This document shows, in pieces, positions 1 to 64,000 of a stretch of 64,000 nt of DNA. Numbering within the stretch: position 1 is the stretch's first letter; the number at the start of each line of letters is the position of its first letter. Below the pieces are notes generated by a model. The model ran no database searches, was not told the DNA's origin, and saw nothing but the letters and a program-made list of their open reading frames with translations. The DNA lies in the IMG/VR virus record IMGVR_UViG_3300048854_000126, positions 1-64,000 of that record; one strand, given 5' to 3'. This stretch comes from a virus. Both the position numbers and the translations under genes were made by a program.

Positions 1-651
1 CAGGTGGACCATAACGCCAATTCTCGACAACTCGTCGGCAGTCAGCTTTGGTTTTACCGCAGCGATAACGCTATCGCGGCATCGATCGGATACGGCGGAG
101 GCTCGACGTTCGTCGGTTTCCTAAACAGTGGTCAGTCCGCATGGAATCTTCGTATCGACGAGAGCGGCATAGTCCAGGCGCGAAGTCAGGTGTGGGCCGC
201 GGACGGCGGCGGCCGTCTGTGTGAGGACGGCAACATCTACGGCGGCGTGTGGGGCGGCTATCTGAGCACCTATATCGGCAACCAGTTTGCCGCGCGCGAT
301 AGCAACATCAACGGGAAGGCTCCAGTGCGCAACTGGTCAAACCCCAACTACGGCTACGTCGGATGCGACACGGGCAACTCCGTCATCATCAACTGGGATG
401 GCAACTTCCGCATCTTCGTCGATGGTCAGTATGGGTCGGCTCTTTGGGGCACCCATAACTTCGACCCTAACAGCAAGGCCCAAAACGGCGCACGCGTGCA
501 ATGGGATAGCGGCGTGCAAGAAGTCGGCCCAATCGGCAACGGAACCATCGGCGACAGCGCGCCGTGGGTTGTGGTTGGCGGCCGGTCTTGCGGCAACAGC
601 TCAACGGCCAATTGCATTTGGCTCCACTTAGCAGTCTTGAGGAATCAATAA
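1..651 (+). CDS. Tail fibre protein, C-terminal part (5' end outside window)
   Basis: Frame is open from base 1; Gly/Asn/Trp-rich fibre-tip-like sequence (DGNIYGGVWGGYLS); directly followed by a fibre chaperone. Confidence 0.8.
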   Translation, partial: QVDHNANSRQLVGSQLWFYRSDNAIAASIGYGGGSTFVGFLNSGQSAWNLRIDESGIVQARSQVWAADGGGRLCEDGNIYGGVWGGYLSTYIGNQFAARDSNINGKAPVRNWSNPNYGYVGCDTGNSVIINWDGNFRIFVDGQYGSALWGTHNFDPNSKAQNGARVQWDSGVQEVGPIGNGTIGDSAPWVVVGGRSCGNSSTANCIWLHLAVLRNQ

Positions 652-652
652 C

Positions 653-1066
653 ATGAAGATGACTAACAACGATTTGTGGGCGGTCCTGAAACTTCTATAT
701 CCGAACCTTGAAGGTGGCCATGATTACCTCATGGGCTGCAAGATTCCGAAGGAAGGTTTCGAACAGGGAGAGCACGCATACATTTTCCGCTGGAACGCGA
801 CGGATGTTCCTCAGCCAGCGCAAGCCGACCTCGAGGCGTATTGGAACGAGAACATGTCGGACGTGCTCGCGGCGCAAGTCGCTGAAGCCACCCGTTTCGA
901 ACGGGACAGGCGACTGGTCGAGGCGGACACCTTAGTAGAACGCGCCATCGACCAGGACAACGCGCAAGCCGAGCGCGCCGCACGCAACTACCGCCAAGCC
1001 CTACGTGACTTGCCCCAGCAACCTGGTTTTCCCGACGAGGTTGTTTGGCCGGTCGCGCCGCAATAA
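653..1066 (+). CDS. Tail fibre assembly chaperone (XkdW/Tfa-like)
   Basis: C-terminal RDRRL...YRQALRDLPQQPGFPDEVVWP motif typical of Tfa chaperones. Confidence 0.85.
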   Translation: MKMTNNDLWAVLKLLYPNLEGGHDYLMGCKIPKEGFEQGEHAYIFRWNATDVPQPAQADLEAYWNENMSDVLAAQVAEATRFERDRRLVEADTLVERAIDQDNAQAERAARNYRQALRDLPQQPGFPDEVVWPVAPQ

Positions 1067-1091
1067 CTTTACCCACACGAAGGAGTATCGA

Positions 1092-1421
1092 ATGTCTTTG
1101 AAGAAACAAGTTTTGGTTAAGGCCACGGGCGTCCCTGCCGGATTTCACACCGTCTCGAACGTGACGCTGGACAAGCTGTCCTCGAAGATCAGCATCGCTG
1201 TGCAGAGCTACTACAGCCAGGAGTCGTATAACGCGGGCGCCATGATCGTCGCGTCGGTCACGATCGTTTTGGATGGTCTGCCGGAAGTGGGGCGTGACGT
1301 GTGGGCCTACGCCGACGCGCGACTGGCTGCGCCGGTCCCTCCGGGTGGCGACGACACGGCTGAAATCGTCCAGTTTGCCGCTCAAAACCCCTACGCGTTC
1401 GCTGGCGCGACCATTGTCTAA
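1092..1421 (+). CDS. Tail-associated phage protein, paralog of 2014..2331
   Basis: AGGAG RBS before ATG 1092; MSLKKQVLVKATGVPAGFHTV aligns with MAIKKDITLDATGGVANFHTV. Confidence 0.7.
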   Translation: MSLKKQVLVKATGVPAGFHTVSNVTLDKLSSKISIAVQSYYSQESYNAGAMIVASVTIVLDGLPEVGRDVWAYADARLAAPVPPGGDDTAEIVQFAAQNPYAFAGATIV

Positions 1422-1443
1422 CCCACTCACGCAAAGGGCGATC

Positions 1444-2001
1444 ATGCGCTACCTGGCCTTTACCGTTCTCAACCTGCTGTTCACGGTGCTCGCCTATGTC
1501 CTGGCGCCCGTGGTCGCTCTTTTCTGCCGCGACGACGGCTATCTGCCGCGCTGGCTGTCGTGGTTTCAGACCTTCGATGCACCGCTCGATGCCGGCTGGC
1601 AGGACGGATATGCCGGCTACGATCCCGCCGGTTCACGCTGGTGGAATCGCACCAAGTGGCTCTGGCGCAATCCCGCATACGGCTTCGCATACGGCCCGCT
1701 CGGAGAGGTGTTCGATCCCAAGGAGTGGATCGTGACGCGCTTTGGCAGCGGACCCGACTACACGAACTTTCACGCGCGCACCCTCGACGGTCGCCTCTGG
1801 TGCATCAGTTACAACGGCGTCTGGGGTTCCTGGAAGCTCGGCTGGAAGGCGTGGAACTACTTCCAAGGCATGGACGAAGAGGGCAACCCCAAGTGGCGCA
1901 CGACGCAGTGGGGTCCGGAATGGCGCGTTCCGCACTGCTTCACTCCGAACTTCATCAAGGGCATCACGCGGCTTTTCGCCCGCGCGCCCGCACAGGCTTA
2001 A
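1444..2001 (+). CDS. Trp-rich phage membrane protein
   Basis: N-terminal TM segment; LPRWLSWFQTFD and WLWRNPAYGF motifs seen near Burkholderiales phage tail modules. Confidence 0.65.
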   Translation: MRYLAFTVLNLLFTVLAYVLAPVVALFCRDDGYLPRWLSWFQTFDAPLDAGWQDGYAGYDPAGSRWWNRTKWLWRNPAYGFAYGPLGEVFDPKEWIVTRFGSGPDYTNFHARTLDGRLWCISYNGVWGSWKLGWKAWNYFQGMDEEGNPKWRTTQWGPEWRVPHCFTPNFIKGITRLFARAPAQA

Positions 2002-2013
2002 AAGGAGCACACC

Positions 2014-2331
2014 GTGGCTATCAAGAAAGACATCACTCTGGACGCGACCGGTGGCGTCGCAAACTTTCACACCGTGCGCGTCGTCGCGCTCGAGCTGATG
2101 GCGAAGACCACCAACGCGACCCTCATGAGCTACGTCTCGGAAGACGCGTTCAAGGCCGGCAAGCAGCCCGCGACGTTCCAGATGATTACCGTTGCGGTCA
2201 ATGGGCTCCCCGCTGACGGACAGAGCGCGCTTGACTACGTTGAAGCCGAGCTGGTGCGCAAGGTGACCGACGCAGATCAGAACCTCGCTGGCAACCGCGC
2301 GCTCTTTGAAGGCGGTGTTGTCGTGCAATGA
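2014..2331 (+). CDS. Tail-associated phage protein, paralog of 1092..1421
   Basis: AGGAG RBS with GTG start; similarity to 1092..1421. Confidence 0.7.
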   Translation: MAIKKDITLDATGGVANFHTVRVVALELMAKTTNATLMSYVSEDAFKAGKQPATFQMITVAVNGLPADGQSALDYVEAELVRKVTDADQNLAGNRALFEGGVVVQ

Positions 2332-2335
2332 CGCA

Positions 2336-2353
2336 ATAGTAAGCGGTAACTAT
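2336..2353. promoter_or_regulatory. Palindromic operator ATAGTAA-GCGG-TAACTAT upstream of the lysis cassette
   Basis: Copy of the recurrent 18-bp motif ATAGTMA-N4-TKACTAT. Confidence 0.7.
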
Positions 2354-2419
2354 ACAAAGGCGATGGTTTTCGTTAACATCGCCTTTGTCTTATCCACCAT
2401 TCCGCGAGAGAGCGCCGGC

Positions 2420-2761
2420 ATGAGTCTTACACCGAAAGAGCAGGAGAGCTTGACCGTGATCGCGAAAGAAGCCGCGCGCGAAGCCGTGGAGCAGTTGAGC
2501 CAGAAGCTGCAAGAACGTGACACCGAACTGCGCGCCGACATCAAGGAAGACGCGCGCGCAGCGGTGAAAGCCGAACTGAAGGCGTGGTTCGGCGACCAGT
2601 CGCCCGCCGAACACATGATCCAGCACGCACGAATCGACAAGTTCCTCACCTGGATGGACGGAATGGGGAAGAGCTTCTGGTCGGGCCTTATCAGCAACAT
2701 TCTCCGCACCGTCGTCACCGGCGCGGCAGCGATTTTCTTCTACTCCAAACTCAAAGGATAA
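2420..2761 (+). CDS. Lysis-associated coiled-coil protein with C-terminal TM (holin/antiholin-like)
   Basis: First gene of the lysis cassette; C-terminal hydrophobic helix. Confidence 0.5.
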   Translation: MSLTPKEQESLTVIAKEAAREAVEQLSQKLQERDTELRADIKEDARAAVKAELKAWFGDQSPAEHMIQHARIDKFLTWMDGMGKSFWSGLISNILRTVVTGAAAIFFYSKLKG

Positions 2762-2763
2762 CT

Positions 2764-3087
2764 ATGCGCTTCGTTAACACCCTGAAGGCTTTGCTCGATG
2801 ACCGGCTCGTCATCATGCTGATCCCGGCGCTCGCCGTGCTCTGCACGGACACCGCGGTTCTCTTCAGCCTCGGCTACGCGGTGGCGATCGTTGTTGCCAT
2901 CGTGGCGGTTGCCCACTCGCTTCGCCTGTTGCTGTTGCCCTACGTCAGCATGGGCGAGCTTGTGAAAGCGGCGATCCTCTCGCCCACGGCCGCCGCGGCA
3001 GTCTTCATCTCGATTCTCATCTTCCTGAGCACGCTGGTCTACGCAATGGTTGCGTGGATTCAGGCAGCCGCAGGCCATGCTGCCTAA
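2764..3087 (+). CDS. Putative holin
   Basis: 107 aa with about 3 hydrophobic segments, immediately upstream of the endolysin. Confidence 0.65.
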   Translation: MRFVNTLKALLDDRLVIMLIPALAVLCTDTAVLFSLGYAVAIVVAIVAVAHSLRLLLLPYVSMGELVKAAILSPTAAAAVFISILIFLSTLVYAMVAWIQAAAGHAA

Positions 3088-3691
3088 GCTCGCGACCCTC
3101 TATATACCGCTGCTCACGACGCAGATCGCTGCGTTGTGGCCGGCGATGCCCGCACCCTCGACGCTCGCCGCGCAGATCGAGCAAGAGACGTGCGTGTCGC
3201 TCACCTCGACGCGGTGCTGGAACCCCAAGACCGAGCTCAAAACCGAGCGGGAATATGGGTTTGGCCTCGGGCAGCTCACGGTGACCCCGAAGTTCAACAA
3301 CTTCGAGGCGGCCAAGGGCTGGGACAAGTCGCTCAAGGACTGGAAGTGGGAAGACCGCTACGACCCGACGATGCAGATCCGCGCGCTCGTCGCCTACGAC
3401 CGAAACCTCTATCGCGCGATCACGTTCGCCGCTGACGATGCAAACCGGCTGCAGTTCGCGTTCTCCGCTTACAACGGCGGCCTGGGTGGTGTCATCAACG
3501 ACCGGCACGTCTGCATGGCGACCAAGGGCTGTGACCCTTCCCGGTGGTTCGGCCACGTGGAGCTCACGAGCCTGAAGGCGAAGACCGCAGTGAAAGGCTA
3601 CGGCCAGTCGTTCTACGAAATCAACCGCGGCTACGTGCGTGCGATCTGGTTCGATCGGCGCCAACGCTACCTCTTCATGGATAAGAAATGA
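3077..3691 (+). CDS. Endolysin, lytic transglycosylase (SLT family)
   Basis: AQIEQET catalytic Glu, GLGQ, and AYNGGLG motifs. Confidence 0.85.
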   Translation: MLPKLATLYIPLLTTQIAALWPAMPAPSTLAAQIEQETCVSLTSTRCWNPKTELKTEREYGFGLGQLTVTPKFNNFEAAKGWDKSLKDWKWEDRYDPTMQIRALVAYDRNLYRAITFAADDANRLQFAFSAYNGGLGGVINDRHVCMATKGCDPSRWFGHVELTSLKAKTAVKGYGQSFYEINRGYVRAIWFDRRQRYLFMDKK

Positions 3692-4299
3692 AAGCACTTC
3701 TCTCTAAGGTCGTCTTCCCCGTATTCGTGGCGGCTTTGGTGTTCGTCCTCGGCTTCGTGGCCGGCTACAGCTACCACTCGACCGGCGAGCTCAAAGCCGA
3801 TCTCAAGGCGAACACGACCGTGGCCCAGACCAACGCGCAAAGCGTCGCGGCGGCCCAGACGGCCAGCGTGAAGATCGAAGGCAAGATCGAGAAGACCGCG
3901 GCGGCCATCGACCTCAACAAGAGCGCCATCCACCAGCGGGTGACGGCTCAGATCCAGCGGCATGCAGAGGCCGCGTCCACCTACCTGGAGAACCACGATG
4001 AAACGACTTCCTTTCCTGACGGCAGCCCGACTTGCGGCGGCTTCTACCTTGATGTTGGCACTGTGCGCATGCTCAACGCCAGTCGTCAAGGAACCGTTGC
4101 TCGTCCCGCCGGCAGCCTCGATGAAGCGGGCGACGCCGCTCCAGCCCTTTGCTTTACCGACTTCATCGACGCAGACCAAGACCTGACCAAGCTGTATCTG
4201 GACCTGTCCGTGCGTCACGACGCGCTGGTTGATTCGGTCGAGGAGTTCCAGGCCAAGCAACGCGAGCGGCTCGGCATCGCGACAGATCCAGCACAGTAA
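3688..4299 (+). CDS. i-spanin (Rz-like)
   Basis: N-terminal TM plus coiled coil, after the endolysin, with an embedded lipoprotein ORF. Confidence 0.75.
   Translation: MKALLSKVVFPVFVAALVFVLGFVAGYSYHSTGELKADLKANTTVAQTNAQSVAAAQTASVKIEGKIEKTAAAIDLNKSAIHQRVTAQIQRHAEAASTYLENHDETTSFPDGSPTCGGFYLDVGTVRMLNASRQGTVARPAGSLDEAGDAAPALCFTDFIDADQDLTKLYLDLSVRHDALVDSVEEFQAKQRERLGIATDPAQ
3998..4186 (+). CDS. o-spanin (Rz1-like) embedded in Rz in another frame
   Basis: GGAG RBS; MKR signal peptide, lipobox LCA-C, Pro-rich mature part. Confidence 0.7.
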   Translation: MKRLPFLTAARLAAASTLMLALCACSTPVVKEPLLVPPAASMKRATPLQPFALPTSSTQTKT

Positions 4300-4312
4300 G
4301 TTTTCGAGCATC

Positions 4313-4340
4313 GGCCCGGGCGCACCTCGGGCCGTTTTCA
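4313..4340 (+). terminator. Intrinsic terminator after the lysis cassette
   Basis: CGGCCCG...CGGGCCG stem followed by TTTT. Confidence 0.6.
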
Positions 4341-4363
4341 TTTCCACTGCAGGAGCATGACTG

Positions 4364-5113
4364 ATGGCAAAGCAAACCACCCGCGCAGCGGCCCGCGACA
4401 CCAAGCGTCGCGGTGAAGTGGCGATGAGCGACTACGAGGCAGAGCAGAAAGTCGTCTTTCGTGCGCCGCCTCCTCTGGCGCCCAAGACCGAAACGCAGCG
4501 CCGCTATATCAACGCCATCAAGAATTACCCGCTGGTCTTCGGCACCGGCCCCGCAGGCACAGGCAAGACGTTCATTGCTGGGGCAATCGCAGCCGAAATG
4601 TTGAGCTCGCGCCGTGTCGAGAAGATCGTCATCACCCGACCCGCCGTCGATGCGGGCGAGTCACTGGGCTTCCTTCCCGGGGAGCTCGAGGAAAAGTATG
4701 GCGTCTATATCCAGCCGTTTCGTGACGTGCTCGATGAGCGACTCGGCAAGTCCTGGGTCGACAACCTGCTCAAGCTCGGCAAGATCGAGGCCGCGCCGCT
4801 TGCTTTCATGCGCGGGCGCACCTTCAAGAACGCCATTGTCATCCTCGACGAAGGGCAGAACACCACGCCGACCCAGATGAAGATGTTCCTCACGCGCATT
4901 GGCGAGAACTGCTCGGTGATCGTGAACGGGGATATCAAGCAGAAGGATATTCCCGGGCCGAGCGGGCTCGAGGACGCGATCAAGCGGGTGAGCTGGATTC
5001 CGAGCGTGAAGGTGATCGAGTTCGGCCGCAACGATGTGGTGCGCAGCGGCTTGGTTCAAGAGATTGTGCAGAGCTACGAGCAGGAAGAGCGCGACCTTCC
5101 CCGGGCCGCGTGA
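4364..5113 (+). CDS. phoH: PhoH-family ATPase
   Basis: GPAGTGKT, ITRPAV, LGFLPG, FMRGRT, DEGQN and GDIKQ motifs. Confidence 0.95.
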   Translation: MAKQTTRAAARDTKRRGEVAMSDYEAEQKVVFRAPPPLAPKTETQRRYINAIKNYPLVFGTGPAGTGKTFIAGAIAAEMLSSRRVEKIVITRPAVDAGESLGFLPGELEEKYGVYIQPFRDVLDERLGKSWVDNLLKLGKIEAAPLAFMRGRTFKNAIVILDEGQNTTPTQMKMFLTRIGENCSVIVNGDIKQKDIPGPSGLEDAIKRVSWIPSVKVIEFGRNDVVRSGLVQEIVQSYEQEERDLPRAA

Positions 5114-5242
5114 TGTAGCGAGAAGGAAGCGGAACGCTTGGGGCCAGGAACCGCTTCCCTCTATATCTAATACATCTTTTAAACTTACTATAATGGTAAG
5201 TGCTAGCTTATTCAATTTAGGGAAAATCGAGGAAAGCCCCAA

Positions 5243-5929
5243 GTGATCCAACCGACACCATACGGCAGTGAACTGACCACAGCGGACTGCGAGATGCTCG
5301 CGCTGTCGCGGGTCGCGCCGCCGATGCGGGCAGCCGAATCGATGCTCTTTACCAGGAAGTGGTTCGACTACCGCGCGATGCACCCGGTCCAGGCAACCTA
5401 CCGGTTCGCCCATGAATACCAGCAAGCAGTCTTGCGCGCATATGCCCGCCAAAAAGACGTGCGCACACTCGACAAGGTGAAAGGGTTCGACGTCAAAGGG
5501 CTGTTTGAATCCCGTGAGCTTTCAGCGGTGTGGCGGGCGCGACAAGCGTTCGATGCAATCGGGTGCCGCTACGAATTCGCGCTCGACTCCATATTCAAGC
5601 GCTTCTGCGAGCGCGGGTGGCGTGTCTTCCCGCGGCCGAACCAACTCTATGCAGAGGAGATCGTGCTCGATGTGCGCGACGCCTGGGTGCGCGAATGCAA
5701 GGCGATCACGCAGCTCGCAAAGCATGAGCGGTTCAAGGCCGAGAACTTTGAGGCACACCCCGACCAGATCGCCTATCAGGCGTGGCAGATCGAGCAGGTG
5801 AAAACTCGTGGCGGCAACCGGGCGATGTTGCTCGGTCGTCTGCTTCAGGAGCACGCGCTCACTGAGGACAGCGTTCGCACGGCGTTCGGAGACACAGTGC
5901 TCAGCCAGTCGAAAAGATTTATCGTTTGA
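5243..5929 (+). CDS. Hypothetical phage replication-region protein
   Basis: 228 aa ORF downstream of TATAAT at 5189-5194 and upstream of the Hfq-like and dnaB genes. Confidence 0.6.
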   Translation: MIQPTPYGSELTTADCEMLALSRVAPPMRAAESMLFTRKWFDYRAMHPVQATYRFAHEYQQAVLRAYARQKDVRTLDKVKGFDVKGLFESRELSAVWRARQAFDAIGCRYEFALDSIFKRFCERGWRVFPRPNQLYAEEIVLDVRDAWVRECKAITQLAKHERFKAENFEAHPDQIAYQAWQIEQVKTRGGNRAMLLGRLLQEHALTEDSVRTAFGDTVLSQSKRFIV

Positions 5930-5930
5930 A

Positions 5931-5948
5931 ATAGTCAGCGATTACTAT
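5931..5948. promoter_or_regulatory. Palindromic operator ATAGTCA-GCGA-TTACTAT overlapping a TATACT -10
   Basis: Copy of the recurrent motif, upstream of the Hfq-like/dnaB operon. Confidence 0.75.
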
Positions 5949-5997
5949 ACTTTGATGTAACGCAGCACAACCACTTAATCCACCCCGGAGATTTACC

Positions 5998-6486
5998 GTG
6001 AACAGCACCCCCGAACAAGTCCGCCTCGATCAATTGCAGCATGCCCGTCGCACGCTGAGCCTGTCGGGAGAAGCGGCCCAGCGCCCGGCCCGCGAGACGA
6101 CTCGTGAGTATCCGCGCACGTCACGCCCGGGCTTTGCCGCTGCATCGACGCGCATTCCCCGTCCGGGCTCAAATCGTGGTCATGACATGATCCTGAAGGC
6201 GATGCAAGAGAATGCCCAGCGCGCCACGATCATCACCGCAGACGGCGCAAAGTTCGAAGGCGTCATCACTGGTCGCGACAAATACACCATCACGCTGAAG
6301 ACCGCGCATCCGGACGAGGTTCGGGCGGCCGCGGGCGACAAGATCCTGCGCGTGTTCTACAAAAGCGCCATCGAGCAGTTCTGGGGCGAACAGGTGCCGC
6401 GAATTCCCGCTCGCGATATCGGCGACACCACGCGCGATGAGGACGGTATCGCTGAGCTGAAGGCGCTGTCGGACACGGAGCAGTAA
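5998..6486 (+). CDS. Hfq/Sm-fold-like protein with disordered N- and C-terminal extensions
   Basis: HDMILKAMQENAQRATIITADGAKFEGVITGRDKYTITLK...VFYKSAI aligns with Hfq [40 protein letters not shown]...MVYKHAI. Confidence 0.75.
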   Translation: MNSTPEQVRLDQLQHARRTLSLSGEAAQRPARETTREYPRTSRPGFAAASTRIPRPGSNRGHDMILKAMQENAQRATIITADGAKFEGVITGRDKYTITLKTAHPDEVRAAAGDKILRVFYKSAIEQFWGEQVPRIPARDIGDTTRDEDGIAELKALSDTEQ

Positions 6487-7871
6487 TGGTGAGCGCCGCA
6501 CCCGCACTGAGCGTCGTGCCGGCCGTTGAAGAACCAGCCGTTGAGAAATTCACATTCGACGGCGAGTTTCAGGCCCGTATCGCCGCCTTGACCCTTCGCG
6601 ACACAACATTCAACCAACTGGTGGACGGACTGCTTGAGCCGGGTTATTTCGAATCCGAGATCGAGTCGTATCTCGTAGGCTGCGCGCTGCGCTACTACGG
6701 GAAATACAAGAAAGCGCCGTCCGGGCTTGGCATCTACGCGATGCTGATCCGGGAGGACCTCGATTCGAAGGTGCTGCCGAAGGCGCTGGCCGCCGCTGCA
6801 GTGGGCCGGCTGAAAGAGCTTTTCGAGGTCGATATCTCGGATCGCGACTTCGTGGTCGATCAAGTGGCGACTTTTGCCCGTCACCAGGCGGTGCAGGAGG
6901 CCATGTATAAGGCGATCAACAAGCTCGACAAAAAGGACTTCGACGGCATTGCCACGGTGATGCGTCAGGCGCTCGACGTGGGCGCCAACCAGGACGGCGA
7001 CTGCTATGACTTCGCCGCGATGATCGACAGCCGCACGGGCGTGCGTCTGGACCGTCTTGCTGGCAAGTTGCCGCCGTCAGGCATCACGACCGGCTATAAG
7101 CCGATCGACGAGCTCCTGTATCACAAGGGGTGGGGTCGCAAAGAGCTATCCGTCATTCTCGGGGGCGCGAAGGCGGGCAAGACCACGGCGCTGATCGATT
7201 TCGGTATCAACGCATGGGCGGTCGGACACAACGTGCTGTATGCGTCGTGTGAAGTCGGCCGCGACGTGATCGCCGACCGGATGGATGCAAACATCAGCGC
7301 GCAAGCAATGATGGAGATGCACCACCACACCCATGACGTGCGCCAGAAGGTGGCCGACTTTGCGGCGAAGGCGCTGCGCACCGATGGCACGAACGCGAAG
7401 TTCATCGTTCATGAGTTCCCGACAGGCTCGCTGAAGGTGTCGGAGCTGCGCCGGCTGATCGAGCGATACAAGTCGCAAGGCATCGTCTTTGATCTGGTCG
7501 TGGTCGATTATGCGGACCTGCTGTGCCCGGAGCGTCATACCGACAGCGCGGTGGAAAACTCGAAGTCGATCTACGTGGACCTGCGCGGCCTCGCAATTCG
7601 CGAAGCGTTTGCCGTGCTTACTGCGACACAATCGAATCGTAACGGGATCAACGCGAACATCATCAAGGCTGAGCATGTGGCCGATGACTTTAATAAAATC
7701 CGCATTGCCGACATTGTGATTTCGATTAACCGCACCGACGAAGAGCGCGCGGCCGGTAAGGCACGACTTTATTTTGCCGCGTCGCGCAATCAGGGTGGCG
7801 AGTTCACCATCGAGATTGAGCAGGCGCTGGACCGGATGAAATTCATTACCCGAGTGCTCGGGTTCGCATAG
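6486..7871 (+). CDS. dnaB: Replicative DNA helicase (DnaB/gp41-like)
   Basis: GGAKAGKT Walker A, VVVDYAD Walker B, TATQSNR, and ITTGYKPID. Confidence 0.9.
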   Translation: MVSAAPALSVVPAVEEPAVEKFTFDGEFQARIAALTLRDTTFNQLVDGLLEPGYFESEIESYLVGCALRYYGKYKKAPSGLGIYAMLIREDLDSKVLPKALAAAAVGRLKELFEVDISDRDFVVDQVATFARHQAVQEAMYKAINKLDKKDFDGIATVMRQALDVGANQDGDCYDFAAMIDSRTGVRLDRLAGKLPPSGITTGYKPIDELLYHKGWGRKELSVILGGAKAGKTTALIDFGINAWAVGHNVLYASCEVGRDVIADRMDANISAQAMMEMHHHTHDVRQKVADFAAKALRTDGTNAKFIVHEFPTGSLKVSELRRLIERYKSQGIVFDLVVVDYADLLCPERHTDSAVENSKSIYVDLRGLAIREAFAVLTATQSNRNGINANIIKAEHVADDFNKIRIADIVISINRTDEERAAGKARLYFAASRNQGGEFTIEIEQALDRMKFITRVLGFA

Positions 7872-7880
7872 GGGGAAGCA

Positions 7881-8060
7881 GTGGACGATTCAAATGAGAT
7901 CCGCGACTTCATGGTCGAGCTCGCCGACGAAGAGTTTAAGCCGTCCACAATCGAGGCATTCACGGACGCCGCCGCTGCGATGCGGGACCGTGGCGTCACC
8001 GGCATCGCCGAGTTGCTCGGGTCGATCAAGTCCGCGATGAAGAACGAATATGGCGACTGA
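7881..8060 (+). CDS. Small hypothetical protein (59 aa)
   Basis: GTG start after GGGGGA; fills the gap between dnaB and primase; below the ORF-track cutoff. Confidence 0.45.
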   Translation: MDDSNEIRDFMVELADEEFKPSTIEAFTDAAAAMRDRGVTGIAELLGSIKSAMKNEYGD

Positions 8061-9150
8061 CGACCTGAGCGAGCTCCTCGAGCGCGTGGACATGACTGCA
8101 TACCTTGATCGCGAGGGCATCTCCTACCGGGAGACGCACGGACGATCGGGGCAGCAGCTTAACGTGCGTGAGTGCCCGACCTGCGGCAACTCGGAATGGA
8201 AAGTCTATCTGAACCAGGAGACGGGCGTGGGCAACTGCTTCGGCGGCTCGCACCCCGCCGACGAGCGCATTTTCACGAAATACCGGTTCATTCAGGCACA
8301 TCTGGGCAAGCCGCCGGCGGGGAAAGTCGTCGAGCACATTCGCATGTTCGCGAAAGAGCTGGGTTGGCAGCCCGCGCGCCGCACGTCAGCCAAGGTCGAC
8401 AACGCACCTGTCGCATGGGAGCTTCCCACGCATGTCGAGTTGCCGCACGACGGGAAGAACATTCCGTATCTGGACAACCGCGGCATTGACGCCGAGCTCG
8501 CGAAGTATTTCCACCTCGGCTACTGCCCGAATGGGTCCTATTTTCGATACCAGACGGAGCAGGGCTGGGCTTTTCAAGACTACGGTCGGCGCATCCTCAT
8601 TCCCGTCTACGACCTGGATGGCCAGGTGGCAACTTTTCAGGGGCGCGACGTCACGGGCCGCGCCGAGAAGAAATACCTGTTTCCGCCGGGCATCGACGGA
8701 TCGGGCGTGCACCTGTTCAATGGGCTCAATGTCCAGAATACGAAACGCATAGTGGTAGGCGAGGGTGCATTTGACGTCGCGGCCACCAAGATCGCACTCG
8801 ATGGCGACCAGGACTTGCGCGACATCGTGCCAGTGGGCACCTTCGGCAAGCACTTGAGCTCCGGGAGCGAGAACAGCCAGTTGGCCAAGTTCATGCTGCT
8901 GAAGAGCCGCGGTGTCGAGGAGATCACGATCATGTGGGACGGCGAGATCCAGGCCACCGACGATGCGGTCGATGCGGGCCTGATGCTGGCGTCGAACGGC
9001 TTTCGCGTGCGCATCGCGATGCTGCCACCCGAGAAAGACCCAAACGAAGTGCCCGCCGAAGTTGTGCGCCAGGCGTTCTACCAGGCAACGGCACTGTCCA
9101 GGAGGTCAGGCGCCGAGATTCGGATGAAACGCAGATTGATGAACAGATAA
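8050..9150 (+). CDS. DNA primase (Zn finger + TOPRIM)
   Basis: CPTC Zn finger; GEGAFD and MWDGE TOPRIM motifs; KDPNE. Confidence 0.9.
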   Translation: MATDDLSELLERVDMTAYLDREGISYRETHGRSGQQLNVRECPTCGNSEWKVYLNQETGVGNCFGGSHPADERIFTKYRFIQAHLGKPPAGKVVEHIRMFAKELGWQPARRTSAKVDNAPVAWELPTHVELPHDGKNIPYLDNRGIDAELAKYFHLGYCPNGSYFRYQTEQGWAFQDYGRRILIPVYDLDGQVATFQGRDVTGRAEKKYLFPPGIDGSGVHLFNGLNVQNTKRIVVGEGAFDVAATKIALDGDQDLRDIVPVGTFGKHLSSGSENSQLAKFMLLKSRGVEEITIMWDGEIQATDDAVDAGLMLASNGFRVRIAMLPPEKDPNEVPAEVVRQAFYQATALSRRSGAEIRMKRRLMNR

Positions 9151-9168
9151 GTAACCGGTGACTATAAT
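9148..9168. promoter_or_regulatory. Operator TAAGTAA-CCGG-TGACTAT overlapping TATAAT
   Basis: Copy of the recurrent motif; a degenerate second copy follows at 9170-9187. Confidence 0.7.
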
Positions 9169-9197
9169 AAAAGTAACAGCTAATTTTGGGAGGGTCG

Positions 9198-9659
9198 ATG
9201 GCCGATTACATGATTCGACGGCGCTTCGCCCACCATACGGGCGGCACCAAGGCATATCAGGTTTATGAGATTCAGATGAACGGTGCCGCTGCCGTCGTGT
9301 TTCAGTTTGGCAAGTTCTCGACCGGCATGGACCCCACGAAGATGGGCGGCACGGTCGATATCGCAGGCGTTTTCGAACCAAGTGTCGCGAAGCGCCGTGC
9401 GCTCGACAAAGAGAAGGAGAAGAGCAAGAGGGGTTACCAGGACTGGGATACCGACGATTGCTCATTTGCCAACGAGTCAGAGCTCTTCGCCACCGTCGTA
9501 AGCCTGCTTGGTGGCCAGAAGGCAAATCAGATTCGGATCGCTCTCGAAGCTGATGAAGCATCCAAGCCCGCGCCAGCGCCCGATCCCGACAATAGCGGTA
9601 AGGGCAAAGCGAAAGCGCCCGCAACCGAAGAATTATTGCCCGAATGGGGCACTTGGTAG
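9198..9659 (+). CDS. WGR-domain-like protein, ends WGTW
   Basis: TKAYQV...FQFGKF...DKEKEKSKRGY matches the WGR pattern (KFY...WGR...EKxKKGY). Confidence 0.65.
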   Translation: MADYMIRRRFAHHTGGTKAYQVYEIQMNGAAAVVFQFGKFSTGMDPTKMGGTVDIAGVFEPSVAKRRALDKEKEKSKRGYQDWDTDDCSFANESELFATVVSLLGGQKANQIRIALEADEASKPAPAPDPDNSGKGKAKAPATEELLPEWGTW

Positions 9660-9668
9660 GAGAGAGCG

Positions 9669-10337
9669 ATGAGCACCGAAACGACCGAACAACCTGTTGC
9701 GTTCCTCCCGCCCAGCGTCTCCGCTGACGGCAAGCGCAACGCGTTCTATACGCAGTGCGTCGAGCTTCAGACGCGCCGCCCTTACGCTGCGTGTCAGCAC
9801 ATCCTTGACCATCGCGACGACGAGGGCATCGAGAGCATCTACGGCGATTGCCTGACCGCGATCCGGCGTGGCCGCTGCTCTGCCAGCGACATGCGCGACG
9901 AGGAAAAGCTCAAGGGTCAGGCGATCTACTTCACCGAACGTGTGAAGGGTGCCGCAGTGGTCGCACAGCAAGAAGCCTGGGTATCACCCAAGCGCGGCTA
10001 CCGGCGTGACAAGTATGCGACCGGTGCGCCGGCCATCCCCGCGCCGAAGGCTGGATTACGACCCATGAGCGCGACTGAACCGAAGAAGGCTGCGCCGCCG
10101 GTGTTCGACGGGAACATCTACGCGGCTGCATTGAACAAGGCTGCTGAGCGTAGCAAGAACAACGCAACTAACGATCAGCCGCCAAACGTCATCGCGACGA
10201 GCGCCGCTCCCGCGGCCTCGCCGCAAACCCCGGTCACCAAAACAGCGGTCGCGCCGGTCCCGAAAATGAATCTTCGCGCAGGGGAGTCGCCGCTTGAAAT
10301 GGCGCGTCGTCTGCGTGCTGCACAGGCCCAAAGCTAA
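9669..10337 (+). CDS. Hypothetical protein (Cys-containing N-terminal domain, Pro/Ala tail)
   Basis: RBS and codon usage consistent with the operon. Confidence 0.6.
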   Translation: MSTETTEQPVAFLPPSVSADGKRNAFYTQCVELQTRRPYAACQHILDHRDDEGIESIYGDCLTAIRRGRCSASDMRDEEKLKGQAIYFTERVKGAAVVAQQEAWVSPKRGYRRDKYATGAPAIPAPKAGLRPMSATEPKKAAPPVFDGNIYAAALNKAAERSKNNATNDQPPNVIATSAAPAASPQTPVTKTAVAPVPKMNLRAGESPLEMARRLRAAQAQS

Positions 10338-10357
10338 CTCGTAAGGAATAGTAACCC

Positions 10358-11779
10358 ATGACTAATATGACCTCTGACCAGGCGTTCAACGCGATTGAGA
10401 AGATCGCCGCAACGTCCAAGAAGAACGAAAAGGAAGCGATGGTGAAGCAGTTCCTCGCCTTCGACACCTTCAAGCGCGCGCTGGTGGCCGCGCTCGATCC
10501 GCTTGTCACCTACGGCATGCAGCAGGTGCCCGATCGCATCGAAGGCGCGGCGCCAGGTGCCAACACCTTCGAGAACGCGCCGATCTGGGAAACGCTCGAC
10601 AAGCTCGCGGCCCGCACGCTCACGGGCAACGACGCCCGCAACGAAGTGCAGCGCCTGATGACCTTCCTCACGCCGCAGTCGGCCGAGCTCTTCAAGCGAA
10701 TCATCCGCAAGGATCTGCGCGCGGGCTTTTCCGGCTCGACGGTCAACAAAGCGTGGAAGGGCCTGATTCAAGAATTCCCTTACATGCGCTGCGTGCTGCC
10801 CGAGAAGGCCAAGTTCGAAAAGTGGGACTGGGCGGCCGGTGTTTTCAGTCAGCACAAGGCTGATGGCGCATTCACCAACGTCGATCACGAAGAAAGCGGT
10901 GTTGTGCGCCTCACCACGCGTCAGGGAAACGAACTGCCGATCGAGGCGTTCCCGGCGATGGCCGACGAGATCCGTCGCTCGCTCACCAAGGGCACACAGA
11001 CGCACGGTGAGATCGTCGTGTTCGTGGACGGTGTGATGGCAACACGTGAGATCGGCAACGGCATCCTGAACCGCATCCAGGCGGGCGGGGCGTTCGCCGC
11101 AAACGAAGTGCCGGTGTTCTACGGTTGGGACCAGATTCCGCTCTCGGCGGTGGTGCCAAAGGGCGAGCATCAAGTCGGCTATCGCGAGCGTTTCAAAGGC
11201 TTGCTCCTGCAGCTGGTGAAGGCGGGCACGACGTCGGTCAAGGTCATCCCGACGAAGATCGTCCACTCGCTGAAGGAAGCTTACGAGCACTGCACGAGTC
11301 TGCAGATCGATGGCAAGGAAGGCACGGTCATCAAAGAAGGCAGCGGCATCTGGAAGGACACTGATTCCGGCAACCCGTTCGTCGTGAAGCTCAAGCTCGA
11401 GGTGGACGTCGATCTGGTGTGCGTGGGCGTTGTGCCGGGTCGCGTGGGCACGAAAAACGAAGGGCGCGCAGGATCGATCACGCTCGAGACGTCGGACGGG
11501 CTGCTGCGCGTCGATGCAGCGGTAAAGGGCGAAAAGATGCGTGATGACGTCGATGCGAACCCGACCAACTGGATCGGCAGCATCGTCGCGCTGCGCTTCA
11601 ATTCGATCCTGAAGCCGTCAGCAAGCAACGACCTGCATTCGCTCTTCCTGCCGCGTCTGGTCGAGGCGAGCTACCGCACCGACAAGATCGTCGCCGACTC
11701 GCTCGAGGAAGTGTTCGCACAGTTCAACGCCAAAGTCACCGGCGTGCCCATTGAAAAGAAAGTGGCGGAGGCCGCCTGA
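10358..11779 (+). CDS. ATP-dependent DNA ligase (T4 gp30-like)
   Basis: KADG motif I, HGEI, EGTVIK, VVKLK, LFLPR; operator at 10348-10365 overlaps the ATG. Confidence 0.9.
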   Translation: MTNMTSDQAFNAIEKIAATSKKNEKEAMVKQFLAFDTFKRALVAALDPLVTYGMQQVPDRIEGAAPGANTFENAPIWETLDKLAARTLTGNDARNEVQRLMTFLTPQSAELFKRIIRKDLRAGFSGSTVNKAWKGLIQEFPYMRCVLPEKAKFEKWDWAAGVFSQHKADGAFTNVDHEESGVVRLTTRQGNELPIEAFPAMADEIRRSLTKGTQTHGEIVVFVDGVMATREIGNGILNRIQAGGAFAANEVPVFYGWDQIPLSAVVPKGEHQVGYRERFKGLLLQLVKAGTTSVKVIPTKIVHSLKEAYEHCTSLQIDGKEGTVIKEGSGIWKDTDSGNPFVVKLKLEVDVDLVCVGVVPGRVGTKNEGRAGSITLETSDGLLRVDAAVKGEKMRDDVDANPTNWIGSIVALRFNSILKPSASNDLHSLFLPRLVEASYRTDKIVADSLEEVFAQFNAKVTGVPIEKKVAEAA

Positions 11780-11780
11780 G

Positions 11781-11975
11781 ATGAACCCGATCACCCTGGA
11801 CACGATCCGCACGATGTCGCCATTCCCGTGGCGCTCGCAGATCAACTTCGACGGCATGGGCGGCTGCCGCATGATTGACGCGAACAATGCCGAAGTGGGG
11901 TTGCTCACGATCATCGCCTTCGCCGGCATCATGAGTTCGACGCTTCACGCGGAAGAAGCGAGGGCTGCGGCATGA
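11781..11975 (+). CDS. Small hypothetical protein
   Basis: Translationally coupled in the operon. Confidence 0.5.
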   Translation: MNPITLDTIRTMSPFPWRSQINFDGMGGCRMIDANNAEVGLLTIIAFAGIMSSTLHAEEARAAA

Positions 11976-12313
11976 GACTCATCGAGAGTGCGTTGGTCGG
12001 AGCGGGCGTGGTGCAGCCGACCATCAAGGCGATTGCGGACTCGATTCGCGATTACCCCGAAACCTTCACGATGCGTGCCGGCCGCGACAACGCCTTCTCC
12101 TGGCTCACGCATACGAGCAGAACGTGGGCGGTCCTGCGCTTTGATGAAGCGGGTCAGACGTTGCCCCGTTTTCGCATCATCAACGCCCTCGGCGAAGAGA
12201 CGTTGAAGCTGGGCTGGTGGGATCGCGCAGTGCTCGCGGTCTCATGGCCTTCACACCTTGAACCTCGCGCCACGGTTGACCCTCGCGGTGCGATTCTGCT
12301 GGGAACGACATAA
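11972..12313 (+). CDS. Hypothetical protein
   Basis: ATGA overlap with the previous ORF. Confidence 0.5.
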   Translation: MRLIESALVGAGVVQPTIKAIADSIRDYPETFTMRAGRDNAFSWLTHTSRTWAVLRFDEAGQTLPRFRIINALGEETLKLGWWDRAVLAVSWPSHLEPRATVDPRGAILLGTT

Positions 12314-12331
12314 CCGAACCCGGCACGCAGC

Positions 12332-12358
12332 GAAGCCCAGCCAAGAGCTGGGCTTTTT
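12332..12358 (+). terminator. Intrinsic terminator
   Basis: AAGCCCAGC-CAAGA-GCTGGGCTT then T tract. Confidence 0.75.
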
Positions 12359-12428
12359 GCGTTAATGATCCGCTCGACACGGGGTAAACCGGGCCAGTAT
12401 CATGTGCGCTAATTTGGAGAAAAGGCAC

Positions 12429-12830
12429 ATGACCTATAAGACCTTCACGCTCGCCGACCTGCGCGCACTGCTAGCCCCACTGAGCAACACGCGGCGCCAG
12501 GCGATTTTCTACACCCTCGAAACACACGGCACGATCGACAGCACCGTCATGCTCGGCTGGAAGGAAGGGCTTCGCACGCAAGCGCCTGCATTCGCACGCG
12601 ATATCGTGCAAGCGCAACCGCGTCACCTGCGGCTCGACTACGTGTTTTGGGAATATCTCGAAAGCGGGACCGCTGCGCCGCTCTTTGGGCTCGAAGACAA
12701 TGTGCGGGAAGTGACGATGGGCAGGAGCTTCCCTGAGCTGCAGGCGCTCTATGACCGTATGGTCTGGGTCGATTCTGAAGTCGAAGCCACCGCGTTCATG
12801 GCCGACCTTCAGGCGATGGGGATTGCATGA
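12429..12830 (+). CDS. Hypothetical protein
   Basis: GGAG/AAGG RBS; 133 aa ORF. Confidence 0.55.
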   Translation: MTYKTFTLADLRALLAPLSNTRRQAIFYTLETHGTIDSTVMLGWKEGLRTQAPAFARDIVQAQPRHLRLDYVFWEYLESGTAAPLFGLEDNVREVTMGRSFPELQALYDRMVWVDSEVEATAFMADLQAMGIA

Positions 12831-13315
12831 CTTGGGGAGATTGGCTGTGGGTGGGCATCGGCGTTCCTGTGCTTGCGCCGCTAGGTGGGCTCCTGTTGGT
12901 ATGGTTCATCCACCAGCTCGCGTCAGGTTCCGGCGGCCTGCCTCCGAAGATCGTCGCGCGAATCCAGGCACTCGCACCTTTTCGCGATGGTCAGATGGGA
13001 TACGTGGCTCTCGGGTGGGCGGTTGCAGCCTATTATGAGATGCACGCGTGGCAGGCGGGCAAGACGGCATGCCCGTGGGTCGAGAGCATGGACAAGGGTT
13101 TGTGGGCGTTCGGAGCGCTCTCAGGCATTATCGCGGCGTTCGGGTCGGTGTCGCCCGTCGAGGCCATGCCCGCGGGCGCGACGGCTCCGGCGCGATGGTC
13201 GAAGAAGTGGTTTCAGCGCTACCTCGCGGCCATTTCGTCTATAATTGTGGCGTTTATACTCGTTGTGATGATGATCCTAATTCATCGCTGGACTGAAGGA
13301 GCAACCTGTCAATGA
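12827..13315 (+). CDS. Membrane protein (about 4 TM)
   Basis: Multiple hydrophobic segments; ATGA coupling. Confidence 0.6.
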   Translation: MTWGDWLWVGIGVPVLAPLGGLLLVWFIHQLASGSGGLPPKIVARIQALAPFRDGQMGYVALGWAVAAYYEMHAWQAGKTACPWVESMDKGLWAFGALSGIIAAFGSVSPVEAMPAGATAPARWSKKWFQRYLAAISSIIVAFILVVMMILIHRWTEGATCQ

Positions 13316-13431
13316 CTAAGTTAGCGCACCTCGCAGAAGATTCGAAGGCCGCCCTGTATATGGCGGGCATCCTGGCGATCGGGTGCCTGACAGGGCTGGT
13401 GTTCATCGGTCGGGCAATCATTCTGCATTGA
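13312..13431 (+). CDS. Small single-TM peptide (39 aa)
   Basis: AGGAG RBS; ATGA coupling; MTKLAHLAEDSKAALYMAGILAIGCLTGLVFIGRAIILH. Confidence 0.45.
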   Translation: MTKLAHLAEDSKAALYMAGILAIGCLTGLVFIGRAIILH

Positions 13432-13451
13432 GCCTTAGAGCTAGAGCAAAG

Positions 13452-13478
13452 AAAAGCCACCTTCGCGGTGGCTTTTTT
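13452..13478. terminator. Bidirectional terminator
   Basis: AAAAGCCACC-TTCGC-GGTGGCTTTTTT. Confidence 0.75.
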
Positions 13479-13808
13479 CATTTCACGACGCGTGGCCAGC
13501 CTACCTCGTTCGCATGGCGTTTAATAAATGTGGCCATCCAGCGACAACTGTAACCAGAAGTAAGCCGTGTGTGCGGTTGCCAACATAGCCAGGATTCGTC
13601 TGCGGATACTATGCACTCACTGACCGATAACAACCGCCCGAACTCATAAAAACCAAGGTTCAGAGGCGAAAGGTCAGATACGAGAAGAAAATCTATCAAG
13701 GCGGTAACGGGGGTTTCCACCTTGATTTGCGGCCCGGCTTTTGTCGGGCCTTTTACTTTTCCGCACCGTAGTTTACATAATAGAAGTTATCACCGTTTTA
13801 GGGTCGGA

Positions 13809-14519
13809 TCATTTGTGCCCGAATCCGAGGGCTGCTTTGCGATGAAACCCGGCGTATTTTACCTTTTGCCATTCGGTCGTGCGGCCGCGCTGGTAGAGAG
13901 AATCAAGGCGCTTCGCGACCATGCCTTCGAAGCCGTGAAGCTCGACTTGTTCCCAGACCCATTCGCCGGCGCCGACGATACCATTCGTGAAAACGAGCGA
14001 TCCGGTGTCCTCGAAACTGTCGCGCAGGAAGGCTTTGCGCTTGAGTAGCGGCAGCCCGCGCAAGTCGCGAGTCCCGAGCGTCAAGATATCGAACAGGTAG
14101 AGCCGCGCCGGCCGCGCGATCGATGCTGCCTTCACACGTGACGCGACTGAGGTTACCGCGCGGGAGCGCAACACTTCAAAGTTGGAGTAACCGCCAGGGT
14201 CATCTACGGTGAGCTCGGCATCCCACGTGAAATCGCCGGGCACCTGCGCAATCGCCGCGACAACTTCCGGGAAGGACCGATTCAACGAGTTGCCGGGTCG
14301 CGATATCAGATCCACGCGCACGCCCTGCTTTCGGATCAAGCACCGAAATCCATCGTATTTCCATTCGAAGATCCACCCCTTCATGGAAAACGGCGCCTGA
14401 CGCAAGGTAGCCAGCATCAGGTCGGTCGATTCGATTGCCTTGAGCAGCGGCACGCCCGGCGGCTTGGTCCGGACGGCTAGTTTCTTTGATCCATCCGGGG
14501 CCTGCAGCGCACGGGCCAT
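13809..14519 (-). CDS. ATP-dependent DNA ligase, LigD-type adenylation domain (host-like)
   Basis: EWKYDGFR, DAEL, YLFDIL, EGMVAKR and WQKVK motifs; no OB domain. Confidence 0.85.
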   Translation of the reverse strand: MARALQAPDGSKKLAVRTKPPGVPLLKAIESTDLMLATLRQAPFSMKGWIFEWKYDGFRCLIRKQGVRVDLISRPGNSLNRSFPEVVAAIAQVPGDFTWDAELTVDDPGGYSNFEVLRSRAVTSVASRVKAASIARPARLYLFDILTLGTRDLRGLPLLKRKAFLRDSFEDTGSLVFTNGIVGAGEWVWEQVELHGFEGMVAKRLDSLYQRGRTTEWQKVKYAGFHRKAALGFGHK

Positions 14520-14521
14520 GC

Positions 14522-14752
14522 TTATCTGCCGGTTTTCGTCACTTCAATGTTTTCGAGCCAGTGCTGAAAGACCACCATCAGTTGATCTGCATCGAGCGTC
14601 TTGGAAAGCAGATGACCGCGTTTCGCCACGCGGTTGTCGTGCTCGACGCACGGCAGCGGGATTTGATCGAACTTAAGCCGATCCGCCACTAGGACATACA
14701 CAATCTTCGCATCCCCGTGCACGCCTACAAAGTCATGGTTTTCGTCAGTCAT
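14522..14752 (-). CDS. Small hypothetical protein
   Basis: Co-oriented with and adjacent to the LigD-like gene. Confidence 0.4.
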   Translation of the reverse strand: MTDENHDFVGVHGDAKIVYVLVADRLKFDQIPLPCVEHDNRVAKRGHLLSKTLDADQLMVVFQHWLENIEVTKTGR

Positions 14753-14955
14753 GGGCGCAGATCTTCAGACGTTAGGGTGACACCGCCGTCCCATTCGAGC
14801 GTGACGGGAGCGCCGCAGGAGTCGCACTTGGCAGAAGCGCCCTCACGCGAGTCATCCGGATAATGCGTTTCCCCGCGATGGCCGCACGCACCGCAACGGT
14901 AGACATACAGCACCCCGTCCGACCCCATATTAATCCCCTTTCCGGTCTGTGAATG

Positions 14956-14971
14956 CTGTATAAAAACACAG
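14956..14971. promoter_or_regulatory. LexA (SOS) box
   Basis: CTGT-ATAAAAAC-ACAG, the proteobacterial CTGT-N8-ACAG consensus, just upstream of ORF 14985. Confidence 0.8.
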
Positions 14972-14984
14972 TATGATTAGCACC

Positions 14985-15293
14985 ATGATGCAACCTATCG
15001 ACGATTCTAACGCCGTCGAGTTCTACGAAGAACGCGTGGCGATCATGCACTTTGACGGCGGCCTAAAGGGCTACGACGCCGAGCATTATGCGCGCCTCGC
15101 GACCTGGCGATACTGCCGTCGAACGGGATTCGACGAGCCGGACTCCGTGGTGTATCGGATGCTGTGCCGCGATTTGACCGGCAAGGAGCCGGTCGCGCCG
15201 GGAACAGATGATGCGGACCACGGATGCATTGCAAGAGATCAAATATGGACCAAGCCCTACTCGATTACTGGGTCAGCCGCGCCGAGCGAATGA
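14985..15293 (+). CDS. SOS-box-linked hypothetical protein
   Basis: Contains EERVAIMHFDGGL, the EERAAIxEyDGG motif common in phage and plasmid small proteins. Confidence 0.55.
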   Translation: MMQPIDDSNAVEFYEERVAIMHFDGGLKGYDAEHYARLATWRYCRRTGFDEPDSVVYRMLCRDLTGKEPVAPGTDDADHGCIARDQIWTKPYSITGSAAPSE

Positions 15294-15577
15294 ACGAAGC
15301 ACAGTCGCGCCCCAACGCGCCGCTAATCCTTCGCCGCTACTCATCGGACCCGAAGCACGCCGAGCCAATTATCTCGCGCGAGCACATCGTCATCAGTCAC
15401 ATCGTCGATGCCGAGCTCGGCGAAAAATCGATTGCCTGGGTCGAGCATTCCGGCGACCCCGACCGACGCACACCCGACGCGACGATATGGATGGGCGACA
15501 CGGACCTGGAAGCGGCGATGCTTTGCTACTTGAGCGTGAAGTTCGGCGACGAAGTGGCCCACGGCTTCTTCATCTAA
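15245..15577 (+). CDS. NinX/DUF2591-like phage protein
   Basis: LDYWVSRAE, YSSD...PIISREHI, and GDTDLEAAMLCYLSVKFGDEV. Confidence 0.65.
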   Translation: MDQALLDYWVSRAERMNEAQSRPNAPLILRRYSSDPKHAEPIISREHIVISHIVDAELGEKSIAWVEHSGDPDRRTPDATIWMGDTDLEAAMLCYLSVKFGDEVAHGFFI

Positions 15578-15589
15578 TTCGGCACACCC

Positions 15590-15817
15590 TCACGCGTAGT
15601 TTTCGTCGATCCACGCCCTAGCCCATTGGATCGCGCGGTTCTCGGCGTCTTCGCTGGTCGAATAATCGCCAAGGTCCGAGAAGCAATACCGGCGATCCGG
15701 CTCGTCGTCCTGGTGAGGGTCGTGCCACTCGAGCACGGCTGCTGCCTTGAATTGAGATCCGACCACCACCGATCCGGCACGGATCACCCACCCTTCGTAT
15801 ATCAGTTTGCTGGTCAT
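15590..15817 (-). CDS. Small Burkholderiales-type hypothetical protein
   Basis: YEGWVI...AENRAIQWARAWID pattern; GGAAGG RBS. Confidence 0.55.
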   Translation of the reverse strand: MTSKLIYEGWVIRAGSVVVGSQFKAAAVLEWHDPHQDDEPDRRYCFSDLGDYSTSEDAENRAIQWARAWIDENYA

Positions 15818-15899
15818 TGCCTTCCCCTGAGAGCCCATTTTTCGCAGAGATACAGCAGGTATTGGACCGCGTGTTTGCTGATGCTTTGGCGACCGACAG

Positions 15900-16334
15900 T
15901 TAGTTGCGATCTGTTGTTGCCGGCAACCCGGGGACGACCTCCGTAACGCCACCCATTTGCCGCACGGTAATAGCGTTGATCGGGTTCTTTTCAGCTCGGC
16001 GATTCCTCAAGGCCGCCCACGTGGCAATTCGTTCGGTAAACACCTTCGCGAAGAAACCGAAATTCCACATGTTGATTATCAACAGAAATATGTCGCCCCG
16101 AGAGATCGGCCGCACCCCAAATAGGAAATCTCCTATCAAGTAGCCAGCACCGCCCATGAAGCAAAACGGTGCGCCCGTATTTAGAAACCAAACCCAGCCA
16201 ATACTCAGCCATCCGACAACCCGAGCATGTTCAGCGGGCGTCGCCTTGGCAATGCTGTAGAGTCCAACGACAAGCGAAATCAAAAACGCGCCAAAAGTGC
16301 TGATGATCTGAGTCAGGGTCATTTGTATCCCCAA
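15900..16334 (-). CDS. Membrane protein, lower GC
   Basis: 3 hydrophobic segments. Confidence 0.55.
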   Translation of the reverse strand: MGIQMTLTQIISTFGAFLISLVVGLYSIAKATPAEHARVVGWLSIGWVWFLNTGAPFCFMGGAGYLIGDFLFGVRPISRGDIFLLIINMWNFGFFAKVFTERIATWAALRNRRAEKNPINAITVRQMGGVTEVVPGLPATTDRN

Positions 16335-16403
16335 ACAAGGTCAATTCATGCGGAATGAGGTTCGACTTCCGCTTACGATTAGGTCGCTCGTGAGCGACCT
16401 ATC

Positions 16404-16670
16404 CTACGGCTGCTGCCGCCCAGGCATGTCGTGGTCTTGGCGCTTGCGCCACATTCGCCCACTACGCTCCCAGACAACCGCGTCACCTGTCATCGCGTTG
16501 AACGCCTTCAAAACCGCTGGGCTGATCGCCAAGTTTCCGTTCGCGTTGATCCATGCGAACTTCTCGCCGAAACGCTCCATGATCGCGGTCACGGCAACGT
16601 GTTGGTCGAGAAAGTTCTCCGAATCTACGAATGCCTTCATCCAGGCCGCAGCCTCAGCGGCCGTGCTCAT
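16404..16670 (-). CDS. Small conserved hypothetical protein
   Basis: NANGNLAIS...VVWERSGRMWRKR; coupled to the DUF2158 gene. Confidence 0.6.
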   Translation of the reverse strand: MSTAAEAAAWMKAFVDSENFLDQHVAVTAIMERFGEKFAWINANGNLAISPAVLKAFNAMTGDAVVWERSGRMWRKRQDHDMPGRQQP

Positions 16671-16876
16671 TTCTTCGGCTCATCAACTTCGGTTGTCAGC
16701 GTATCAGGATGAAATTCCGCACGTTCTGCCTTAGAGCCGGCGAACCACGTGCAGACCACCCGATTACGAACGGATACCAAATCGTGGACCGACATTTTCG
16801 GGCCGCCCGACTTCAACTTCACAATGTCGCCCGGCTTGAATTTCGGCTGTATCGCCTCTGCTGCTTTCGTTGCCAT
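16667..16876 (-). CDS. DUF2158/YodC-family protein
   Basis: FKPGDIVKLKSGGPKMSV...CTWF signature. Confidence 0.8.
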   Translation of the reverse strand: MATKAAEAIQPKFKPGDIVKLKSGGPKMSVHDLVSVRNRVVCTWFAGSKAERAEFHPDTLTTEVDEPKK

Positions 16877-17000
16877 GAATACCTCATCCTAAATTGAGCA
16901 CCCGGCTCGGAGAAGAAGGTGCCTAAAATGCTCGCAAACTATCGAGCCATTCTTTCCTTACAGGATTGAGAATACACAGTAATTTTGACCGCGCAACAAT

Positions 17001-17271
17001 AGTCGCCGGCCAGCGACCTGTCTCAGCGCCAATACACCTAAACTAGCGACCTTTTAATAGCCAATAGGTCGCTCGCGGGCGACCAATCGGGCTGTGGACA
17101 AGTGGCTGTGGATAAAAAACGATTGGTCGCTGGCTGGCGACCCATAGTGCCCAATAGGTCGCTGAGATGAGGGGTATCAGGTGTCAATAGGTCGCTGGCG
17201 AGCGACTCTATATAGATTTGAATATCTATAAGTAGTAAACGGGATAACTTGGCTGGGAAGCTTGTGGACAG
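17001..17271. other. Putative plasmid replication origin
   Basis: Palindromic iterons (G/A)GTCGC-N6-GCGAC(C/T) at 17001, 17067, 17125 and 17190; perfect DnaA box TGTGGATAA at 17107-17115 with near-matches at 17093 and 17263; AT-rich tract 17208-17239; adjacent to rep. Confidence 0.75.
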
Positions 17272-17358
17272 AAACGGCTTCGGCAAACTGTGTCGCGAAG
17301 CCAACGCCCTGAAAAGCAGTTTTACAGAAAGGGGCTGTCGGACCGAGCAAGGCCGCGG

Positions 17359-17973
17359 TTAATCCCCGAGGCGGCGCAGGTTCTGAGCCAGTGTGTCGTA
17401 TTGCGGGTTCGATCCCCCGGCAGGATCAGTAACCGTCACCTGTTGGATGTTGAACGTCGCGTTGTCGCCAGTCGAATTGATAATGTTCACATTGAGCGTG
17501 ATCTTCGCCTCGCTGCCGTTTGGCAACCGACCGTTCTTCGCGAAATGCTGCAGCTCCTTGATGAAGCTCGCGAACATCATCGGCTGATAGACGCCCTCGC
17601 CCACCGCCTTCACTTCGCCCATCGGATCTGTCATGGGAATGATTTCCTTGAGCGAATAGTTGTTCCGCCGCCCTACTTTGGTCCGCTCGACGATGTTGAG
17701 TTCCGTGAGCCGGTCGAGCGCCCGGTAGACCGTATCGAGCGAGACGCCGATGTGCTTGGCGATCGTGTCCTGACTTGGCCACGCCTTCCCGGTATTGAGG
17801 GCCGTGTAGGCTTTGAGGACCGTGTAGACCGCCCAGGCGTGCACGCCCATTTCGGCGATCTTGTCGCGGACGATCATTGAACGCACCACATGAAACCAGT
17901 GATGCTCCACCTTGAGCTCGTCCCACAACTCCTGCTGCTCAGGCGGATCAACCCTGTTTGTTAGATTTTGCAT
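17359..17973 (-). CDS. Putative replication initiator (winged-helix, HTH_36-like)
   Basis: AWPSQDTIAKHIGVSLDTVYRALDRL HTH; lies between the par genes and the iteron region. Confidence 0.7.
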   Translation of the reverse strand: MQNLTNRVDPPEQQELWDELKVEHHWFHVVRSMIVRDKIAEMGVHAWAVYTVLKAYTALNTGKAWPSQDTIAKHIGVSLDTVYRALDRLTELNIVERTKVGRRNNYSLKEIIPMTDPMGEVKAVGEGVYQPMMFASFIKELQHFAKNGRLPNGSEAKITLNVNIINSTGDNATFNIQQVTVTDPAGGSNPQYDTLAQNLRRLGD

Positions 17974-18400
17974 TGAGCTCTTTCTCCATGCGGTCCATCT
18001 CGCGCTCGAGCGCGCGCACGAGGATTGTCTTCATCGTCTCGCCGGGCACCCGCGACAGCATCATCAGGCGTTCTTTGACGTGAACGGGTATACGCGTATT
18101 GTGGACCACTTCCGGCACGATCGTCGGCATCGCAGACTGCCATGACTGCGCCGGCGCCGCGGCCTGGGGAGCTACCGGCGCAACAGCTGGTGCAGGCGCG
18201 CGGACTTCCGCAGGCGGCGTCGCTTGAGCGGCGGGCGCAGCGTCGGCCGGAGACCGCGTTTCACTTTCGGACTGCCCTCCCCTCACGGCATTCATCGCCT
18301 CACGTGCTGGTTGCTCGCTCCAGTCGGACAGCTTTTCCAGTCGTTCGTGCGGGTTGCTGCTGCTCTGCGGCCGGCGCATAGGCGGAACGGAAGCTTTCAT
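17948..18400 (-). CDS. Type Ib partition partner (ParG-like ribbon-helix-helix)
   Basis: Flexible N-terminus plus C-terminal HNTRIPVHVKERL...TMKTILVRAL RHH pattern; directly after parA. Confidence 0.65.
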   Translation of the reverse strand: MKASVPPMRRPQSSSNPHERLEKLSDWSEQPAREAMNAVRGGQSESETRSPADAAPAAQATPPAEVRAPAPAVAPVAPQAAAPAQSWQSAMPTIVPEVVHNTRIPVHVKERLMMLSRVPGETMKTILVRALEREMDRMEKELNAKSNKQG

Positions 18401-19052
18401 TGAATATCTCCTGGTAGAGCTGTTTGATTTCATCTGCGGCGGCACCCTTCGGCTCAAACTCGATCAGCGCCTTTCCGACGCGAGCGGCACGCCGGAACGC
18501 AACGCGATCCATGATTCGCGTATTGAAGATAGGCAGCTCATCCTTGTATTCGTCGAGGGCCTCAAGCGTCTCTTCAACTTCGTTCGTCGAGGTTGAGGCA
18601 CAGTTGATTAGGATGCGCCCCGGCGCGCGGTGGCCGGTCTTTTCTTCGACGTCTTTAATCAAAGTGAGCATCCGGTCGATCGACCACGTGTCAAAGACGG
18701 AAGGCTGCACAGGGATAATGAGGTGGGTCGCAACGGCCACGGCCTGTCGCATTTCCGTGGAGTCCCGCCCGCCAACGTCGACTACCACCCGGCGATATTT
18801 CTGGGCGAACGACAAAAGATCCGCTCCGATCTTTCCCGTTTTCTTGGCGGTCACCACGCGCGGCTCGACGCCATTCTCGAAGCGCATGTCTGCCCAGCCC
18901 GTGGAAGTCTCCTGCTTGTCAGCGTCTACCAGCAGCGTGTCGTGACCTGCTAGCATGCTCATAACGGCAACGTTGCCGCTCAGGGTGGTCTTGCCCACCC
19001 CGCCCTTCTCCATTGCCACGACTACTATGTCGCCGAGAGAACCCATATCCAT
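18300..19052 (-). CDS. parA: ParA/ParF partition ATPase (type Ib)
   Basis: KGGVGKTT deviant Walker A, VDADKQ, VVVDVGG; no N-terminal HTH. Confidence 0.9.
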   Translation of the reverse strand: MDMGSLGDIVVVAMEKGGVGKTTLSGNVAVMSMLAGHDTLLVDADKQETSTGWADMRFENGVEPRVVTAKKTGKIGADLLSFAQKYRRVVVDVGGRDSTEMRQAVAVATHLIIPVQPSVFDTWSIDRMLTLIKDVEEKTGHRAPGRILINCASTSTNEVEETLEALDEYKDELPIFNTRIMDRVAFRRAARVGKALIEFEPKGAAADEIKQLYQEIFNESFRSAYAPAAEQQQPARTTGKAVRLERATST

Positions 19053-19067
19053 ATTGCCTCCGGTGAT

Positions 19068-19564
19068 CTAGCTAGCTAGCTAGAAAGGTGCCGCCTTGAT
19101 TGGTGTTTCGAGGGTCATGCTATCTAGCTAGATAGCTACCCAGATTCCTAGCTATCTTGCCAGATCGAAGGAAAGCTAGCAAGAAAGAAAGCTGGCTAGT
19201 TAGCGAGATAGCTCGCTAGGTAGTTGGCTAGTATTCTAGAAAGCAAGCTAGCTGGCAAGAATGATAGATAGAAAGCTTGATAGATAGCGAGCTAGGAAGA
19301 TAGTTAGAAAGCTAGCTAGCTAGAACGATGGAAAGCAAGCTATCTAGTTAGCTCGCTAGGTGGCTATCTATCTAACTAGGAGGCTAGCTAGCTAGCTGGC
19401 TAGAAAGATAGCAAGACGAAAGCTGCCAAGGGATGCTATATGCAAATGGCCGCTTCGCGCTCGGATCGCAGTGACCTCAGTGCAACCGGTTTGCGTAATG
19501 AGAACGTTCGCAGCGCCTTGCTAGGTGGCTAGCTAGCTAGCAAGATAGATAGCGAGTTAGCTAG
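19068..19564. repeat. Degenerate CTAG tetramer array, putative centromere/par operator
   Basis: 29 CTAG by manual count; the first 24 (19068-19403) all share one 4-bp register; immediately upstream of parA. Confidence 0.75.
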
Positions 19565-19585
19565 CTTGAAAGCTGGCGCTCAAAT

Positions 19586-19610
19586 AAAAACCCCGCTCGC
19601 AGGCGGGGTC
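19586..19610 (-). terminator. Terminator downstream of the repressor gene
   Basis: ACCCCGC-TCGCAG-GCGGGGT stem with an A-tract on the left (U-tract on the minus strand). Confidence 0.55.
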
Positions 19611-19634
19611 AAGTTTGAAACGGGGAGGGTGGGG

Positions 19635-20123
19635 TCAGGAGTTTGCTGGGCGGCCAGGTTTAACCGACGCCGCTCCCATTTTCCGTTCCGCCTTCGCGCG
19701 GTCAGCATGCGCTCCAAAAGCTGTCTTCAGGTCGGCAACGAGTTTCGGATCTTGCAAGTAGAAGCCGGCGTCGCCCGACGCGTCGCGCGCCAAGCCCACC
19801 AGTTTCCGTTCGTCTTCAGAGATCAGCTTGTCGCCCATGACCGACGCAATCACGGTCCATGTTTCCGGCATGTATTCGGTCATCACCAAGCGCAGCAAAT
19901 TGACCGGATCAATGCCGAGCGACTGCGCCATCAACTGAACCTTATTGACGGGAAGCTTCGTTCTGCCTTGCTTAATCAGGGAGATGACGTTCGGGTTCTC
20001 GTAGCCTAGCTCCGACGCGATCGTCTTCTGGGTCTTGTCGGTTAGACCCATCACACCGCTCAAATACTCCGCAACAGTAGTCTTTTTACCTGCTGTCTTC
20101 TGTGTAGCCATTGTGACCCCCAT
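19635..20123 (-). CDS. XRE/CI-like HTH repressor
   Basis: TQKTIASELGYENPNVISLIKQGRTKLP HTH; divergent from the lytic operon, with operators between them. Confidence 0.75.
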   Translation of the reverse strand: MGVTMATQKTAGKKTTVAEYLSGVMGLTDKTQKTIASELGYENPNVISLIKQGRTKLPVNKVQLMAQSLGIDPVNLLRLVMTEYMPETWTVIASVMGDKLISEDERKLVGLARDASGDAGFYLQDPKLVADLKTAFGAHADRAKAERKMGAASVKPGRPANS

Positions 20124-20163
20124 TTTTCTTCGACGTTATTAAGTTATCACACACATTCTAAGA

Positions 20164-20327
20164 TTAGTAACGAATGACTGTGTTCGTTCACTTCCCATTA
20201 TAGACAGCAATCTATCTTGCCAGACAGGACCAACAGCCGATAGTTGAGGCTTTTTGCCCTCTGAAATTTGTATCAGGACGTAACGCTTGTCTTTTACCTG
20301 ACTATAATAATACTAAGAGCTTACCAT
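20164..20327. promoter_or_regulatory. Divergent immunity/control region
   Basis: Operators at 20164-20181 and 20310-20327; TGACTATAAT at 20299-20308. Confidence 0.6.
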
Positions 20328-20364
20328 TGTGAGTGGGCCAATTTTTAACAACGAGGAGCTGTTC

Positions 20365-20625
20365 ATGCTGCAAGCCGTATCTATGATCGCTGTGAGCCAT
20401 GAAGTTGCCGTGACATTGCTGGCCGAGACGTCAAACATCGAAGGCACGCTGGATATGGGGCCAACGGTCGTTAGTCTAGCCGATCATCCCAACTATGGCC
20501 GCATGTTGATCGTCGAAAGCGCAACCGGACCCAGTGGCCTCGGGTTCGAACGCGACGGTTTCAAAAAATACAGCGAAAGCTTACTTTCTGCTTCGTCCAC
20601 AGAAACGCCAAAACTTGCGGGGTAA
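20365..20625 (+). CDS. Small hypothetical protein
   Basis: GAGGAG RBS; first gene of the rightward operon. Confidence 0.55.
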   Translation: MLQAVSMIAVSHEVAVTLLAETSNIEGTLDMGPTVVSLADHPNYGRMLIVESATGPSGLGFERDGFKKYSESLLSASSTETPKLAG

Positions 20626-20673
20626 CCTCAGACATATACCGAATTTTGTTGTTTTTTCCCAAAGGGGTGACGA

Positions 20674-22953
20674 ATGCACGTCAATAATCGAGTCCTGATC
20701 CTGCGCGAAGCGATCACGAAAATCGTTCCAATGCTTACACAGCGATCAGTTAAGGTTACGCAGCAGGGCACACAAGCCTACGTGTCGTATGACAAGCGCA
20801 CGCTCGCCATCAAAAAGGTGAACTTGCCCTACATACCGGACGACGCTGACGACATCCTGCTCGATGCGACACAGGGCTTTCTGGACCACGAGGTCGGGCA
20901 CATCCTGTTCACGGACCAGAAGTGCGTATTAAAGGCCGAGAAGCAGGGTGTGCATACGCTCCACAACATGATCGAGGACACCTTCGTCGAGCGGCGCATG
21001 GGCGAGCAGTTTCCAGGCTGCGGCTCGAACCTGTCGAAGATGCACGGTTTCTTCCTGACCGAATACATCGACACCCGGCTGAAAGAGGCTCCCGAGCACT
21101 CGGCCGCGATCCTGTTGGTGTGTGCACTGCGGGCGTGGGCCGGTCAGCCCGCGTTCGTTGATTACATGAAAGACAAGTGGGCGGTCATGAAGGACATCTC
21201 CGACCGCCTGGGTAAAGACTTCCCGAGCAAGCTGCGCGGCGTGAAAAGCTCACAGGACGGCCTGGCGCTCGCGCTCGAGGCGAAACAGCGTCTTGAGCCC
21301 AAGAAGCCGCCAATGCCGAAAGCGCCGCCGCCGCCCGCACCTCCCGCTCCGCCGCCAGAGCCGACGCCGCCCAGCGCGCCGGAAGAGGGAGACCCCGCGC
21401 CTGCTAGCGGTGAGGAGGAGCCGGGCGACACAGCAGCCGAGAGTTCGTCAGCGCCGGAAGAGCGAGACGAAGAAATGATGCCGAGCGACTTGCCCGAGTT
21501 GGGAGGCGATGGGGCACCGCCGGAACCCGAGGGTGAGGAGGTTCGGGAGCCGGAACCCGAGCCAACCGGTGACGAAGCGCCGCCAGAAGACCCGGAGGAG
21601 GGCGACGATGAGCCAGGCGCCGCACCTGAGCCGGAGCCAACCGTAGAGCCGCCGGATGAGGAAGAAGAGCCCGCACTGCCCAGTGGCGGGGGATCGTCCG
21701 GAGCCGAGCCCGAAGACGATGAGGAGGCAGAAGACGAGGAGGGCGAACGCGACGCGGGAATGTCCGGCGGGGGCGCGGGCGAGGATACCGAAAGTGATTC
21801 GGGCGAAAACCCGGGCGACGAGAATTCCGACAGCGATACAGGGGCGAGCGGCGGCTCCGAGCCTGCGTCTACCGGTGAAGGAGAGGCGCCGGGTGGTGGC
21901 GAACCGCAGGAGGGCTCTGAAGAGCCGGAGACGGGTAGTTCGCCAGAAGACGGGCGCGATATCTTCAAGGAGATCAGTTCCGCTCCGGTGAAGGACTTCG
22001 ATGAGGCGGCGGCAGACGCGCTAACGAAAAGCGCCGTCGCATCGACGAAGGAGTCGGACTATTCGGTCTTTACCCGCGATGAGGACCAGATTGGCGTGCT
22101 CGACACGCCCGAAGGGTTCGACCAATCGCAGGTCACGGACATGCAAAACGAGGTCGATCACATGGTCGGCCCGATGCAGAAGGACATTCAGCGGGCGATT
22201 GCTGCGCGTTCAGCGTCTGTGTGGACTGGTGGGCACAAGCGCGGGAAGTTGCACGGCGCTTCGCTGTCGCGGGTTCTGACGGGCCGCGAAGACGTGTTCC
22301 GGCAGAAGCAGGTCAACACGACCAAGGACGTCGCGGTATCGCTCCTGGTTGATGCATCGGGGTCAATGTCGCATGCCCGGAAAATCATCATTGCGGGCTA
22401 TACGGCATACGCCCTGTCTTCGGTCCTCGATAACTTGTCGATTCCGAACGAGGTGCTCGCTTTCAGCACGACGTCGTTCTCCAGCTCGGTGCTGCGCGCC
22501 ATGCAACAGGAGTCGAGCGAGCACGGGTTCAGATACGACCGCAGTGAGGCGCTCAACATCGCGATCATCAAATCCTTCGCGGAGCGGATCACGCCCGATG
22601 TGCGTCGGCGTTTTGCCCTTCTATCGAGCTATGAAAACGGCTTGATGCAGGAAAACGTCGATGGCGAGTCAGTGCAGATCGCCAACAGGCGTCTTCAGCA
22701 GCAGCGCGCCTCGCGCAAGGTGCTCATGGTCCTCTCAGACGGCAAGCCCGCGTGTGGTGGGCTGAGCCGCGCACTGAATTCGCACCTTAAAGAAGTAGTT
22801 AAGCAAATCGAAGCACGCGGCACCGACGTGGTAGCGCTCGGCATCGTTGATAAGTCGGTGCGCGAATTTTATAAGCGCGCGCTAGTGATCGACAAAGTGG
22901 CTGACCTGCCGACGATCGTCATGAAGGAGCTGCACAAGCTGTTGGTCCAATAA
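20674..22953 (+). CDS. CobT-like VWA protein (HExxH N-terminal domain, acidic Pro-rich linker)
   Basis: DHEVGH; long P/E/G low-complexity linker; MIDAS DASGSM and LSDG. Confidence 0.85.
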   Translation: MHVNNRVLILREAITKIVPMLTQRSVKVTQQGTQAYVSYDKRTLAIKKVNLPYIPDDADDILLDATQGFLDHEVGHILFTDQKCVLKAEKQGVHTLHNMIEDTFVERRMGEQFPGCGSNLSKMHGFFLTEYIDTRLKEAPEHSAAILLVCALRAWAGQPAFVDYMKDKWAVMKDISDRLGKDFPSKLRGVKSSQDGLALALEAKQRLEPKKPPMPKAPPPPAPPAPPPEPTPPSAPEEGDPAPASGEEEPGDTAAESSSAPEERDEEMMPSDLPELGGDGAPPEPEGEEVREPEPEPTGDEAPPEDPEEGDDEPGAAPEPEPTVEPPDEEEEPALPSGGGSSGAEPEDDEEAEDEEGERDAGMSGGGAGEDTESDSGENPGDENSDSDTGASGGSEPASTGEGEAPGGGEPQEGSEEPETGSSPEDGRDIFKEISSAPVKDFDEAAADALTKSAVASTKESDYSVFTRDEDQIGVLDTPEGFDQSQVTDMQNEVDHMVGPMQKDIQRAIAARSASVWTGGHKRGKLHGASLSRVLTGREDVFRQKQVNTTKDVAVSLLVDASGSMSHARKIIIAGYTAYALSSVLDNLSIPNEVLAFSTTSFSSSVLRAMQQESSEHGFRYDRSEALNIAIIKSFAERITPDVRRRFALLSSYENGLMQENVDGESVQIANRRLQQQRASRKVLMVLSDGKPACGGLSRALNSHLKEVVKQIEARGTDVVALGIVDKSVREFYKRALVIDKVADLPTIVMKELHKLLVQ

Positions 22954-23064
22954 AATAACTCGTGGAAATAGTAAGTGGTGACTTGCTTTTGCCAGCGAGT
23001 CACCCTTAGAATTCAGTCTGTCGGTTCAATCAATTCGCAATTTACGTCTCACACGGAGGCTTCA

Positions 23065-24282
23065 ATGAGCAACCCGGATCAAAAGATCGAATGCGCAGAG
23101 TGCGGCGCACTGGTGCATGCCATCGAGATTCACTTGAAGGACGCCCACCCGGGCATGACGCTCGCCGATTACACGGCAAAACACCCCCAAGCACCCGTTC
23201 TGTCCGAGCGCGCGAAGCTCGCCATCGCCGCGAAGCGTGCAGAGAAGGCCGGCGCTACCGCCACACCCGCCGCGACCACGGTTGGCATGGCCGGCGCTGC
23301 GCTTCCCGCGAACGTGACGGCGCTCAACCCGACCGGTATGACGACCGCCGCGCTGCACGACGTGTTTGGACTGGTCGACCCAATGGGCAAGCCCGTCGCA
23401 GCGGCTAAGAACGGGCGCGGTGACCCGATTGGCGTCACGGTTTTCACGACGCCGACTCACCCCGATCTCGTGCCGGGAATCGATGATGGCTTCATCTTCG
23501 ATATCGACAACCTCAAAAACGCCTTGATGGCGCTCGAGCTCAAAAAGAACCTGTATGTCTGGGGTCATGCTGGCACTGGCAAAACGACCCTGATTGAACA
23601 GATCGCGGGCCGCACCGGGCGTCCGGTCATTCGCGTGCAGCACTCGATCGGCACCGAAGAGTCGCACGTCCTGGGTCAGTGGGTCGTGCGCGGCGGACAG
23701 ACCGAATTTCAGCCGGGCTTGCTGCCGCTCGCCATGAAACACGGTTGGACATACCTCGCTGACGAATACGACTTCGGGCTGCCTGCGGTGCTCGCCGTGT
23801 ATCAGCCGATCCTCGAACCGAATAAGTCACTGGTTATCAAAGATGCGCCCGACGAATGGCGCGTCGTGAAGCCGCACGAGAACTTCCGATTCGTCGCGAC
23901 GGGCAACACCAACGGCTCCGGCGATGAAACCGGGCTGTATCAGGGAACGCAGATCCAGAACGCCGCGAACTATGACCGGTTCGGCATGGTGCTCGAGGCG
24001 AAATACATGGACCCCGTGCTCGAGGCGGCGATCCTTGTGAACCGCGCAAAGGTGAAGCGTGAACACGCCGAAAAGCTCGTCGATTTCGCCAACCGTGTTC
24101 GGGAGTCCTACAAGAATAAGGAAGTCGCCAGCACGATCAGCCCGCGCTGCTTGATCGACGCGGCAGACATCGGTCTTCGCAAGGGTAGCTGGCGTGCTGG
24201 GGTCACCCTCTCTTTCATCAACAAGCTTTCCGCAGTCGATCGCGCAGTCGTAGACGGCGTTGCATCGCGCATTTTCCCGTAA
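23065..24282 (+). CDS. CobS/MoxR-like AAA+ ATPase with N-terminal Zn finger
   Basis: CAEC...H...H; GHAGTGKT; LADEYD; ATGN; DRF; preceded by operator 22968-22985. Confidence 0.85.
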   Translation: MSNPDQKIECAECGALVHAIEIHLKDAHPGMTLADYTAKHPQAPVLSERAKLAIAAKRAEKAGATATPAATTVGMAGAALPANVTALNPTGMTTAALHDVFGLVDPMGKPVAAAKNGRGDPIGVTVFTTPTHPDLVPGIDDGFIFDIDNLKNALMALELKKNLYVWGHAGTGKTTLIEQIAGRTGRPVIRVQHSIGTEESHVLGQWVVRGGQTEFQPGLLPLAMKHGWTYLADEYDFGLPAVLAVYQPILEPNKSLVIKDAPDEWRVVKPHENFRFVATGNTNGSGDETGLYQGTQIQNAANYDRFGMVLEAKYMDPVLEAAILVNRAKVKREHAEKLVDFANRVRESYKNKEVASTISPRCLIDAADIGLRKGSWRAGVTLSFINKLSAVDRAVVDGVASRIFP

Positions 24283-24298
24283 TCAGGAACCATCAATC

Positions 24299-24955
24299 AT
24301 GCTGCAACTGGCTAAAGTCGCCCAAGTCTCTTCAAAAGCCTACTCGACCAAGTTCGAGGATCACACCGGAATGCTGCACAAGCTGGCAAAACGCGCCTGG
24401 GGCCGGTTACAGGAGGCCGGCGTGACAGTTCCCTACGAGGACGTGTTCCAGAACTTCTGTGAATCGTTCGTGCGCTGCGAAGCAACGTTCAAGGCTGATA
24501 CCGGCTTTACTTTCAGCGCCTATTACGGTCGCTCGTGCTGGAACAACTTCAATCGCTGGGCCGAAGGGCAGATCAACGAGAAGCACACGCTTGGCATGGT
24601 AAGCGTCGAGGAGCTTGGCAACGACAGCGACCACGATGGCGGTGGCGATGTTCTCGAATTCGGCGACTTCGCCGACGAAGACGACGCCCACGAGTCGCCC
24701 GAAGACATCCTGTCCGCTCGTCAGGAGAGCCACCGCGCGGCCCGCATGCTCACGCCCGTTGCAAAGCGCGTCGTGGCACTGCTCGCACACAACACACCGG
24801 AACTGCTCGCGTTCATGGACCAGCGCAACGCACGCATGCTGAAGAAGAGCGACAACATTACGCTCCGTGTGATTTTCGACTTCCTCGACCTGGCGCCGGC
24901 CCGTGCCCGCGCAGTGCGCGCCGAGCTCCAACAGGTCTACGGAGTCACCCTCTAA
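24299..24955 (+). CDS. Phage sigma-70-like factor
   Basis: Region 2-like EDVFQ...FKADTGFTFSAY and a region 4-like C-terminal helix-turn-helix. Confidence 0.6.
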   Translation: MLQLAKVAQVSSKAYSTKFEDHTGMLHKLAKRAWGRLQEAGVTVPYEDVFQNFCESFVRCEATFKADTGFTFSAYYGRSCWNNFNRWAEGQINEKHTLGMVSVEELGNDSDHDGGGDVLEFGDFADEDDAHESPEDILSARQESHRAARMLTPVAKRVVALLAHNTPELLAFMDQRNARMLKKSDNITLRVIFDFLDLAPARARAVRAELQQVYGVTL

Positions 24956-25569
24956 TGCTGGCGCCCAGCTGCTACGGCTTGCCCTCGGTCTTTGTCGCGG
25001 GCGCACCGACGTGCGAAGCATGCAAGAGCCGCACGCAGTGCGTCCAAGCGTGCCACGCGATGTTGCTGTCGCTCGCGGACAAGCTCGATGTGTCGGGCAA
25101 TCTGGCGCAGCTGGAGCGCACAGCCAAAGTGATTACCGCTCAGTCGCTACCAGCGGGCACCGTCGCAACAACGATCGCGGCACCCGCTTCCGCCGCGGTG
25201 CGCGTGAACCTGGCTATCGACCCACCCACGCAGAGCGTGCTCGATTCGCTGCCAGTGCGGGTCGCAAAGGTCATGAAGCCGCTGATGACACGCGGCCAGG
25301 ACGCGAAGGCGCGCTACTGCGTCGCCACAGGCAAGAACCCCTTCGATGCAAGCAACCCGCGGTGGCTCACGCTCGCTGGCGAGGTGCTCATTGCCGGGGG
25401 TTTCACCAAGGCACAGTTGCGTGAGCGCTACATGAAGGAGTTCGGCTGGTCAGAGGGCACCGCTTTCTCTCGCGTGTCGATCGTTGCCACGCTCTTTCCC
25501 GCGCTGCGCATCGCCACCATCACGGGTGACCGGATCGTTTGTGTGCCAAGCGTCACCGGGGATCATTGA
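24955..25569 (+). CDS. Hypothetical protein with N-terminal Cys cluster
   Basis: CYG...CEAC...C; TAATG coupling. Confidence 0.55.
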   Translation: MLAPSCYGLPSVFVAGAPTCEACKSRTQCVQACHAMLLSLADKLDVSGNLAQLERTAKVITAQSLPAGTVATTIAAPASAAVRVNLAIDPPTQSVLDSLPVRVAKVMKPLMTRGQDAKARYCVATGKNPFDASNPRWLTLAGEVLIAGGFTKAQLRERYMKEFGWSEGTAFSRVSIVATLFPALRIATITGDRIVCVPSVTGDH

Positions 25570-25590
25570 AGTAACGAAAGGGAGAGCGAA

Positions 25591-25794
25591 ATGCACATTG
25601 CCAGGATCACCGCCGGGGTATGCGACGACGAGATCGTCGACGAGCTCCACATCGATCGGCGATTCATCTGCAGCTACAAGGCGATGGGTCTGACGCCGGA
25701 ACAAACCCGCACCGTGGAGGGAATGCTTCGCTCCGCGGTTGAAGTGGGTAAGCGCATTCGTTCGAAGGAATTCAAAGATTTGATCGGTAACTAG
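25591..25794 (+). CDS. Small hypothetical protein
   Basis: GGAG RBS. Confidence 0.5.
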   Translation: MHIARITAGVCDDEIVDELHIDRRFICSYKAMGLTPEQTRTVEGMLRSAVEVGKRIRSKEFKDLIGN

Positions 25795-25802
25795 GGACGG
25801 AC

Positions 25803-28800
25803 ATGAACATCAAACATCTGCTGGCCGCCCGCAGCGACTTCTCGATGGGGGAGTCCACGCTGCAAGTCGGCAAGCTTATCGACCGGGCGAAGGAGCTCGG
25901 TTACGAGTCGATCGCCTTGGTCGACAACATGACGATCTCCAACATGGTCGCATTCAGCGACAAGGCGAAGAAAGCGGGTATCAAGCCGATCATCGGCTGC
26001 ACCCTGCGCGTGGTCGATGATCCGACCTACCGGAAGCCCTCGAAGGCGTCGGGCGAGCTCGAGCTTCCGAACCAGCTGATTACGCTCAAGGTCTACGTCC
26101 GAAATGACGAAGGCATGCGCTCGCTGATGAAGCTTCTGTCGAAAGGCAACTCGTCCGAGTATTTCTATTATCACTCGCGCGTGGGTCTCGAGGACATCCT
26201 GCAACTCGAAGGATGCGCCGTCTCGACGGGCGACTTTTACGGGCTATTTCACCATCCGAGATACGACGAGATCCTCTATCGTCTCGCGCAGAAATTCGGC
26301 GATCACTGCTTCGTCGAGTTCGTGCCGGCCGTGACGCCGCTCAACCGCACGCTGAACAAGCGCGCGCTGGAGGCAGCGCAGAAACACGGCATGAAGATGA
26401 TCGGCACATGGCCCGCGCTCTACGCGACGCCCGATGAGGCCGACTCGCTCGACGTGTTGCGCGCGATCCTGGGCAACAACAAAATGAGCGACCGGTGGCT
26501 AAACCGCCCGTATGTGCGTGACTACTGCCTGAAGCCGCCGGCTGACGTGGTGCGCGCGCTGGTGGCCGAGAAGCTTCCGGCCAAGCAGATCATCGACGGC
26601 AACCAGGCGCTCGTTGATTGCTGCACCTACGAGTTTAAGAAGCTCGAGCCGAGCCTCCCGAAGATGGCTCCGGACGAGTTCAAGGCGCTCTGCGCAGAAG
26701 TGGGAAAGGGCTGGGCCTTGCGCTTTGCTGCGCCCGTGCTCGGGCATCAACCCCGCCCAGAGGACTTGCCCGAATACAAGGCACGACTCGCGTTTGAGCT
26801 CGATACGCTGCGCAACATGGGTTTTTCGGGCTACTTCCTGCTTGTGCAACACATCGTCCAGTGGGCGAAAGGGCAGGGGATCATCGTCGGACCTGGCCGT
26901 GGTTCAGTGGGCGGCTCGCTCGTTGCCTATCTCATGGGGATCACCGACGTCGATCCGATTCGGTTCAACCTGCTGTTCGAACGGTTCATCAACCCGGAAC
27001 GTCTCGACTTGCCCGACGCCGACCTTGACTTCATGTCGAAGCGCCGCCACGAAGTGATTGACTACATCGCCGAGCACTTCGGGCGTGAGAACGTCGCGGG
27101 CGTGTCCAACTACAACACGATGGGCGCCGCAGGTGTCATGCGTGATACCGGCCGGGTCCATGAACTGAGCCCGCTCGATTACGCCTGCTCGAAGCAGATG
27201 GAAAAGCAGCACGGGGTATCCCTCGGGCTCGAGGACTCTGCCGCGGTCGTGCCGGAGATCGACAAGTTCAAGGGCACCTACCCGCAAATCTGGAAGCACA
27301 TGGTCAACCTGGAGGGCGCCACGCGCGGACTCGGGCAGCACGCAGCCGGTGTGATCGTCGCGGGCGAGCCGATCATCAACCGCGCCGTGGTCGAGACGCG
27401 CACGGGTGGTCCGGTGTGCAACTGGGACAAGCGGGTGGTCGAGGACTGGGGTCTGATCAAGATGGATATCTTGGGCCTGACCAACCTGGACGTGATGAAG
27501 CTCGCTGCGACTTACATCAAGGAGCGGCACGGCAAGGACATTGACTTTCTGCGGCTGCCCCTTGACGACAAGAAGGTGATGGAAGCTTTCGGGCGGGGCG
27601 ACACCACGGGCGTGTTCCAGTTCGAATCCCCGGGCATGCGCCGCCTGCTGCGCGAGATGGCGCTCGCGGGCACGGTGACGTTCGATGATCTGGTCGCCGT
27701 GGTCGCGCTCTATCGTCCGGGACCGCTCGATGCGGGCCTGTGCGACGACTATGTGGCGATTAAGCAGGGCAGCAAGACCGCCTATTACGAGCACCCGAAT
27801 ATGGCGCCCGCGCTCAAGGATACCTACGGCGTGATCGTGTATCAGGAGCAAGTGATGCAGATCGCCCGGGACTTGGCCGGGTTCACCTTCGCTGGCGCCG
27901 ACCATCTTCGGAAAGCAATGGGTAAGAAGGACAAAGAGAAGATGGCCGAAATGCGTCAGAAGTGGGTGGACGGCTGTATGTCGCACTCAGGGATGACGGA
28001 AGGGTCCGCCAACGCGCTCTTTGACAAGATCGAAGTGTTCGCGGGTTACGCCTTCAACAAGTCGCACTCCGTTGAATACGCGGTCATCTCGTTTTGGACC
28101 ATGTGGCTCAAGGTCAACTATCCGGCCGAGTTCTTCGCGGCGTCGCTCACCGAGATCGACAAGGAAGAGAAACGTGAACCGCTGGTAATGGACGCGCGGC
28201 GCATGAACATGCAGGTATTGCCGCCCGATATAAACCGCTCTAGCGCTCGGGTAGAGATCGTCGGCGAGGACAAGCTCTTTGCACCATTCCAAGCGCTCAA
28301 GGGGTTATCCGAAAAAGCGGCTTCATACATCGTAGATGCACGGGACAAGTGGGGCAAGGCATTTGCGAACAGGACTGACTTCGACGCCGCGCTGAAGACG
28401 GCCGGCTACACCGGTCGCCACATCAACCAGTCGGTCAAGGACAAGCTCGCGCTGGTGGGAGCGTTCGCCGATTGCGAGGGCGACAAGCAGCCTGCCATGC
28501 ACCCAGACAGGCTAAAGAGTCGCATCGAGTTACTGCCGGGCTTTACGGTCGATAGTGTGAAAGCTGATCGAACGCTTAACGCTGAGAAGCTTGCCTTGCT
28601 GCAACTGGTGCGCATCGCTGAGGAAACGCGGGCGTGCGAGAAGTGCTCGCTCAAGGGCGGTTGTCATCCGATGCCGCGCATCGGGAAGACGCCGAAGTTC
28701 ATGGTCGTCTCGGACAACCCGAACTGGCAGGAAGAGAAGGCGGGCAAGCTCCTCGAGGGCGACAACGCCGCACTGGTCATCAACGCACTGAAGGAGGCGG

Positions 28801-29147
28801 GACTGTCGGCGCAAGACGGTTATTTCACGACACTGGTCAAGAGCGGCAAGCCGCGCGATCAGAAGGCGCTCACGAACGAGCAGATCAACAACTGCGGCGA
28901 GTTTCTGCGTCGCGAGCTGGAGATCCTGAAACCGCCGGTCGTCGTCACGCTGGGCAGCAACGCGGCGCGCTTCTTTGCGCCGGGCGTGAAGGGCGGTAGC
29001 GCCGAGCTCGCGGGCAAGGTGGTATTTGACCCCAAGCTCGACGCCTCGATCGTATTTGGCATCAACCCGGGACAGATTTTCCACGACCCGGGCAAGTATT
29101 CGGTTTTACAAAACGTAGCCGCGAAAGTGGCCGATCTCATCAACTAA
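25803..29147 (+). CDS. dnaE: DNA polymerase III alpha subunit with C-terminal UDG family-4-like domain
   Basis: GPGRGS, ERLDLPDADLDF, KMDILGL, GVFQFES, FNKSHS; C-terminus CEKC...RELEILKPPVVVTLG. Confidence 0.95.
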   Translation: MNIKHLLAARSDFSMGESTLQVGKLIDRAKELGYESIALVDNMTISNMVAFSDKAKKAGIKPIIGCTLRVVDDPTYRKPSKASGELELPNQLITLKVYVRNDEGMRSLMKLLSKGNSSEYFYYHSRVGLEDILQLEGCAVSTGDFYGLFHHPRYDEILYRLAQKFGDHCFVEFVPAVTPLNRTLNKRALEAAQKHGMKMIGTWPALYATPDEADSLDVLRAILGNNKMSDRWLNRPYVRDYCLKPPADVVRALVAEKLPAKQIIDGNQALVDCCTYEFKKLEPSLPKMAPDEFKALCAEVGKGWALRFAAPVLGHQPRPEDLPEYKARLAFELDTLRNMGFSGYFLLVQHIVQWAKGQGIIVGPGRGSVGGSLVAYLMGITDVDPIRFNLLFERFINPERLDLPDADLDFMSKRRHEVIDYIAEHFGRENVAGVSNYNTMGAAGVMRDTGRVHELSPLDYACSKQMEKQHGVSLGLEDSAAVVPEIDKFKGTYPQIWKHMVNLEGATRGLGQHAAGVIVAGEPIINRAVVETRTGGPVCNWDKRVVEDWGLIKMDILGLTNLDVMKLAATYIKERHGKDIDFLRLPLDDKKVMEAFGRGDTTGVFQFESPGMRRLLREMALAGTVTFDDLVAVVALYRPGPLDAGLCDDYVAIKQGSKTAYYEHPNMAPALKDTYGVIVYQEQVMQIARDLAGFTFAGADHLRKAMGKKDKEKMAEMRQKWVDGCMSHSGMTEGSANALFDKIEVFAGYAFNKSHSVEYAVISFWTMWLKVNYPAEFFAASLTEIDKEEKREPLVMDARRMNMQVLPPDINRSSARVEIVGEDKLFAPFQALKGLSEKAASYIVDARDKWGKAFANRTDFDAALKTAGYTGRHINQSVKDKLALVGAFADCEGDKQPAMHPDRLKSRIELLPGFTVDSVKADRTLNAEKLALLQLVRIAEETRACEKCSLKGGCHPMPRIGKTPKFMVVSDNPNWQEEKAGKLLEGDNAALVINALKEAGLSAQDGYFTTLVKSGKPRDQKALTNEQINNCGEFLRRELEILKPPVVVTLGSNAARFFAPGVKGGSAELAGKVVFDPKLDASIVFGINPGQIFHDPGKYSVLQNVAAKVADLIN

Positions 29148-29157
29148 AGGAACACTC

Positions 29158-29802
29158 ATGAGCACAGCAGAAACCCTGTCCGTCGCAGATATGGCCGCAA
29201 TCGTCGGCATGGATGTCAGCACGCCCGCAGTCGCCGCAGCACCGGTGGCCGCAGCACCGGCACCAGCTCCGTTGAAAACCGCCGAGCCCACCGCATCCGG
29301 CCTCAAGGTGTTCGTTGATGTGGCGCAGCTGAAGTCGGATTTGCAGGTCAACCCGAACGACCTGGACGATGCGGTCATCAGCCAGGCGCCGATGTTCGTG
29401 CATTACGCGCAGCAAGCCGCGCTCGCGCGCCGGCAGTGGGAGAAGTCCAAGCTCGCGGCCGAAGTCACCGAGTCGCAGGTGGACGCAGCGTGGCGCAAGA
29501 AATTCGCCGAAGACGGAACGAAGGTCACCGAAAAGATGGTCGAGAACGCGGTCAAGTCCGACCCGCGTGTCGTGAAGGCGAAGACCCAGGCGATCGAGGC
29601 ACGCGCGCTCTTTGACATCGCCAACGATGCGCGGGAAGCCTACATGCAGCGCAAGGATATGGTCGTTCAGATCAGCGTCGATCGCCGCCGCGAGCGCGAT
29701 GGCCAGCTGCGCATCATGGCGGCGAAAGAAGGCGAGAACGCAACGCAAAGCGCCCGCGAAGCCGCGCTCGCTGCTGAAGCCTCACGTCGTCAAGCCGCCT
29801 GA
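29158..29802 (+). CDS. UvsY-like recombination mediator
   Basis: KSDLQVNPNDLD...AVKSDPRV...AYMQR resembles T4 UvsY; next to the SSB and RecA genes. Confidence 0.6.
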   Translation: MSTAETLSVADMAAIVGMDVSTPAVAAAPVAAAPAPAPLKTAEPTASGLKVFVDVAQLKSDLQVNPNDLDDAVISQAPMFVHYAQQAALARRQWEKSKLAAEVTESQVDAAWRKKFAEDGTKVTEKMVENAVKSDPRVVKAKTQAIEARALFDIANDAREAYMQRKDMVVQISVDRRRERDGQLRIMAAKEGENATQSAREAALAAEASRRQAA

Positions 29803-29830
29803 CAGGATCTTTCAGTTTTGCGATCTGTTA

Positions 29831-29851
29831 ATAGTTACCACTGACTATAAT
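29831..29851. promoter_or_regulatory. Operator ATAGTTA-CCAC-TGACTAT overlapping TATAAT
   Basis: Copy of the recurrent motif upstream of the SSB gene. Confidence 0.75.
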
Positions 29852-29946
29852 TGATCGTGCAGGGTGAGACGTTGAACGTAGTTTTCAGCGCCTTACCAGC
29901 AAACTTTAAACACCACTTCCTACTTATTAAAACGGAAACCAAAACT

Positions 29947-30969
29947 ATGACGACTCAAAGCCTGATGGAACTGTTGCAAAAGCGCAAGGCAGCTACCGGT
30001 GGTCAAAAGACCATCAAACCGAAGGTCGGCCGCAACCGCTACCGGATTCTCCCGGGCTGGCGCAAGAACGGTGATCCGACGTTCTTCCACGACTTCGGTC
30101 AGCACTTCATTAAGGACGCAGCCGGTCAGGTGAAAGCTGTTTACATCTGCACGGACAAGACGTTCGGCCGCCCATGCTCGATCTGCGACGCAGTGGCACA
30201 GGGCATTGCGGCATCGACCGATGACGTGATGGCGAAGAAGATCAAGGACGCGGGTTCCAGCGGCCGTGTGCTGTTGAACGTCCTCGAGCTCGATGGCCCG
30301 CAAGCGGGCGTGCCGCAGATTCTCGAAGTCGCTCCGACCGTCTTCAACGGCGCGAAGGGCGTGGGCGGGATCGTGAGCTTGTTCGACGAGTGGCCCAACT
30401 TGCTCGATCCGGTGTCGGGTAACGACATCATCATCGAGAAGTCGGGCGCCGGCATGGATACGCGTTACGGCGTGTCGATCGCTGGTTCCTCGAAGCCGGT
30501 CCCGGCGGACGTGCTCACCAAGCTGTGCGACCTCGATGCCTACGTGCAGCAGGAAAACGAGCAAGCGCAATTGCGCGCGCTCTCCTCGGTTCGTGCGGTT
30601 GCTGGTCTGCCGCCCGTGTCGGGAGCTCCTGCGCTGGGTTATGCACCGGCGGCTGGCGCTGTCGCTCACCCGTATGCGTCGCAGCCTGCGCCGCAACCGT
30701 GGGAAGTCGATGAAACGCTGGACATCGGCTCGCTCGCAACGACGGGTGGCGCTGTCGCGCAACCTGCTGAAGTGGTCGAAGTGGCCGCAGCAGTCGCGCA
30801 GCCGGCAGCCGCAGCAGCAAGTGTCGCGACGGCAGCAGCAACTGTCGCAACGGCAGCAGCCTCTCCGGCAGCAGCGGTTGCTCAGCCTGCAGCAGCAGCC
30901 CAGCCCGCAGCGGCCGCTGCCACCAGCACGGGCGACCCGGAGCTCGACGCATTGCTGGCGGGCATGTAA
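29947..30969 (+). CDS. T4 gp32-like single-stranded DNA-binding protein
   Basis: RYRILP, HF, C...CSIC Zn site, DPVSGND; acidic tail DPELDALLAGM resembles gp32 DLDDLLNDL. Confidence 0.7.
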   Translation: MTTQSLMELLQKRKAATGGQKTIKPKVGRNRYRILPGWRKNGDPTFFHDFGQHFIKDAAGQVKAVYICTDKTFGRPCSICDAVAQGIAASTDDVMAKKIKDAGSSGRVLLNVLELDGPQAGVPQILEVAPTVFNGAKGVGGIVSLFDEWPNLLDPVSGNDIIIEKSGAGMDTRYGVSIAGSSKPVPADVLTKLCDLDAYVQQENEQAQLRALSSVRAVAGLPPVSGAPALGYAPAAGAVAHPYASQPAPQPWEVDETLDIGSLATTGGAVAQPAEVVEVAAAVAQPAAAAASVATAAATVATAAASPAAAVAQPAAAAQPAAAAATSTGDPELDALLAGM

Positions 30970-30989
30970 TCGAAGCCTGATGTGACTTG

Positions 30990-31022
30990 AGCGGCGGGGC
31001 TCACCCCTCGCCGCTTTTTCTT
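30990..31022 (+). terminator. Terminator/attenuator after the SSB gene
   Basis: AGCGGCG-GGG...CCC-T-CGCCGCT followed by T tract. Confidence 0.55.
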
Positions 31023-31037
31023 CAAAGGGGTTCGAAG

Positions 31038-31976
31038 GTGGCAAAGACAATTCTCATCGACGCGAACAGCGTAGGCCGCGCTTCACATGCGGCAACCAAG
31101 CTCACAGTGGGCAGATTTCAGACGCAAGCCATCTTCGGCTTCTTGCGCACGGTGGGCGCTCTCTGTCGCGATTACCCGGGCTGGCAATTGCTCGTGCTCT
31201 GGGATGGCCGCGCAGACCATCGTTACGCGATCTACCCGCAATACAAAGAAAAACGGAAGATCGCGCTGGTCGATCCGGTGAAGGCGGCTGATCGGGCAGC
31301 GTATGAGGCGCAAGTGCCCTGGATCAAGAAGGCCCTCGAACTGCTTGGCGTGCCGCAAATGGTCAACAGCGCGCTCGAAGCCGATGACTTGGCGGGTTAT
31401 CTCGTGCCGCGGTTGTCAGCAAAAGACGAAGTGCTGCTGGTCACGGGTGATTCCGACTGGCTCCAGCTCGTCAATGCGCGCACGCGCTGGTTCGACCCAC
31501 GCAAAGCCGGCATTCACGTCAACGACCAGGACTTCTTCGAAAAGACGGGCTACTTCTCGCCGCGCGAATACATCGAGGGTAAGGCGCTCATCGGGGATTC
31601 GACTGATGACATTCCGCCGGCGGGCGGCATCGGCAAAAAGGGCGCACCCGAATTCATGGCGCAGTTCCGGTCGATGGAGGCTTTTCGTGCGCAGTGTGAC
31701 TCGGGCGCTTTTGTGCCGAAGCTCAAGGCGCACATCAACTTGTGGAAGGGCGAGCCACGCCGGAATTGGGAACGGAACATGAAGCTCATGGACCTTCTCG
31801 GTCAGCCGCACCCGGACCCTACGAAGACCACGATCACCAACGGCATGCTCAATGAGCCCGCGTTTCGCGCGCTATGTGAGCGCCTCGTATTTCAGTCGAT
31901 TCTGCGTGAGTGGGATCACATTTTGAAACCGTTTCGCGAACGCTGGGCAGCGCGACAACTTCGCGCCGCAGCATAA
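31038..31976 (+). CDS. 5'-3' exonuclease (PolI N-terminal / T4 RNase H-like)
   Basis: LIDANS, WDG, YPQYK, EADD, TGDSD and GDSTDDIP motifs. Confidence 0.9.
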   Translation: MAKTILIDANSVGRASHAATKLTVGRFQTQAIFGFLRTVGALCRDYPGWQLLVLWDGRADHRYAIYPQYKEKRKIALVDPVKAADRAAYEAQVPWIKKALELLGVPQMVNSALEADDLAGYLVPRLSAKDEVLLVTGDSDWLQLVNARTRWFDPRKAGIHVNDQDFFEKTGYFSPREYIEGKALIGDSTDDIPPAGGIGKKGAPEFMAQFRSMEAFRAQCDSGAFVPKLKAHINLWKGEPRRNWERNMKLMDLLGQPHPDPTKTTITNGMLNEPAFRALCERLVFQSILREWDHILKPFRERWAARQLRAAA

Positions 31977-31996
31977 GCACACCACAGGAGAAGCAC

Positions 31997-33073
31997 ATGA
32001 GTATCGCTGACGATTTGGCAAAGGCAATGATTGCAGCAGCGGGCAAGCCGGATGAAGAGCTGGAAGTGCCGGGCTACATCGACACCGGCTACGAGCCGTT
32101 GAACAAGATGATCTCGGGCGATCCGAAGAACGGCGGTATCCCGATGGGCCGCATCATCGAAATCTTCGGCCCGTCGAGCTCGGGTAAGACGTGGCTCGCA
32201 ACCCAGATTATGCGTCGCGCACAAGAAATGGGTGGCGTCGCGCAGTTCCACGACCACGAATACACGTTCCAGCTGCCCTTTGCGGTGCGCAGCGGCCTGA
32301 ACGGGGATTACCCGTGGTTCAGCTACCGGCGCCCCGAAACGTGGGAGGAGTCGAACACGGTGGCGCTGCAAACCGCGTATGCGATTCGCCAGAGCAAGTT
32401 GCTCAAGCCGCTCGCGCCGATCGTGATCGTGTTCGACTCCGTTGCGGCCATGATCCCACGCTCGGTGCTGTATGACGCGAAGGGTAAGAAGCGCGGCTTC
32501 GATGAACTGTCGATGAACGATACGACGGCGCTCTCGCGGGTTAGCTCGACGACGCTCAAGGCGATCAACCAGCAGACCGCCGAGCTCAACGTGACGATCA
32601 TCTACTTGAACCAGATCCGCACGAAGGTCGGCGTGGTCTATGGTGATCCGACCACGACACCGGGCGGCTCGTCCTTCGAGTTTTACGCGACGACGCGCCT
32701 CGCGCTGGGCAAGAAATACATCAAGCAGAAGGTCGGCGGGGTGGATACCGTCGTCGGCCAGATGATGGGTATCGAAACGAAGAAGAACAAGCTCCAGCGT
32801 GCGCGGCAAGAAATCGACCTTCGCCTGAACTTCGAGGACGACGGCATGACGGCGGTGAACCTGACCCAATCGCTGATCGAGCACGCAATTGGCGAAGGCA
32901 AGCTCAAAAAGCTGACGACTGGCCGCGTCGAGTGGATCAACGGCAATAGCTACCCGCCCGCGCAGTTGGCTGACCTGATCGACAAGTCGGGCACGAAGCC
33001 CGCGTTGCTGCACATCCTCTATCCGGATCACTACCCGGCAGTGGCCGCGCCCGCGGTCGTTGCAGCAGCCTGA
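31997..33073 (+). CDS. recA: RecA/UvsX recombinase
   Basis: GRIIEIFGPSSSGKT, VFDSVAAM, NQIR, TTPGG. Confidence 0.9.
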   Translation: MSIADDLAKAMIAAAGKPDEELEVPGYIDTGYEPLNKMISGDPKNGGIPMGRIIEIFGPSSSGKTWLATQIMRRAQEMGGVAQFHDHEYTFQLPFAVRSGLNGDYPWFSYRRPETWEESNTVALQTAYAIRQSKLLKPLAPIVIVFDSVAAMIPRSVLYDAKGKKRGFDELSMNDTTALSRVSSTTLKAINQQTAELNVTIIYLNQIRTKVGVVYGDPTTTPGGSSFEFYATTRLALGKKYIKQKVGGVDTVVGQMMGIETKKNKLQRARQEIDLRLNFEDDGMTAVNLTQSLIEHAIGEGKLKKLTTGRVEWINGNSYPPAQLADLIDKSGTKPALLHILYPDHYPAVAAPAVVAAA

Positions 33074-33123
33074 CCCAGCGTCCTGTCTACACTGATTAGT
33101 AGATAACCAGTGAGGGCGGGGCG

Positions 33124-33483
33124 ATGGACCAACAAATCATCGATTTTGCGCCGCCGGCCGAAGGGCTCGACGGCGTTTTTGTTTTCAACACGTTCCGCGT
33201 CGGTCGCACTTGGGCGTCGAAGGTCAAGACCGACGACGAAGTGCTCCTCATGTGGGCAAAGAAGCTGCGCGTGTTCGGGCGCGCGGTGGTCGGCGAGGTG
33301 CATACGGGCAAGCTCAGGGAGCTCGCCGAGCAGCACGCGCGGTTCAACCATAACCAGACGGGCAACCCGGACACGGCGGGCGCGGCAGACCGCTTGATCG
33401 CAAACATGATGAAGCGATACGGGCCGCACATCGTTCACGAAAATAAGCTCTGCACCGTCATTTACATGAAGAGGATCGAATAA
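33124..33483 (+). CDS. Hypothetical protein, possibly ASCH/PUA-like fold
   Basis: FNTFRVG...VKTDDEV pattern; weak. Confidence 0.45.
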   Translation: MDQQIIDFAPPAEGLDGVFVFNTFRVGRTWASKVKTDDEVLLMWAKKLRVFGRAVVGEVHTGKLRELAEQHARFNHNQTGNPDTAGAADRLIANMMKRYGPHIVHENKLCTVIYMKRIE

Positions 33484-33926
33484 TGGCAGAGCTAAAGGTC
33501 AAAGACTGGAAGCCCTCGACCTGCGGCAAATACCAGGCCGCCAAGGTCAAGAAGGGCTACAACCTCTACGGAGAGATTCGCAAGTATCCGAACGGCACCA
33601 CGATTTACTGGGCGTTCCGCAAGCCTGACGAGATATTCATTGAGCTCGACGCCTGGGCGATCGACACGGAAACCATTTCCGTCATGAAGAGCCGGCGTGT
33701 CACCCACGTGGGCATCCTGGTCACCAACGGCGACACCTACCTGACGCGCATCGAGACGATGACCGACAAGGACAAAGGCGCCGTCGTCCTCAATTACAGC
33801 GCGCACAAAGGCGCTCGCGGCAAGTTCGGCGCCCGCCAGTGGTATCTCCCGCGCTCGGCATTCGCACAGCAGCTTGCACCGCCTGAAACGACCATCGAGC
33901 TTATGAAGATCCGCGGTCGGCGGTAA
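33483..33926 (+). CDS. Hypothetical protein
   Basis: TAATG coupling. Confidence 0.6.
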   Translation: MAELKVKDWKPSTCGKYQAAKVKKGYNLYGEIRKYPNGTTIYWAFRKPDEIFIELDAWAIDTETISVMKSRRVTHVGILVTNGDTYLTRIETMTDKDKGAVVLNYSAHKGARGKFGARQWYLPRSAFAQQLAPPETTIELMKIRGRR

Positions 33927-33980
33927 GTCAGCCGTTACCAATACCGTAAACTATACGGTTCTGCATTTGGGGAACTATTG

Positions 33981-34385
33981 ATGATTCTAGCCAGCGCACT
34001 TTTGTGCATGACGCTCAACGTCTACCACGAGGCCCGCGGCGAGCCCATTCTCGGGCAATACGCTGTCGCCGCTGTGACGATGAACCGTGCGGGCGATGAC
34101 CCCGCCAAGGTCTGCGAGGTGGTCACGCGCCCGCATCAGTTCAGCTGGACCGACCGGCTTCTCACGCGCAAGCGCTCGGGCTGGGTGCTCAGGGCTGCGG
34201 GCGTGCCGAAAGACGACTTCGCATGGATGGTCGCGAGCAAGGTCGCCTACAACACGCTTGCTGGGAAGATGATCGACGTCACGCACGGCTCGACCTACTA
34301 TCACACGACTGAATCCAAGCCTTGGTGGCGCAAAGCATTCGTCCGCGCAGCCGCGATAGGCAACCACATTTTTTATCGCGTGTGA
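33981..34385 (+). CDS. SleB-like cell wall hydrolase (Hydrolase_2)
   Basis: NVYHEARGE, NR, QFSW, YYH and IGNHIFY motifs. Confidence 0.9.
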   Translation: MILASALLCMTLNVYHEARGEPILGQYAVAAVTMNRAGDDPAKVCEVVTRPHQFSWTDRLLTRKRSGWVLRAAGVPKDDFAWMVASKVAYNTLAGKMIDVTHGSTYYHTTESKPWWRKAFVRAAAIGNHIFYRV

Positions 34386-34403
34386 ATAGTAAGCGATGAC
34401 TAT
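34386..34403. promoter_or_regulatory. Operator ATAGTAA-GCGA-TGACTAT
   Basis: Consensus copy overlapping TATACT. Confidence 0.75.
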
Positions 34404-34463
34404 ACTTAATCATGCAAGCTCACTTAAACGGTTTTCCCTTTTCAAACTACCAGGAGTCACCGC

Positions 34464-35027
34464 ATGAAATTCACCAAGTTCTTGTCCACGCTGTTCGTGC
34501 ACGCCGTCGTGTGGGCCGGATTGCTCTACGGGTATCACTACTTGGAAGAGGGCATTGAGAACCTTGTCGTTTTCTTGGTCGGCTTCTCCGCCATGCAGGT
34601 GCTGATCGTCAGCGCCATCAACGGCGGCCTGCGCTCGTTCGATGTGCCGTCTTCGCGGTTCGGGCGTGTCGCTTTCCACCTGTTCCAGTTTTCGCGGTTG
34701 TTCATGGTGTTTTCGCTCGCCGGACACGGGCACTTCGTCTCGGCCGCCGTGCTGATGATTCTCTTCCTTGCCCACGGTGCAGCGTATTCGCAGGTCCGGC
34801 AGTTCGAGAAGAAGCTGAAGTCGCTTTTCGAAGCCATGCACGACATGAAGGGATTCCCGGTGCCGGCTGACTTCGATGCTCCGGTTAGCGAGACGGCTGG
34901 GGCGAGCGCTAAGGCGTCGGACGAACCGAAAGCCACCACGCTCGAAGTGAAGGTCAATCCGAACGCATCGCGTGACCCTGCCTTCGGTTATGCGTTCACG
35001 AACAAGGACATCGCAGCATCGACCTGA
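34464..35027 (+). CDS. Membrane protein
   Basis: About 4 TM segments; AGGAG RBS. Confidence 0.6.
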   Translation: MKFTKFLSTLFVHAVVWAGLLYGYHYLEEGIENLVVFLVGFSAMQVLIVSAINGGLRSFDVPSSRFGRVAFHLFQFSRLFMVFSLAGHGHFVSAAVLMILFLAHGAAYSQVRQFEKKLKSLFEAMHDMKGFPVPADFDAPVSETAGASAKASDEPKATTLEVKVNPNASRDPAFGYAFTNKDIAAST

Positions 35028-35128
35028 TCGCGTCTCACCAGTAGCAGAAACAGGGGCCGAGTGCCCCTGTTCAGTATCCAACAAGTCATCAAGACAATGC
35101 TCGCATTGAGCAACCATTCGAGGGAACC

Positions 35129-36196
35129 ATGAAGCCATACGGGCTGATCTCAGACACCCATTGCCACAACTGGTCGGCATTTTCATCGACCAACGACGAC
35201 CTGACGAACACGCGCCTCATTTCGATCCTCGACGAGATCGAGCGCTGCGCCATCGAGGTCAAGAAAGCGGGCGGTGACACCATTTATCACGGGGGCGACC
35301 TGTTCCACGTGCGTGGTTCGATCGAGCCGAGCGTGTTGAACCCGACGCGTGCACGGTTCGAGAAAATCTACCGCGAGCACGGCGTGAAGTTCCGCCTTCT
35401 TCCCGGCAACCACGACCTGGAGCACAAGCACAGCAACGCGGTCGGCAATGCTGTCGAGGCGATGCGCGGCGAGTGGGTCGAGGTGAAGCACCACGCGGTA
35501 TGGCACGACGACCAGAACGTCATGCAGGTGCCCTGGATCGAGCGAGTCGAGGACTTAAAGACAAAGCTCGTCGAGCTCCGCGACGACGTGGAGCGTGACG
35601 TTACCGGCGGTGCAGCGGTGGCCGACCTCATCATCCACGCACCGATCGACGGGGTGATCGAAGGGCTGCCAGATCACGGGCTCACGGGCGAGTGGCTCGC
35701 GGACCTGGGATTCAAGCGTGTTTTCAGCGGCCACTATCACAACCACAAGGAAATCGTGCCGAACAAGGTCTGGTCGATCGGCGCGACCACGCACCAAACA
35801 TGGGGCGACGTGGGCAGCAAGGCGGGCTTTTTGATCGTCTCGCATTCGCAGGTCAAGTGGCACAGCACCCGCGCTCCCGAGTTCGTGGACATCAACGAAG
35901 TGATGGACCCGACCGAAGTCGCGCTGCGCTGCGACGGCAACTACGTCCGCGTGAAGGTGCAGAACGCCAAGCCGAGCGAGGTCAGTGCGATCCGCGACGG
36001 TCTGACGAAGCACGGCGCGCTGGGTGTGAACGTCAACGTGGTGAAGGTGGCATCGACGGGCCGCGCAACCGTGAGCACAGTGAAAGCGGGTGCATCGGTC
36101 GAGGTCCAGGTGACCGACTACATCAAGGGCGCCAGCTTCGAGCATGCCGATCTGGTCGCGCAGCAAGCAATCAACGTTCTCGCGGAGGCGCTGTAA
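35129..36196 (+). CDS. SbcD/Mre11/gp47-like metallophosphoesterase nuclease
   Basis: SDTH, GDLFH, GNHD and GHYH motifs. Confidence 0.9.
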   Translation: MKPYGLISDTHCHNWSAFSSTNDDLTNTRLISILDEIERCAIEVKKAGGDTIYHGGDLFHVRGSIEPSVLNPTRARFEKIYREHGVKFRLLPGNHDLEHKHSNAVGNAVEAMRGEWVEVKHHAVWHDDQNVMQVPWIERVEDLKTKLVELRDDVERDVTGGAAVADLIIHAPIDGVIEGLPDHGLTGEWLADLGFKRVFSGHYHNHKEIVPNKVWSIGATTHQTWGDVGSKAGFLIVSHSQVKWHSTRAPEFVDINEVMDPTEVALRCDGNYVRVKVQNAKPSEVSAIRDGLTKHGALGVNVNVVKVASTGRATVSTVKAGASVEVQVTDYIKGASFEHADLVAQQAINVLAEAL

Positions 36197-38157
36197 TGGA
36201 ATTTCTCAAACTTCGGGCCGTTAACTTCCTGACCCTCGGTGACTCGGGCGACTTGTTCCTGAAGGACCGCGGGCTCGTGCTCATTCAGGGCGTGAACAAG
36301 GACGACACGTCCACCATCTCGAACGGCGCGGGTAAGTCGTCGATCGCCGACGCACTGTGCTGGGCGCTCTTCGGCACCACCGCGCGGGATGAATCGGGCG
36401 ATTCCGTCATCAACGAAAAGGCGAAGAAGGGCTGCTACGTGTCGGTCATCCTGCAGGACGGAGAGTCGATCTACGAGATCCGCCGGCACCGCAAGGACAA
36501 AGCATTTAAGAACGGGATCACGATCACGCTGTGGAACCCCGCGCAGAAGTATCACGATGGCGCAGCGGGTGAGCGCATCGAGAAGGGCACCGAGAAGGAA
36601 ATTCAGGCGCAGATCATCGAGATCGTCGGCTGTAACCACGACGTGTTCAAGTCGGCAATCTATGCAGGCCAGGAGGATATGCCTGACCTGCCGAAGATGA
36701 CCGACAAGCCGCTGAAGATGCTGATCGAAAAGGCGTCGGGCATCGAACGTCTGGAGAAAGCCTACGAGATCGCGAACAAGCGGCGTGACGACGCGAAAGC
36801 CGCGGTCGAGGCGCAAACCACGAAGATTGCCTCGCTCGAGGGCCACATCGTCAACTGGAAGGTGTCGCTCGCTCAAGCTGAAACGCGGCACGCGGCGTTC
36901 GAAGCCGGCCGCCCGGCACAGCGCGACGCACACGTTGCGAACCAGACCGCCATTGCCGACGCGCTGCGCAAGAATTTTGAAACCTACAAGAGCCTGAACG
37001 AGCCCGAGCTCACCGCGGAGCGCGACAAGCTGCAAGCGGTCCTGACCGAGCACAACAAGTTCGGGGTCGAGCGCAACGCGCTGGTCAAGGCAGAGAGCGA
37101 GGCAAACACCGCGCTCACCGTTCGGCAGCGTGACTTCGAGCAAACCCGCAAGCAGATGCTGACCGCGGTGGATGCGATCAAGAATGCGCCGGCCGCGATG
37201 GCGAAGCCTTGCACCGAATGCGGCAAGCCTCACACACCTGAAGAGCTCGGCGACTTCGTGGCGCACCAGACCAAGCGTGCAAAGGAACTGGGTATCGAGG
37301 CGACGAAGATTCAGGCCGAAGTGACGGACTTGCAGAACAAGGCGGCCGCCGCGAACAAGGCGCTCACCGACTTCGAAGCGACCATCCCCGACGTGTCGGC
37401 GACGTCCACGCGCTTGGCACAGGTGAACGCGTCGCTCAACGCATGCCAGCAGTTGAAGAACGCGATCCAGACCCAGCGCACCGCGCACGACCAGGCGAAG
37501 GCTGCGGCGGAAGCGGCAATGACCGTGGTGAACCCGGAGCAGTCCGCGATCGACATGGGCAAGGCGCAGATCGCCGATATCGACGCGCAGATCGACGCGA
37601 TCAAGAAAGGCTCGGAGGCGCTCATCAAGGCGGTCGAGATCGCCGAGAGCGTGGTGAAGGTGTTCAGCCCGGGCGGCGTTCGTGCCCAGATCCTCGACAC
37701 CGTGACGCCATTCCTGAACGACCGCACGTCCGACTATCTGTCGGCACTGTCGGACGGGAACATCAGCGCTGTCTGGTCAACGCTCACCACGACCGCGAAG
37801 GGCGAGCTCCGCGAGAAATTCAACATCGAGGTCGAGAACGCCACAGGCGCGAAAACGTTCGGTGGTTTGTCGGGCGGGGAAAAGCGCAAGGTGCGGCTAG
37901 CGACGATGCTCGCGCTGCAGGACTTGGTCGCGTCCCGTGCGACGAAGCCGATCGGTATGTGGATGGGTGACGAGATCGATGACGCACTCGACGCGGCCGG
38001 GCTCGAGCGCCTGATGACCGTCCTAGAACAGAAGGCACGTGAGAAGGGCACGGTGCTCATCATCAGCCACGAGTCGCTGAGTGATTGGTGCGACCAGATC
38101 GCGACCGTCACGAAGGAGGGCGGCCAGTCAACGGTGGCGGGCGTGCTGAGCGCATGA
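36196..38157 (+). CDS. SbcC/Rad50/gp46-like ATPase
   Basis: NGAGKS, CTEC zinc hook, LSGGEK, DEIDD, IISH. Confidence 0.9.
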   Translation: MEFLKLRAVNFLTLGDSGDLFLKDRGLVLIQGVNKDDTSTISNGAGKSSIADALCWALFGTTARDESGDSVINEKAKKGCYVSVILQDGESIYEIRRHRKDKAFKNGITITLWNPAQKYHDGAAGERIEKGTEKEIQAQIIEIVGCNHDVFKSAIYAGQEDMPDLPKMTDKPLKMLIEKASGIERLEKAYEIANKRRDDAKAAVEAQTTKIASLEGHIVNWKVSLAQAETRHAAFEAGRPAQRDAHVANQTAIADALRKNFETYKSLNEPELTAERDKLQAVLTEHNKFGVERNALVKAESEANTALTVRQRDFEQTRKQMLTAVDAIKNAPAAMAKPCTECGKPHTPEELGDFVAHQTKRAKELGIEATKIQAEVTDLQNKAAAANKALTDFEATIPDVSATSTRLAQVNASLNACQQLKNAIQTQRTAHDQAKAAAEAAMTVVNPEQSAIDMGKAQIADIDAQIDAIKKGSEALIKAVEIAESVVKVFSPGGVRAQILDTVTPFLNDRTSDYLSALSDGNISAVWSTLTTTAKGELREKFNIEVENATGAKTFGGLSGGEKRKVRLATMLALQDLVASRATKPIGMWMGDEIDDALDAAGLERLMTVLEQKAREKGTVLIISHESLSDWCDQIATVTKEGGQSTVAGVLSA

Positions 38158-38759
38158 ACCGTGTTGTCCTTGCCGGGCGTCGCTTCGGCAAGACCGCGAT
38201 GATGCGCGAATGGATGGAACGGGCGGCCGGCGGGCAGATACCGGAGGGCGGTATGGGGAACATGTTTGATGACCTGAAGTCGGCAGCAACCGGCTTTGTT
38301 CAACGTATGGATGAGGATAGAAAGATGACTGACGAAAAGCGGGCAGCAGGGCAGAAGGTCGCCGACGCGATCAACCAGGCGGTGAAGAACGTCGGGCCGC
38401 AGACCGGGCGACGCATGAACCTGACCGGGCCGGCGAGCCTGTCGATCAAGACGCGCCAGGGCACTTACAAAACCAAGGCGTTCCTGGGCGATGAGGCGTT
38501 CACGCTTACGGGCGCATACATGGGCAAGCGGGGCGACATCATCGGCATCTACAAGAACACGCTGCCGGTCGATTACGCCTTCATGGAGATGCCACTCAAG
38601 GACGCGGACGAGAAGCTCAGGGGCCACCGGGATTATCTGAACGAGTTGCAGATTCCCGACTACGGCACCGTGATCGCGCACTTCGAGTCGCAGAAGGAGC
38701 AGGCGCGCGCAGTTGAAACGGCCGAGTTGATGACCGATCCGGCATTTGGCAGTTGGTAA
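38154..38759 (+). CDS. Hypothetical protein, ends DPAFGSW
   Basis: ATGA coupling with sbcC; start uncertain. Confidence 0.55.
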   Translation: MNRVVLAGRRFGKTAMMREWMERAAGGQIPEGGMGNMFDDLKSAATGFVQRMDEDRKMTDEKRAAGQKVADAINQAVKNVGPQTGRRMNLTGPASLSIKTRQGTYKTKAFLGDEAFTLTGAYMGKRGDIIGIYKNTLPVDYAFMEMPLKDADEKLRGHRDYLNELQIPDYGTVIAHFESQKEQARAVETAELMTDPAFGSW

Positions 38760-38768
38760 GAGGAAATC

Positions 38769-39347
38769 ATGAAAGTGAAACTGATAGGGCTGGACCCGTC
38801 CCTGACGAACACGGGCATCGCGATCATGGAATACGACATTCACACGGCGGAGCTGTCGGTATCGGAACTGCGGCTGGTCAAGACGAAAAACGAGAAGGGC
38901 AAGCAGGTCCGTCAGAATTCGGACGATCTGCGTCGCTGTCGGGAAATCGTCGCGGGCATTCACGCCGCATGCAACGGCGCACTCTTCGCCGTGTCAGAAA
39001 TCCCGATGGGCGCACAGAGCGCACGCGCAGCGCTCGCGTTCGGCATGGTCATCGGGATGCTTGCGAACTTGCCTGTGCCGCTCATTCAGGTCAGCCCGAC
39101 CGAGGTGAAGATGGCTGTCGTCGGGCACAAGCAGGCGGCGAAGGAGGAAATGATCGACTGGGCGGTGAAGACATACCCGGACGCGGGCTGGCTCCTGCAG
39201 GAAAAGAACGGTGCCACCTTCAAGAAGGGCGATCTGAAGGCTGAGAACGAGCACCTGGCCGATGGCTGCGCGGTCGTCCACGCCGGTATCTTCACCGATC
39301 AGTTCAAGAACGCGCTCGCCATGCTGCAGTTCGCGAAGGCGGCCTGA
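38769..39347 (+). CDS. RuvC-like Holliday junction resolvase
   Basis: IGLDPSLTNTG, SEIP, PTEVK...AAKEEMI, HLADG. Confidence 0.85.
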   Translation: MKVKLIGLDPSLTNTGIAIMEYDIHTAELSVSELRLVKTKNEKGKQVRQNSDDLRRCREIVAGIHAACNGALFAVSEIPMGAQSARAALAFGMVIGMLANLPVPLIQVSPTEVKMAVVGHKQAAKEEMIDWAVKTYPDAGWLLQEKNGATFKKGDLKAENEHLADGCAVVHAGIFTDQFKNALAMLQFAKAA

Positions 39348-39348
39348 C

Positions 39349-39588
39349 ATGCGCGGCGTTCTGAAAGGCAGTGTCCGGGATATGCGCTACGAGAAGGACC
39401 ATGACCGTGACGTGATGAAAGTCACGATTGTGCTGGACGTCTATGCGAAGCCTGACTTCGAGAACACGAACTACATGCCCGGTGAGTTTGTTGATGTCTG
39501 CTTTGGTGGCGCACTTCCCCAACCGATGCGCCCGCTCTACGAAGTGCCAATGGCAGATGCACCCGACGAGCGCAGCAGCAGCTGGTAG
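39349..39588 (+). CDS. Small hypothetical protein, ends SSSW
   Basis: Follows ruvC with a 1-nt gap. Confidence 0.45.
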   Translation: MRGVLKGSVRDMRYEKDHDRDVMKVTIVLDVYAKPDFENTNYMPGEFVDVCFGGALPQPMRPLYEVPMADAPDERSSSW

Positions 39589-39703
39589 CCAACCTATACT
39601 GAACTATGTGAGGTCGCAAGTCGCGGCTTTTATTTTGCCTGTGCGCAATAGTAAGCGCTGACTTATACTCACTTCCCCGTAACGCAAAGCGAGAGAAACA
39701 TCC

Positions 39704-41965
39704 ATGAACGTAGTAAAGCGCGACGGCTCGGTCGAGCCGCTCAACGTAGAGAAAATCCAGAAGTGCGTCGAATGGGCTTGCAGCGGCCTGAGCGTGTCGC
39801 AGTCCGAGCTCGAAACGAGCGCCGGGCTGATGTTCTTCGACGGGATCACCACCGCGCAGATCCACCGCGCGATGATCCTCGCAGGCGGCGGCCTCATCAG
39901 CCTCGAGTCGCCCGATTACACCTACGTTGCAGCGCGCCTTCTGAAGCAGCAGCTTTTCAAGGAATCGGTCGGCTCGATCGAATACCCGCCGCTCGAACTG
40001 TATGTGACGTATGGCGCGGAGCTGGGCAAGCTCTCGACGGAGCTCGTTGACGGCCGCTGGGATTACCGGGCGCTCGAAGCGGCAATCGTGCCGGATCGCG
40101 ACTACAAATTCGACTATCTGGGCCTGCAAACGCTGGCTGATCGCTACTTCATCCGGGAGACGCCGGAGGGTCGCATCATCGAAATGCCGCAGCACTTTTT
40201 CATGCGCGTCGCAATGGGCTTGGCCCTGCGTGAAGACAACCCGACCGCGCGTGCCATTGAGTTCTACAACGTCCTGTCGTCGCATGAGTTCATCAACTCG
40301 ACCCCGACGCTGTTCAACTCGGCGACCCTGCACCAGCAAATGTCGTCGTGCTATGGCAATCAGGTGGGCGACTCCATCGTGTCGGACCCGGGCGAGCACC
40401 CCTACAACTCGATTTACGGCGCGATCACCGAATGCGCATTGCTCTCGAAGTATGCCGGCGGCATCGGCACTGACTGGACCCCGGTGCGCGGCAAGAACAG
40501 CCACATCAAGGGCACAAACGGCAAGTCCTCGGGCGTGGTCCCGTATCTGAAGGTCTACAACGACACCGCCGTCGCCGTGAACCAAGGCGGCAAGCGCAAG
40601 GGCAGCTTCGCGCCGTATCTCGAGACGTGGCACCCGGATATCCTGGCGTTCCTCGACCTGAAGAAAAACACGGGCGACGATCACGACCGCACGCACGACA
40701 TTTTCCCGGCGAACTGGATTCCCGACCTTTTCATGGAGCGCATGCTTGAGAAGGGCGTGTGGCACCTGTTCGACCCGCACAGCCACCCGGAGCTGCACGA
40801 GCTCTATGGCGACGCGTTCAAGCAGCGCTACGAGGAGCTGGAGGCGGCCGGCGCATATGTGGGCGAGATTCCGGCTGTCGAGCTCTGGCGCAAGATGCTG
40901 ACCGCGCTGTTCGAAACGGGCAACCCGTGGATCACGTTCAAGGACGAGATGAACCGGCGCAATCCGCAAAGCCATTGCGGGGTCATCCACAACTCGAACC
41001 TGTGCACGGAGATCGCCCTGAACAACTCGGAAGACGAGACGTTCGTGTGCAACCTCGGCTCGGTCAACGTCGCCGAAGTGAACCCGTTCGACGAGCCGAC
41101 GCGGTTCAAGCGCGTCATCAAAACCGCGATGCGCATGCTGGACAACGTGATCGACATCAACTTCTACCCAAGCGATCGGGCGAAGACCGCGAACATGCGG
41201 CACCGCCCGGTCGGGCTGGGGCTGATGGGCCTGTCGGATCTGCTCGCTCAGCGCGGCATCGACTGGGAGTCGGACGAATGCGTTGAACTGAACGACACCC
41301 TGCTGGAGCACCTGTCGTTTGAGGCGATCAATGCTTCGGTGGACCTGGCCATCGAGCGCGGCGCCTACAGCACGTTTGAAGGCTCGAAGTGGTCGCAGGG
41401 CATTTTGCCGATCGACACGGCCCGCGACCAGTCGTCGAGCCTTGACTGGAGCGAAACCCGCGAGCGCGTCATGCAGTTCGGCATGCGCAACAGCAACACG
41501 ATGGCGATTGCTCCGACCGCGACGATCAGCAACATCATCGGGGTGTCGCCGTGTGTCGAGCCGAACTTCGAGCTCTTCCACTCGAAGAAGAACATGGGTG
41601 GCAAGTTCCTGGTCATCGCACCTGCGCTGCGCTACGCCAAACCGGGTCAGAAGGTGAAGACCGCCTTCGAAATCGACCCGATGTGGATCATCAAGGCCGC
41701 AGAGCGACGGCAGAAGTGGATCGACCAGGCCCAGTCCACCAACATCTGGATCAAGGCCGGCACGAAGGGCAAGGTGCTCTCGCAGATTTACATCGAGGCA
41801 TGGAAGCGCGGTCTGAAAACGACCTACTACCTGCGCACCGAGTCGGTCACCTCCACGACTGAGGAAGCGCCCGTGACGACGGAAGCGGCTCCGGCGGGTG
41901 ACGTGATGGAGGCGGAAGTGAACATGTGCTCCATCGACAACCCCGAATGCGAGTCGTGCCAGTAA
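39704..41965 (+). CDS. nrdA: Ribonucleotide reductase class Ia alpha subunit with ATP cone
   Basis: VVKRDG, STPTLFN, SNLCTEI, APTATIS, LKTTYY, C-terminal CESC; operator at 39648-39665 upstream. Confidence 0.95.
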   Translation: MNVVKRDGSVEPLNVEKIQKCVEWACSGLSVSQSELETSAGLMFFDGITTAQIHRAMILAGGGLISLESPDYTYVAARLLKQQLFKESVGSIEYPPLELYVTYGAELGKLSTELVDGRWDYRALEAAIVPDRDYKFDYLGLQTLADRYFIRETPEGRIIEMPQHFFMRVAMGLALREDNPTARAIEFYNVLSSHEFINSTPTLFNSATLHQQMSSCYGNQVGDSIVSDPGEHPYNSIYGAITECALLSKYAGGIGTDWTPVRGKNSHIKGTNGKSSGVVPYLKVYNDTAVAVNQGGKRKGSFAPYLETWHPDILAFLDLKKNTGDDHDRTHDIFPANWIPDLFMERMLEKGVWHLFDPHSHPELHELYGDAFKQRYEELEAAGAYVGEIPAVELWRKMLTALFETGNPWITFKDEMNRRNPQSHCGVIHNSNLCTEIALNNSEDETFVCNLGSVNVAEVNPFDEPTRFKRVIKTAMRMLDNVIDINFYPSDRAKTANMRHRPVGLGLMGLSDLLAQRGIDWESDECVELNDTLLEHLSFEAINASVDLAIERGAYSTFEGSKWSQGILPIDTARDQSSSLDWSETRERVMQFGMRNSNTMAIAPTATISNIIGVSPCVEPNFELFHSKKNMGGKFLVIAPALRYAKPGQKVKTAFEIDPMWIIKAAERRQKWIDQAQSTNIWIKAGTKGKVLSQIYIEAWKRGLKTTYYLRTESVTSTTEEAPVTTEAAPAGDVMEAEVNMCSIDNPECESCQ

Positions 41966-42005
41966 CCAACTAGGAGGGGCCGGGCAACCGGCCCTTTTAA
42001 CCCTT

Positions 42006-42251
42006 ATGACCATCATTGATCTTGCAGCACGCCGCGCCGCGAAGAAGGCTGCGCCCGAACCCTTGCCCGAAGTGCCTGCCGCAACACAGGCCGCGATTGA
42101 GCAGAGCGTCGCGCAGTTCGGCTTTGCCCACTCGCTAGTCGGTCAGACCTTGCGGTTCTATGCCAATCAGGGCTTCGACCACGGGCAGCGCGCACACGAG
42201 GCGCTCACCGCCATGAACCAAACACTCGCATTGACACCCGAGGCATCGTAA
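42006..42251 (+). CDS. Small hypothetical protein between nrdA and nrdB
   Basis: TAATG coupling with nrdB. Confidence 0.5.
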   Translation: MTIIDLAARRAAKKAAPEPLPEVPAATQAAIEQSVAQFGFAHSLVGQTLRFYANQGFDHGQRAHEALTAMNQTLALTPEAS

Positions 42252-43243
42252 TGACGAACTACGCGCAGATTATCAACGACCGCCGACTCGCGTTCGGCCC
42301 ACGCAGCGACCTGATGGCGATCTCTCCCGCGAAGCACAAGTGGGCGCGCGACATGTGGAAGCGCATGAAGAGCAACAACTGGGACTTGCACGAGACGGAC
42401 CTGACCGAAGACGGCCCGTGCTACCGCACCCGCCTGACGGACGGCGAGCGCTTCGCCTACGACAGCGCGCTCTCGTTCGCATCGAACCTCGACGGCATTC
42501 AGCTGCACAGCCTGTCCAATATCGAGGCGTGCATTACCTCGCCGGAAGTCGAGATGTGCATTAAGCGCCAGATGTATGAGGAGGCGCTGCACGTCGATGC
42601 CTATAGCGAAATGGTCGAGACAGTATCCGCGGACCCGATGGCCGTCTACATGCGGTTCGAGCAAGACGGAATGCTCGCAGCAAAGAACGAGCACATCCTT
42701 GCCCAGTCGCGCATTCTTGCGGGTGACAAGACGCCCGCGCAGTTCGCCCGCTCGATCGTCGCCAACATCGCCCTTGAGGGCATCTATTTCTACAGCGCGT
42801 TCCTGGTGTTCTATGCGCTTGCGCGCAACGGGAAGATGACCGGCTCGGCCGACAGCGTGAAGCTGATCCATCGCGACGAGCGCACGCATCTGGACCTGTT
42901 CAAGAAGATGCACGAGACGAACAAGGCAGAGCGCCCGGAGCTCTACGACGCGCAGTTCTATCGCGACGCCGAATTCCTGCTGCGCGATGCGGTGGACCTC
43001 GAGTCGAAGTGGGGTGGCTACATCGTCAGCAAGGGCATGCTGGGGCTCACAGCGCCGATCGTCACGGGATTCCTGCAGGCGACTGCGAACGAACGCGCCG
43101 TCGAGATCGGGTTGCCGGTGCTTTACCCGGGCGTGAAGTCGCCGGTGCCGTGGTTCAAACCGTTCTCGGAAGGGGAGGAGGCTAACTTCTTCGAAGCCAA
43201 GGTCGGTGACTACGCGGTGGGCACGCTCGACGACTGGGATTAA
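42251..43243 (+). CDS. nrdB: Ribonucleotide reductase beta subunit
   Basis: LDG, EALHVDAY (radical Tyr), EGIYFYSAF, RDERTH, NFFE. Confidence 0.95.
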   Translation: MTNYAQIINDRRLAFGPRSDLMAISPAKHKWARDMWKRMKSNNWDLHETDLTEDGPCYRTRLTDGERFAYDSALSFASNLDGIQLHSLSNIEACITSPEVEMCIKRQMYEEALHVDAYSEMVETVSADPMAVYMRFEQDGMLAAKNEHILAQSRILAGDKTPAQFARSIVANIALEGIYFYSAFLVFYALARNGKMTGSADSVKLIHRDERTHLDLFKKMHETNKAERPELYDAQFYRDAEFLLRDAVDLESKWGGYIVSKGMLGLTAPIVTGFLQATANERAVEIGLPVLYPGVKSPVPWFKPFSEGEEANFFEAKVGDYAVGTLDDWD

Positions 43244-43326
43244 TTGGACGTTAAGTAATAGTAACGAGTGACTATACTATGACTTAACCGCCCGATTTCG
43301 ACCGGGCGTTATCTGAGGGAGCAACG

Positions 43327-43518
43327 ATGAAGAGGAACCTGCTGTGCCTTTTGGGCGTGGCCGTGCTGACGGTGTTCGCCACGGTGGTGACCGGCTCATA
43401 CCGGAATGACGCCGTAGCAGCGTCGGTCGTGATCCCGCCGCACGTGCCCGTCACGCAGTCGGCACCGATGGTCCCGGTGCCGCGCGCCAACACATACGTG
43501 TATCGACCAGCGCATTAG
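43327..43518 (+). CDS. Small secreted/membrane peptide
   Basis: GGGAG RBS; signal-like N-terminus; operator 43258-43275 upstream. Confidence 0.5.
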   Translation: MKRNLLCLLGVAVLTVFATVVTGSYRNDAVAASVVIPPHVPVTQSAPMVPVPRANTYVYRPAH

Positions 43519-43579
43519 TCGCGCCATGAGTCGGTGTTGAGATTTGAGGTCGGGCATCGCGCCCGACTGAATCAGAGAA

Positions 43580-43795
43580 GTCATTGAAGCCGCGCCGCAA
43601 GCAAATCCCCGGTAGTGCCCGCGTGACCGGATAAACGCGCACAAATGAAAGGGTAGTAGCTGGGCGGGCCTAGCAAACGCAGACGGTGAACACGTAGAAG
43701 CTGAACCTACGCTCTCCCGCGGTCCTTGTGACCGGCATCGTATATCTGCGATGGCGCCGGATCGTTCCCGGCAGCGGCCTCAATGACGTCTTTTT
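43580..43795 (+). ncRNA. Unclassified multi-stem structured RNA upstream of thyX
   Basis: Closing stem 43580-43597/43769-43787 encloses several hairpins; U-tract follows; strand inferred. Confidence 0.5.
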
Positions 43796-43808
43796 ACGAG
43801 GAGAACCC

Positions 43809-44870
43809 ATGATCGAACTGAACGGAAAGGGCTGTCGCGTGCGCGTGATCGCCGACAGCATCGCAAATTTGCCCAATAACAAGGCGCGGATTAGCACGTT
43901 GGAGCTGCGCTACTGGCGTGCGATCCATGCCGAAGCAAAAACCCACCGCATCATCTCGCTGGGTGGCGAGGAATACGCGCTCACACAGGACGAGAGCATC
44001 ATGAGTGCCACCGAGCTCTCGCGCAACGCCAGCTCGTCCCGGGCTATCCCGGTTGCCAAGATGATCGAGCAGGTCCGGAATGACCCGGCCGGCCCGATTC
44101 ATTGGGGCGCAAACCAGCCTGGCATGCAGGCACAGGCAGAAGCTTCCGAGCGCGTCGTGCTGGAAGAGTATGAGCAGTTCGACAACCCATCGGACCAGCC
44201 GCTGCATCTGCTCGGCGCGGTTGAATACACCCCGCAAGAGGCGTGGCGTCAAGCTGCGTATCGCGCGGCCGACGTCGCTGAAGCCTACATGAAGGCCGGC
44301 TACCACAAGCAGGTGGTTAATCGGTTGCTCGAGCCGTTCCAATACATCAGCGTGATCGTCACAGCAACGGAATGGGACAACTTCTTCGCGCTTCGCGATC
44401 ACGCCGACGCCCAGCCTGAGATCGCGGACCTCGCACGGACCATGAAGGCGGCGTTGGCCAAGTCCACGCCGATCAAGCGCAATAACGACCGGGGCGACCC
44501 CAACAGCTGGCACTTGCCGTATGTGCTCGACAGCGAGCGCAAGCGCTATCGCGTGGACGTGTTGCAGGCCCTCTCGACGGCCCGTAACGCCCGCGTGTCG
44601 TATCTCACCCATGACGGGGCAGAGCCGCGTCCGGAGAAGGACCTGGAGCTCTACGAACGTCTGGTCGGCGCAGAGCCGCTGCACGCGAGCCCGACCGAAC
44701 ACATCGCGGCACCGCTCGCGCGCGGCGACGAGCAGCACAAGAACTTCAAGGGCTGGCACCAGTATCGCGGTGACGTGGAGATTCGCATCGCCCGCGCAAA
44801 GAAGTCCGCGCCGACGTTCTACTTCGACACCTATCGGCCTGAAGAAGCGCCGTTCGCAGTTCGCGCGTAA
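43809..44870 (+). CDS. thyX: ThyX/Thy1-like flavin-dependent thymidylate synthase
   Basis: THR...SRNASSSRAIP, HKQVVNRLLEPF, NFFALR, AQPEI, HASPTEH. Confidence 0.75.
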   Translation: MIELNGKGCRVRVIADSIANLPNNKARISTLELRYWRAIHAEAKTHRIISLGGEEYALTQDESIMSATELSRNASSSRAIPVAKMIEQVRNDPAGPIHWGANQPGMQAQAEASERVVLEEYEQFDNPSDQPLHLLGAVEYTPQEAWRQAAYRAADVAEAYMKAGYHKQVVNRLLEPFQYISVIVTATEWDNFFALRDHADAQPEIADLARTMKAALAKSTPIKRNNDRGDPNSWHLPYVLDSERKRYRVDVLQALSTARNARVSYLTHDGAEPRPEKDLELYERLVGAEPLHASPTEHIAAPLARGDEQHKNFKGWHQYRGDVEIRIARAKKSAPTFYFDTYRPEEAPFAVRA

Positions 44871-44941
44871 CAAGCAAGCTGCCTGACTATAATAAATAGT
44901 AAGCAGTGACCTATATACAGCAGTCTTAACGAGGAGTTTTC

Positions 44942-45619
44942 ATGACGAAAGTAGCAAACACGATGGATTCAACGACCTACGCTCGCGCGGTTCTCGAAAC
45001 GGAATCGAAACCGAAATCGATCAACTTCGGACCCATGACGCTCGCGCTGGCGTTGCAGCTGGCGATCGAGACGAGCAAGGTGCTGGATCAGGTCAAGCGG
45101 GCGATCTACTACGGCAAGGATATCGACCAGAAAATCGCCATGGGCGCACTGGAAACGATCGCCAAGCTCTCGAATGACATCGCGTTCCCGGTCGGCAGCG
45201 GTCGCTATCGCGACCCGCGCGATGCCGACTTCTACCCGAATGTGGCGCAGGAGAGCCGTCAAAACATTTCCCTGGATGCGCTGAACGTTCGCCTGTTGCA
45301 CGCGGCCCTCGGCTTGCAGACCGAATCGGGCGAGTTCATCGAAGCGCTGATGCCGACGCTGTTCGGCGGCCCGCTCGACAAGGTGAACCTGCTGGAAGAA
45401 CTGGGCGATGGCCCGGGCTGGTATGCGGAAGTGGCGCTCGATGAGCTCGGCTTCACCCGCGAGCAGTGCAACTTCACGAATATCAAGAAGCTGCAGGACA
45501 AGAGGAACGGCCGCTACAAGAAGGGTGCATTCGATCCGAACGCTGCCGTCCAGCGTGACACGGCCGCCGAGCGTGGTCTGTTGGAAGACGGCGCGTCCAG
45601 CGAGCGCAAGGCTGCCTGA
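44942..45619 (+). CDS. MazG-like NTP pyrophosphohydrolase
   Basis: HAALGLQTESGEF...EELGD...WY...NIKKL; operator 44896-44913 upstream. Confidence 0.75.
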   Translation: MTKVANTMDSTTYARAVLETESKPKSINFGPMTLALALQLAIETSKVLDQVKRAIYYGKDIDQKIAMGALETIAKLSNDIAFPVGSGRYRDPRDADFYPNVAQESRQNISLDALNVRLLHAALGLQTESGEFIEALMPTLFGGPLDKVNLLEELGDGPGWYAEVALDELGFTREQCNFTNIKKLQDKRNGRYKKGAFDPNAAVQRDTAAERGLLEDGASSERKAA

Positions 45620-46245
45620 TGCTTGGCCTCTGCGGACCCCACCGAACGGGAAAGAGCACGCTCGCAAAGGCGTTCGCAGAAGCTACCGGCACACGGTATG
45701 TGCAAACCGGGGCTTCCGCAACGTTCGCGCGACTCGGTTTCGACCCGAAGAAGGACTACGACTTCGCGACGCGGCTCAAGATCCAGCGCGAGATTCTGCG
45801 TGACTGCAATGCGCTCTACGAGAAGGCAGGGGTGCGGTTCATTACTGATCGCACGCCGATCGACTTGCTGGGCTATACGCTCGCTGACGTGACGCGCGAA
45901 AACGTCCCGCTTGCGCTCGCGGCCGGTCTGGATAGCTACATCGCCGAGTGCTACGCGTGTGTGAACCAGCATTTCACCACGCTGGTCCTGGTCCAGCCCG
46001 GTATTCCGCTGGTCGAGGCGGAAGGGAAGGCTCCGGCCAACCCTGCCTACATCGAGCACTTGAACGCCCTGATGCTGGGCTTGATGGCAGCCGAGCCGCT
46101 CGAGTGCGACCACTACAAGATTCCTCGTGCCTGCATTGACCTGGATCTTCGAGTGGCGGCGGTCGGGCAAGCGGCGAGCCGGTCTGCGTCACGCCATGTG
46201 GCGTCGATGGCAGCGGCGCACGAAGCAGGGCTTGTGCTGCATTAA
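45619..46245 (+). CDS. P-loop nucleotide kinase (AAA_28/NadR-like)
   Basis: GPHRTGKST and ITDRTPID. Confidence 0.75.
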   Translation: MLGLCGPHRTGKSTLAKAFAEATGTRYVQTGASATFARLGFDPKKDYDFATRLKIQREILRDCNALYEKAGVRFITDRTPIDLLGYTLADVTRENVPLALAAGLDSYIAECYACVNQHFTTLVLVQPGIPLVEAEGKAPANPAYIEHLNALMLGLMAAEPLECDHYKIPRACIDLDLRVAAVGQAASRSASRHVASMAAAHEAGLVLH

Positions 46246-46350
46246 ATCCGTAGGATAAAATAAGTCATCGCTGACTATTGCCGATAAGAGAGAACTACAC
46301 TTCAAGGTGTCGGTTCTCTCTTTAAATTCAATTACATACAGGACGTCACC

Positions 46351-46971
46351 ATGACGACAAACGTAAAGCTGAGCAATCATGCCCGCGACCGTATCATCGA
46401 AAACGCCTTGCGTGGCGCATTCGATAAGGAAACGCAGGCGCACAAGAAGCGCATGGTCAAACTCGCCGACCAGTGCTACCGCTTCGTCGTAACCGCGGCA
46501 CAGGAAAAGCAAGCGCGCTTGGCGCCGGACGATTTCCTGAACCTGTCCAACGTAACGAAGATTTACTTTAAAGACCCCGTGACCGGTTATAACCGCGACA
46601 CCGTATATGAGACGGACCTTTCACGCGCGGTGCCTTTTCCAGGGCGCGGCAACTATCTGAACGTCAATGACGATGCATTGCACGCGGAATACCGGGCAAT
46701 CATGGAAGCGAAATCCAACCTGGACAACAAACTCGGCGAGCTGAAGACGAGCCTCAAGCGCACGGTCTATTCGACGACATCGCTCAAGAAGCTGATCGAG
46801 ATGTGGCCCGAGGTCGAAGCGTTCCTGCCGGCTGACCTTACCGCGCCGAAGGCAATGCTGCCCGCTCTGCCAGTCGGTGACCTGAACGCAGCACTTCGTA
46901 ACGCCGGCATCAAGGTCGGCGTTATAAAGCCCGCGAAAGCAACGGGCGGCTTAGTTCTCGTCGCAGCATGA
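46351..46971 (+). CDS. Nmad5-like (nucleotide-modification-associated) protein
   Basis: LSNHARDRIIENAL...SLKKLIEMWPE pattern; operator 46261-46278 upstream. Confidence 0.6.
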   Translation: MTTNVKLSNHARDRIIENALRGAFDKETQAHKKRMVKLADQCYRFVVTAAQEKQARLAPDDFLNLSNVTKIYFKDPVTGYNRDTVYETDLSRAVPFPGRGNYLNVNDDALHAEYRAIMEAKSNLDNKLGELKTSLKRTVYSTTSLKKLIEMWPEVEAFLPADLTAPKAMLPALPVGDLNAALRNAGIKVGVIKPAKATGGLVLVAA

Positions 46972-47432
46972 CACCCGAACAACTCGACGCGCTTCAGGCG
47001 CTGGAAAGCGAACCCCCGAGCATGCGTGAGGAGCTCGAGCGCAAGGTCGCCGAAGAGATCGAGCGTGTCTATCTGGCCGCACGCGCCGGGAAGATCACCT
47101 CGTATGGCTACCACCAGGCTTTGCAAGGGCTCTGGGGCGGCGTAGCGGGGCTCGTGAGCCGGGAGTCGATGGAGATCATCACCGCGTCCCAGAAAGAGTT
47201 TCCGGGTGGCCTCACGGAGAAACGACGCGCCGCGTTCATTCTCGGCGAAGTCACCGCTGTGGTGTCGTGGGAAGTGGGCACCACCACGATCGAGACGGCA
47301 CTCAAAAAGCCGGGTTCGCCCGCAGTTGTCCAGAAGACAAAGATGGAAGACGACTCGGCCGCGTCCGCGCTCGTTCACTTCCTCAAAACCACGAAACGTT
47401 TCCGCGACATGCCGGGTGCGCAAGAAGTGTGA
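46968..47432 (+). CDS. Hypothetical protein
   Basis: ATGA coupling. Confidence 0.55.
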   Translation: MTPEQLDALQALESEPPSMREELERKVAEEIERVYLAARAGKITSYGYHQALQGLWGGVAGLVSRESMEIITASQKEFPGGLTEKRRAAFILGEVTAVVSWEVGTTTIETALKKPGSPAVVQKTKMEDDSAASALVHFLKTTKRFRDMPGAQEV

Positions 47433-47498
47433 TTCCGAGCTTTTTGCGTGACTATACTAAATAGTAACCCGTGACTTATTAACAACATTTGAGGGACC

Positions 47499-47963
47499 AT
47501 GAGCACCATTTCAGCCATTCGACTCGACGTCGCCAATCTCGTGAAACGCGCAAACGAAATCCAGATCGTGCGCGATGAAGACTTGCTCTACACGATCCTG
47601 GGCGAGTTGCAGAACAAGAGCGACGACCAGAAACAGGCGATCTTCGCGCAGTCCCGCAAGGGCGGTGGGGTAGTCCTCTTCGAGAGCGCGAACTTCCCCG
47701 GCAACATCGTTGAATACATTCCCGGCGTGCTGGAAACGGACAGCATCTCGTGTCTGTTCAAGCCGCACGCGGCGCTGGCGAGCGCCGGCACGCTGCTGAA
47801 GCTGCGCGAAGAGCTCGTTTCCGAGATTGAGCGTGTGAACGACGCTGCACCCGGCAACCTGCGCAAGCAAGACCCGGCCCGCAACCGCGCCGTGCTGCTC
47901 ATCGAGATGTCCACGCTGCAGCTGGCTGACACGCTCGCCGAAACCGGCCGCGTGAAGCTGTAA
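47499..47963 (+). CDS. Hypothetical protein
   Basis: GAGGGA RBS; operator 47461-47478 upstream. Confidence 0.6.
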   Translation: MSTISAIRLDVANLVKRANEIQIVRDEDLLYTILGELQNKSDDQKQAIFAQSRKGGGVVLFESANFPGNIVEYIPGVLETDSISCLFKPHAALASAGTLLKLREELVSEIERVNDAAPGNLRKQDPARNRAVLLIEMSTLQLADTLAETGRVKL

Positions 47964-48032
47964 AGCCTCAAAACCTAAAGATCCCCGCCAGCGGGGAACC
48001 CCTTTTTCGTTACCTATAAGGATCTACCACTC

Positions 48033-48335
48033 ATGACCGCCGCACTGAAGCGCATCGTTGTCGCCTCCTACCAGACCACCGATGGCAAAACCTTCGACAA
48101 GAAGGAAGACGCCACCAAGCACCAGGCGGCGCTGGCCCGTCAAGCCAAGATCGAAGAGCTCGTTGCTGGTCAGTTCCAGCACAGCCCGGACTCGCAGCGC
48201 TATCTCGACGCGGCCACGGTCGGCGACGTCGCGCTCTTCATCATCGAAAACGCGGACGCACTGCGCGAGATCCTCCCGAAGCGCGCGAAGTCGGCCGAGC
48301 CGGCGGAGGCAGTCGCATCGCTCGCTGCCGCGTAA
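48033..48335 (+). CDS. Hypothetical phage protein (YQTTDGKTF motif)
   Basis: AAGGA RBS; motif common in small phage proteins. Confidence 0.6.
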   Translation: MTAALKRIVVASYQTTDGKTFDKKEDATKHQAALARQAKIEELVAGQFQHSPDSQRYLDAATVGDVALFIIENADALREILPKRAKSAEPAEAVASLAAA

Positions 48336-48420
48336 CACCCGATGTATCCACCCGACCGCCGATGCGCGGTCGGGAGAATGACTCAATCGGTTGCACGACA
48401 ACCATCATCGCGAGCACATC

Positions 48421-48831
48421 ATGCCGACACCAAATTTTGAATTGCTTAAAGACGCCTACGCGATCATCGACGGCATCCCGGACGAGAACGTCAACCTTAA
48501 TAGCTGGCGCAGAACCGATCGCGGTGCCACATGCGGGACGATTGCCTGCGCCGCCGGTTGGCTCTCGCTGCACCCGCAGTTCAAGGCGCTCGGCCTGAGA
48601 TACGACAAGGGTGGGGAAAACATCGTTTTGGACCAAAGTGTTCACTCCGGCTGGGACGCACTCGCACAAGTGTTTTCGCTAACAAATAGCGATGCGCAAC
48701 ACCTCTTCAAAGGTGCTTACCTTGAACCTGTCCACACACATCGTGAGATATTCCTCGAGCGCGTGCGGACCTTTCTGTCCGATCATGGTCAGTTGAAAGA
48801 GCAACTCGCCGAGGTGCAGCATGCGTCCTAA
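48421..48831 (+). CDS. Hypothetical protein, paralog of 48821..49267
   Basis: PNFELLKDAYAIIDGIP...CGTIACAAGWL. Confidence 0.65.
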   Translation: MPTPNFELLKDAYAIIDGIPDENVNLNSWRRTDRGATCGTIACAAGWLSLHPQFKALGLRYDKGGENIVLDQSVHSGWDALAQVFSLTNSDAQHLFKGAYLEPVHTHREIFLERVRTFLSDHGQLKEQLAEVQHAS

Positions 48832-49267
48832 TTTCGAGCGTCTGCGCGACGCGTTCGCCATCATCGACGGGATTCCGAAGAAGGCATTCGATCTCGATAT
48901 GTGGGTGTCACAACGCGGCAAAAACAAATCGTGCGGCACGATTGCATGTGCTGCGGGTTGGCTCGCAATGCACCCAAAGATGAATGGATTCGGGCTGACG
49001 AACAGCATGGGTGGCGCACCAGAATTCAAGGGATTAACCAGCTTCGCCGCACTGCGAGAGTTTTTCCACCTCAATTACCGTGAGGGTGATTTGTTCGAGG
49101 CGGCCGGGTCCGGCTATGCGGACAACGAGCTCCCGAAACACGTCCGTGTTGCGCTGTCTGACAAACAGTTGTGGAAGCGCCGCGTGCTACGTTTGTTCCA
49201 GGCATACAACGAGCCGTTCGACCCAAAGGTTGGCGAGGGCCTGCTGCTGGACGTCAGGGGCGCCTGA
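48821..49267 (+). CDS. Hypothetical protein, paralog of 48421..48831
   Basis: PNFERLRDAFAIIDGIP...CGTIACAAGWL. Confidence 0.65.
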   Translation: MRPNFERLRDAFAIIDGIPKKAFDLDMWVSQRGKNKSCGTIACAAGWLAMHPKMNGFGLTNSMGGAPEFKGLTSFAALREFFHLNYREGDLFEAAGSGYADNELPKHVRVALSDKQLWKRRVLRLFQAYNEPFDPKVGEGLLLDVRGA

Positions 49268-49268
49268 T

Positions 49269-49730
49269 ATGACAGCGCTCCACATTCCCCACCTTGGCGC
49301 CGCGCTGACTCTTGCGGAGGATTGGACGTTCCGGCTGTTCGAAGAGCACCGGAATTCCCCGCTGATCGAGGCGGTCGGCATTACGCACGCATACCGGCTG
49401 CTGCCGGACTTCTGGAGCGGGCCGAGCGCCACGCGTCAAGAGGCAATAGCAAAGTCAAAGTGGCGCCTGGCTGATGGCTCGATACCGACATTTGCTGATC
49501 GGTATCTGAGCGGCGACCTTCAGCATCCTTTGACGCTGCCCGCCGGCGCGCTCCTCACAATCGATCGCATCTTCATTCGCAAGGGCGCCGCCCACTTCGA
49601 TAGCGTGACGTTCTGGCTGAAAGCGAAGCAGGTGCCCATCACGATCAACGGCCGGCTGGTGAAGAAGAGCGCGCGCTTCTGGGCGAAGCTGGATGACGTG
49701 AACACGATCCAGTTCGTGGAGGGCGAATGA
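49269..49730 (+). CDS. Hypothetical phage protein
   Basis: LTLAEDWTF...IDRIFIRKG...RFWAKL. Confidence 0.6.
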   Translation: MTALHIPHLGAALTLAEDWTFRLFEEHRNSPLIEAVGITHAYRLLPDFWSGPSATRQEAIAKSKWRLADGSIPTFADRYLSGDLQHPLTLPAGALLTIDRIFIRKGAAHFDSVTFWLKAKQVPITINGRLVKKSARFWAKLDDVNTIQFVEGE

Positions 49731-49954
49731 ACACCAAGCCCACAATAGGGCAGCGCGTCTGCCTGAACAACACAGGATACGACCGCTTGTGGCTACGCTC
49801 TAGGGAAGCCATCAAGCAATCACAAAACATGAGGATCACGGACGTCGAGAACATCAACGCCGGAACGGGTTCCGAGCCGATCTGGATGATCGAGGTCGAT
49901 CAGCCGCTGATCGACTTCTTCCTGCTCGATTCCTCAATGGTCGATCCGATTTAG
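49727..49954 (+). CDS. Small hypothetical protein
   Basis: ATGA coupling. Confidence 0.5.
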   Translation: MNTKPTIGQRVCLNNTGYDRLWLRSREAIKQSQNMRITDVENINAGTGSEPIWMIEVDQPLIDFFLLDSSMVDPI

Positions 49955-50445
49955 CGCAGTTTGTCGAGCACGTCACCCGCTTCACACGCGGCCTCGTCCA
50001 CGTCAACGGTGAAGCGCGTGATCTCGTCGACGGGCCACTTCATATCGCTGATGGGTTTTGGTTTGTCTTCGACAACGGGTCTTGTTGTGCGCCCTTGATA
50101 GTTCAGGATCTGATCGCCGTTTGTGTCAGTAGAGGGGTGAGCGTGGATCAGGGCGTTTCGCTGCTCGACGAGAGCCGTGAAGGACGCGTGGACCGCAGTC
50201 AGTTCGTCTTTCGAGACAAATTGGAAACTCGTCTGCTGGTCGTTAATAACGCTCTCCAGACGCTCGGCAACTTTGCCCGACGTGATCGGCTTGCCCCGCG
50301 AATAGGTCGATACAAAACCGGGCTGCAGGTAGTCGATGATGTAGATGATGGTCCACTCGTAATAGGCGAATAGATAGATAGCTGTCCCGAGACGGGCTGT
50401 GTAGCCCGGATCGAAGGGCACGCGGAGTTGTAGGTCTTGTGCCAT
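49951..50445 (-). CDS. HEPN-like protein (moron)
   Basis: Opposite strand; helical; RNALIH fits the R-x4-H motif. Confidence 0.5.
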   Translation of the reverse strand: MAQDLQLRVPFDPGYTARLGTAIYLFAYYEWTIIYIIDYLQPGFVSTYSRGKPITSGKVAERLESVINDQQTSFQFVSKDELTAVHASFTALVEQRNALIHAHPSTDTNGDQILNYQGRTTRPVVEDKPKPISDMKWPVDEITRFTVDVDEAACEAGDVLDKLR

Positions 50446-50578
50446 GTGGCACCTCATTGCAGTTAAAGAGCGGCAATCCTAGCTGGTTGCTTCGCGAGAC
50501 ACAAACAACAGTATGTAAACCCGGTCCATGTTGCGGTGACTATAATTAGTAACAGATTAGTAATCATTCGAGGGAAGC

Positions 50579-51154
50579 ATGACCATTATCAGCGGCGTGG
50601 ACATAGAGACGACCGGGCTCGACCAGACGGCAGGGCATCGCATCATCGAAGTCGGTGCGCTCCTGTTCGAGCTCGAGTCCGCAAAGTTCCTGGGCAAATA
50701 CGTCCAGCGCATCAATCCCCAGCGTCCGATCGACCCGGCGGCGCAAGCGGTGCACGGGATCACGTTCGACATGCTCGCGCACGAGCCGACGTGGGAACAG
50801 GTCGCGCCGAACGTTCACCGTGTGCTGACCGCTGCCCGGTTCATGGCGGGGCACAACGTGCGCGGCTTCGACTGGCCATTCCTCGCGGGCGAGTTCCAGC
50901 GCATTGGTATGTCGGTGCCGGAGATCGAGCTCATCGACACGATGGAGGAGGGCCGCTGGGCCACGCCGCTGGGCAAGCTGCCCAATCTTGGCGAGTTGTG
51001 TTTTGCGTGCGGAATCGACTACGACCCATCCAAAGCGCACGGCGCCGAATACGACATTGACGTGAACATGAAAGCCTACTTCGCTGCCCGCGCGCAAGGG
51101 TTCTTCGGACCCGCGATCGTGCAGCCTGTTCCCCTCATTCTGGAGGCAGCATGA
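50579..51154 (+). CDS. dnaQ: DEDDh 3'-5' exonuclease (Pol III epsilon-like)
   Basis: DIETTG, GHNVRGFD, HGAEYD; TGACTATAAT at 50537. Confidence 0.85.
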   Translation: MTIISGVDIETTGLDQTAGHRIIEVGALLFELESAKFLGKYVQRINPQRPIDPAAQAVHGITFDMLAHEPTWEQVAPNVHRVLTAARFMAGHNVRGFDWPFLAGEFQRIGMSVPEIELIDTMEEGRWATPLGKLPNLGELCFACGIDYDPSKAHGAEYDIDVNMKAYFAARAQGFFGPAIVQPVPLILEAA

Positions 51155-51522
51155 GCGACTTCAACTTCGATCTGGAATTCGCGCGCTCCGGCGCACCTGA
51201 TGCCTGCCGACCGTGGCCGCACAGCGGTAAGGAGTTCATCGCGTTCTTCGCGGTGCTGCCCGAGGACGCGGGCGACGACGGCCAACGCGTGTGGTGGCTC
51301 AACCCGCCCGACTGCGTTCAGGAGGTCATGTCTGACTACGGGACGATTGGCGTTGTGTCTGATGAGCTTTTTCGCGTCTCCGAGTGCATTGAGCTCCAGA
51401 CCGCCGGGCTCTACCGCGCAAAGCTCGCCTTCTTCACCGAGTGCAGCACCGATTACGAAAGCGGCCACGAAGAGTGCGATTACGGCTTCTCCATCATCAC
51501 CACTGAAAAGGTGCCGACATGA
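51151..51522 (+). CDS. Hypothetical protein
   Basis: ATGA-coupled chain. Confidence 0.5.
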   Translation: MSDFNFDLEFARSGAPDACRPWPHSGKEFIAFFAVLPEDAGDDGQRVWWLNPPDCVQEVMSDYGTIGVVSDELFRVSECIELQTAGLYRAKLAFFTECSTDYESGHEECDYGFSIITTEKVPT

Positions 51523-51923
51523 GCGCGATCAAGGTGGACCACCCGGCGTTCGATCGAACGATAGACATTCTCGTGCCGGGCAAACACATCGTTTGCTTCA
51601 AAGTGCCGAAGGTAGTCCCTACCGACGCCGCGAAAGCGTTCGTCGAAGCCTATTCCGCGCTTGTCGACAAGTTCGCAGCGGACCTCGCAGCAATTCCCGG
51701 CGCGTCAGCCGCGCGGGAGTTTGGCGGGCATGTTACTCGGCCAAGCAAGACGTGGCTCTATGCGAAGCCGGCTGCGGAGCAATTCAACGATGACGAAATC
51801 GCTGAGATGAAGGCAGCAACGCTCGCGGCTTTCCCTGATGGTCGGATTGCCGGCGAATGGCACAACCAATCGAGCGGGTGGCCGGGCTACTCGATTCAAA
51901 TCGCTCACGGAGATACGGCATGA
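51519..51923 (+). CDS. Hypothetical protein
   Basis: ATGA-coupled chain. Confidence 0.5.
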   Translation: MSAIKVDHPAFDRTIDILVPGKHIVCFKVPKVVPTDAAKAFVEAYSALVDKFAADLAAIPGASAAREFGGHVTRPSKTWLYAKPAAEQFNDDEIAEMKAATLAAFPDGRIAGEWHNQSSGWPGYSIQIAHGDTA

Positions 51924-52531
51924 AGCGCCACGAAATCAAGCAACTCCTACTCGACCTGAACCCGCAGACAGTCGCCGAGCATTCGTGCTTCGACCACCAC
52001 GTTGTCGGCATGGACTACTTGTGCCTGCACCGCTCGGACAAGCTCACGGTCAAGCTGTATTTCATCGACCCGAAGCACATCAACGCGCCCGCTGGCGACG
52101 ATCTCGTCATCCCGCATACGCACCGCTATGCATTCGAGAGCACGGTCCTCGCTGGCAAGCTCGGGCACATGCAGTTCGAAGAGTGCGGCGCGACTGACCA
52201 CAACGCCGAAGAGGTCGAGCGCTTCACCTATGTGCCGGAGGCGAAGACGCGCATTGGCGGGCTGCAGGCGCACATTCGTTTGATCCAGTCGGTCGATCAC
52301 CGTAGCCACCTCAACCCGTCCTACTGGTGCGACACAAAGACGATCCACACCCTGGCCGTGCCGCGCGAGCAAGTGCTGCTTGGACTCGTGCAGTTCGCCG
52401 ATACCGTGCCGACGTCCCATGTTTATCTTGAGAAGGGCGGGGAGATGCGTTTTACCGAGCCCCGAACCATGAAGCCAATCGACGCATGGAACATGCGCAA
52501 CAAGGCGCTCGAAATGATGGAGCAAGGATGA
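51920..52531 (+). CDS. Cupin-like His-rich protein
   Basis: PHTHRYAFES...LAG...IHTL cupin-like pattern. Confidence 0.5.
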   Translation: MKRHEIKQLLLDLNPQTVAEHSCFDHHVVGMDYLCLHRSDKLTVKLYFIDPKHINAPAGDDLVIPHTHRYAFESTVLAGKLGHMQFEECGATDHNAEEVERFTYVPEAKTRIGGLQAHIRLIQSVDHRSHLNPSYWCDTKTIHTLAVPREQVLLGLVQFADTVPTSHVYLEKGGEMRFTEPRTMKPIDAWNMRNKALEMMEQG

Positions 52532-53007
52532 GCAAAGCAAAAGTGAAGGTGATCGTGGAGGGTAAGGCGGGGTCGGGCGCACACAGCGTCGCGCGCCTCA
52601 TTGCAAATGCTTTGATCGCTCAAAACGCCGAAGTCCAGGTCAATGAGGATGAGGCCGATCTGTTCTCGAAGGCGCCGATCCGGACGATGGAAGGGCTTAC
52701 GGTTGACCTGAAGCACAAGCAACTGCCGCGTGTGAAATCCGACTTGCTGAAGGTCAAGTTATCTCAGGAGGAATGGACTGCGGTGCAGATCATCCGTGGT
52801 CGCCGGATGACGGGCCTCGTCGATCACAAGACTCAGGACGGGCTCTATTACTTCTGGTGCTGGGGCAGTCAACCCACGGGTGCCGACCGCGTGACGGGCA
52901 AGACGCCGCTCGAGGCTGCTGAAGCGCACATGAAGGTCTACGAGCGGTGGGAAGGTGGCACACAGCAAATGTCGATCACCCCAATACGAAAAGCGAGGGC
53001 AGCATGA
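52528..53007 (+). CDS. Hypothetical protein
   Basis: ATGA-coupled chain. Confidence 0.5.
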   Translation: MSKAKVKVIVEGKAGSGAHSVARLIANALIAQNAEVQVNEDEADLFSKAPIRTMEGLTVDLKHKQLPRVKSDLLKVKLSQEEWTAVQIIRGRRMTGLVDHKTQDGLYYFWCWGSQPTGADRVTGKTPLEAAEAHMKVYERWEGGTQQMSITPIRKARAA

Positions 53008-53177
53008 CTCAGGACGAAATCGTTGTAACGATGCTTCACGGTGTAATCGCCCAGATGGAACCCGAACAGCAAAAGCAGATCCGTGACTACGCCGCCGAGC
53101 TGCGCGCGAAGGTTGCCGACAATCCGACCCTGGCAGTCGCCATCGGTCTGGTCTGCGCAGAGATAGCTGCGCAATAG
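53004..53177 (+). CDS. Small hypothetical protein
   Basis: ATGA coupling. Confidence 0.45.
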   Translation: MTQDEIVVTMLHGVIAQMEPEQQKQIRDYAAELRAKVADNPTLAVAIGLVCAEIAAQ

Positions 53178-53185
53178 GAGGACCG

Positions 53186-53392
53186 ATGCGCCGTTACTTC
53201 CTCTGTTACACCTACTGGCGTGCGGACGGGCAGAGCACGCAGGGCGTCGCCTGCACCGAGATCGAGCGGGAGAAGCCGATTTACGGCTTCGAGGACGTCC
53301 GGGAGATCATCGCGCTGCTCAAAGAGCGCGGGAACTTCGAAAACGTGGTGGTCCACAGCTGGCAGCTTTTCGAGGGTCAGCCATGCTCGTGA
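53186..53392 (+). CDS. Small hypothetical protein
   Basis: AGGAGG RBS. Confidence 0.5.
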   Translation: MRRYFLCYTYWRADGQSTQGVACTEIEREKPIYGFEDVREIIALLKERGNFENVVVHSWQLFEGQPCS

Positions 53393-54096
53393 CCGTGATC
53401 GCTGACGCATCGTATGACCACGGCACGCGCGCCGGCGGGTTCGGTTACTGGGCAGTGTCACAACGCAAGCGCCAGAGCGGTGGTGGCCCGTTTAAATCGC
53501 TCTCGCGCAACAACAACGTCGCCGAGATGATGGCGCTGATGAACGGCGTGCACATGGCGTTCGTTCACGGTGTCGCTTTCCCGGGCGACGCAATCCTCGC
53601 GCAAACCGACTGCACCGCGGCGATCCTGGCATTCGAGGGTAAGCGTGTCCTGATGAACGACGAGAAAATTCTGGTCGAAGGGCTGCAAACGCTTTTAAAG
53701 CTTAAGGGCGCGACGATCCGGTTCAAGCACGTCAAGGGCCATACGAACGGGGCCGAGCCCCGCCTATGGGTCAATAACGCGTGTGATGCGGTCGCAAAAC
53801 GGGGAATGCACGCCGCGCGGGACCGGGCGCGCACTGAGCGCATGCCTTTGCTTAGTGAGGTGCCAACGCCGCCGAAGCCAGTCAAGTCGCCCGAGCAGCG
53901 CGCCGAAAAGCGTGCGCAGAAGCAGGTGATCCGCAAGCAGGATCAACAAAACCGGCGCACTTTCGCCTTCAATCAAAAGGAGTGGGAATCGTATGTCCTG
54001 GACCCCGAGCTTTCATCAATTCCGCCTTGGGCGGAACAAGAGCTACCTGAACAGCGTGTGGCTGGGAACGATCTGGTCGGCGCTCACGCTGCCTGA
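53383..54096 (+). CDS. RNase HI-like protein
   Basis: ADASY, AEMMA, TDC, HVKGH and NNACD catalytic pattern. Confidence 0.8.
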   Translation: MLVTVIADASYDHGTRAGGFGYWAVSQRKRQSGGGPFKSLSRNNNVAEMMALMNGVHMAFVHGVAFPGDAILAQTDCTAAILAFEGKRVLMNDEKILVEGLQTLLKLKGATIRFKHVKGHTNGAEPRLWVNNACDAVAKRGMHAARDRARTERMPLLSEVPTPPKPVKSPEQRAEKRAQKQVIRKQDQQNRRTFAFNQKEWESYVLDPELSSIPPWAEQELPEQRVAGNDLVGAHAA

Positions 54097-54262
54097 GATC
54101 CTGCTGTTCAGCTTCATCGTGCCCAGTTGCTACCGCCCGCGCACGGCCCTCGTGCGTGTGTGGGCAACGCTCGTGCTCGTCGTGAAGTTGCCCGTCTTCG
54201 GGTTGCTCGGTGGTGTGAAGAGCGAGGACGTGTCGGTCGACGAAATGATGTCGCAGACTGGT

Positions 54263-54595
54263 CTAGGTCGGGCTGCGGAAGGAGGGACGTGCGAGTAAAG
54301 ACTTCGAGGCAATGATGGAGCTTGCCTCCATCTCAGGCCTTTCCCCATCAATCCTTCTATTGGCGTCAAGCAATCGGTCAATCGTGCGGCGAGCCTGCTT
54401 AAGTGCTTGCTCGATCACTCGCTCCGCGGTTGCGCAGTCGACAGATCTCAAGGCATCGGGCGGGATCGGTGTCTGTCTGTTTTGCCCTTTTATACCGATC
54501 GTCAATCGCATGACCATCGGGGGTTCACCGTCCGTATCTGCGACATCGACGTTAATATCGAATGCTCGATAAGTCTCACTATGCGTTTGCGCCAT
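54263..54595 (-). CDS. Small host-type hypothetical protein
   Basis: SETYRAFDI...QARRTIDRL pattern of Burkholderiales small proteins. Confidence 0.5.
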   Translation of the reverse strand: MAQTHSETYRAFDINVDVADTDGEPPMVMRLTIGIKGQNRQTPIPPDALRSVDCATAERVIEQALKQARRTIDRLLDANRRIDGERPEMEASSIIASKSLLARPSFRSPT

Positions 54596-54681
54596 CGATG
54601 TCGTCTCGGTTATTGCAATAATCCTACCATGGCGCAGCGCGTAAATGTGTTGTAAACGCAGACATTAGGGTTCCTCTTAGT

Positions 54682-54891
54682 TTAATGACTATCGCACCAT
54701 TTCTCGGCCCAAAAGCGCGCGAATCCGAGAGCAAGCGCTTCTGTATCAAAAGAACGAAGGTAGCCCGACTTGGTTCCGCTCGCTTCCAGGCCAACAGATG
54801 CGGGCCGCGAGATTGTCGCTTGTCCTAAAAAGCCACCGGCAGTTTGGGATACGCAGCACTCGACGTTGAACGAGTCGTATTTAAAATGCAT
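54682..54891 (-). CDS. Small host-type hypothetical protein
   Basis: GGAGG RBS; ends ARFWAEKWCD. Confidence 0.5.
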   Translation of the reverse strand: MHFKYDSFNVECCVSQTAGGFLGQATISRPASVGLEASGTKSGYLRSFDTEALALGFARFWAEKWCDSH

Positions 54892-55347
54892 GAATCCTCC
54901 TATTTAAGGAAATTTCAGTATGCGCCTATTAAATTGCGGCGGCAGAGCCTTTGAGAGAATCGCGTCAAGGCGTTCGAATCTTGAGGGGTTCATCGCTGTT
55001 AGTCGCGAGACGCATGTCATCCACGGTGCGGAAATCGTTGAACAGGCAAATGAGACAGGAGTGGCATTAACATTCGCCACCAGACTCTAAAGGCTGTGAC
55101 ATGAACAAGGCTTACGCGTCGGTGGTAGTTCTCGTCTGGTTCGGAGCATCCGCCGTTATCTACGATTTTTTGGATGGGGCCGGCGACTACGATGTCGTGA
55201 TGTCGCTCCTATTAGGAGCGGGGGCGACTTGGCTTCCCATCACTGTCTATGAAATTTGCTCCAACCGGGACGGTCCTGGTAAATGACAACCGGGAAGATC
55301 CCGGACACTGCGGGAAGTTTGCCGCGCCTCGAAAAAAGGAGTTGAAC

Positions 55348-55821
55348 ATGCAATTCGTCAACCGCAATGGCGTGACCATTCCGGGCCCCACTTGGGAAGA
55401 GCTCCAGGCAAATCACGAATATCGATATTTCCGGCAGTTCGAGAACGAGAAGATCCACGCGTCGTGTGAGTGGCTGGGCCTCGCCAAGAACGTTAAGACC
55501 ATTCCCCGCAAGCACTGGAAGCTCTACCGGTTGAACGTGGAGAACATCGTCACCACTGACGGCGAGGGGCGGCCGCTTGGTGCATCGCGCCGCTCGATTG
55601 ATCCGCAAGTCACGCGTGAGTTTCGCACCGAGCAGGAGTGCATCGACGCCTACGAGGACTTGCTCGTGCGTTACGCCGGCTGCGAATGGCTGCCGTCCAG
55701 CACGGGCGAGACCGGTCGCCAGTTTGTCGAGAAGGGCAACGTGCTCGTTCCTCCGTCGCCCGATGTGCCCGACACGCGCGGTATGGATAAGGACATCGCG
55801 GACCTGGCAGGGAGTTGGTGA
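55348..55821 (+). CDS. Hypothetical protein, ends DLAGSW
   Basis: AGGAG RBS before ATG 55348. Confidence 0.6.
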   Translation: MQFVNRNGVTIPGPTWEELQANHEYRYFRQFENEKIHASCEWLGLAKNVKTIPRKHWKLYRLNVENIVTTDGEGRPLGASRRSIDPQVTREFRTEQECIDAYEDLLVRYAGCEWLPSSTGETGRQFVEKGNVLVPPSPDVPDTRGMDKDIADLAGSW

Positions 55822-56051
55822 TGAAGAAGTTCCTGCTATTTGTTGGTATGGACGTCACCGCGTTAGGCGGGTGGCACGACCTGTCGGACTCGTTCGATCA
55901 GTGTGATGATGCGGTCCGGCGGGGCGTAATGCTTTGCGATGGCACGAACCACAGCGACGATCCGCTATCTGACTTCTTCCACGTCTATGACTGGTGGCAT
56001 GTTGTCGACGTAAGCAGAGGGGAAATTGTCAAACAGGGCAGTGCCAACTGA
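55821..56051 (+). CDS. Small hypothetical phage protein
   Basis: TGATG coupling; FLLF...GGWHD...DWWHVVD. Confidence 0.5.
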   Translation: MKKFLLFVGMDVTALGGWHDLSDSFDQCDDAVRRGVMLCDGTNHSDDPLSDFFHVYDWWHVVDVSRGEIVKQGSAN

Positions 56052-56068
56052 TGACCTAATGCGACGAA

Positions 56069-56308
56069 GTGGCCAGGGCGATGATCGACGGCTACATCGA
56101 ATGGCTGGACCGCCAGGCGCGTATCAGGTCGTCCTCATCGGTCAATGCCTACGTGCGTCTGCAAATGCCGGATGAGAGCGAGACGGTGCGATCCAATGTC
56201 GGCGATGCCCTTTACGAAAGAGCGAAGGCGCGGGCACGTGGCGAGAGCAAAGCCAATGCGCCAAGCGATGATAGCGATAGTTCGGACCCGCTGGCGGGAA
56301 GCTGGTAG
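56069..56308 (+). CDS. Small hypothetical protein, ends DPLAGSW
   Basis: Last ORF before the terminator at 56345. Confidence 0.45.
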   Translation: MARAMIDGYIEWLDRQARIRSSSSVNAYVRLQMPDESETVRSNVGDALYERAKARARGESKANAPSDDSDSSDPLAGSW

Positions 56309-56344
56309 GATGAATTGCCGTTTCTCAGAACGGCACAGCGTGGT

Positions 56345-56377
56345 AAAAATTGGGGCACCTTCGGGTGCCCATTTTTT
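56345..56377. terminator. Bidirectional terminator
   Basis: AAAAAT..GGGCACC-TTCG-GGTGCCC-ATTTTTT between convergent ORFs. Confidence 0.8.
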
Positions 56378-56633
56378 ATTCTATCGCCGCGCCTCTGTCC
56401 GTGAGAATGAAGTTTTTTGGTATCGAATCTTGCTGGACTGTGAATAAATCGTTTGCTTCCGCGTATTTCAAGGCTGCATCGAACTCCTCATCGCCGAATT
56501 CTCCATCAGCGTCATGCCACTGCGACAAGACGCTGTTTGCTGCAAGGCGCATGCCGGCCACCCAGTTAAACTTCGACTTGCAACGACGGATCATCTCTTC
56601 GGCGCATTCTTGCGGGGTGTGCTTCAGTGCCAT
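56376..56633 (-). CDS. Small hypothetical protein
   Basis: AGGAG RBS on the minus strand. Confidence 0.5.
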   Translation of the reverse strand: MALKHTPQECAEEMIRRCKSKFNWVAGMRLAANSVLSQWHDADGEFGDEEFDAALKYAEANDLFTVQQDSIPKNFILTDRGAAIE

Positions 56634-56915
56634 TTTTTGTCTCCTGTTAAAAGGTGCTCAATATATCGCTTTCCCCTCCAGAATAATTTAATCAATCGCA
56701 TGCGCGCGCACTCCCATATAGCGAGAAAGCATCCAAGAGCGCAGGCTCAGCGCCACTAAGTGGTCAATAGAATTTCAATTGTCGATGCAACGCAACGACG
56801 CAGCAGGGAAGGGTCAGAAAGCATCCTGACCCACGCGATACGCGCCTCATCCCTGTCTGCAAAATTGATTCTGACGCGAACGAACGCGTTACCACTCACT
56901 CAGGGAGAACCCGAA

Positions 56916-57953
56916 ATGCAAGTCACGAACAAGCCCCGCCGCGCCTCGAAGAAAGTCATCGCCGCAACGGTCGAAGTGAACATGTTGGGCGCGGGCACTG
57001 CCGCTGCAGCACCGATGGACCCGGAGCTCGCTGCACTGCTGAACGTTCTCAACGATCCGAGCGAAGAGTCCGCCGGGCTGGAGCTGGTCGAGCAAACGAA
57101 CGCTGCGCCGAGCGATGACATCATCGAGCAGTCCGTTGTCGAATCGCTCGACGTCAGCGCCGCGCCGGTGGTCGTGATCGAACAGCACGCCGAGCCTCAG
57201 ACGCATGAAGTCGAAGCCGCGGTTGCTGGCCTCGAAGTCGCCGAAGCATATGCACTGACGCCCGCTGACGCAGCGCCGCTCGAAGGTGCCAGCGCCCATG
57301 AACTCGAAGCTGAGCGCCTGCTTGCTGAAGAAGCGCTGATCCAGTCGAGCACGGTCGAGAATGCGGAACCCGCTGCGGGCGATGAAGCAGGCACCGCGCC
57401 GAAGAAGGAACGCACGCCGCGTGTGCACTACGCCAACAAGACCGACCGCATCAAGGCGCGTCTGGGTGCGCAGTTGGGAGACTACCTCGTGCTGGAGCTC
57501 GATGACGCCGCACTCGAGGGCGATGCGCTGAAGGCCAAGCAAGATGAAACGCTCGCCGTGATCGACGGTATGGCAGAGAAGGTCAAGAACCGCGCGTCGC
57601 TCCTCATCGACTGGTTGTCGGGCAAGACCGGGAAGCCGAACGAAATCCTTAAGCGCGCGCTTGATGTGCTCGCCGCAGACGGGAAGATCCAGACGGGCGA
57701 CAATGGCAATCTTCACAAGAATTTGCTGTCGAAGCCGTATTCCCCGAGCGCAGCGCGTGCGATGGGCCGCAACACCGTGACTGTCATGGAGAAGACGAAG
57801 ATGATCGTCCAGTCGGGCAAGGGCGAGTTCGTGCCGAACCCTAGCTCGCTGTTCCTGGCGATGGCGAACGAAATGGTGAAGCCGGCAGCCGGTCCGGCTG
57901 CGACAACCGTCGTCGAGGAAACGAAGGTCGAAGAAACGTCGGCGGCCGAATGA
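56916..57953 (+). CDS. Acidic N-terminal, possibly DNA-binding C-terminal hypothetical protein
   Basis: GGGAG RBS; strong codon bias; long acidic linker. Confidence 0.7.
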   Translation: MQVTNKPRRASKKVIAATVEVNMLGAGTAAAAPMDPELAALLNVLNDPSEESAGLELVEQTNAAPSDDIIEQSVVESLDVSAAPVVVIEQHAEPQTHEVEAAVAGLEVAEAYALTPADAAPLEGASAHELEAERLLAEEALIQSSTVENAEPAAGDEAGTAPKKERTPRVHYANKTDRIKARLGAQLGDYLVLELDDAALEGDALKAKQDETLAVIDGMAEKVKNRASLLIDWLSGKTGKPNEILKRALDVLAADGKIQTGDNGNLHKNLLSKPYSPSAARAMGRNTVTVMEKTKMIVQSGKGEFVPNPSSLFLAMANEMVKPAAGPAATTVVEETKVEETSAAE

Positions 57954-57954
57954 A

Positions 57955-57989
57955 GGCGGGCAGGGCGGGCTTCGGCCCGCTTTGTTGCC
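57955..57989 (+). terminator. C(UUCG)G hairpin, terminator or stabiliser
   Basis: GGGCGGGC-TTCG-GCCCGCTT. Confidence 0.6.
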
Positions 57990-57990
57990 C

Positions 57991-58122
57991 ACGGTGCAAC
58001 GCCGTGGCAGGTATCAGCGTGCCACCCCTCCCGTATTACCCCTTCCCATAACGTCAATCGTCTATCTACGAGTAGGCCCGGGTGCGGCAGTTCGGTAAAA
58101 AGTTGCACCGTTCGCGCAACTT
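57991..58122 (+). ncRNA. Candidate structured sRNA with C-rich loops
   Basis: Perfect 10-bp closing stem 57991-58000/58102-58111 with nested stems; strand uncertain. Confidence 0.4.
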
Positions 58123-58167
58123 CTTGCAGAAACCCAGAGGGCCAGGGTTCGGCGTGCCTATACTGGA

Positions 58168-58185
58168 ATAGTAAGCAATGACTAA
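58168..58185. promoter_or_regulatory. Operator ATAGTAA-GCAA-TGACTAA downstream of TATACT
   Basis: Copy of the recurrent motif at the start of the small-ORF region. Confidence 0.7.
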
Positions 58186-58232
58186 TCATTGCCTCGCTTT
58201 CATAGCGACAATTTAGTCACCGAAACGACCCA

Positions 58233-58889
58233 ATGAGCACCGCAATGATCGTCCGAACGCTTACCTGTGCCGAACACAAAGACTATGGATTCATGGGCTG
58301 GCGCCCGAACTGGATTCCGCACTTCGACCCTTCATCCGGGCTGGGTGTCGCGCATGACGTCCTTGAACACGCACGCCGTGATCCGGGAACGATCGAGTCC
58401 GAATTCCAAGCGTTCGGCGCGATCGTCTGGTTGCGCGGCGAGAGCGGCTGGTTCTACGAGCACCGCCCGCACGCGTCCGATATCGCCTGGCAGATGGCGA
58501 GCGACTTCATGCAGCAAGCCGAGTATCTCGACGGCGAAGGTCGAAAGCTGCATCGCGCGCCGAAGACCCGGCCGCTTGCCTACGACGGTGCGGAAGACAT
58601 GGTGCAGCGCTGCGTCACGAAAGGCTTGGCGTTGATCCGCTCCGAGCATGAGGACGGCTACCTGCATGGGCTGATCGACCGCGAGTCGGCAGTGAGTTAC
58701 ATGCGCATGGGTTATCGCGCCGCCGAGCGCCGGCTTGGCGACAGTTGCGGGGCGGCCAGTCTGTTCGACCGCATCTCGGAGGGCGCTGATCGCCACCTGA
58801 AGAACGCGGAGCCCGGCATGGAGCTCACGTTGCGCGTCGATACGCGTGCCTTCCGGGTGCAGATGGACGTCGATTACCCGAACGACTAA
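58233..58889 (+). CDS. Hypothetical protein (HDVLEH motif)
   Basis: 218 aa ORF after the operator. Confidence 0.6.
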   Translation: MSTAMIVRTLTCAEHKDYGFMGWRPNWIPHFDPSSGLGVAHDVLEHARRDPGTIESEFQAFGAIVWLRGESGWFYEHRPHASDIAWQMASDFMQQAEYLDGEGRKLHRAPKTRPLAYDGAEDMVQRCVTKGLALIRSEHEDGYLHGLIDRESAVSYMRMGYRAAERRLGDSCGAASLFDRISEGADRHLKNAEPGMELTLRVDTRAFRVQMDVDYPND

Positions 58890-58952
58890 TCCGACCGGGC
58901 GCCATGCGCCCGTTTCGAGAATAACCACATCGCAATCATCACGGGACCAACC

Positions 58953-59573
58953 ATGTCCAACCTGAATTATCAGCAGCGCGCTGAAGAAATCGCCGCGCTC
59001 ATGAAGGGTCGCATTGAGCATCAATCCCCCGAATCTCCGCAGCCCAATCGCCTCCGCTTGCTTCTGCCCGAGACGGGTGTGCCCAATGCCAAGTTGTCGC
59101 TCGCATTCTCGCCTTACAACGCGAAGGGCCGCTTGGTCGTGACCTGCCTGTTTCCGAACTGCCCGGACTATGGGCCTGTGAACGCCAACACATTTGTGAG
59201 TGCACGTGACCTCGAGGCGGTCAACTACACCTCCTCGATCTCGATGGCCGAAAGCAAGTCGGCTGAACAAATGGTCCGCGACATCGAGCGCCGCTTGCTG
59301 CGTGGTTACCTGCAAGCGCTTGCGGCCACGAACAAAGGCATCGCCGAACGCGTGAAGGAGATCCACAAGAAGTCGCAGCTCATTAAGCGGCTCGCCGACA
59401 TCGCCGGTCAGCACTTAACGGAAGAGCAAGTGAAGCGCGAGCGCATCCACGTTTATGACGGCTCGCGCTCGATGGACATCGATCTGTCCGGCGAAAAGGT
59501 CCGCGTCGAAATGCGCTGGATATCGCCTGAGTTGGCCGAGAAAGTGATCCTGCTTTTCAACGAGAACGCGTAA
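58953..59573 (+). CDS. Hypothetical protein
   Basis: Preceded by a cassette motif. Confidence 0.6.
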   Translation: MSNLNYQQRAEEIAALMKGRIEHQSPESPQPNRLRLLLPETGVPNAKLSLAFSPYNAKGRLVVTCLFPNCPDYGPVNANTFVSARDLEAVNYTSSISMAESKSAEQMVRDIERRLLRGYLQALAATNKGIAERVKEIHKKSQLIKRLADIAGQHLTEEQVKRERIHVYDGSRSMDIDLSGEKVRVEMRWISPELAEKVILLFNENA

Positions 59574-59644
59574 TCGCATCCGCATGAGCGCCTACGGGCG
59601 CTCGGGAAAATCAATACATCGACAACAAACGCGAGAGCGAAACG

Positions 59645-60190
59645 ATGAACACCGTGCCTACCCTGCAAAACGATGCGCCGTATGCCTACGCCTTTGCGCG
59701 CGCCGAGCATGACTTTGCCGAAATCAAGATCGCGCTGCGCCGCATTGTGACGGGCTCCTTCAGCTATCTGTTTTCGTCGGAGCTGGTGATGCGCTGCTAT
59801 GTGAGCCGCGAGTTCGACACGCCTTATGGCGTGAAATTGGTGCTCGACGGCGGTCATCAGATGGAGATGGCCGAGCTCACCGCCGCAATGAAGGTGATGA
59901 CGTCGATCGCCAAGAAGCTCAAGAAGATGGAGGACGAGCTCGGTTACACGAACGACCGTGATCTGCCTGAGTTCGCGCGCCGCGTGCTGGTCGCATCGGG
60001 CATCCGGACGGTGTTCTACGAGCGGAAGTTCAATCAGGGCGCCGTCGATCGCAACGGGCTGACACTCAAGGATGGGATTTTCGGGCTGCCGAGCGTCGAT
60101 CCGCGCGATGGGAAGGACTTCCTCTTTGCGATTCGCGGGCTCACCGACGACACCCTGGAGAAGCGGGGCATGAAGAAGGAGCCGGCATGA
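59645..60190 (+). CDS. Hypothetical protein
   Basis: Preceded by a cassette motif. Confidence 0.6.
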   Translation: MNTVPTLQNDAPYAYAFARAEHDFAEIKIALRRIVTGSFSYLFSSELVMRCYVSREFDTPYGVKLVLDGGHQMEMAELTAAMKVMTSIAKKLKKMEDELGYTNDRDLPEFARRVLVASGIRTVFYERKFNQGAVDRNGLTLKDGIFGLPSVDPRDGKDFLFAIRGLTDDTLEKRGMKKEPA

Positions 60191-60627
60191 GCACGGCCGC
60201 ACAGCAGGTCCAGATGTTCTACGACGCGGTGAGCCGCGCGGGCGAAGTCAACGTGACCTTCCTCGATCTGGTGAAGGACGGGATGACACGCGAGGAGCTC
60301 GCCAAGAACATCGCGCGCCGACCGAGCCTCTGGCAGCGGTTCGAGCATTGGTTGCCGCTGCTGCCTAGCATCCCGCCGGCTATCCACGATCGCCCGCTCG
60401 CTGCGGAAGGGCTACTCAGCTACCGATGCAAGGGCCGCTACGGCTGGATCATGATCGGCGCAAAAGATCATGACGACGCCATGCGTGAAGCTCGCCGCAG
60501 TAGCAACGACGTCACGGAAGCGGCCCTCGAAATCTGGGACGGCGAGCGTTACGTCCCGGTAGCCCGTGCGAGCCGAGAACCATTCCCAGCGGTCCTCGAG
60601 CGTGCCATCGCATGCTCGGGAAAATGA
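60187..60627 (+). CDS. Hypothetical protein
   Basis: ATGA coupling; SYRCKGRYGWIMIGA motif. Confidence 0.55.
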   Translation: MSTAAQQVQMFYDAVSRAGEVNVTFLDLVKDGMTREELAKNIARRPSLWQRFEHWLPLLPSIPPAIHDRPLAAEGLLSYRCKGRYGWIMIGAKDHDDAMREARRSSNDVTEAALEIWDGERYVPVARASREPFPAVLERAIACSGK

Positions 60628-60659
60628 AGACATCGATAACGCACACAGGGAGTGCAGAC

Positions 60660-60980
60660 ATGGCAAAAGCTAAGACCCCGCTCTATCTCATCAACCTCGA
60701 AGGGGGCGGCGACACGGATATCACCGTGGTGAACAAGGATGTGTTCGATTGGATCGGGAGCGACTTTAGTTGCAACGCCGGGGAATACAGCCGGGACGAA
60801 ACCATTCCCGGCACCGACGTCGTGGTGAATGTGACCTGCGGCAGCTTCGACAACGATCGTGCGCTGGCCGCCTCCGCGCACTTCACCGAGCAGGGATTCA
60901 GCACGATCAAAGCGGCACTCGCCTACATCAAGGAACAACGTGGCGAGTTGGCTGACGAGTATCACGGCTGCATCTATTGA
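60660..60980 (+). CDS. Hypothetical protein
   Basis: GGGAG RBS; preceded by a cassette motif. Confidence 0.55.
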   Translation: MAKAKTPLYLINLEGGGDTDITVVNKDVFDWIGSDFSCNAGEYSRDETIPGTDVVVNVTCGSFDNDRALAASAHFTEQGFSTIKAALAYIKEQRGELADEYHGCIY

Positions 60981-61066
60981 ACAGCACGCATCCTCCCGAG
61001 CTCCACAGCGTGCTCGGGAGAATGAACACATCGAAACAAAGCGCATAAGCGCGAGAGAGAAGAGCG

Positions 61067-61399
61067 ATGGAATGGATCATTACGAAGGACTTGATCGCCG
61101 AGCCCGGTGAGAAGACGCGCGTTGGATACGGCGCGTTGATGAGCGCCACCGTGCTGATGCTTCCGCCCAAGGGTGCACCAGACCGCCGTGCTGCGAAAGA
61201 AGCGTATGTCGCCACGCTGCCGTATGAGTTCCGCCTGTATGACGACGATAACGTCCTCTACTACGAGGGCCGTTGCGGGGATATCACCAACGTGGGCGAG
61301 GAAGAGGCGTTCGCTCCGCAAGACTGGGCGATGAACGATGCCGGCTGCACCTCCACACAGTATCGCAAGGTCGGCGCGAGCAAATGGGAGGATCTGTAA
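61067..61399 (+). CDS. Hypothetical phage protein (FRLYDDD..YYEG motif)
   Basis: Preceded by a cassette motif. Confidence 0.6.
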   Translation: MEWIITKDLIAEPGEKTRVGYGALMSATVLMLPPKGAPDRRAAKEAYVATLPYEFRLYDDDNVLYYEGRCGDITNVGEEEAFAPQDWAMNDAGCTSTQYRKVGASKWEDL

Positions 61400-61740
61400 T
61401 GGCTATCAAGATCATCGAAGCCGTGCGCAACATGATCGTCGCCGCCCGCGCTCACGACGCGACGCTGAACGATCCGCTTGGTGACGGGTCGGGCTCCGAG
61501 TCGCAGGCGCCCGAAGGCTGCGACTACAACATCCTGCTCGGCGAGATCGAGAAGGTGGCGCTGGAACTTGCCGAGATGACTTTCGCCACGCCCGAGCAGT
61601 TGACCGCTGCACGCGCCGCGTATGCACTGCGCAGCGACGACAACCTGGAGATCGACGAAGAGGCGCTCGTCTCGGAAGGCGAGGGCGGCGTCTGGGTCCA
61701 AGCCTGGGTGTGGATGTCGGACGAGGAGATGCCGCAATGA
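61399..61740 (+). CDS. Hypothetical phage protein
   Basis: TAATG coupling; EIDE...VSEG..GVWVQAWVW. Confidence 0.55.
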   Translation: MAIKIIEAVRNMIVAARAHDATLNDPLGDGSGSESQAPEGCDYNILLGEIEKVALELAEMTFATPEQLTAARAAYALRSDDNLEIDEEALVSEGEGGVWVQAWVWMSDEEMPQ

Positions 61741-62039
61741 AGCCAGAAAAACGGGAAAAGATGACGACGGCGCTGCTTGCGAAGATCGACGCAGCAATGC
61801 TGACCGATGCTGATATGCGCCGCGAGGCGATCGTCGAGGGCCGGATTGGCTTGAAAGAAATGAGCGACGAGGAGTTCGAGGACTTCGCGCTCGATAGCTA
61901 CAACCTGGACGAGCAGAATAACTTCTGCGACCAGTGCGGCGCTGCCAGCGATGACGGGGAAGGCGAGAACGGGCTGTGCGGCAATTGTGCCGACAAGCTC
62001 TACAACGACGATGGCGAATTGATCGGAGAGAAGAAGTAA
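61737..62039 (+). CDS. Small acidic CxxC...CxxC Zn-finger protein
   Basis: CDQC and CGNC; ATGA coupling. Confidence 0.55.
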   Translation: MKPEKREKMTTALLAKIDAAMLTDADMRREAIVEGRIGLKEMSDEEFEDFALDSYNLDEQNNFCDQCGAASDDGEGENGLCGNCADKLYNDDGELIGEKK

Positions 62040-62401
62040 TGCACCTCACGAAAAAAGAACGCGCTCTGCAGAAGGTCCGCATGACACCGCTTCAGCGAAT
62101 CAGCATCAATCGCCCGCTTCGTCGGAGCGCATCCGTGCCGCGCAGCGACCTGTATCCGGAGATTGACCAGACCGCCAAGGGTGAACTGCACGGTAAATGC
62201 AACGTCACGGCATGCGCTGAGCGGGGCGAGGACGTCAAGTGGTGGAACCGCCCAATGCGGGCGCACTACTGCTCCTATTGCAAGCGCGAGATCAGCCGGT
62301 TCGATGACTACCTCGGCACAGACCAAGCGATCTTCGAAACGAGTCCGCGCGAGAAGCTGTCGGGCCACGAAATCACGTCGATCATCATTGACGAAGCGTA
62401 A
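62039..62401 (+). CDS. Small Cys-containing protein
   Basis: CNVTAC...YCSYC; TAATG coupling. Confidence 0.55.
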   Translation: MHLTKKERALQKVRMTPLQRISINRPLRRSASVPRSDLYPEIDQTAKGELHGKCNVTACAERGEDVKWWNRPMRAHYCSYCKREISRFDDYLGTDQAIFETSPREKLSGHEITSIIIDEA

Positions 62402-62454
62402 CTAACCGAGCGCGCATGAGGGCGCATCGATAACACATTCAATGAGGAGCACTG

Positions 62455-62676
62455 ATGGCTGGCTACGACTGCGTGGAGCGCGCGATTGCGCACGGGGATG
62501 ACCCGTCCAACAACGGGAATGGCTACGCACTGCGCGTCACGCTGAATAGCGGCGTTCAGTTCGAAGGTCCGGTTGGGGATCTGATCAGTGAGACGGAGAC
62601 GTTGAAGCTCCAGATCCTGTCGCTCGACATCTTCATCAACTGCGCCGAGGTGGCGGCCGCCGAGGTCGTCTGGTGA
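62455..62676 (+). CDS. Small hypothetical protein, possibly Sm/SH3-like
   Basis: GAGGAG RBS; RVTLNSGVQFEG...FINCAEVAA beta pattern. Confidence 0.45.
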   Translation: MAGYDCVERAIAHGDDPSNNGNGYALRVTLNSGVQFEGPVGDLISETETLKLQILSLDIFINCAEVAAAEVVW

Positions 62677-62963
62677 GTAAAAGTCCATTCGACGCGCAGC
62701 CGCCGCGTTATCTCGCCTACTGCCATGCGCAGGGCACGACGCCCGAAGCACAACGAATCGCCGACGCGAAGCGTTACGGCGGCTCTTGGAGCATGCCATA
62801 CGTCTATTGGGTGCGGCATGAGATGGCGGAGTGGTGCAAGTTGAACGGGCGTTTTCGCCTTGAGATGGATTGGAATGACCACACCGTGTTCAGCGAGTGG
62901 CTGTCCAAGAAGTATCCGCCGCCGGCGCGCGAGCGATACATCCGACATTGGGCCGCGCGCTGA
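62673..62963 (+). CDS. Hypothetical phage protein
   Basis: PRYLAYCHAQGTTPE; GTGA coupling. Confidence 0.5.
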   Translation: MSKSPFDAQPPRYLAYCHAQGTTPEAQRIADAKRYGGSWSMPYVYWVRHEMAEWCKLNGRFRLEMDWNDHTVFSEWLSKKYPPPARERYIRHWAAR

Positions 62964-63026
62964 CGGTGATGCCGCCGCATATTGCGACACCAACTTCGAG
63001 TCGATACCTCCTGCTAAGGGCCACCC

Positions 63027-63347
63027 ATGAAACTCATTCTCCGCAACGGATATCCGTTCCCGTTTCCAACGAACATCAGCGAGCGCGCAAGCGACGAAAT
63101 CGCTGACGCAGCGAATGGCGTTCACCTGGACATCGACGGCGTGACGCACTTCGAATGGGTGCATACCGTGACCATCGAATTCGAATCGCGTGAGGCATGC
63201 GAGCGCGCCATCGAGCTCACGGGCTGGAACTACTGGGATGAGGAGCGCATGGTGCTCGAAGCCATGACGTCAGCGGGAGACGGCTACGGCCACCCGGCGA
63301 TCGTCGTGCGCGACAAAGCGTATTGCGGATTCACGGTGCTGAGCTAA
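63027..63347 (+). CDS. Hypothetical protein
   Basis: AAGGG RBS. Confidence 0.5.
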   Translation: MKLILRNGYPFPFPTNISERASDEIADAANGVHLDIDGVTHFEWVHTVTIEFESREACERAIELTGWNYWDEERMVLEAMTSAGDGYGHPAIVVRDKAYCGFTVLS

Positions 63348-63412
63348 GCATCCACGCGGGCGCCGAGCCTGCGTCGGGATACTTAAATCTCTCCCACCGA
63401 ACGAGACATATC

Positions 63413-63712
63413 ATGCGCATCAAAGACGCCACGCCCGAACAAGCCGAAAACGCATTGCGGGCCTACTGCGAGAAGCTCGCGCCCGACGCCATCATTGATG
63501 ACGAGTTCGGGCGCCGTCTGGGTGATGCGGATCTGATCGCTTACCTGATCGAACAGGAAGTCGGACACTCCACGTGTCCGCTCCTTGCTGACCTCTACCC
63601 AAGCGGGCCGATCAGTCTCGAACAAGCCAAAGCAAATTGGGATGCGAAGTCGGATATCGAAAAGCGCATGGAGCAGGTCTCGTTCGTCGCGCCGCCACAC
63701 TGTTACTTCTGA
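63413..63712 (+). CDS. Hypothetical protein
   Basis: Preceded by a cassette motif at 63348. Confidence 0.5.
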   Translation: MRIKDATPEQAENALRAYCEKLAPDAIIDDEFGRRLGDADLIAYLIEQEVGHSTCPLLADLYPSGPISLEQAKANWDAKSDIEKRMEQVSFVAPPHCYF

Positions 63713-63720
63713 ACCGGTCC

Positions 63721-63984
63721 TCACTTCCTCAGCCGCCCGATATCGCCCACGCGCTGCCTCTCCCGAATGAGGAGGTAGTGCATCTGTTCCAAGGCAGCGA
63801 GACGCCCAAGCTTCGCTTCGCCAAATGCCCGCCGTGCGACGTCGCAGAATTCATGGAGCACGTCCTGCGTGTGACGCATCCGATGGACCTCCAATAGCAA
63901 GCGTCTGACCATAGGGTCGCGGTTGGTTTTCCACAGATGCCGCATCTCACCAATGGTGACCGGATCGAAGTCGTCAATGTCCAT
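63721..63984 (-). CDS. Small host-type hypothetical protein
   Basis: EMRHLW...VRRLLLEVHRMR pattern of Burkholderiales small proteins. Confidence 0.5.
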   Translation of the reverse strand: MDIDDFDPVTIGEMRHLWKTNRDPMVRRLLLEVHRMRHTQDVLHEFCDVARRAFGEAKLGRLAALEQMHYLLIRERQRVGDIGRLRK

Positions 63985-64000
63985 GATCGGGTGCCTAATA

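Follow-up and report, generated by a model that had tools for sequence, protein, structure and literature searches.

A deeply diverged Hfq-like protein encoded directly upstream of the DnaB helicase in a lineage of phages and phage-plasmids

Examining the window (the whole stretch of 64,000 nt of viral DNA analysed here), we found that the open reading frame at positions 5998-6486 on the + strand, which starts with GTG and encodes 162 aa, specifies a protein, here called HfqL, that genuinely belongs to the Hfq branch of the Sm superfamily, though it has diverged deeply. Its gene opens the helicase-primase operon and is co-transcribed with the gene for the DnaB-like replicative helicase. Judged from comparison of related loci, this HfqL-DnaB arrangement has descended vertically through a wide range of related phages and has long been maintained. 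We put at about one in two the probability that HfqL is the element's own ring-forming binder of single-stranded RNA, exerting regulation as replication begins. Many bacteria rely on Hfq as their central RNA chaperone, and to our knowledge its phage- and plasmid-encoded versions are almost unstudied. A preliminary description of this DNA had proposed an Hfq/Sm-like protein placed inside the replication operon, and both halves of that proposal hold: sequence profile, predicted fold and conserved Sm1 and Sm2 residues agree on the identity of the protein, and the gene lies where it had been placed.

The start of the gene is backed by an N-terminal TPEQ..R..Q motif, which is conserved in 19 homologues found at E values of 2.5e-95 to 3.7e-18. 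In the layout of the gene, given below, a short conserved helix and a disordered arm precede the Sm core and an acidic tail follows it.

5987-5990, + strand: Shine-Dalgarno GGAG, 7 nt upstream of the GTG and invariant across related loci
6010-6060, + strand: N-terminal helix, residues 5-21, motif TPEQxRxxQLxxxR (alignment A1 and AlphaFold)
6061-6174, + strand: linker, residues 22-59, Arg-rich, disordered and variable, ending as a basic arm
6175-6390, + strand: Sm/Hfq core, residues 60-131, alpha1 plus five strands
6307-6339, + strand: L4 loop insertion, approximately residues 104-114
6391-6483, + strand: acidic C-terminal tail, residues 132-162, pI 4.2

The three peptides that the preliminary description had assigned to alpha1, Sm1 and Sm2 were placed at residues 62-71 (HDMILKAMQE), 76-101 (ATIITADGAKFEGVITGRDKYTITLK) and 119-125 (VFYKSAI). 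The insertion of about 12 aa that it saw between Sm1 and Sm2 is borne out by the alignment, with 19 residues between K101 and Y121 in HfqL versus 7 in Hfq, and its Arg-rich N-tail and acidic C-tail correspond to 11 Arg in 60 aa with a pI of 11.8 and to the last 31 residues with a pI of 4.2, respectively. Residues P5, E6, R9, Q12 and R17 of the N-terminal helix are invariant in alignment A1, the alignment of HfqL with its close relatives, and a loose form of the helix motif occurs in 71 of 167 HfqL family members. In the AlphaFold model, residues 24-51 have a pLDDT below 50. The basic arm with which the linker ends directly precedes an invariant Gly-His; across the family, the N-terminal extension has a median length of 45 residues, and the mean net charge of the 15 aa preceding the GH motif is +3.4. 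The acidic C-terminal tail, for which AlphaFold predicts a helix at residues 148-159, is restricted in the alignment to the closest HfqL subgroup.

The Pfam Hfq model (PF17209) matches residues 63-104 of HfqL with an E value of 5.7e-6 and 26.3 bits, against a cut-off of 27, and a six-frame search of the genome with the same model gave 26.8 bits, or 28.8 bits with neighbouring stretches, and flagged the match as above the cut-off. When a profile of 20 close HfqL relatives was searched against 1.84 billion cluster representatives, a subfamily of 346 representatives was retrieved at E<=1e-3, including 62 at E<=1e-10. Pfam Hfq is matched independently by 59 of the 63 aligned family members at E<=0.01 (best, 7e-13), the canonical YKHAI is present in most members, and a protein atlas groups HfqL among Hfq_1/Hfq clusters. 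HfqL is not a copy of a chromosomal hfq gene, since it falls far below the cut-offs of the NCBIfam Hfq equivalogs TIGR02383 and NF001602 (18.3 bits versus 61.7 and 14.1 bits versus 95, respectively). The profile of alignment A1 gave no significant match to PDB sequences, where the best hit was the C-terminal domain of the arginine repressor at E 0.11 and Hfq scored E 0.87; we take the likeness to the arginine repressor as chance. No match was obtained by tblastn of HfqL or of family member P0024 against cultured phages, and a scan of species-representative genomes with alignment A1 returned pattern matches with zero confirmed relatives. Longer fused forms of HfqL, for example to DnaB, were not found in a search that we rate as weak evidence.

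The AlphaFold model of the core, with a pLDDT of 77-88, has a helix at residues 60-71 and strands at 75-80, 85-93, 97-103, 115-121 and 125-131, so that HfqL is predicted to have the Sm fold of an N-terminal helix followed by five antiparallel strands. The Foldseek comparison that had been suggested as a check, made here with the PDB, gave 54 matches at E<1e-3, nearly all of them Hfq and from many species, at target-normalised TM scores of 0.55-0.70; identity to canonical Hfq in the structural alignments is about 25%. Among the best matches in a viral structure library are an uncharacterised Pseudomonas phage nickie protein and two mycobacteriophage proteins designated "Hfq-like domain".

To see which surfaces of Hfq are kept, E. 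coli numbering was transferred via a HMMER alignment to an Hfq structure, and residues were counted in 169 family members.

Q8, proximal pocket: H62 in HfqL; His in 169 of 169
F42, proximal pocket: Y96 in HfqL; Y in 88, F in 79, W in 2 of 169
K56, proximal pocket: K122 in HfqL; Lys in 169 of 169
H57, proximal pocket: S123 in HfqL; H in 134, S in 33 of 169
G34, Sm1: G88 in HfqL; Gly in 167 of 169
D40, Sm1: D94 in HfqL; Asp in 169 of 169
R16, R17 and R19, rim: Q70, E71 and A73 in HfqL; family mostly Q, D/E and G
Y25, distal face: I79 in HfqL; family aliphatic or polar
Ile30 and Lys31, distal: A84 and K85 in HfqL; unconserved in the family

The Gly34 and Asp40 expected of Sm1 are found in HfqL and in its family. 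Sm2 reads Y-K-S-A-I in HfqL, with the His replaced; among the 169 family members, position 55 holds Y or F, while A58 is kept in 129 and I59 in 154. Two of the four Hfq residues of the proximal uridine pocket are kept in HfqL, Q8 being replaced by the invariant His and H57 by Ser; in Hfq, His57 contacts the 3' end of RNA. The rim arginine patch and the distal A-R-N site are both absent from HfqL; the family as a whole has lost the rim arginines, has no aromatic residue at position 25 and conserves none of the three distal positions, which leaves the proximal pore pocket as the only conserved functional surface. Because classical matchmaking between sRNA and mRNA depends on the rim arginines and the distal Tyr, both missing here, reading HfqL plainly as an "Hfq chaperone" is too simple.

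The elements that flank HfqL are the following.

5243-5929, + strand: phrog_2500 protein, 228 aa, the neighbour always found upstream (phrog_2500, E 8.6e-48)
5931-5951, + strand: operator/promoter element, an 18-bp imperfect palindrome overlapping a -10-like TATACT (5946-5951)
6486-7871, + strand: DnaB-like replicative helicase, 461 aa (DnaB_C, E 1.2e-13; phrog_19, E 5.5e-74)
8050-9150, + strand: DnaG-type primase, 366 aa, the final large gene in the operon (phrog_47, E 9.5e-53; Pfam DNAG_N and Toprim_2)

The HfqL-DnaB-primase unit also includes a 59-aa ORF. The phrog_2500 protein (p2500) is a fold-orphan. As had been described, the stop codon of HfqL overlaps the ATG of DnaB in a TAATG (6484-6488, + strand), and a TGATG or TAATG overlap of stop and start is present in 10 of 10 close loci; in most of 32 loci, the first possible DnaB start lies -4 to +5 nt from the HfqL stop. 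HfqL is probably translationally coupled to DnaB. The order PhoH, phrog_2500, HfqL, DnaB, primase was found in 12 of 12 close IMG/VR loci and in 23 of 23 distant ones, which were found with a broader alignment, and all 35 viral loci conform to it, even where DnaB identity has dropped to 42%; the context of the wider family is drawn from IMG/VR loci only. Over this range, identity to the proteins of the window falls from 61% to approximately 30% for HfqL as it falls from 90% to 42-44% for DnaB. That the two identities fall together points to vertical descent, with HfqL evolving faster. The constancy of the arrangement in every relative examined suggests a role for HfqL in the expression of the replication genes or in replication itself. 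SSU5 and RHEph10 have the same neighbours with no HfqL gene in the slot, and since they lack it in the same module, HfqL is dispensable for some relatives. A 69-aa ORF that fills the HfqL slot in the Stenotrophomonas phage BUCTxx99 was rejected as unrelated (hhalign probability, 2%).

The operator noted upstream of HfqL in the preliminary description is present as the palindrome ATAGTCA-N4-TTACTAT at 5931-5948, as an instance of a genome-wide motif rather than one specific to this gene. The palindrome block lies in the 68-nt spacer upstream of HfqL and is conserved in an intergenic alignment of 7 related loci. Its right half together with the -10 box, T[GT]ACTATA[AC]T, occurs in 10 copies in the window versus 0.1 expected, each of them on the + strand and preceding a gene, and several are flanked by ATAGTAA half-sites. 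Copies at 5942 and 9159-9168 bracket HfqL, DnaB, the 59-aa ORF and the primase, and the phrog_2500 gene has a promoter motif of its own at 5185-5194. A scan for the sigma-70 consensus gave zero sites upstream of HfqL; the repeated phage-specific motif came from the alignment. Together, these sequence features indicate that HfqL is transcribed as first cistron from a phage-specific operator/promoter.

The record is a complete virus genome of 105,119 bp with terminal repeats, and the sequencing runs listed as carrying the virus are soil-metagenome DNA only, with no RNA run among them. The DnaB proteins closest to that of the virus come from Paraburkholderia and Burkholderia records, which makes a host in the Burkholderiaceae probable. 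DnaB proteins 39-44% identical to that of the window are found in Nickievirus (Pseudomonas syringae), in RHEph10-like Rhizobium phages, in Stenotrophomonas phages and in the phage-plasmid SSU5 (39% for SSU5 itself), all with genomes of about 105-120 kb. Two genes on the - strand bear on whether the virus is itself a phage-plasmid.

17362-17973, - strand: HTH_36/DnaD_N-like, Rep-like protein
18303-19052, - strand: ParA ATPase

Proteins of the HTH_36/DnaD_N-like kind are typical of plasmid initiators, and ParB_N proteins are encoded in the viral genome as well. A search of the virus's own genome for TrfA found nothing, and control genomes were equally silent. Two circular Cupriavidus metallidurans plasmids of 106-107 kb carry an HfqL family member, and the one that was inspected has the HfqL module beside TrfA, along with tail, tape-measure, capsid, portal and terminase genes; Burkholderia family members lie on contigs of 101-115 kb and larger. 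Because this Cupriavidus plasmid combines the module with phage structural genes and TrfA, the phage-plasmid label used in the preliminary description is reasonable for the lineage. For this particular genome the label falls short of proof, and we conclude that the 105-kb soil phage carrying HfqL probably also lives as a plasmid.

Among known systems, HfqL was compared first with bacterial Hfq (PF17209; structures 1hk9, 1u1s and 1kq1, from E. coli, P. aeruginosa and S. aureus). Common to both are the alpha1 and five-strand fold, Gly34, Asp40, Y-K-x-A-I, the aromatic residue 42 and Lys56 of the uridine pocket, and disordered tails, of which the C-terminal end is acidic in the subgroup of HfqL. 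In contrast to bacterial Hfq, HfqL has the invariant His for Q8, Ser for His57 and neither the rim patch nor Tyr25; it adds about 12 aa in L4 and an N-terminal extension of about 60 aa comprising the conserved helix and the basic arm; and it is phage-encoded and coupled to DnaB.

Among the relatives, the "hfq" gene of Nickievirus Nican01 (XAI70047), with homologues in nickie, phiK7B1, ZY21 and hairong, occupies the same slot from the phrog_2500 protein to DnaB and overlaps the helicase start. Its product gives weak Pfam Hfq and Hfq_1 matches and shares with HfqL the motifs GH-x-ILK, DxYTITL and FKS and 33% core identity, but it has 105 aa, a longer L4 loop and no long N-terminal helix or arm. 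It is too distant to be reached by tblastn from HfqL; used as the query against cultured phages, the Nican01 protein retrieves its six Nickievirus relatives. The Cupriavidus metallidurans protein WP_224446232, named "RNA chaperone Hfq", belongs to the same subfamily as HfqL (hhalign probability, 99%), as do the Burkholderia protein WP_081070221 and others (E 7e-21 to 4e-18), and the Cupriavidus plasmid has the module of PhoH, p2500, Hfq, DnaB and primase in common with the HfqL genome. These Cupriavidus and Burkholderia members differ from HfqL in their canonical YKH, their length of 118-136 aa and the lack of an acidic C-tail, and on the Cupriavidus plasmid a gap of 25 nt separates the Hfq-like gene from DnaB, whereas HfqL overlaps it.

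Farther afield, plasmids of Thermococcus and Methanocaldococcus (pTN2/pEXT9a-like) encode an Hfq-like domain in the transcription unit of the replicative helicase (PMC3543421). These proteins are likened to HfqL by their genetic context; they are archaeal, encoded downstream of the helicase and fused to an N-terminal zinc finger. The early protein GoF of T4 is, like HfqL, a phage protein with an Sm-like barrel (PMC12152347), but it has no sequence similarity to HfqL, is not encoded beside the helicase gene and is closer to FeoA/SH3 folds, and its effect on mRNA is that of a gain-of-function mutant only (PMC12152347).

As the element's own RNA-binding regulator, HfqL would assemble into an Hfq-like ring and bind single-stranded, probably U-rich, RNA around the pore on its proximal face. 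We infer binding at this face because it is the only Hfq surface that keeps its residues in the family. The basic N-terminal arm, emerging on the proximal face, would substitute for the lost rim arginines, and single-stranded nucleic acid would be held around the pore, rather than two RNAs being matched on different faces. The conserved N-terminal helix probably serves for docking or self-regulation. Produced along with the helicase and primase as replication starts, HfqL would be no general sRNA-mRNA matchmaker; it might serve as a stabiliser, a translational modulator or a helper of antisense control, for example by stabilising or tuning the replication mRNAs or by assisting antisense control of replication. 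Mobile elements offer two precedents: plasmid pQBR103 encodes an Hfq homologue (PMC9928087), and in T4 the mRNA of gene 41, which encodes the replicative helicase, is stabilised by the D25Y mutant of the LSm-like GoF (PMC12152347).

Several observations count against HfqL as an RNA binder. Ser stands at the position of Hfq His57, the rim and distal sites are missing, and SSU5 and RHEph10 do without the gene. The fixed adjacency to DnaB, in a genome without a recognisable SSB or helicase loader, fits a role in DNA replication equally well. Furthermore, Rfam and tRNA searches of the window found no recognised sRNA, tRNA or Rfam family. The structured RNAs at 43580, 56800 and 57991, put forward earlier as candidate clients, have no Rfam or tRNA match, and nothing links them to HfqL. 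Folding near 43580 gave a z score of +0.66 for the span 43519-43727 and of -2.53 for the full proposed span, 43575-43792.

The alternative that survives best, which we regard as possible though clearly short of even odds, is that HfqL is a replication accessory factor whose Sm ring acts on DNA or the replisome instead of on regulatory RNA. Such a ring could cover or arrange ssDNA, pass on RNA primers, or help to load or tether the DnaB hexamer, the N-terminal helix being its docking element. Its gene lies directly upstream of DnaB in all 35 viral loci, usually with abutting stop and start, although synteny in compact phage operons is weak evidence of physical interaction. The genome encodes its own DnaB and primase and has no match to Pfam SSB, DnaC/IstB or lambda-P, an observation in favour of such a factor; however, the constant neighbour p2500 is a better candidate for the loader, and SSU5 and RHEph10 keep p2500, DnaB and primase without HfqL, so the function of DnaB does not generally depend on it. 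The Hfq-like genes of the Thermococcus plasmids are likewise found in a helicase operon (PMC3543421). Hfq-dsDNA (PDB 5uk7) is among the structural matches, in keeping with the known ability of Hfq to bind DNA, and protein-docking motifs typically take the form of a conserved helix tethered by a disordered linker, as in HfqL. On the other side, we know of no Sm-fold helicase loader or SSB. Prediction of a complex of DnaB (A3) with HfqL (A1), run without controls, scored 0.00 in both runs and speaks neither for nor against binding. We hold it doubtful that the HfqL Sm ring is a component of the replisome, a hexamer produced in step with the hexameric DnaB that binds ssDNA or primer RNA and helps to load, tether or regulate the helicase-primase; were this so, HfqL and the phrog_2500 protein would stand in for the loader and SSB that the genome seems to lack.

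We consider it unlikely that HfqL is directed against the host, competing with host Hfq for sRNAs or mRNAs or co-assembling with it into defective rings and so rewiring post-transcriptional control of the host to the element's benefit. The kept proximal pocket would allow U-tailed host sRNAs to be sequestered, and homologues of regulators carried by plasmids are documented to take over host networks (RsmQ and the Hfq homologue of pQBR103; PMC9928087). Against this, HfqL is very distant from canonical Hfq in both identity and equivalog score (about 25%; 18 versus 61.7 bits), its long vertical descent within these phages speaks against its having been captured recently from a host, and its gene sits in the replication operon and not among early host-takeover or lysogeny genes. 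The score of 18 bits against an equivalog cut-off of 61.7 also makes unlikely the mixed hexamers through which HfqL was proposed to poison host Hfq. Finally, it is very improbable that HfqL is a generic SH3-like small barrel whose likeness to Hfq is convergent or due to chance, since the just-missed Pfam gathering cut-off and the insignificant Hfq score in the PDB profile search are outweighed by the independent Pfam Hfq matches of nearly all aligned family members, by Foldseek matches that are nearly all Hfq, by the canonical YKHAI of most members, and by alpha1, the Sm1 G/D and YK[HS]AI being positioned exactly as in Hfq.

The existence of a phage Hfq-like gene is in itself already known and not new, since NCBI names relatives of HfqL "RNA chaperone Hfq" and the Nican01 record carries the name "hfq"; no paper characterising the HfqL gene was found in the literature searched. 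What is new is the extent of the HfqL subfamily and its unvarying linkage to DnaB throughout a deep lineage of phages, together with the residue signature of a His at position 8, lost rim and distal sites, a basic arm and an N-terminal helix. Because cultured carriers exist, namely plasmid NZ_CP090528 of Cupriavidus metallidurans ZM16 and the Nickievirus phages of Pseudomonas, the role of HfqL is directly testable. The subfamily is large and old, and it is tied to the replicative helicase gene of widespread phages and phage-plasmids of about 105 kb. If HfqL binds RNA, it would be a natural minimal Hfq, revealing which properties of an Sm ring a mobile element requires. Should it act on the replisome instead, it would be a new kind of replication factor and the first Sm-fold protein directly active in DNA replication, which would explain why Hfq-like genes recur beside helicases in elements as unrelated as this phage lineage and the Thermococcus plasmids.

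Even though the complete 105,119-bp genome containing the window encodes its own DnaB and primase, no helicase loader of the DnaC/IstB type or the lambda-P type was detected by Pfam anywhere in it, and no SSB was matched by Pfam over the same 105,119 bp. Between the DnaB and primase genes lies one further small ORF, which overlaps the primase start and whose sole match, to phrog_268, is weak (E 0.0067). ATP-dependent DNA ligase domains are found in two separate genes of the window on opposite strands, and the shorter protein comprises the adenylation domain only (E 1.8e-25).

7881-8060, plus strand: 59-aa ORF between DnaB and primase
10358-11779, plus strand: gene with an ATP-dependent DNA ligase domain
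13809-14519, minus strand: second gene with an ATP-dependent DNA ligase domain, 236 aa

Further downstream, the window carries an island of plasmid type (17362-19052, minus strand) and a VWA-MoxR gene pair: the first gene encodes a CobT-like VWA protein of 759 aa, the second a 435-aa MoxR ATPase of the AAA_5/CbbQ type.

17362-17973, minus strand: putative initiator, HTH_36/DnaD_N-like
17951-18457, minus strand: 169-aa ORF within the island
18303-19052, minus strand: ParA ATPase
20674-24282, plus strand: VWA-MoxR gene pair

A motif search of the window recovered 10 copies of T[GT]ACTATA[AC]T versus 0.1 expected, all on the plus strand and each preceding a gene.

5185, 5942, 9159, 20299, 29842, 34397, 43269, 44884, 47449 and 50537, plus strand: copies of T[GT]ACTATA[AC]T

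The motif is frequently partnered by an ATAGTAA half-site, giving an 18-bp palindrome, and has the appearance of a promoter specific to the phage, overlapped by an operator. The non-coding stretch 43575-43792 (plus strand) has a more stable fold than shuffled versions of it (z -2.53), with 2 of 200 shuffles matching its stability; it has no match in Rfam, and a shorter cut, 43519-43727, shows no excess stability (z +0.66).

In Stenotrophomonas phage BUCTxx99, a relative with a related DnaB, the slot occupied in the window by HfqL, the Hfq-like protein gene directly before DnaB, holds a different small ORF.

L005 (the BUCTxx99 locus), 3778-3987: 69-aa ORF in the same slot as HfqL

This ORF shares 8 nt with the start of DnaB, and hhalign detects no similarity between its product and the Hfq-like family (probability 2%). 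The position preceding DnaB may be a hot spot at which small accessory genes accumulate.
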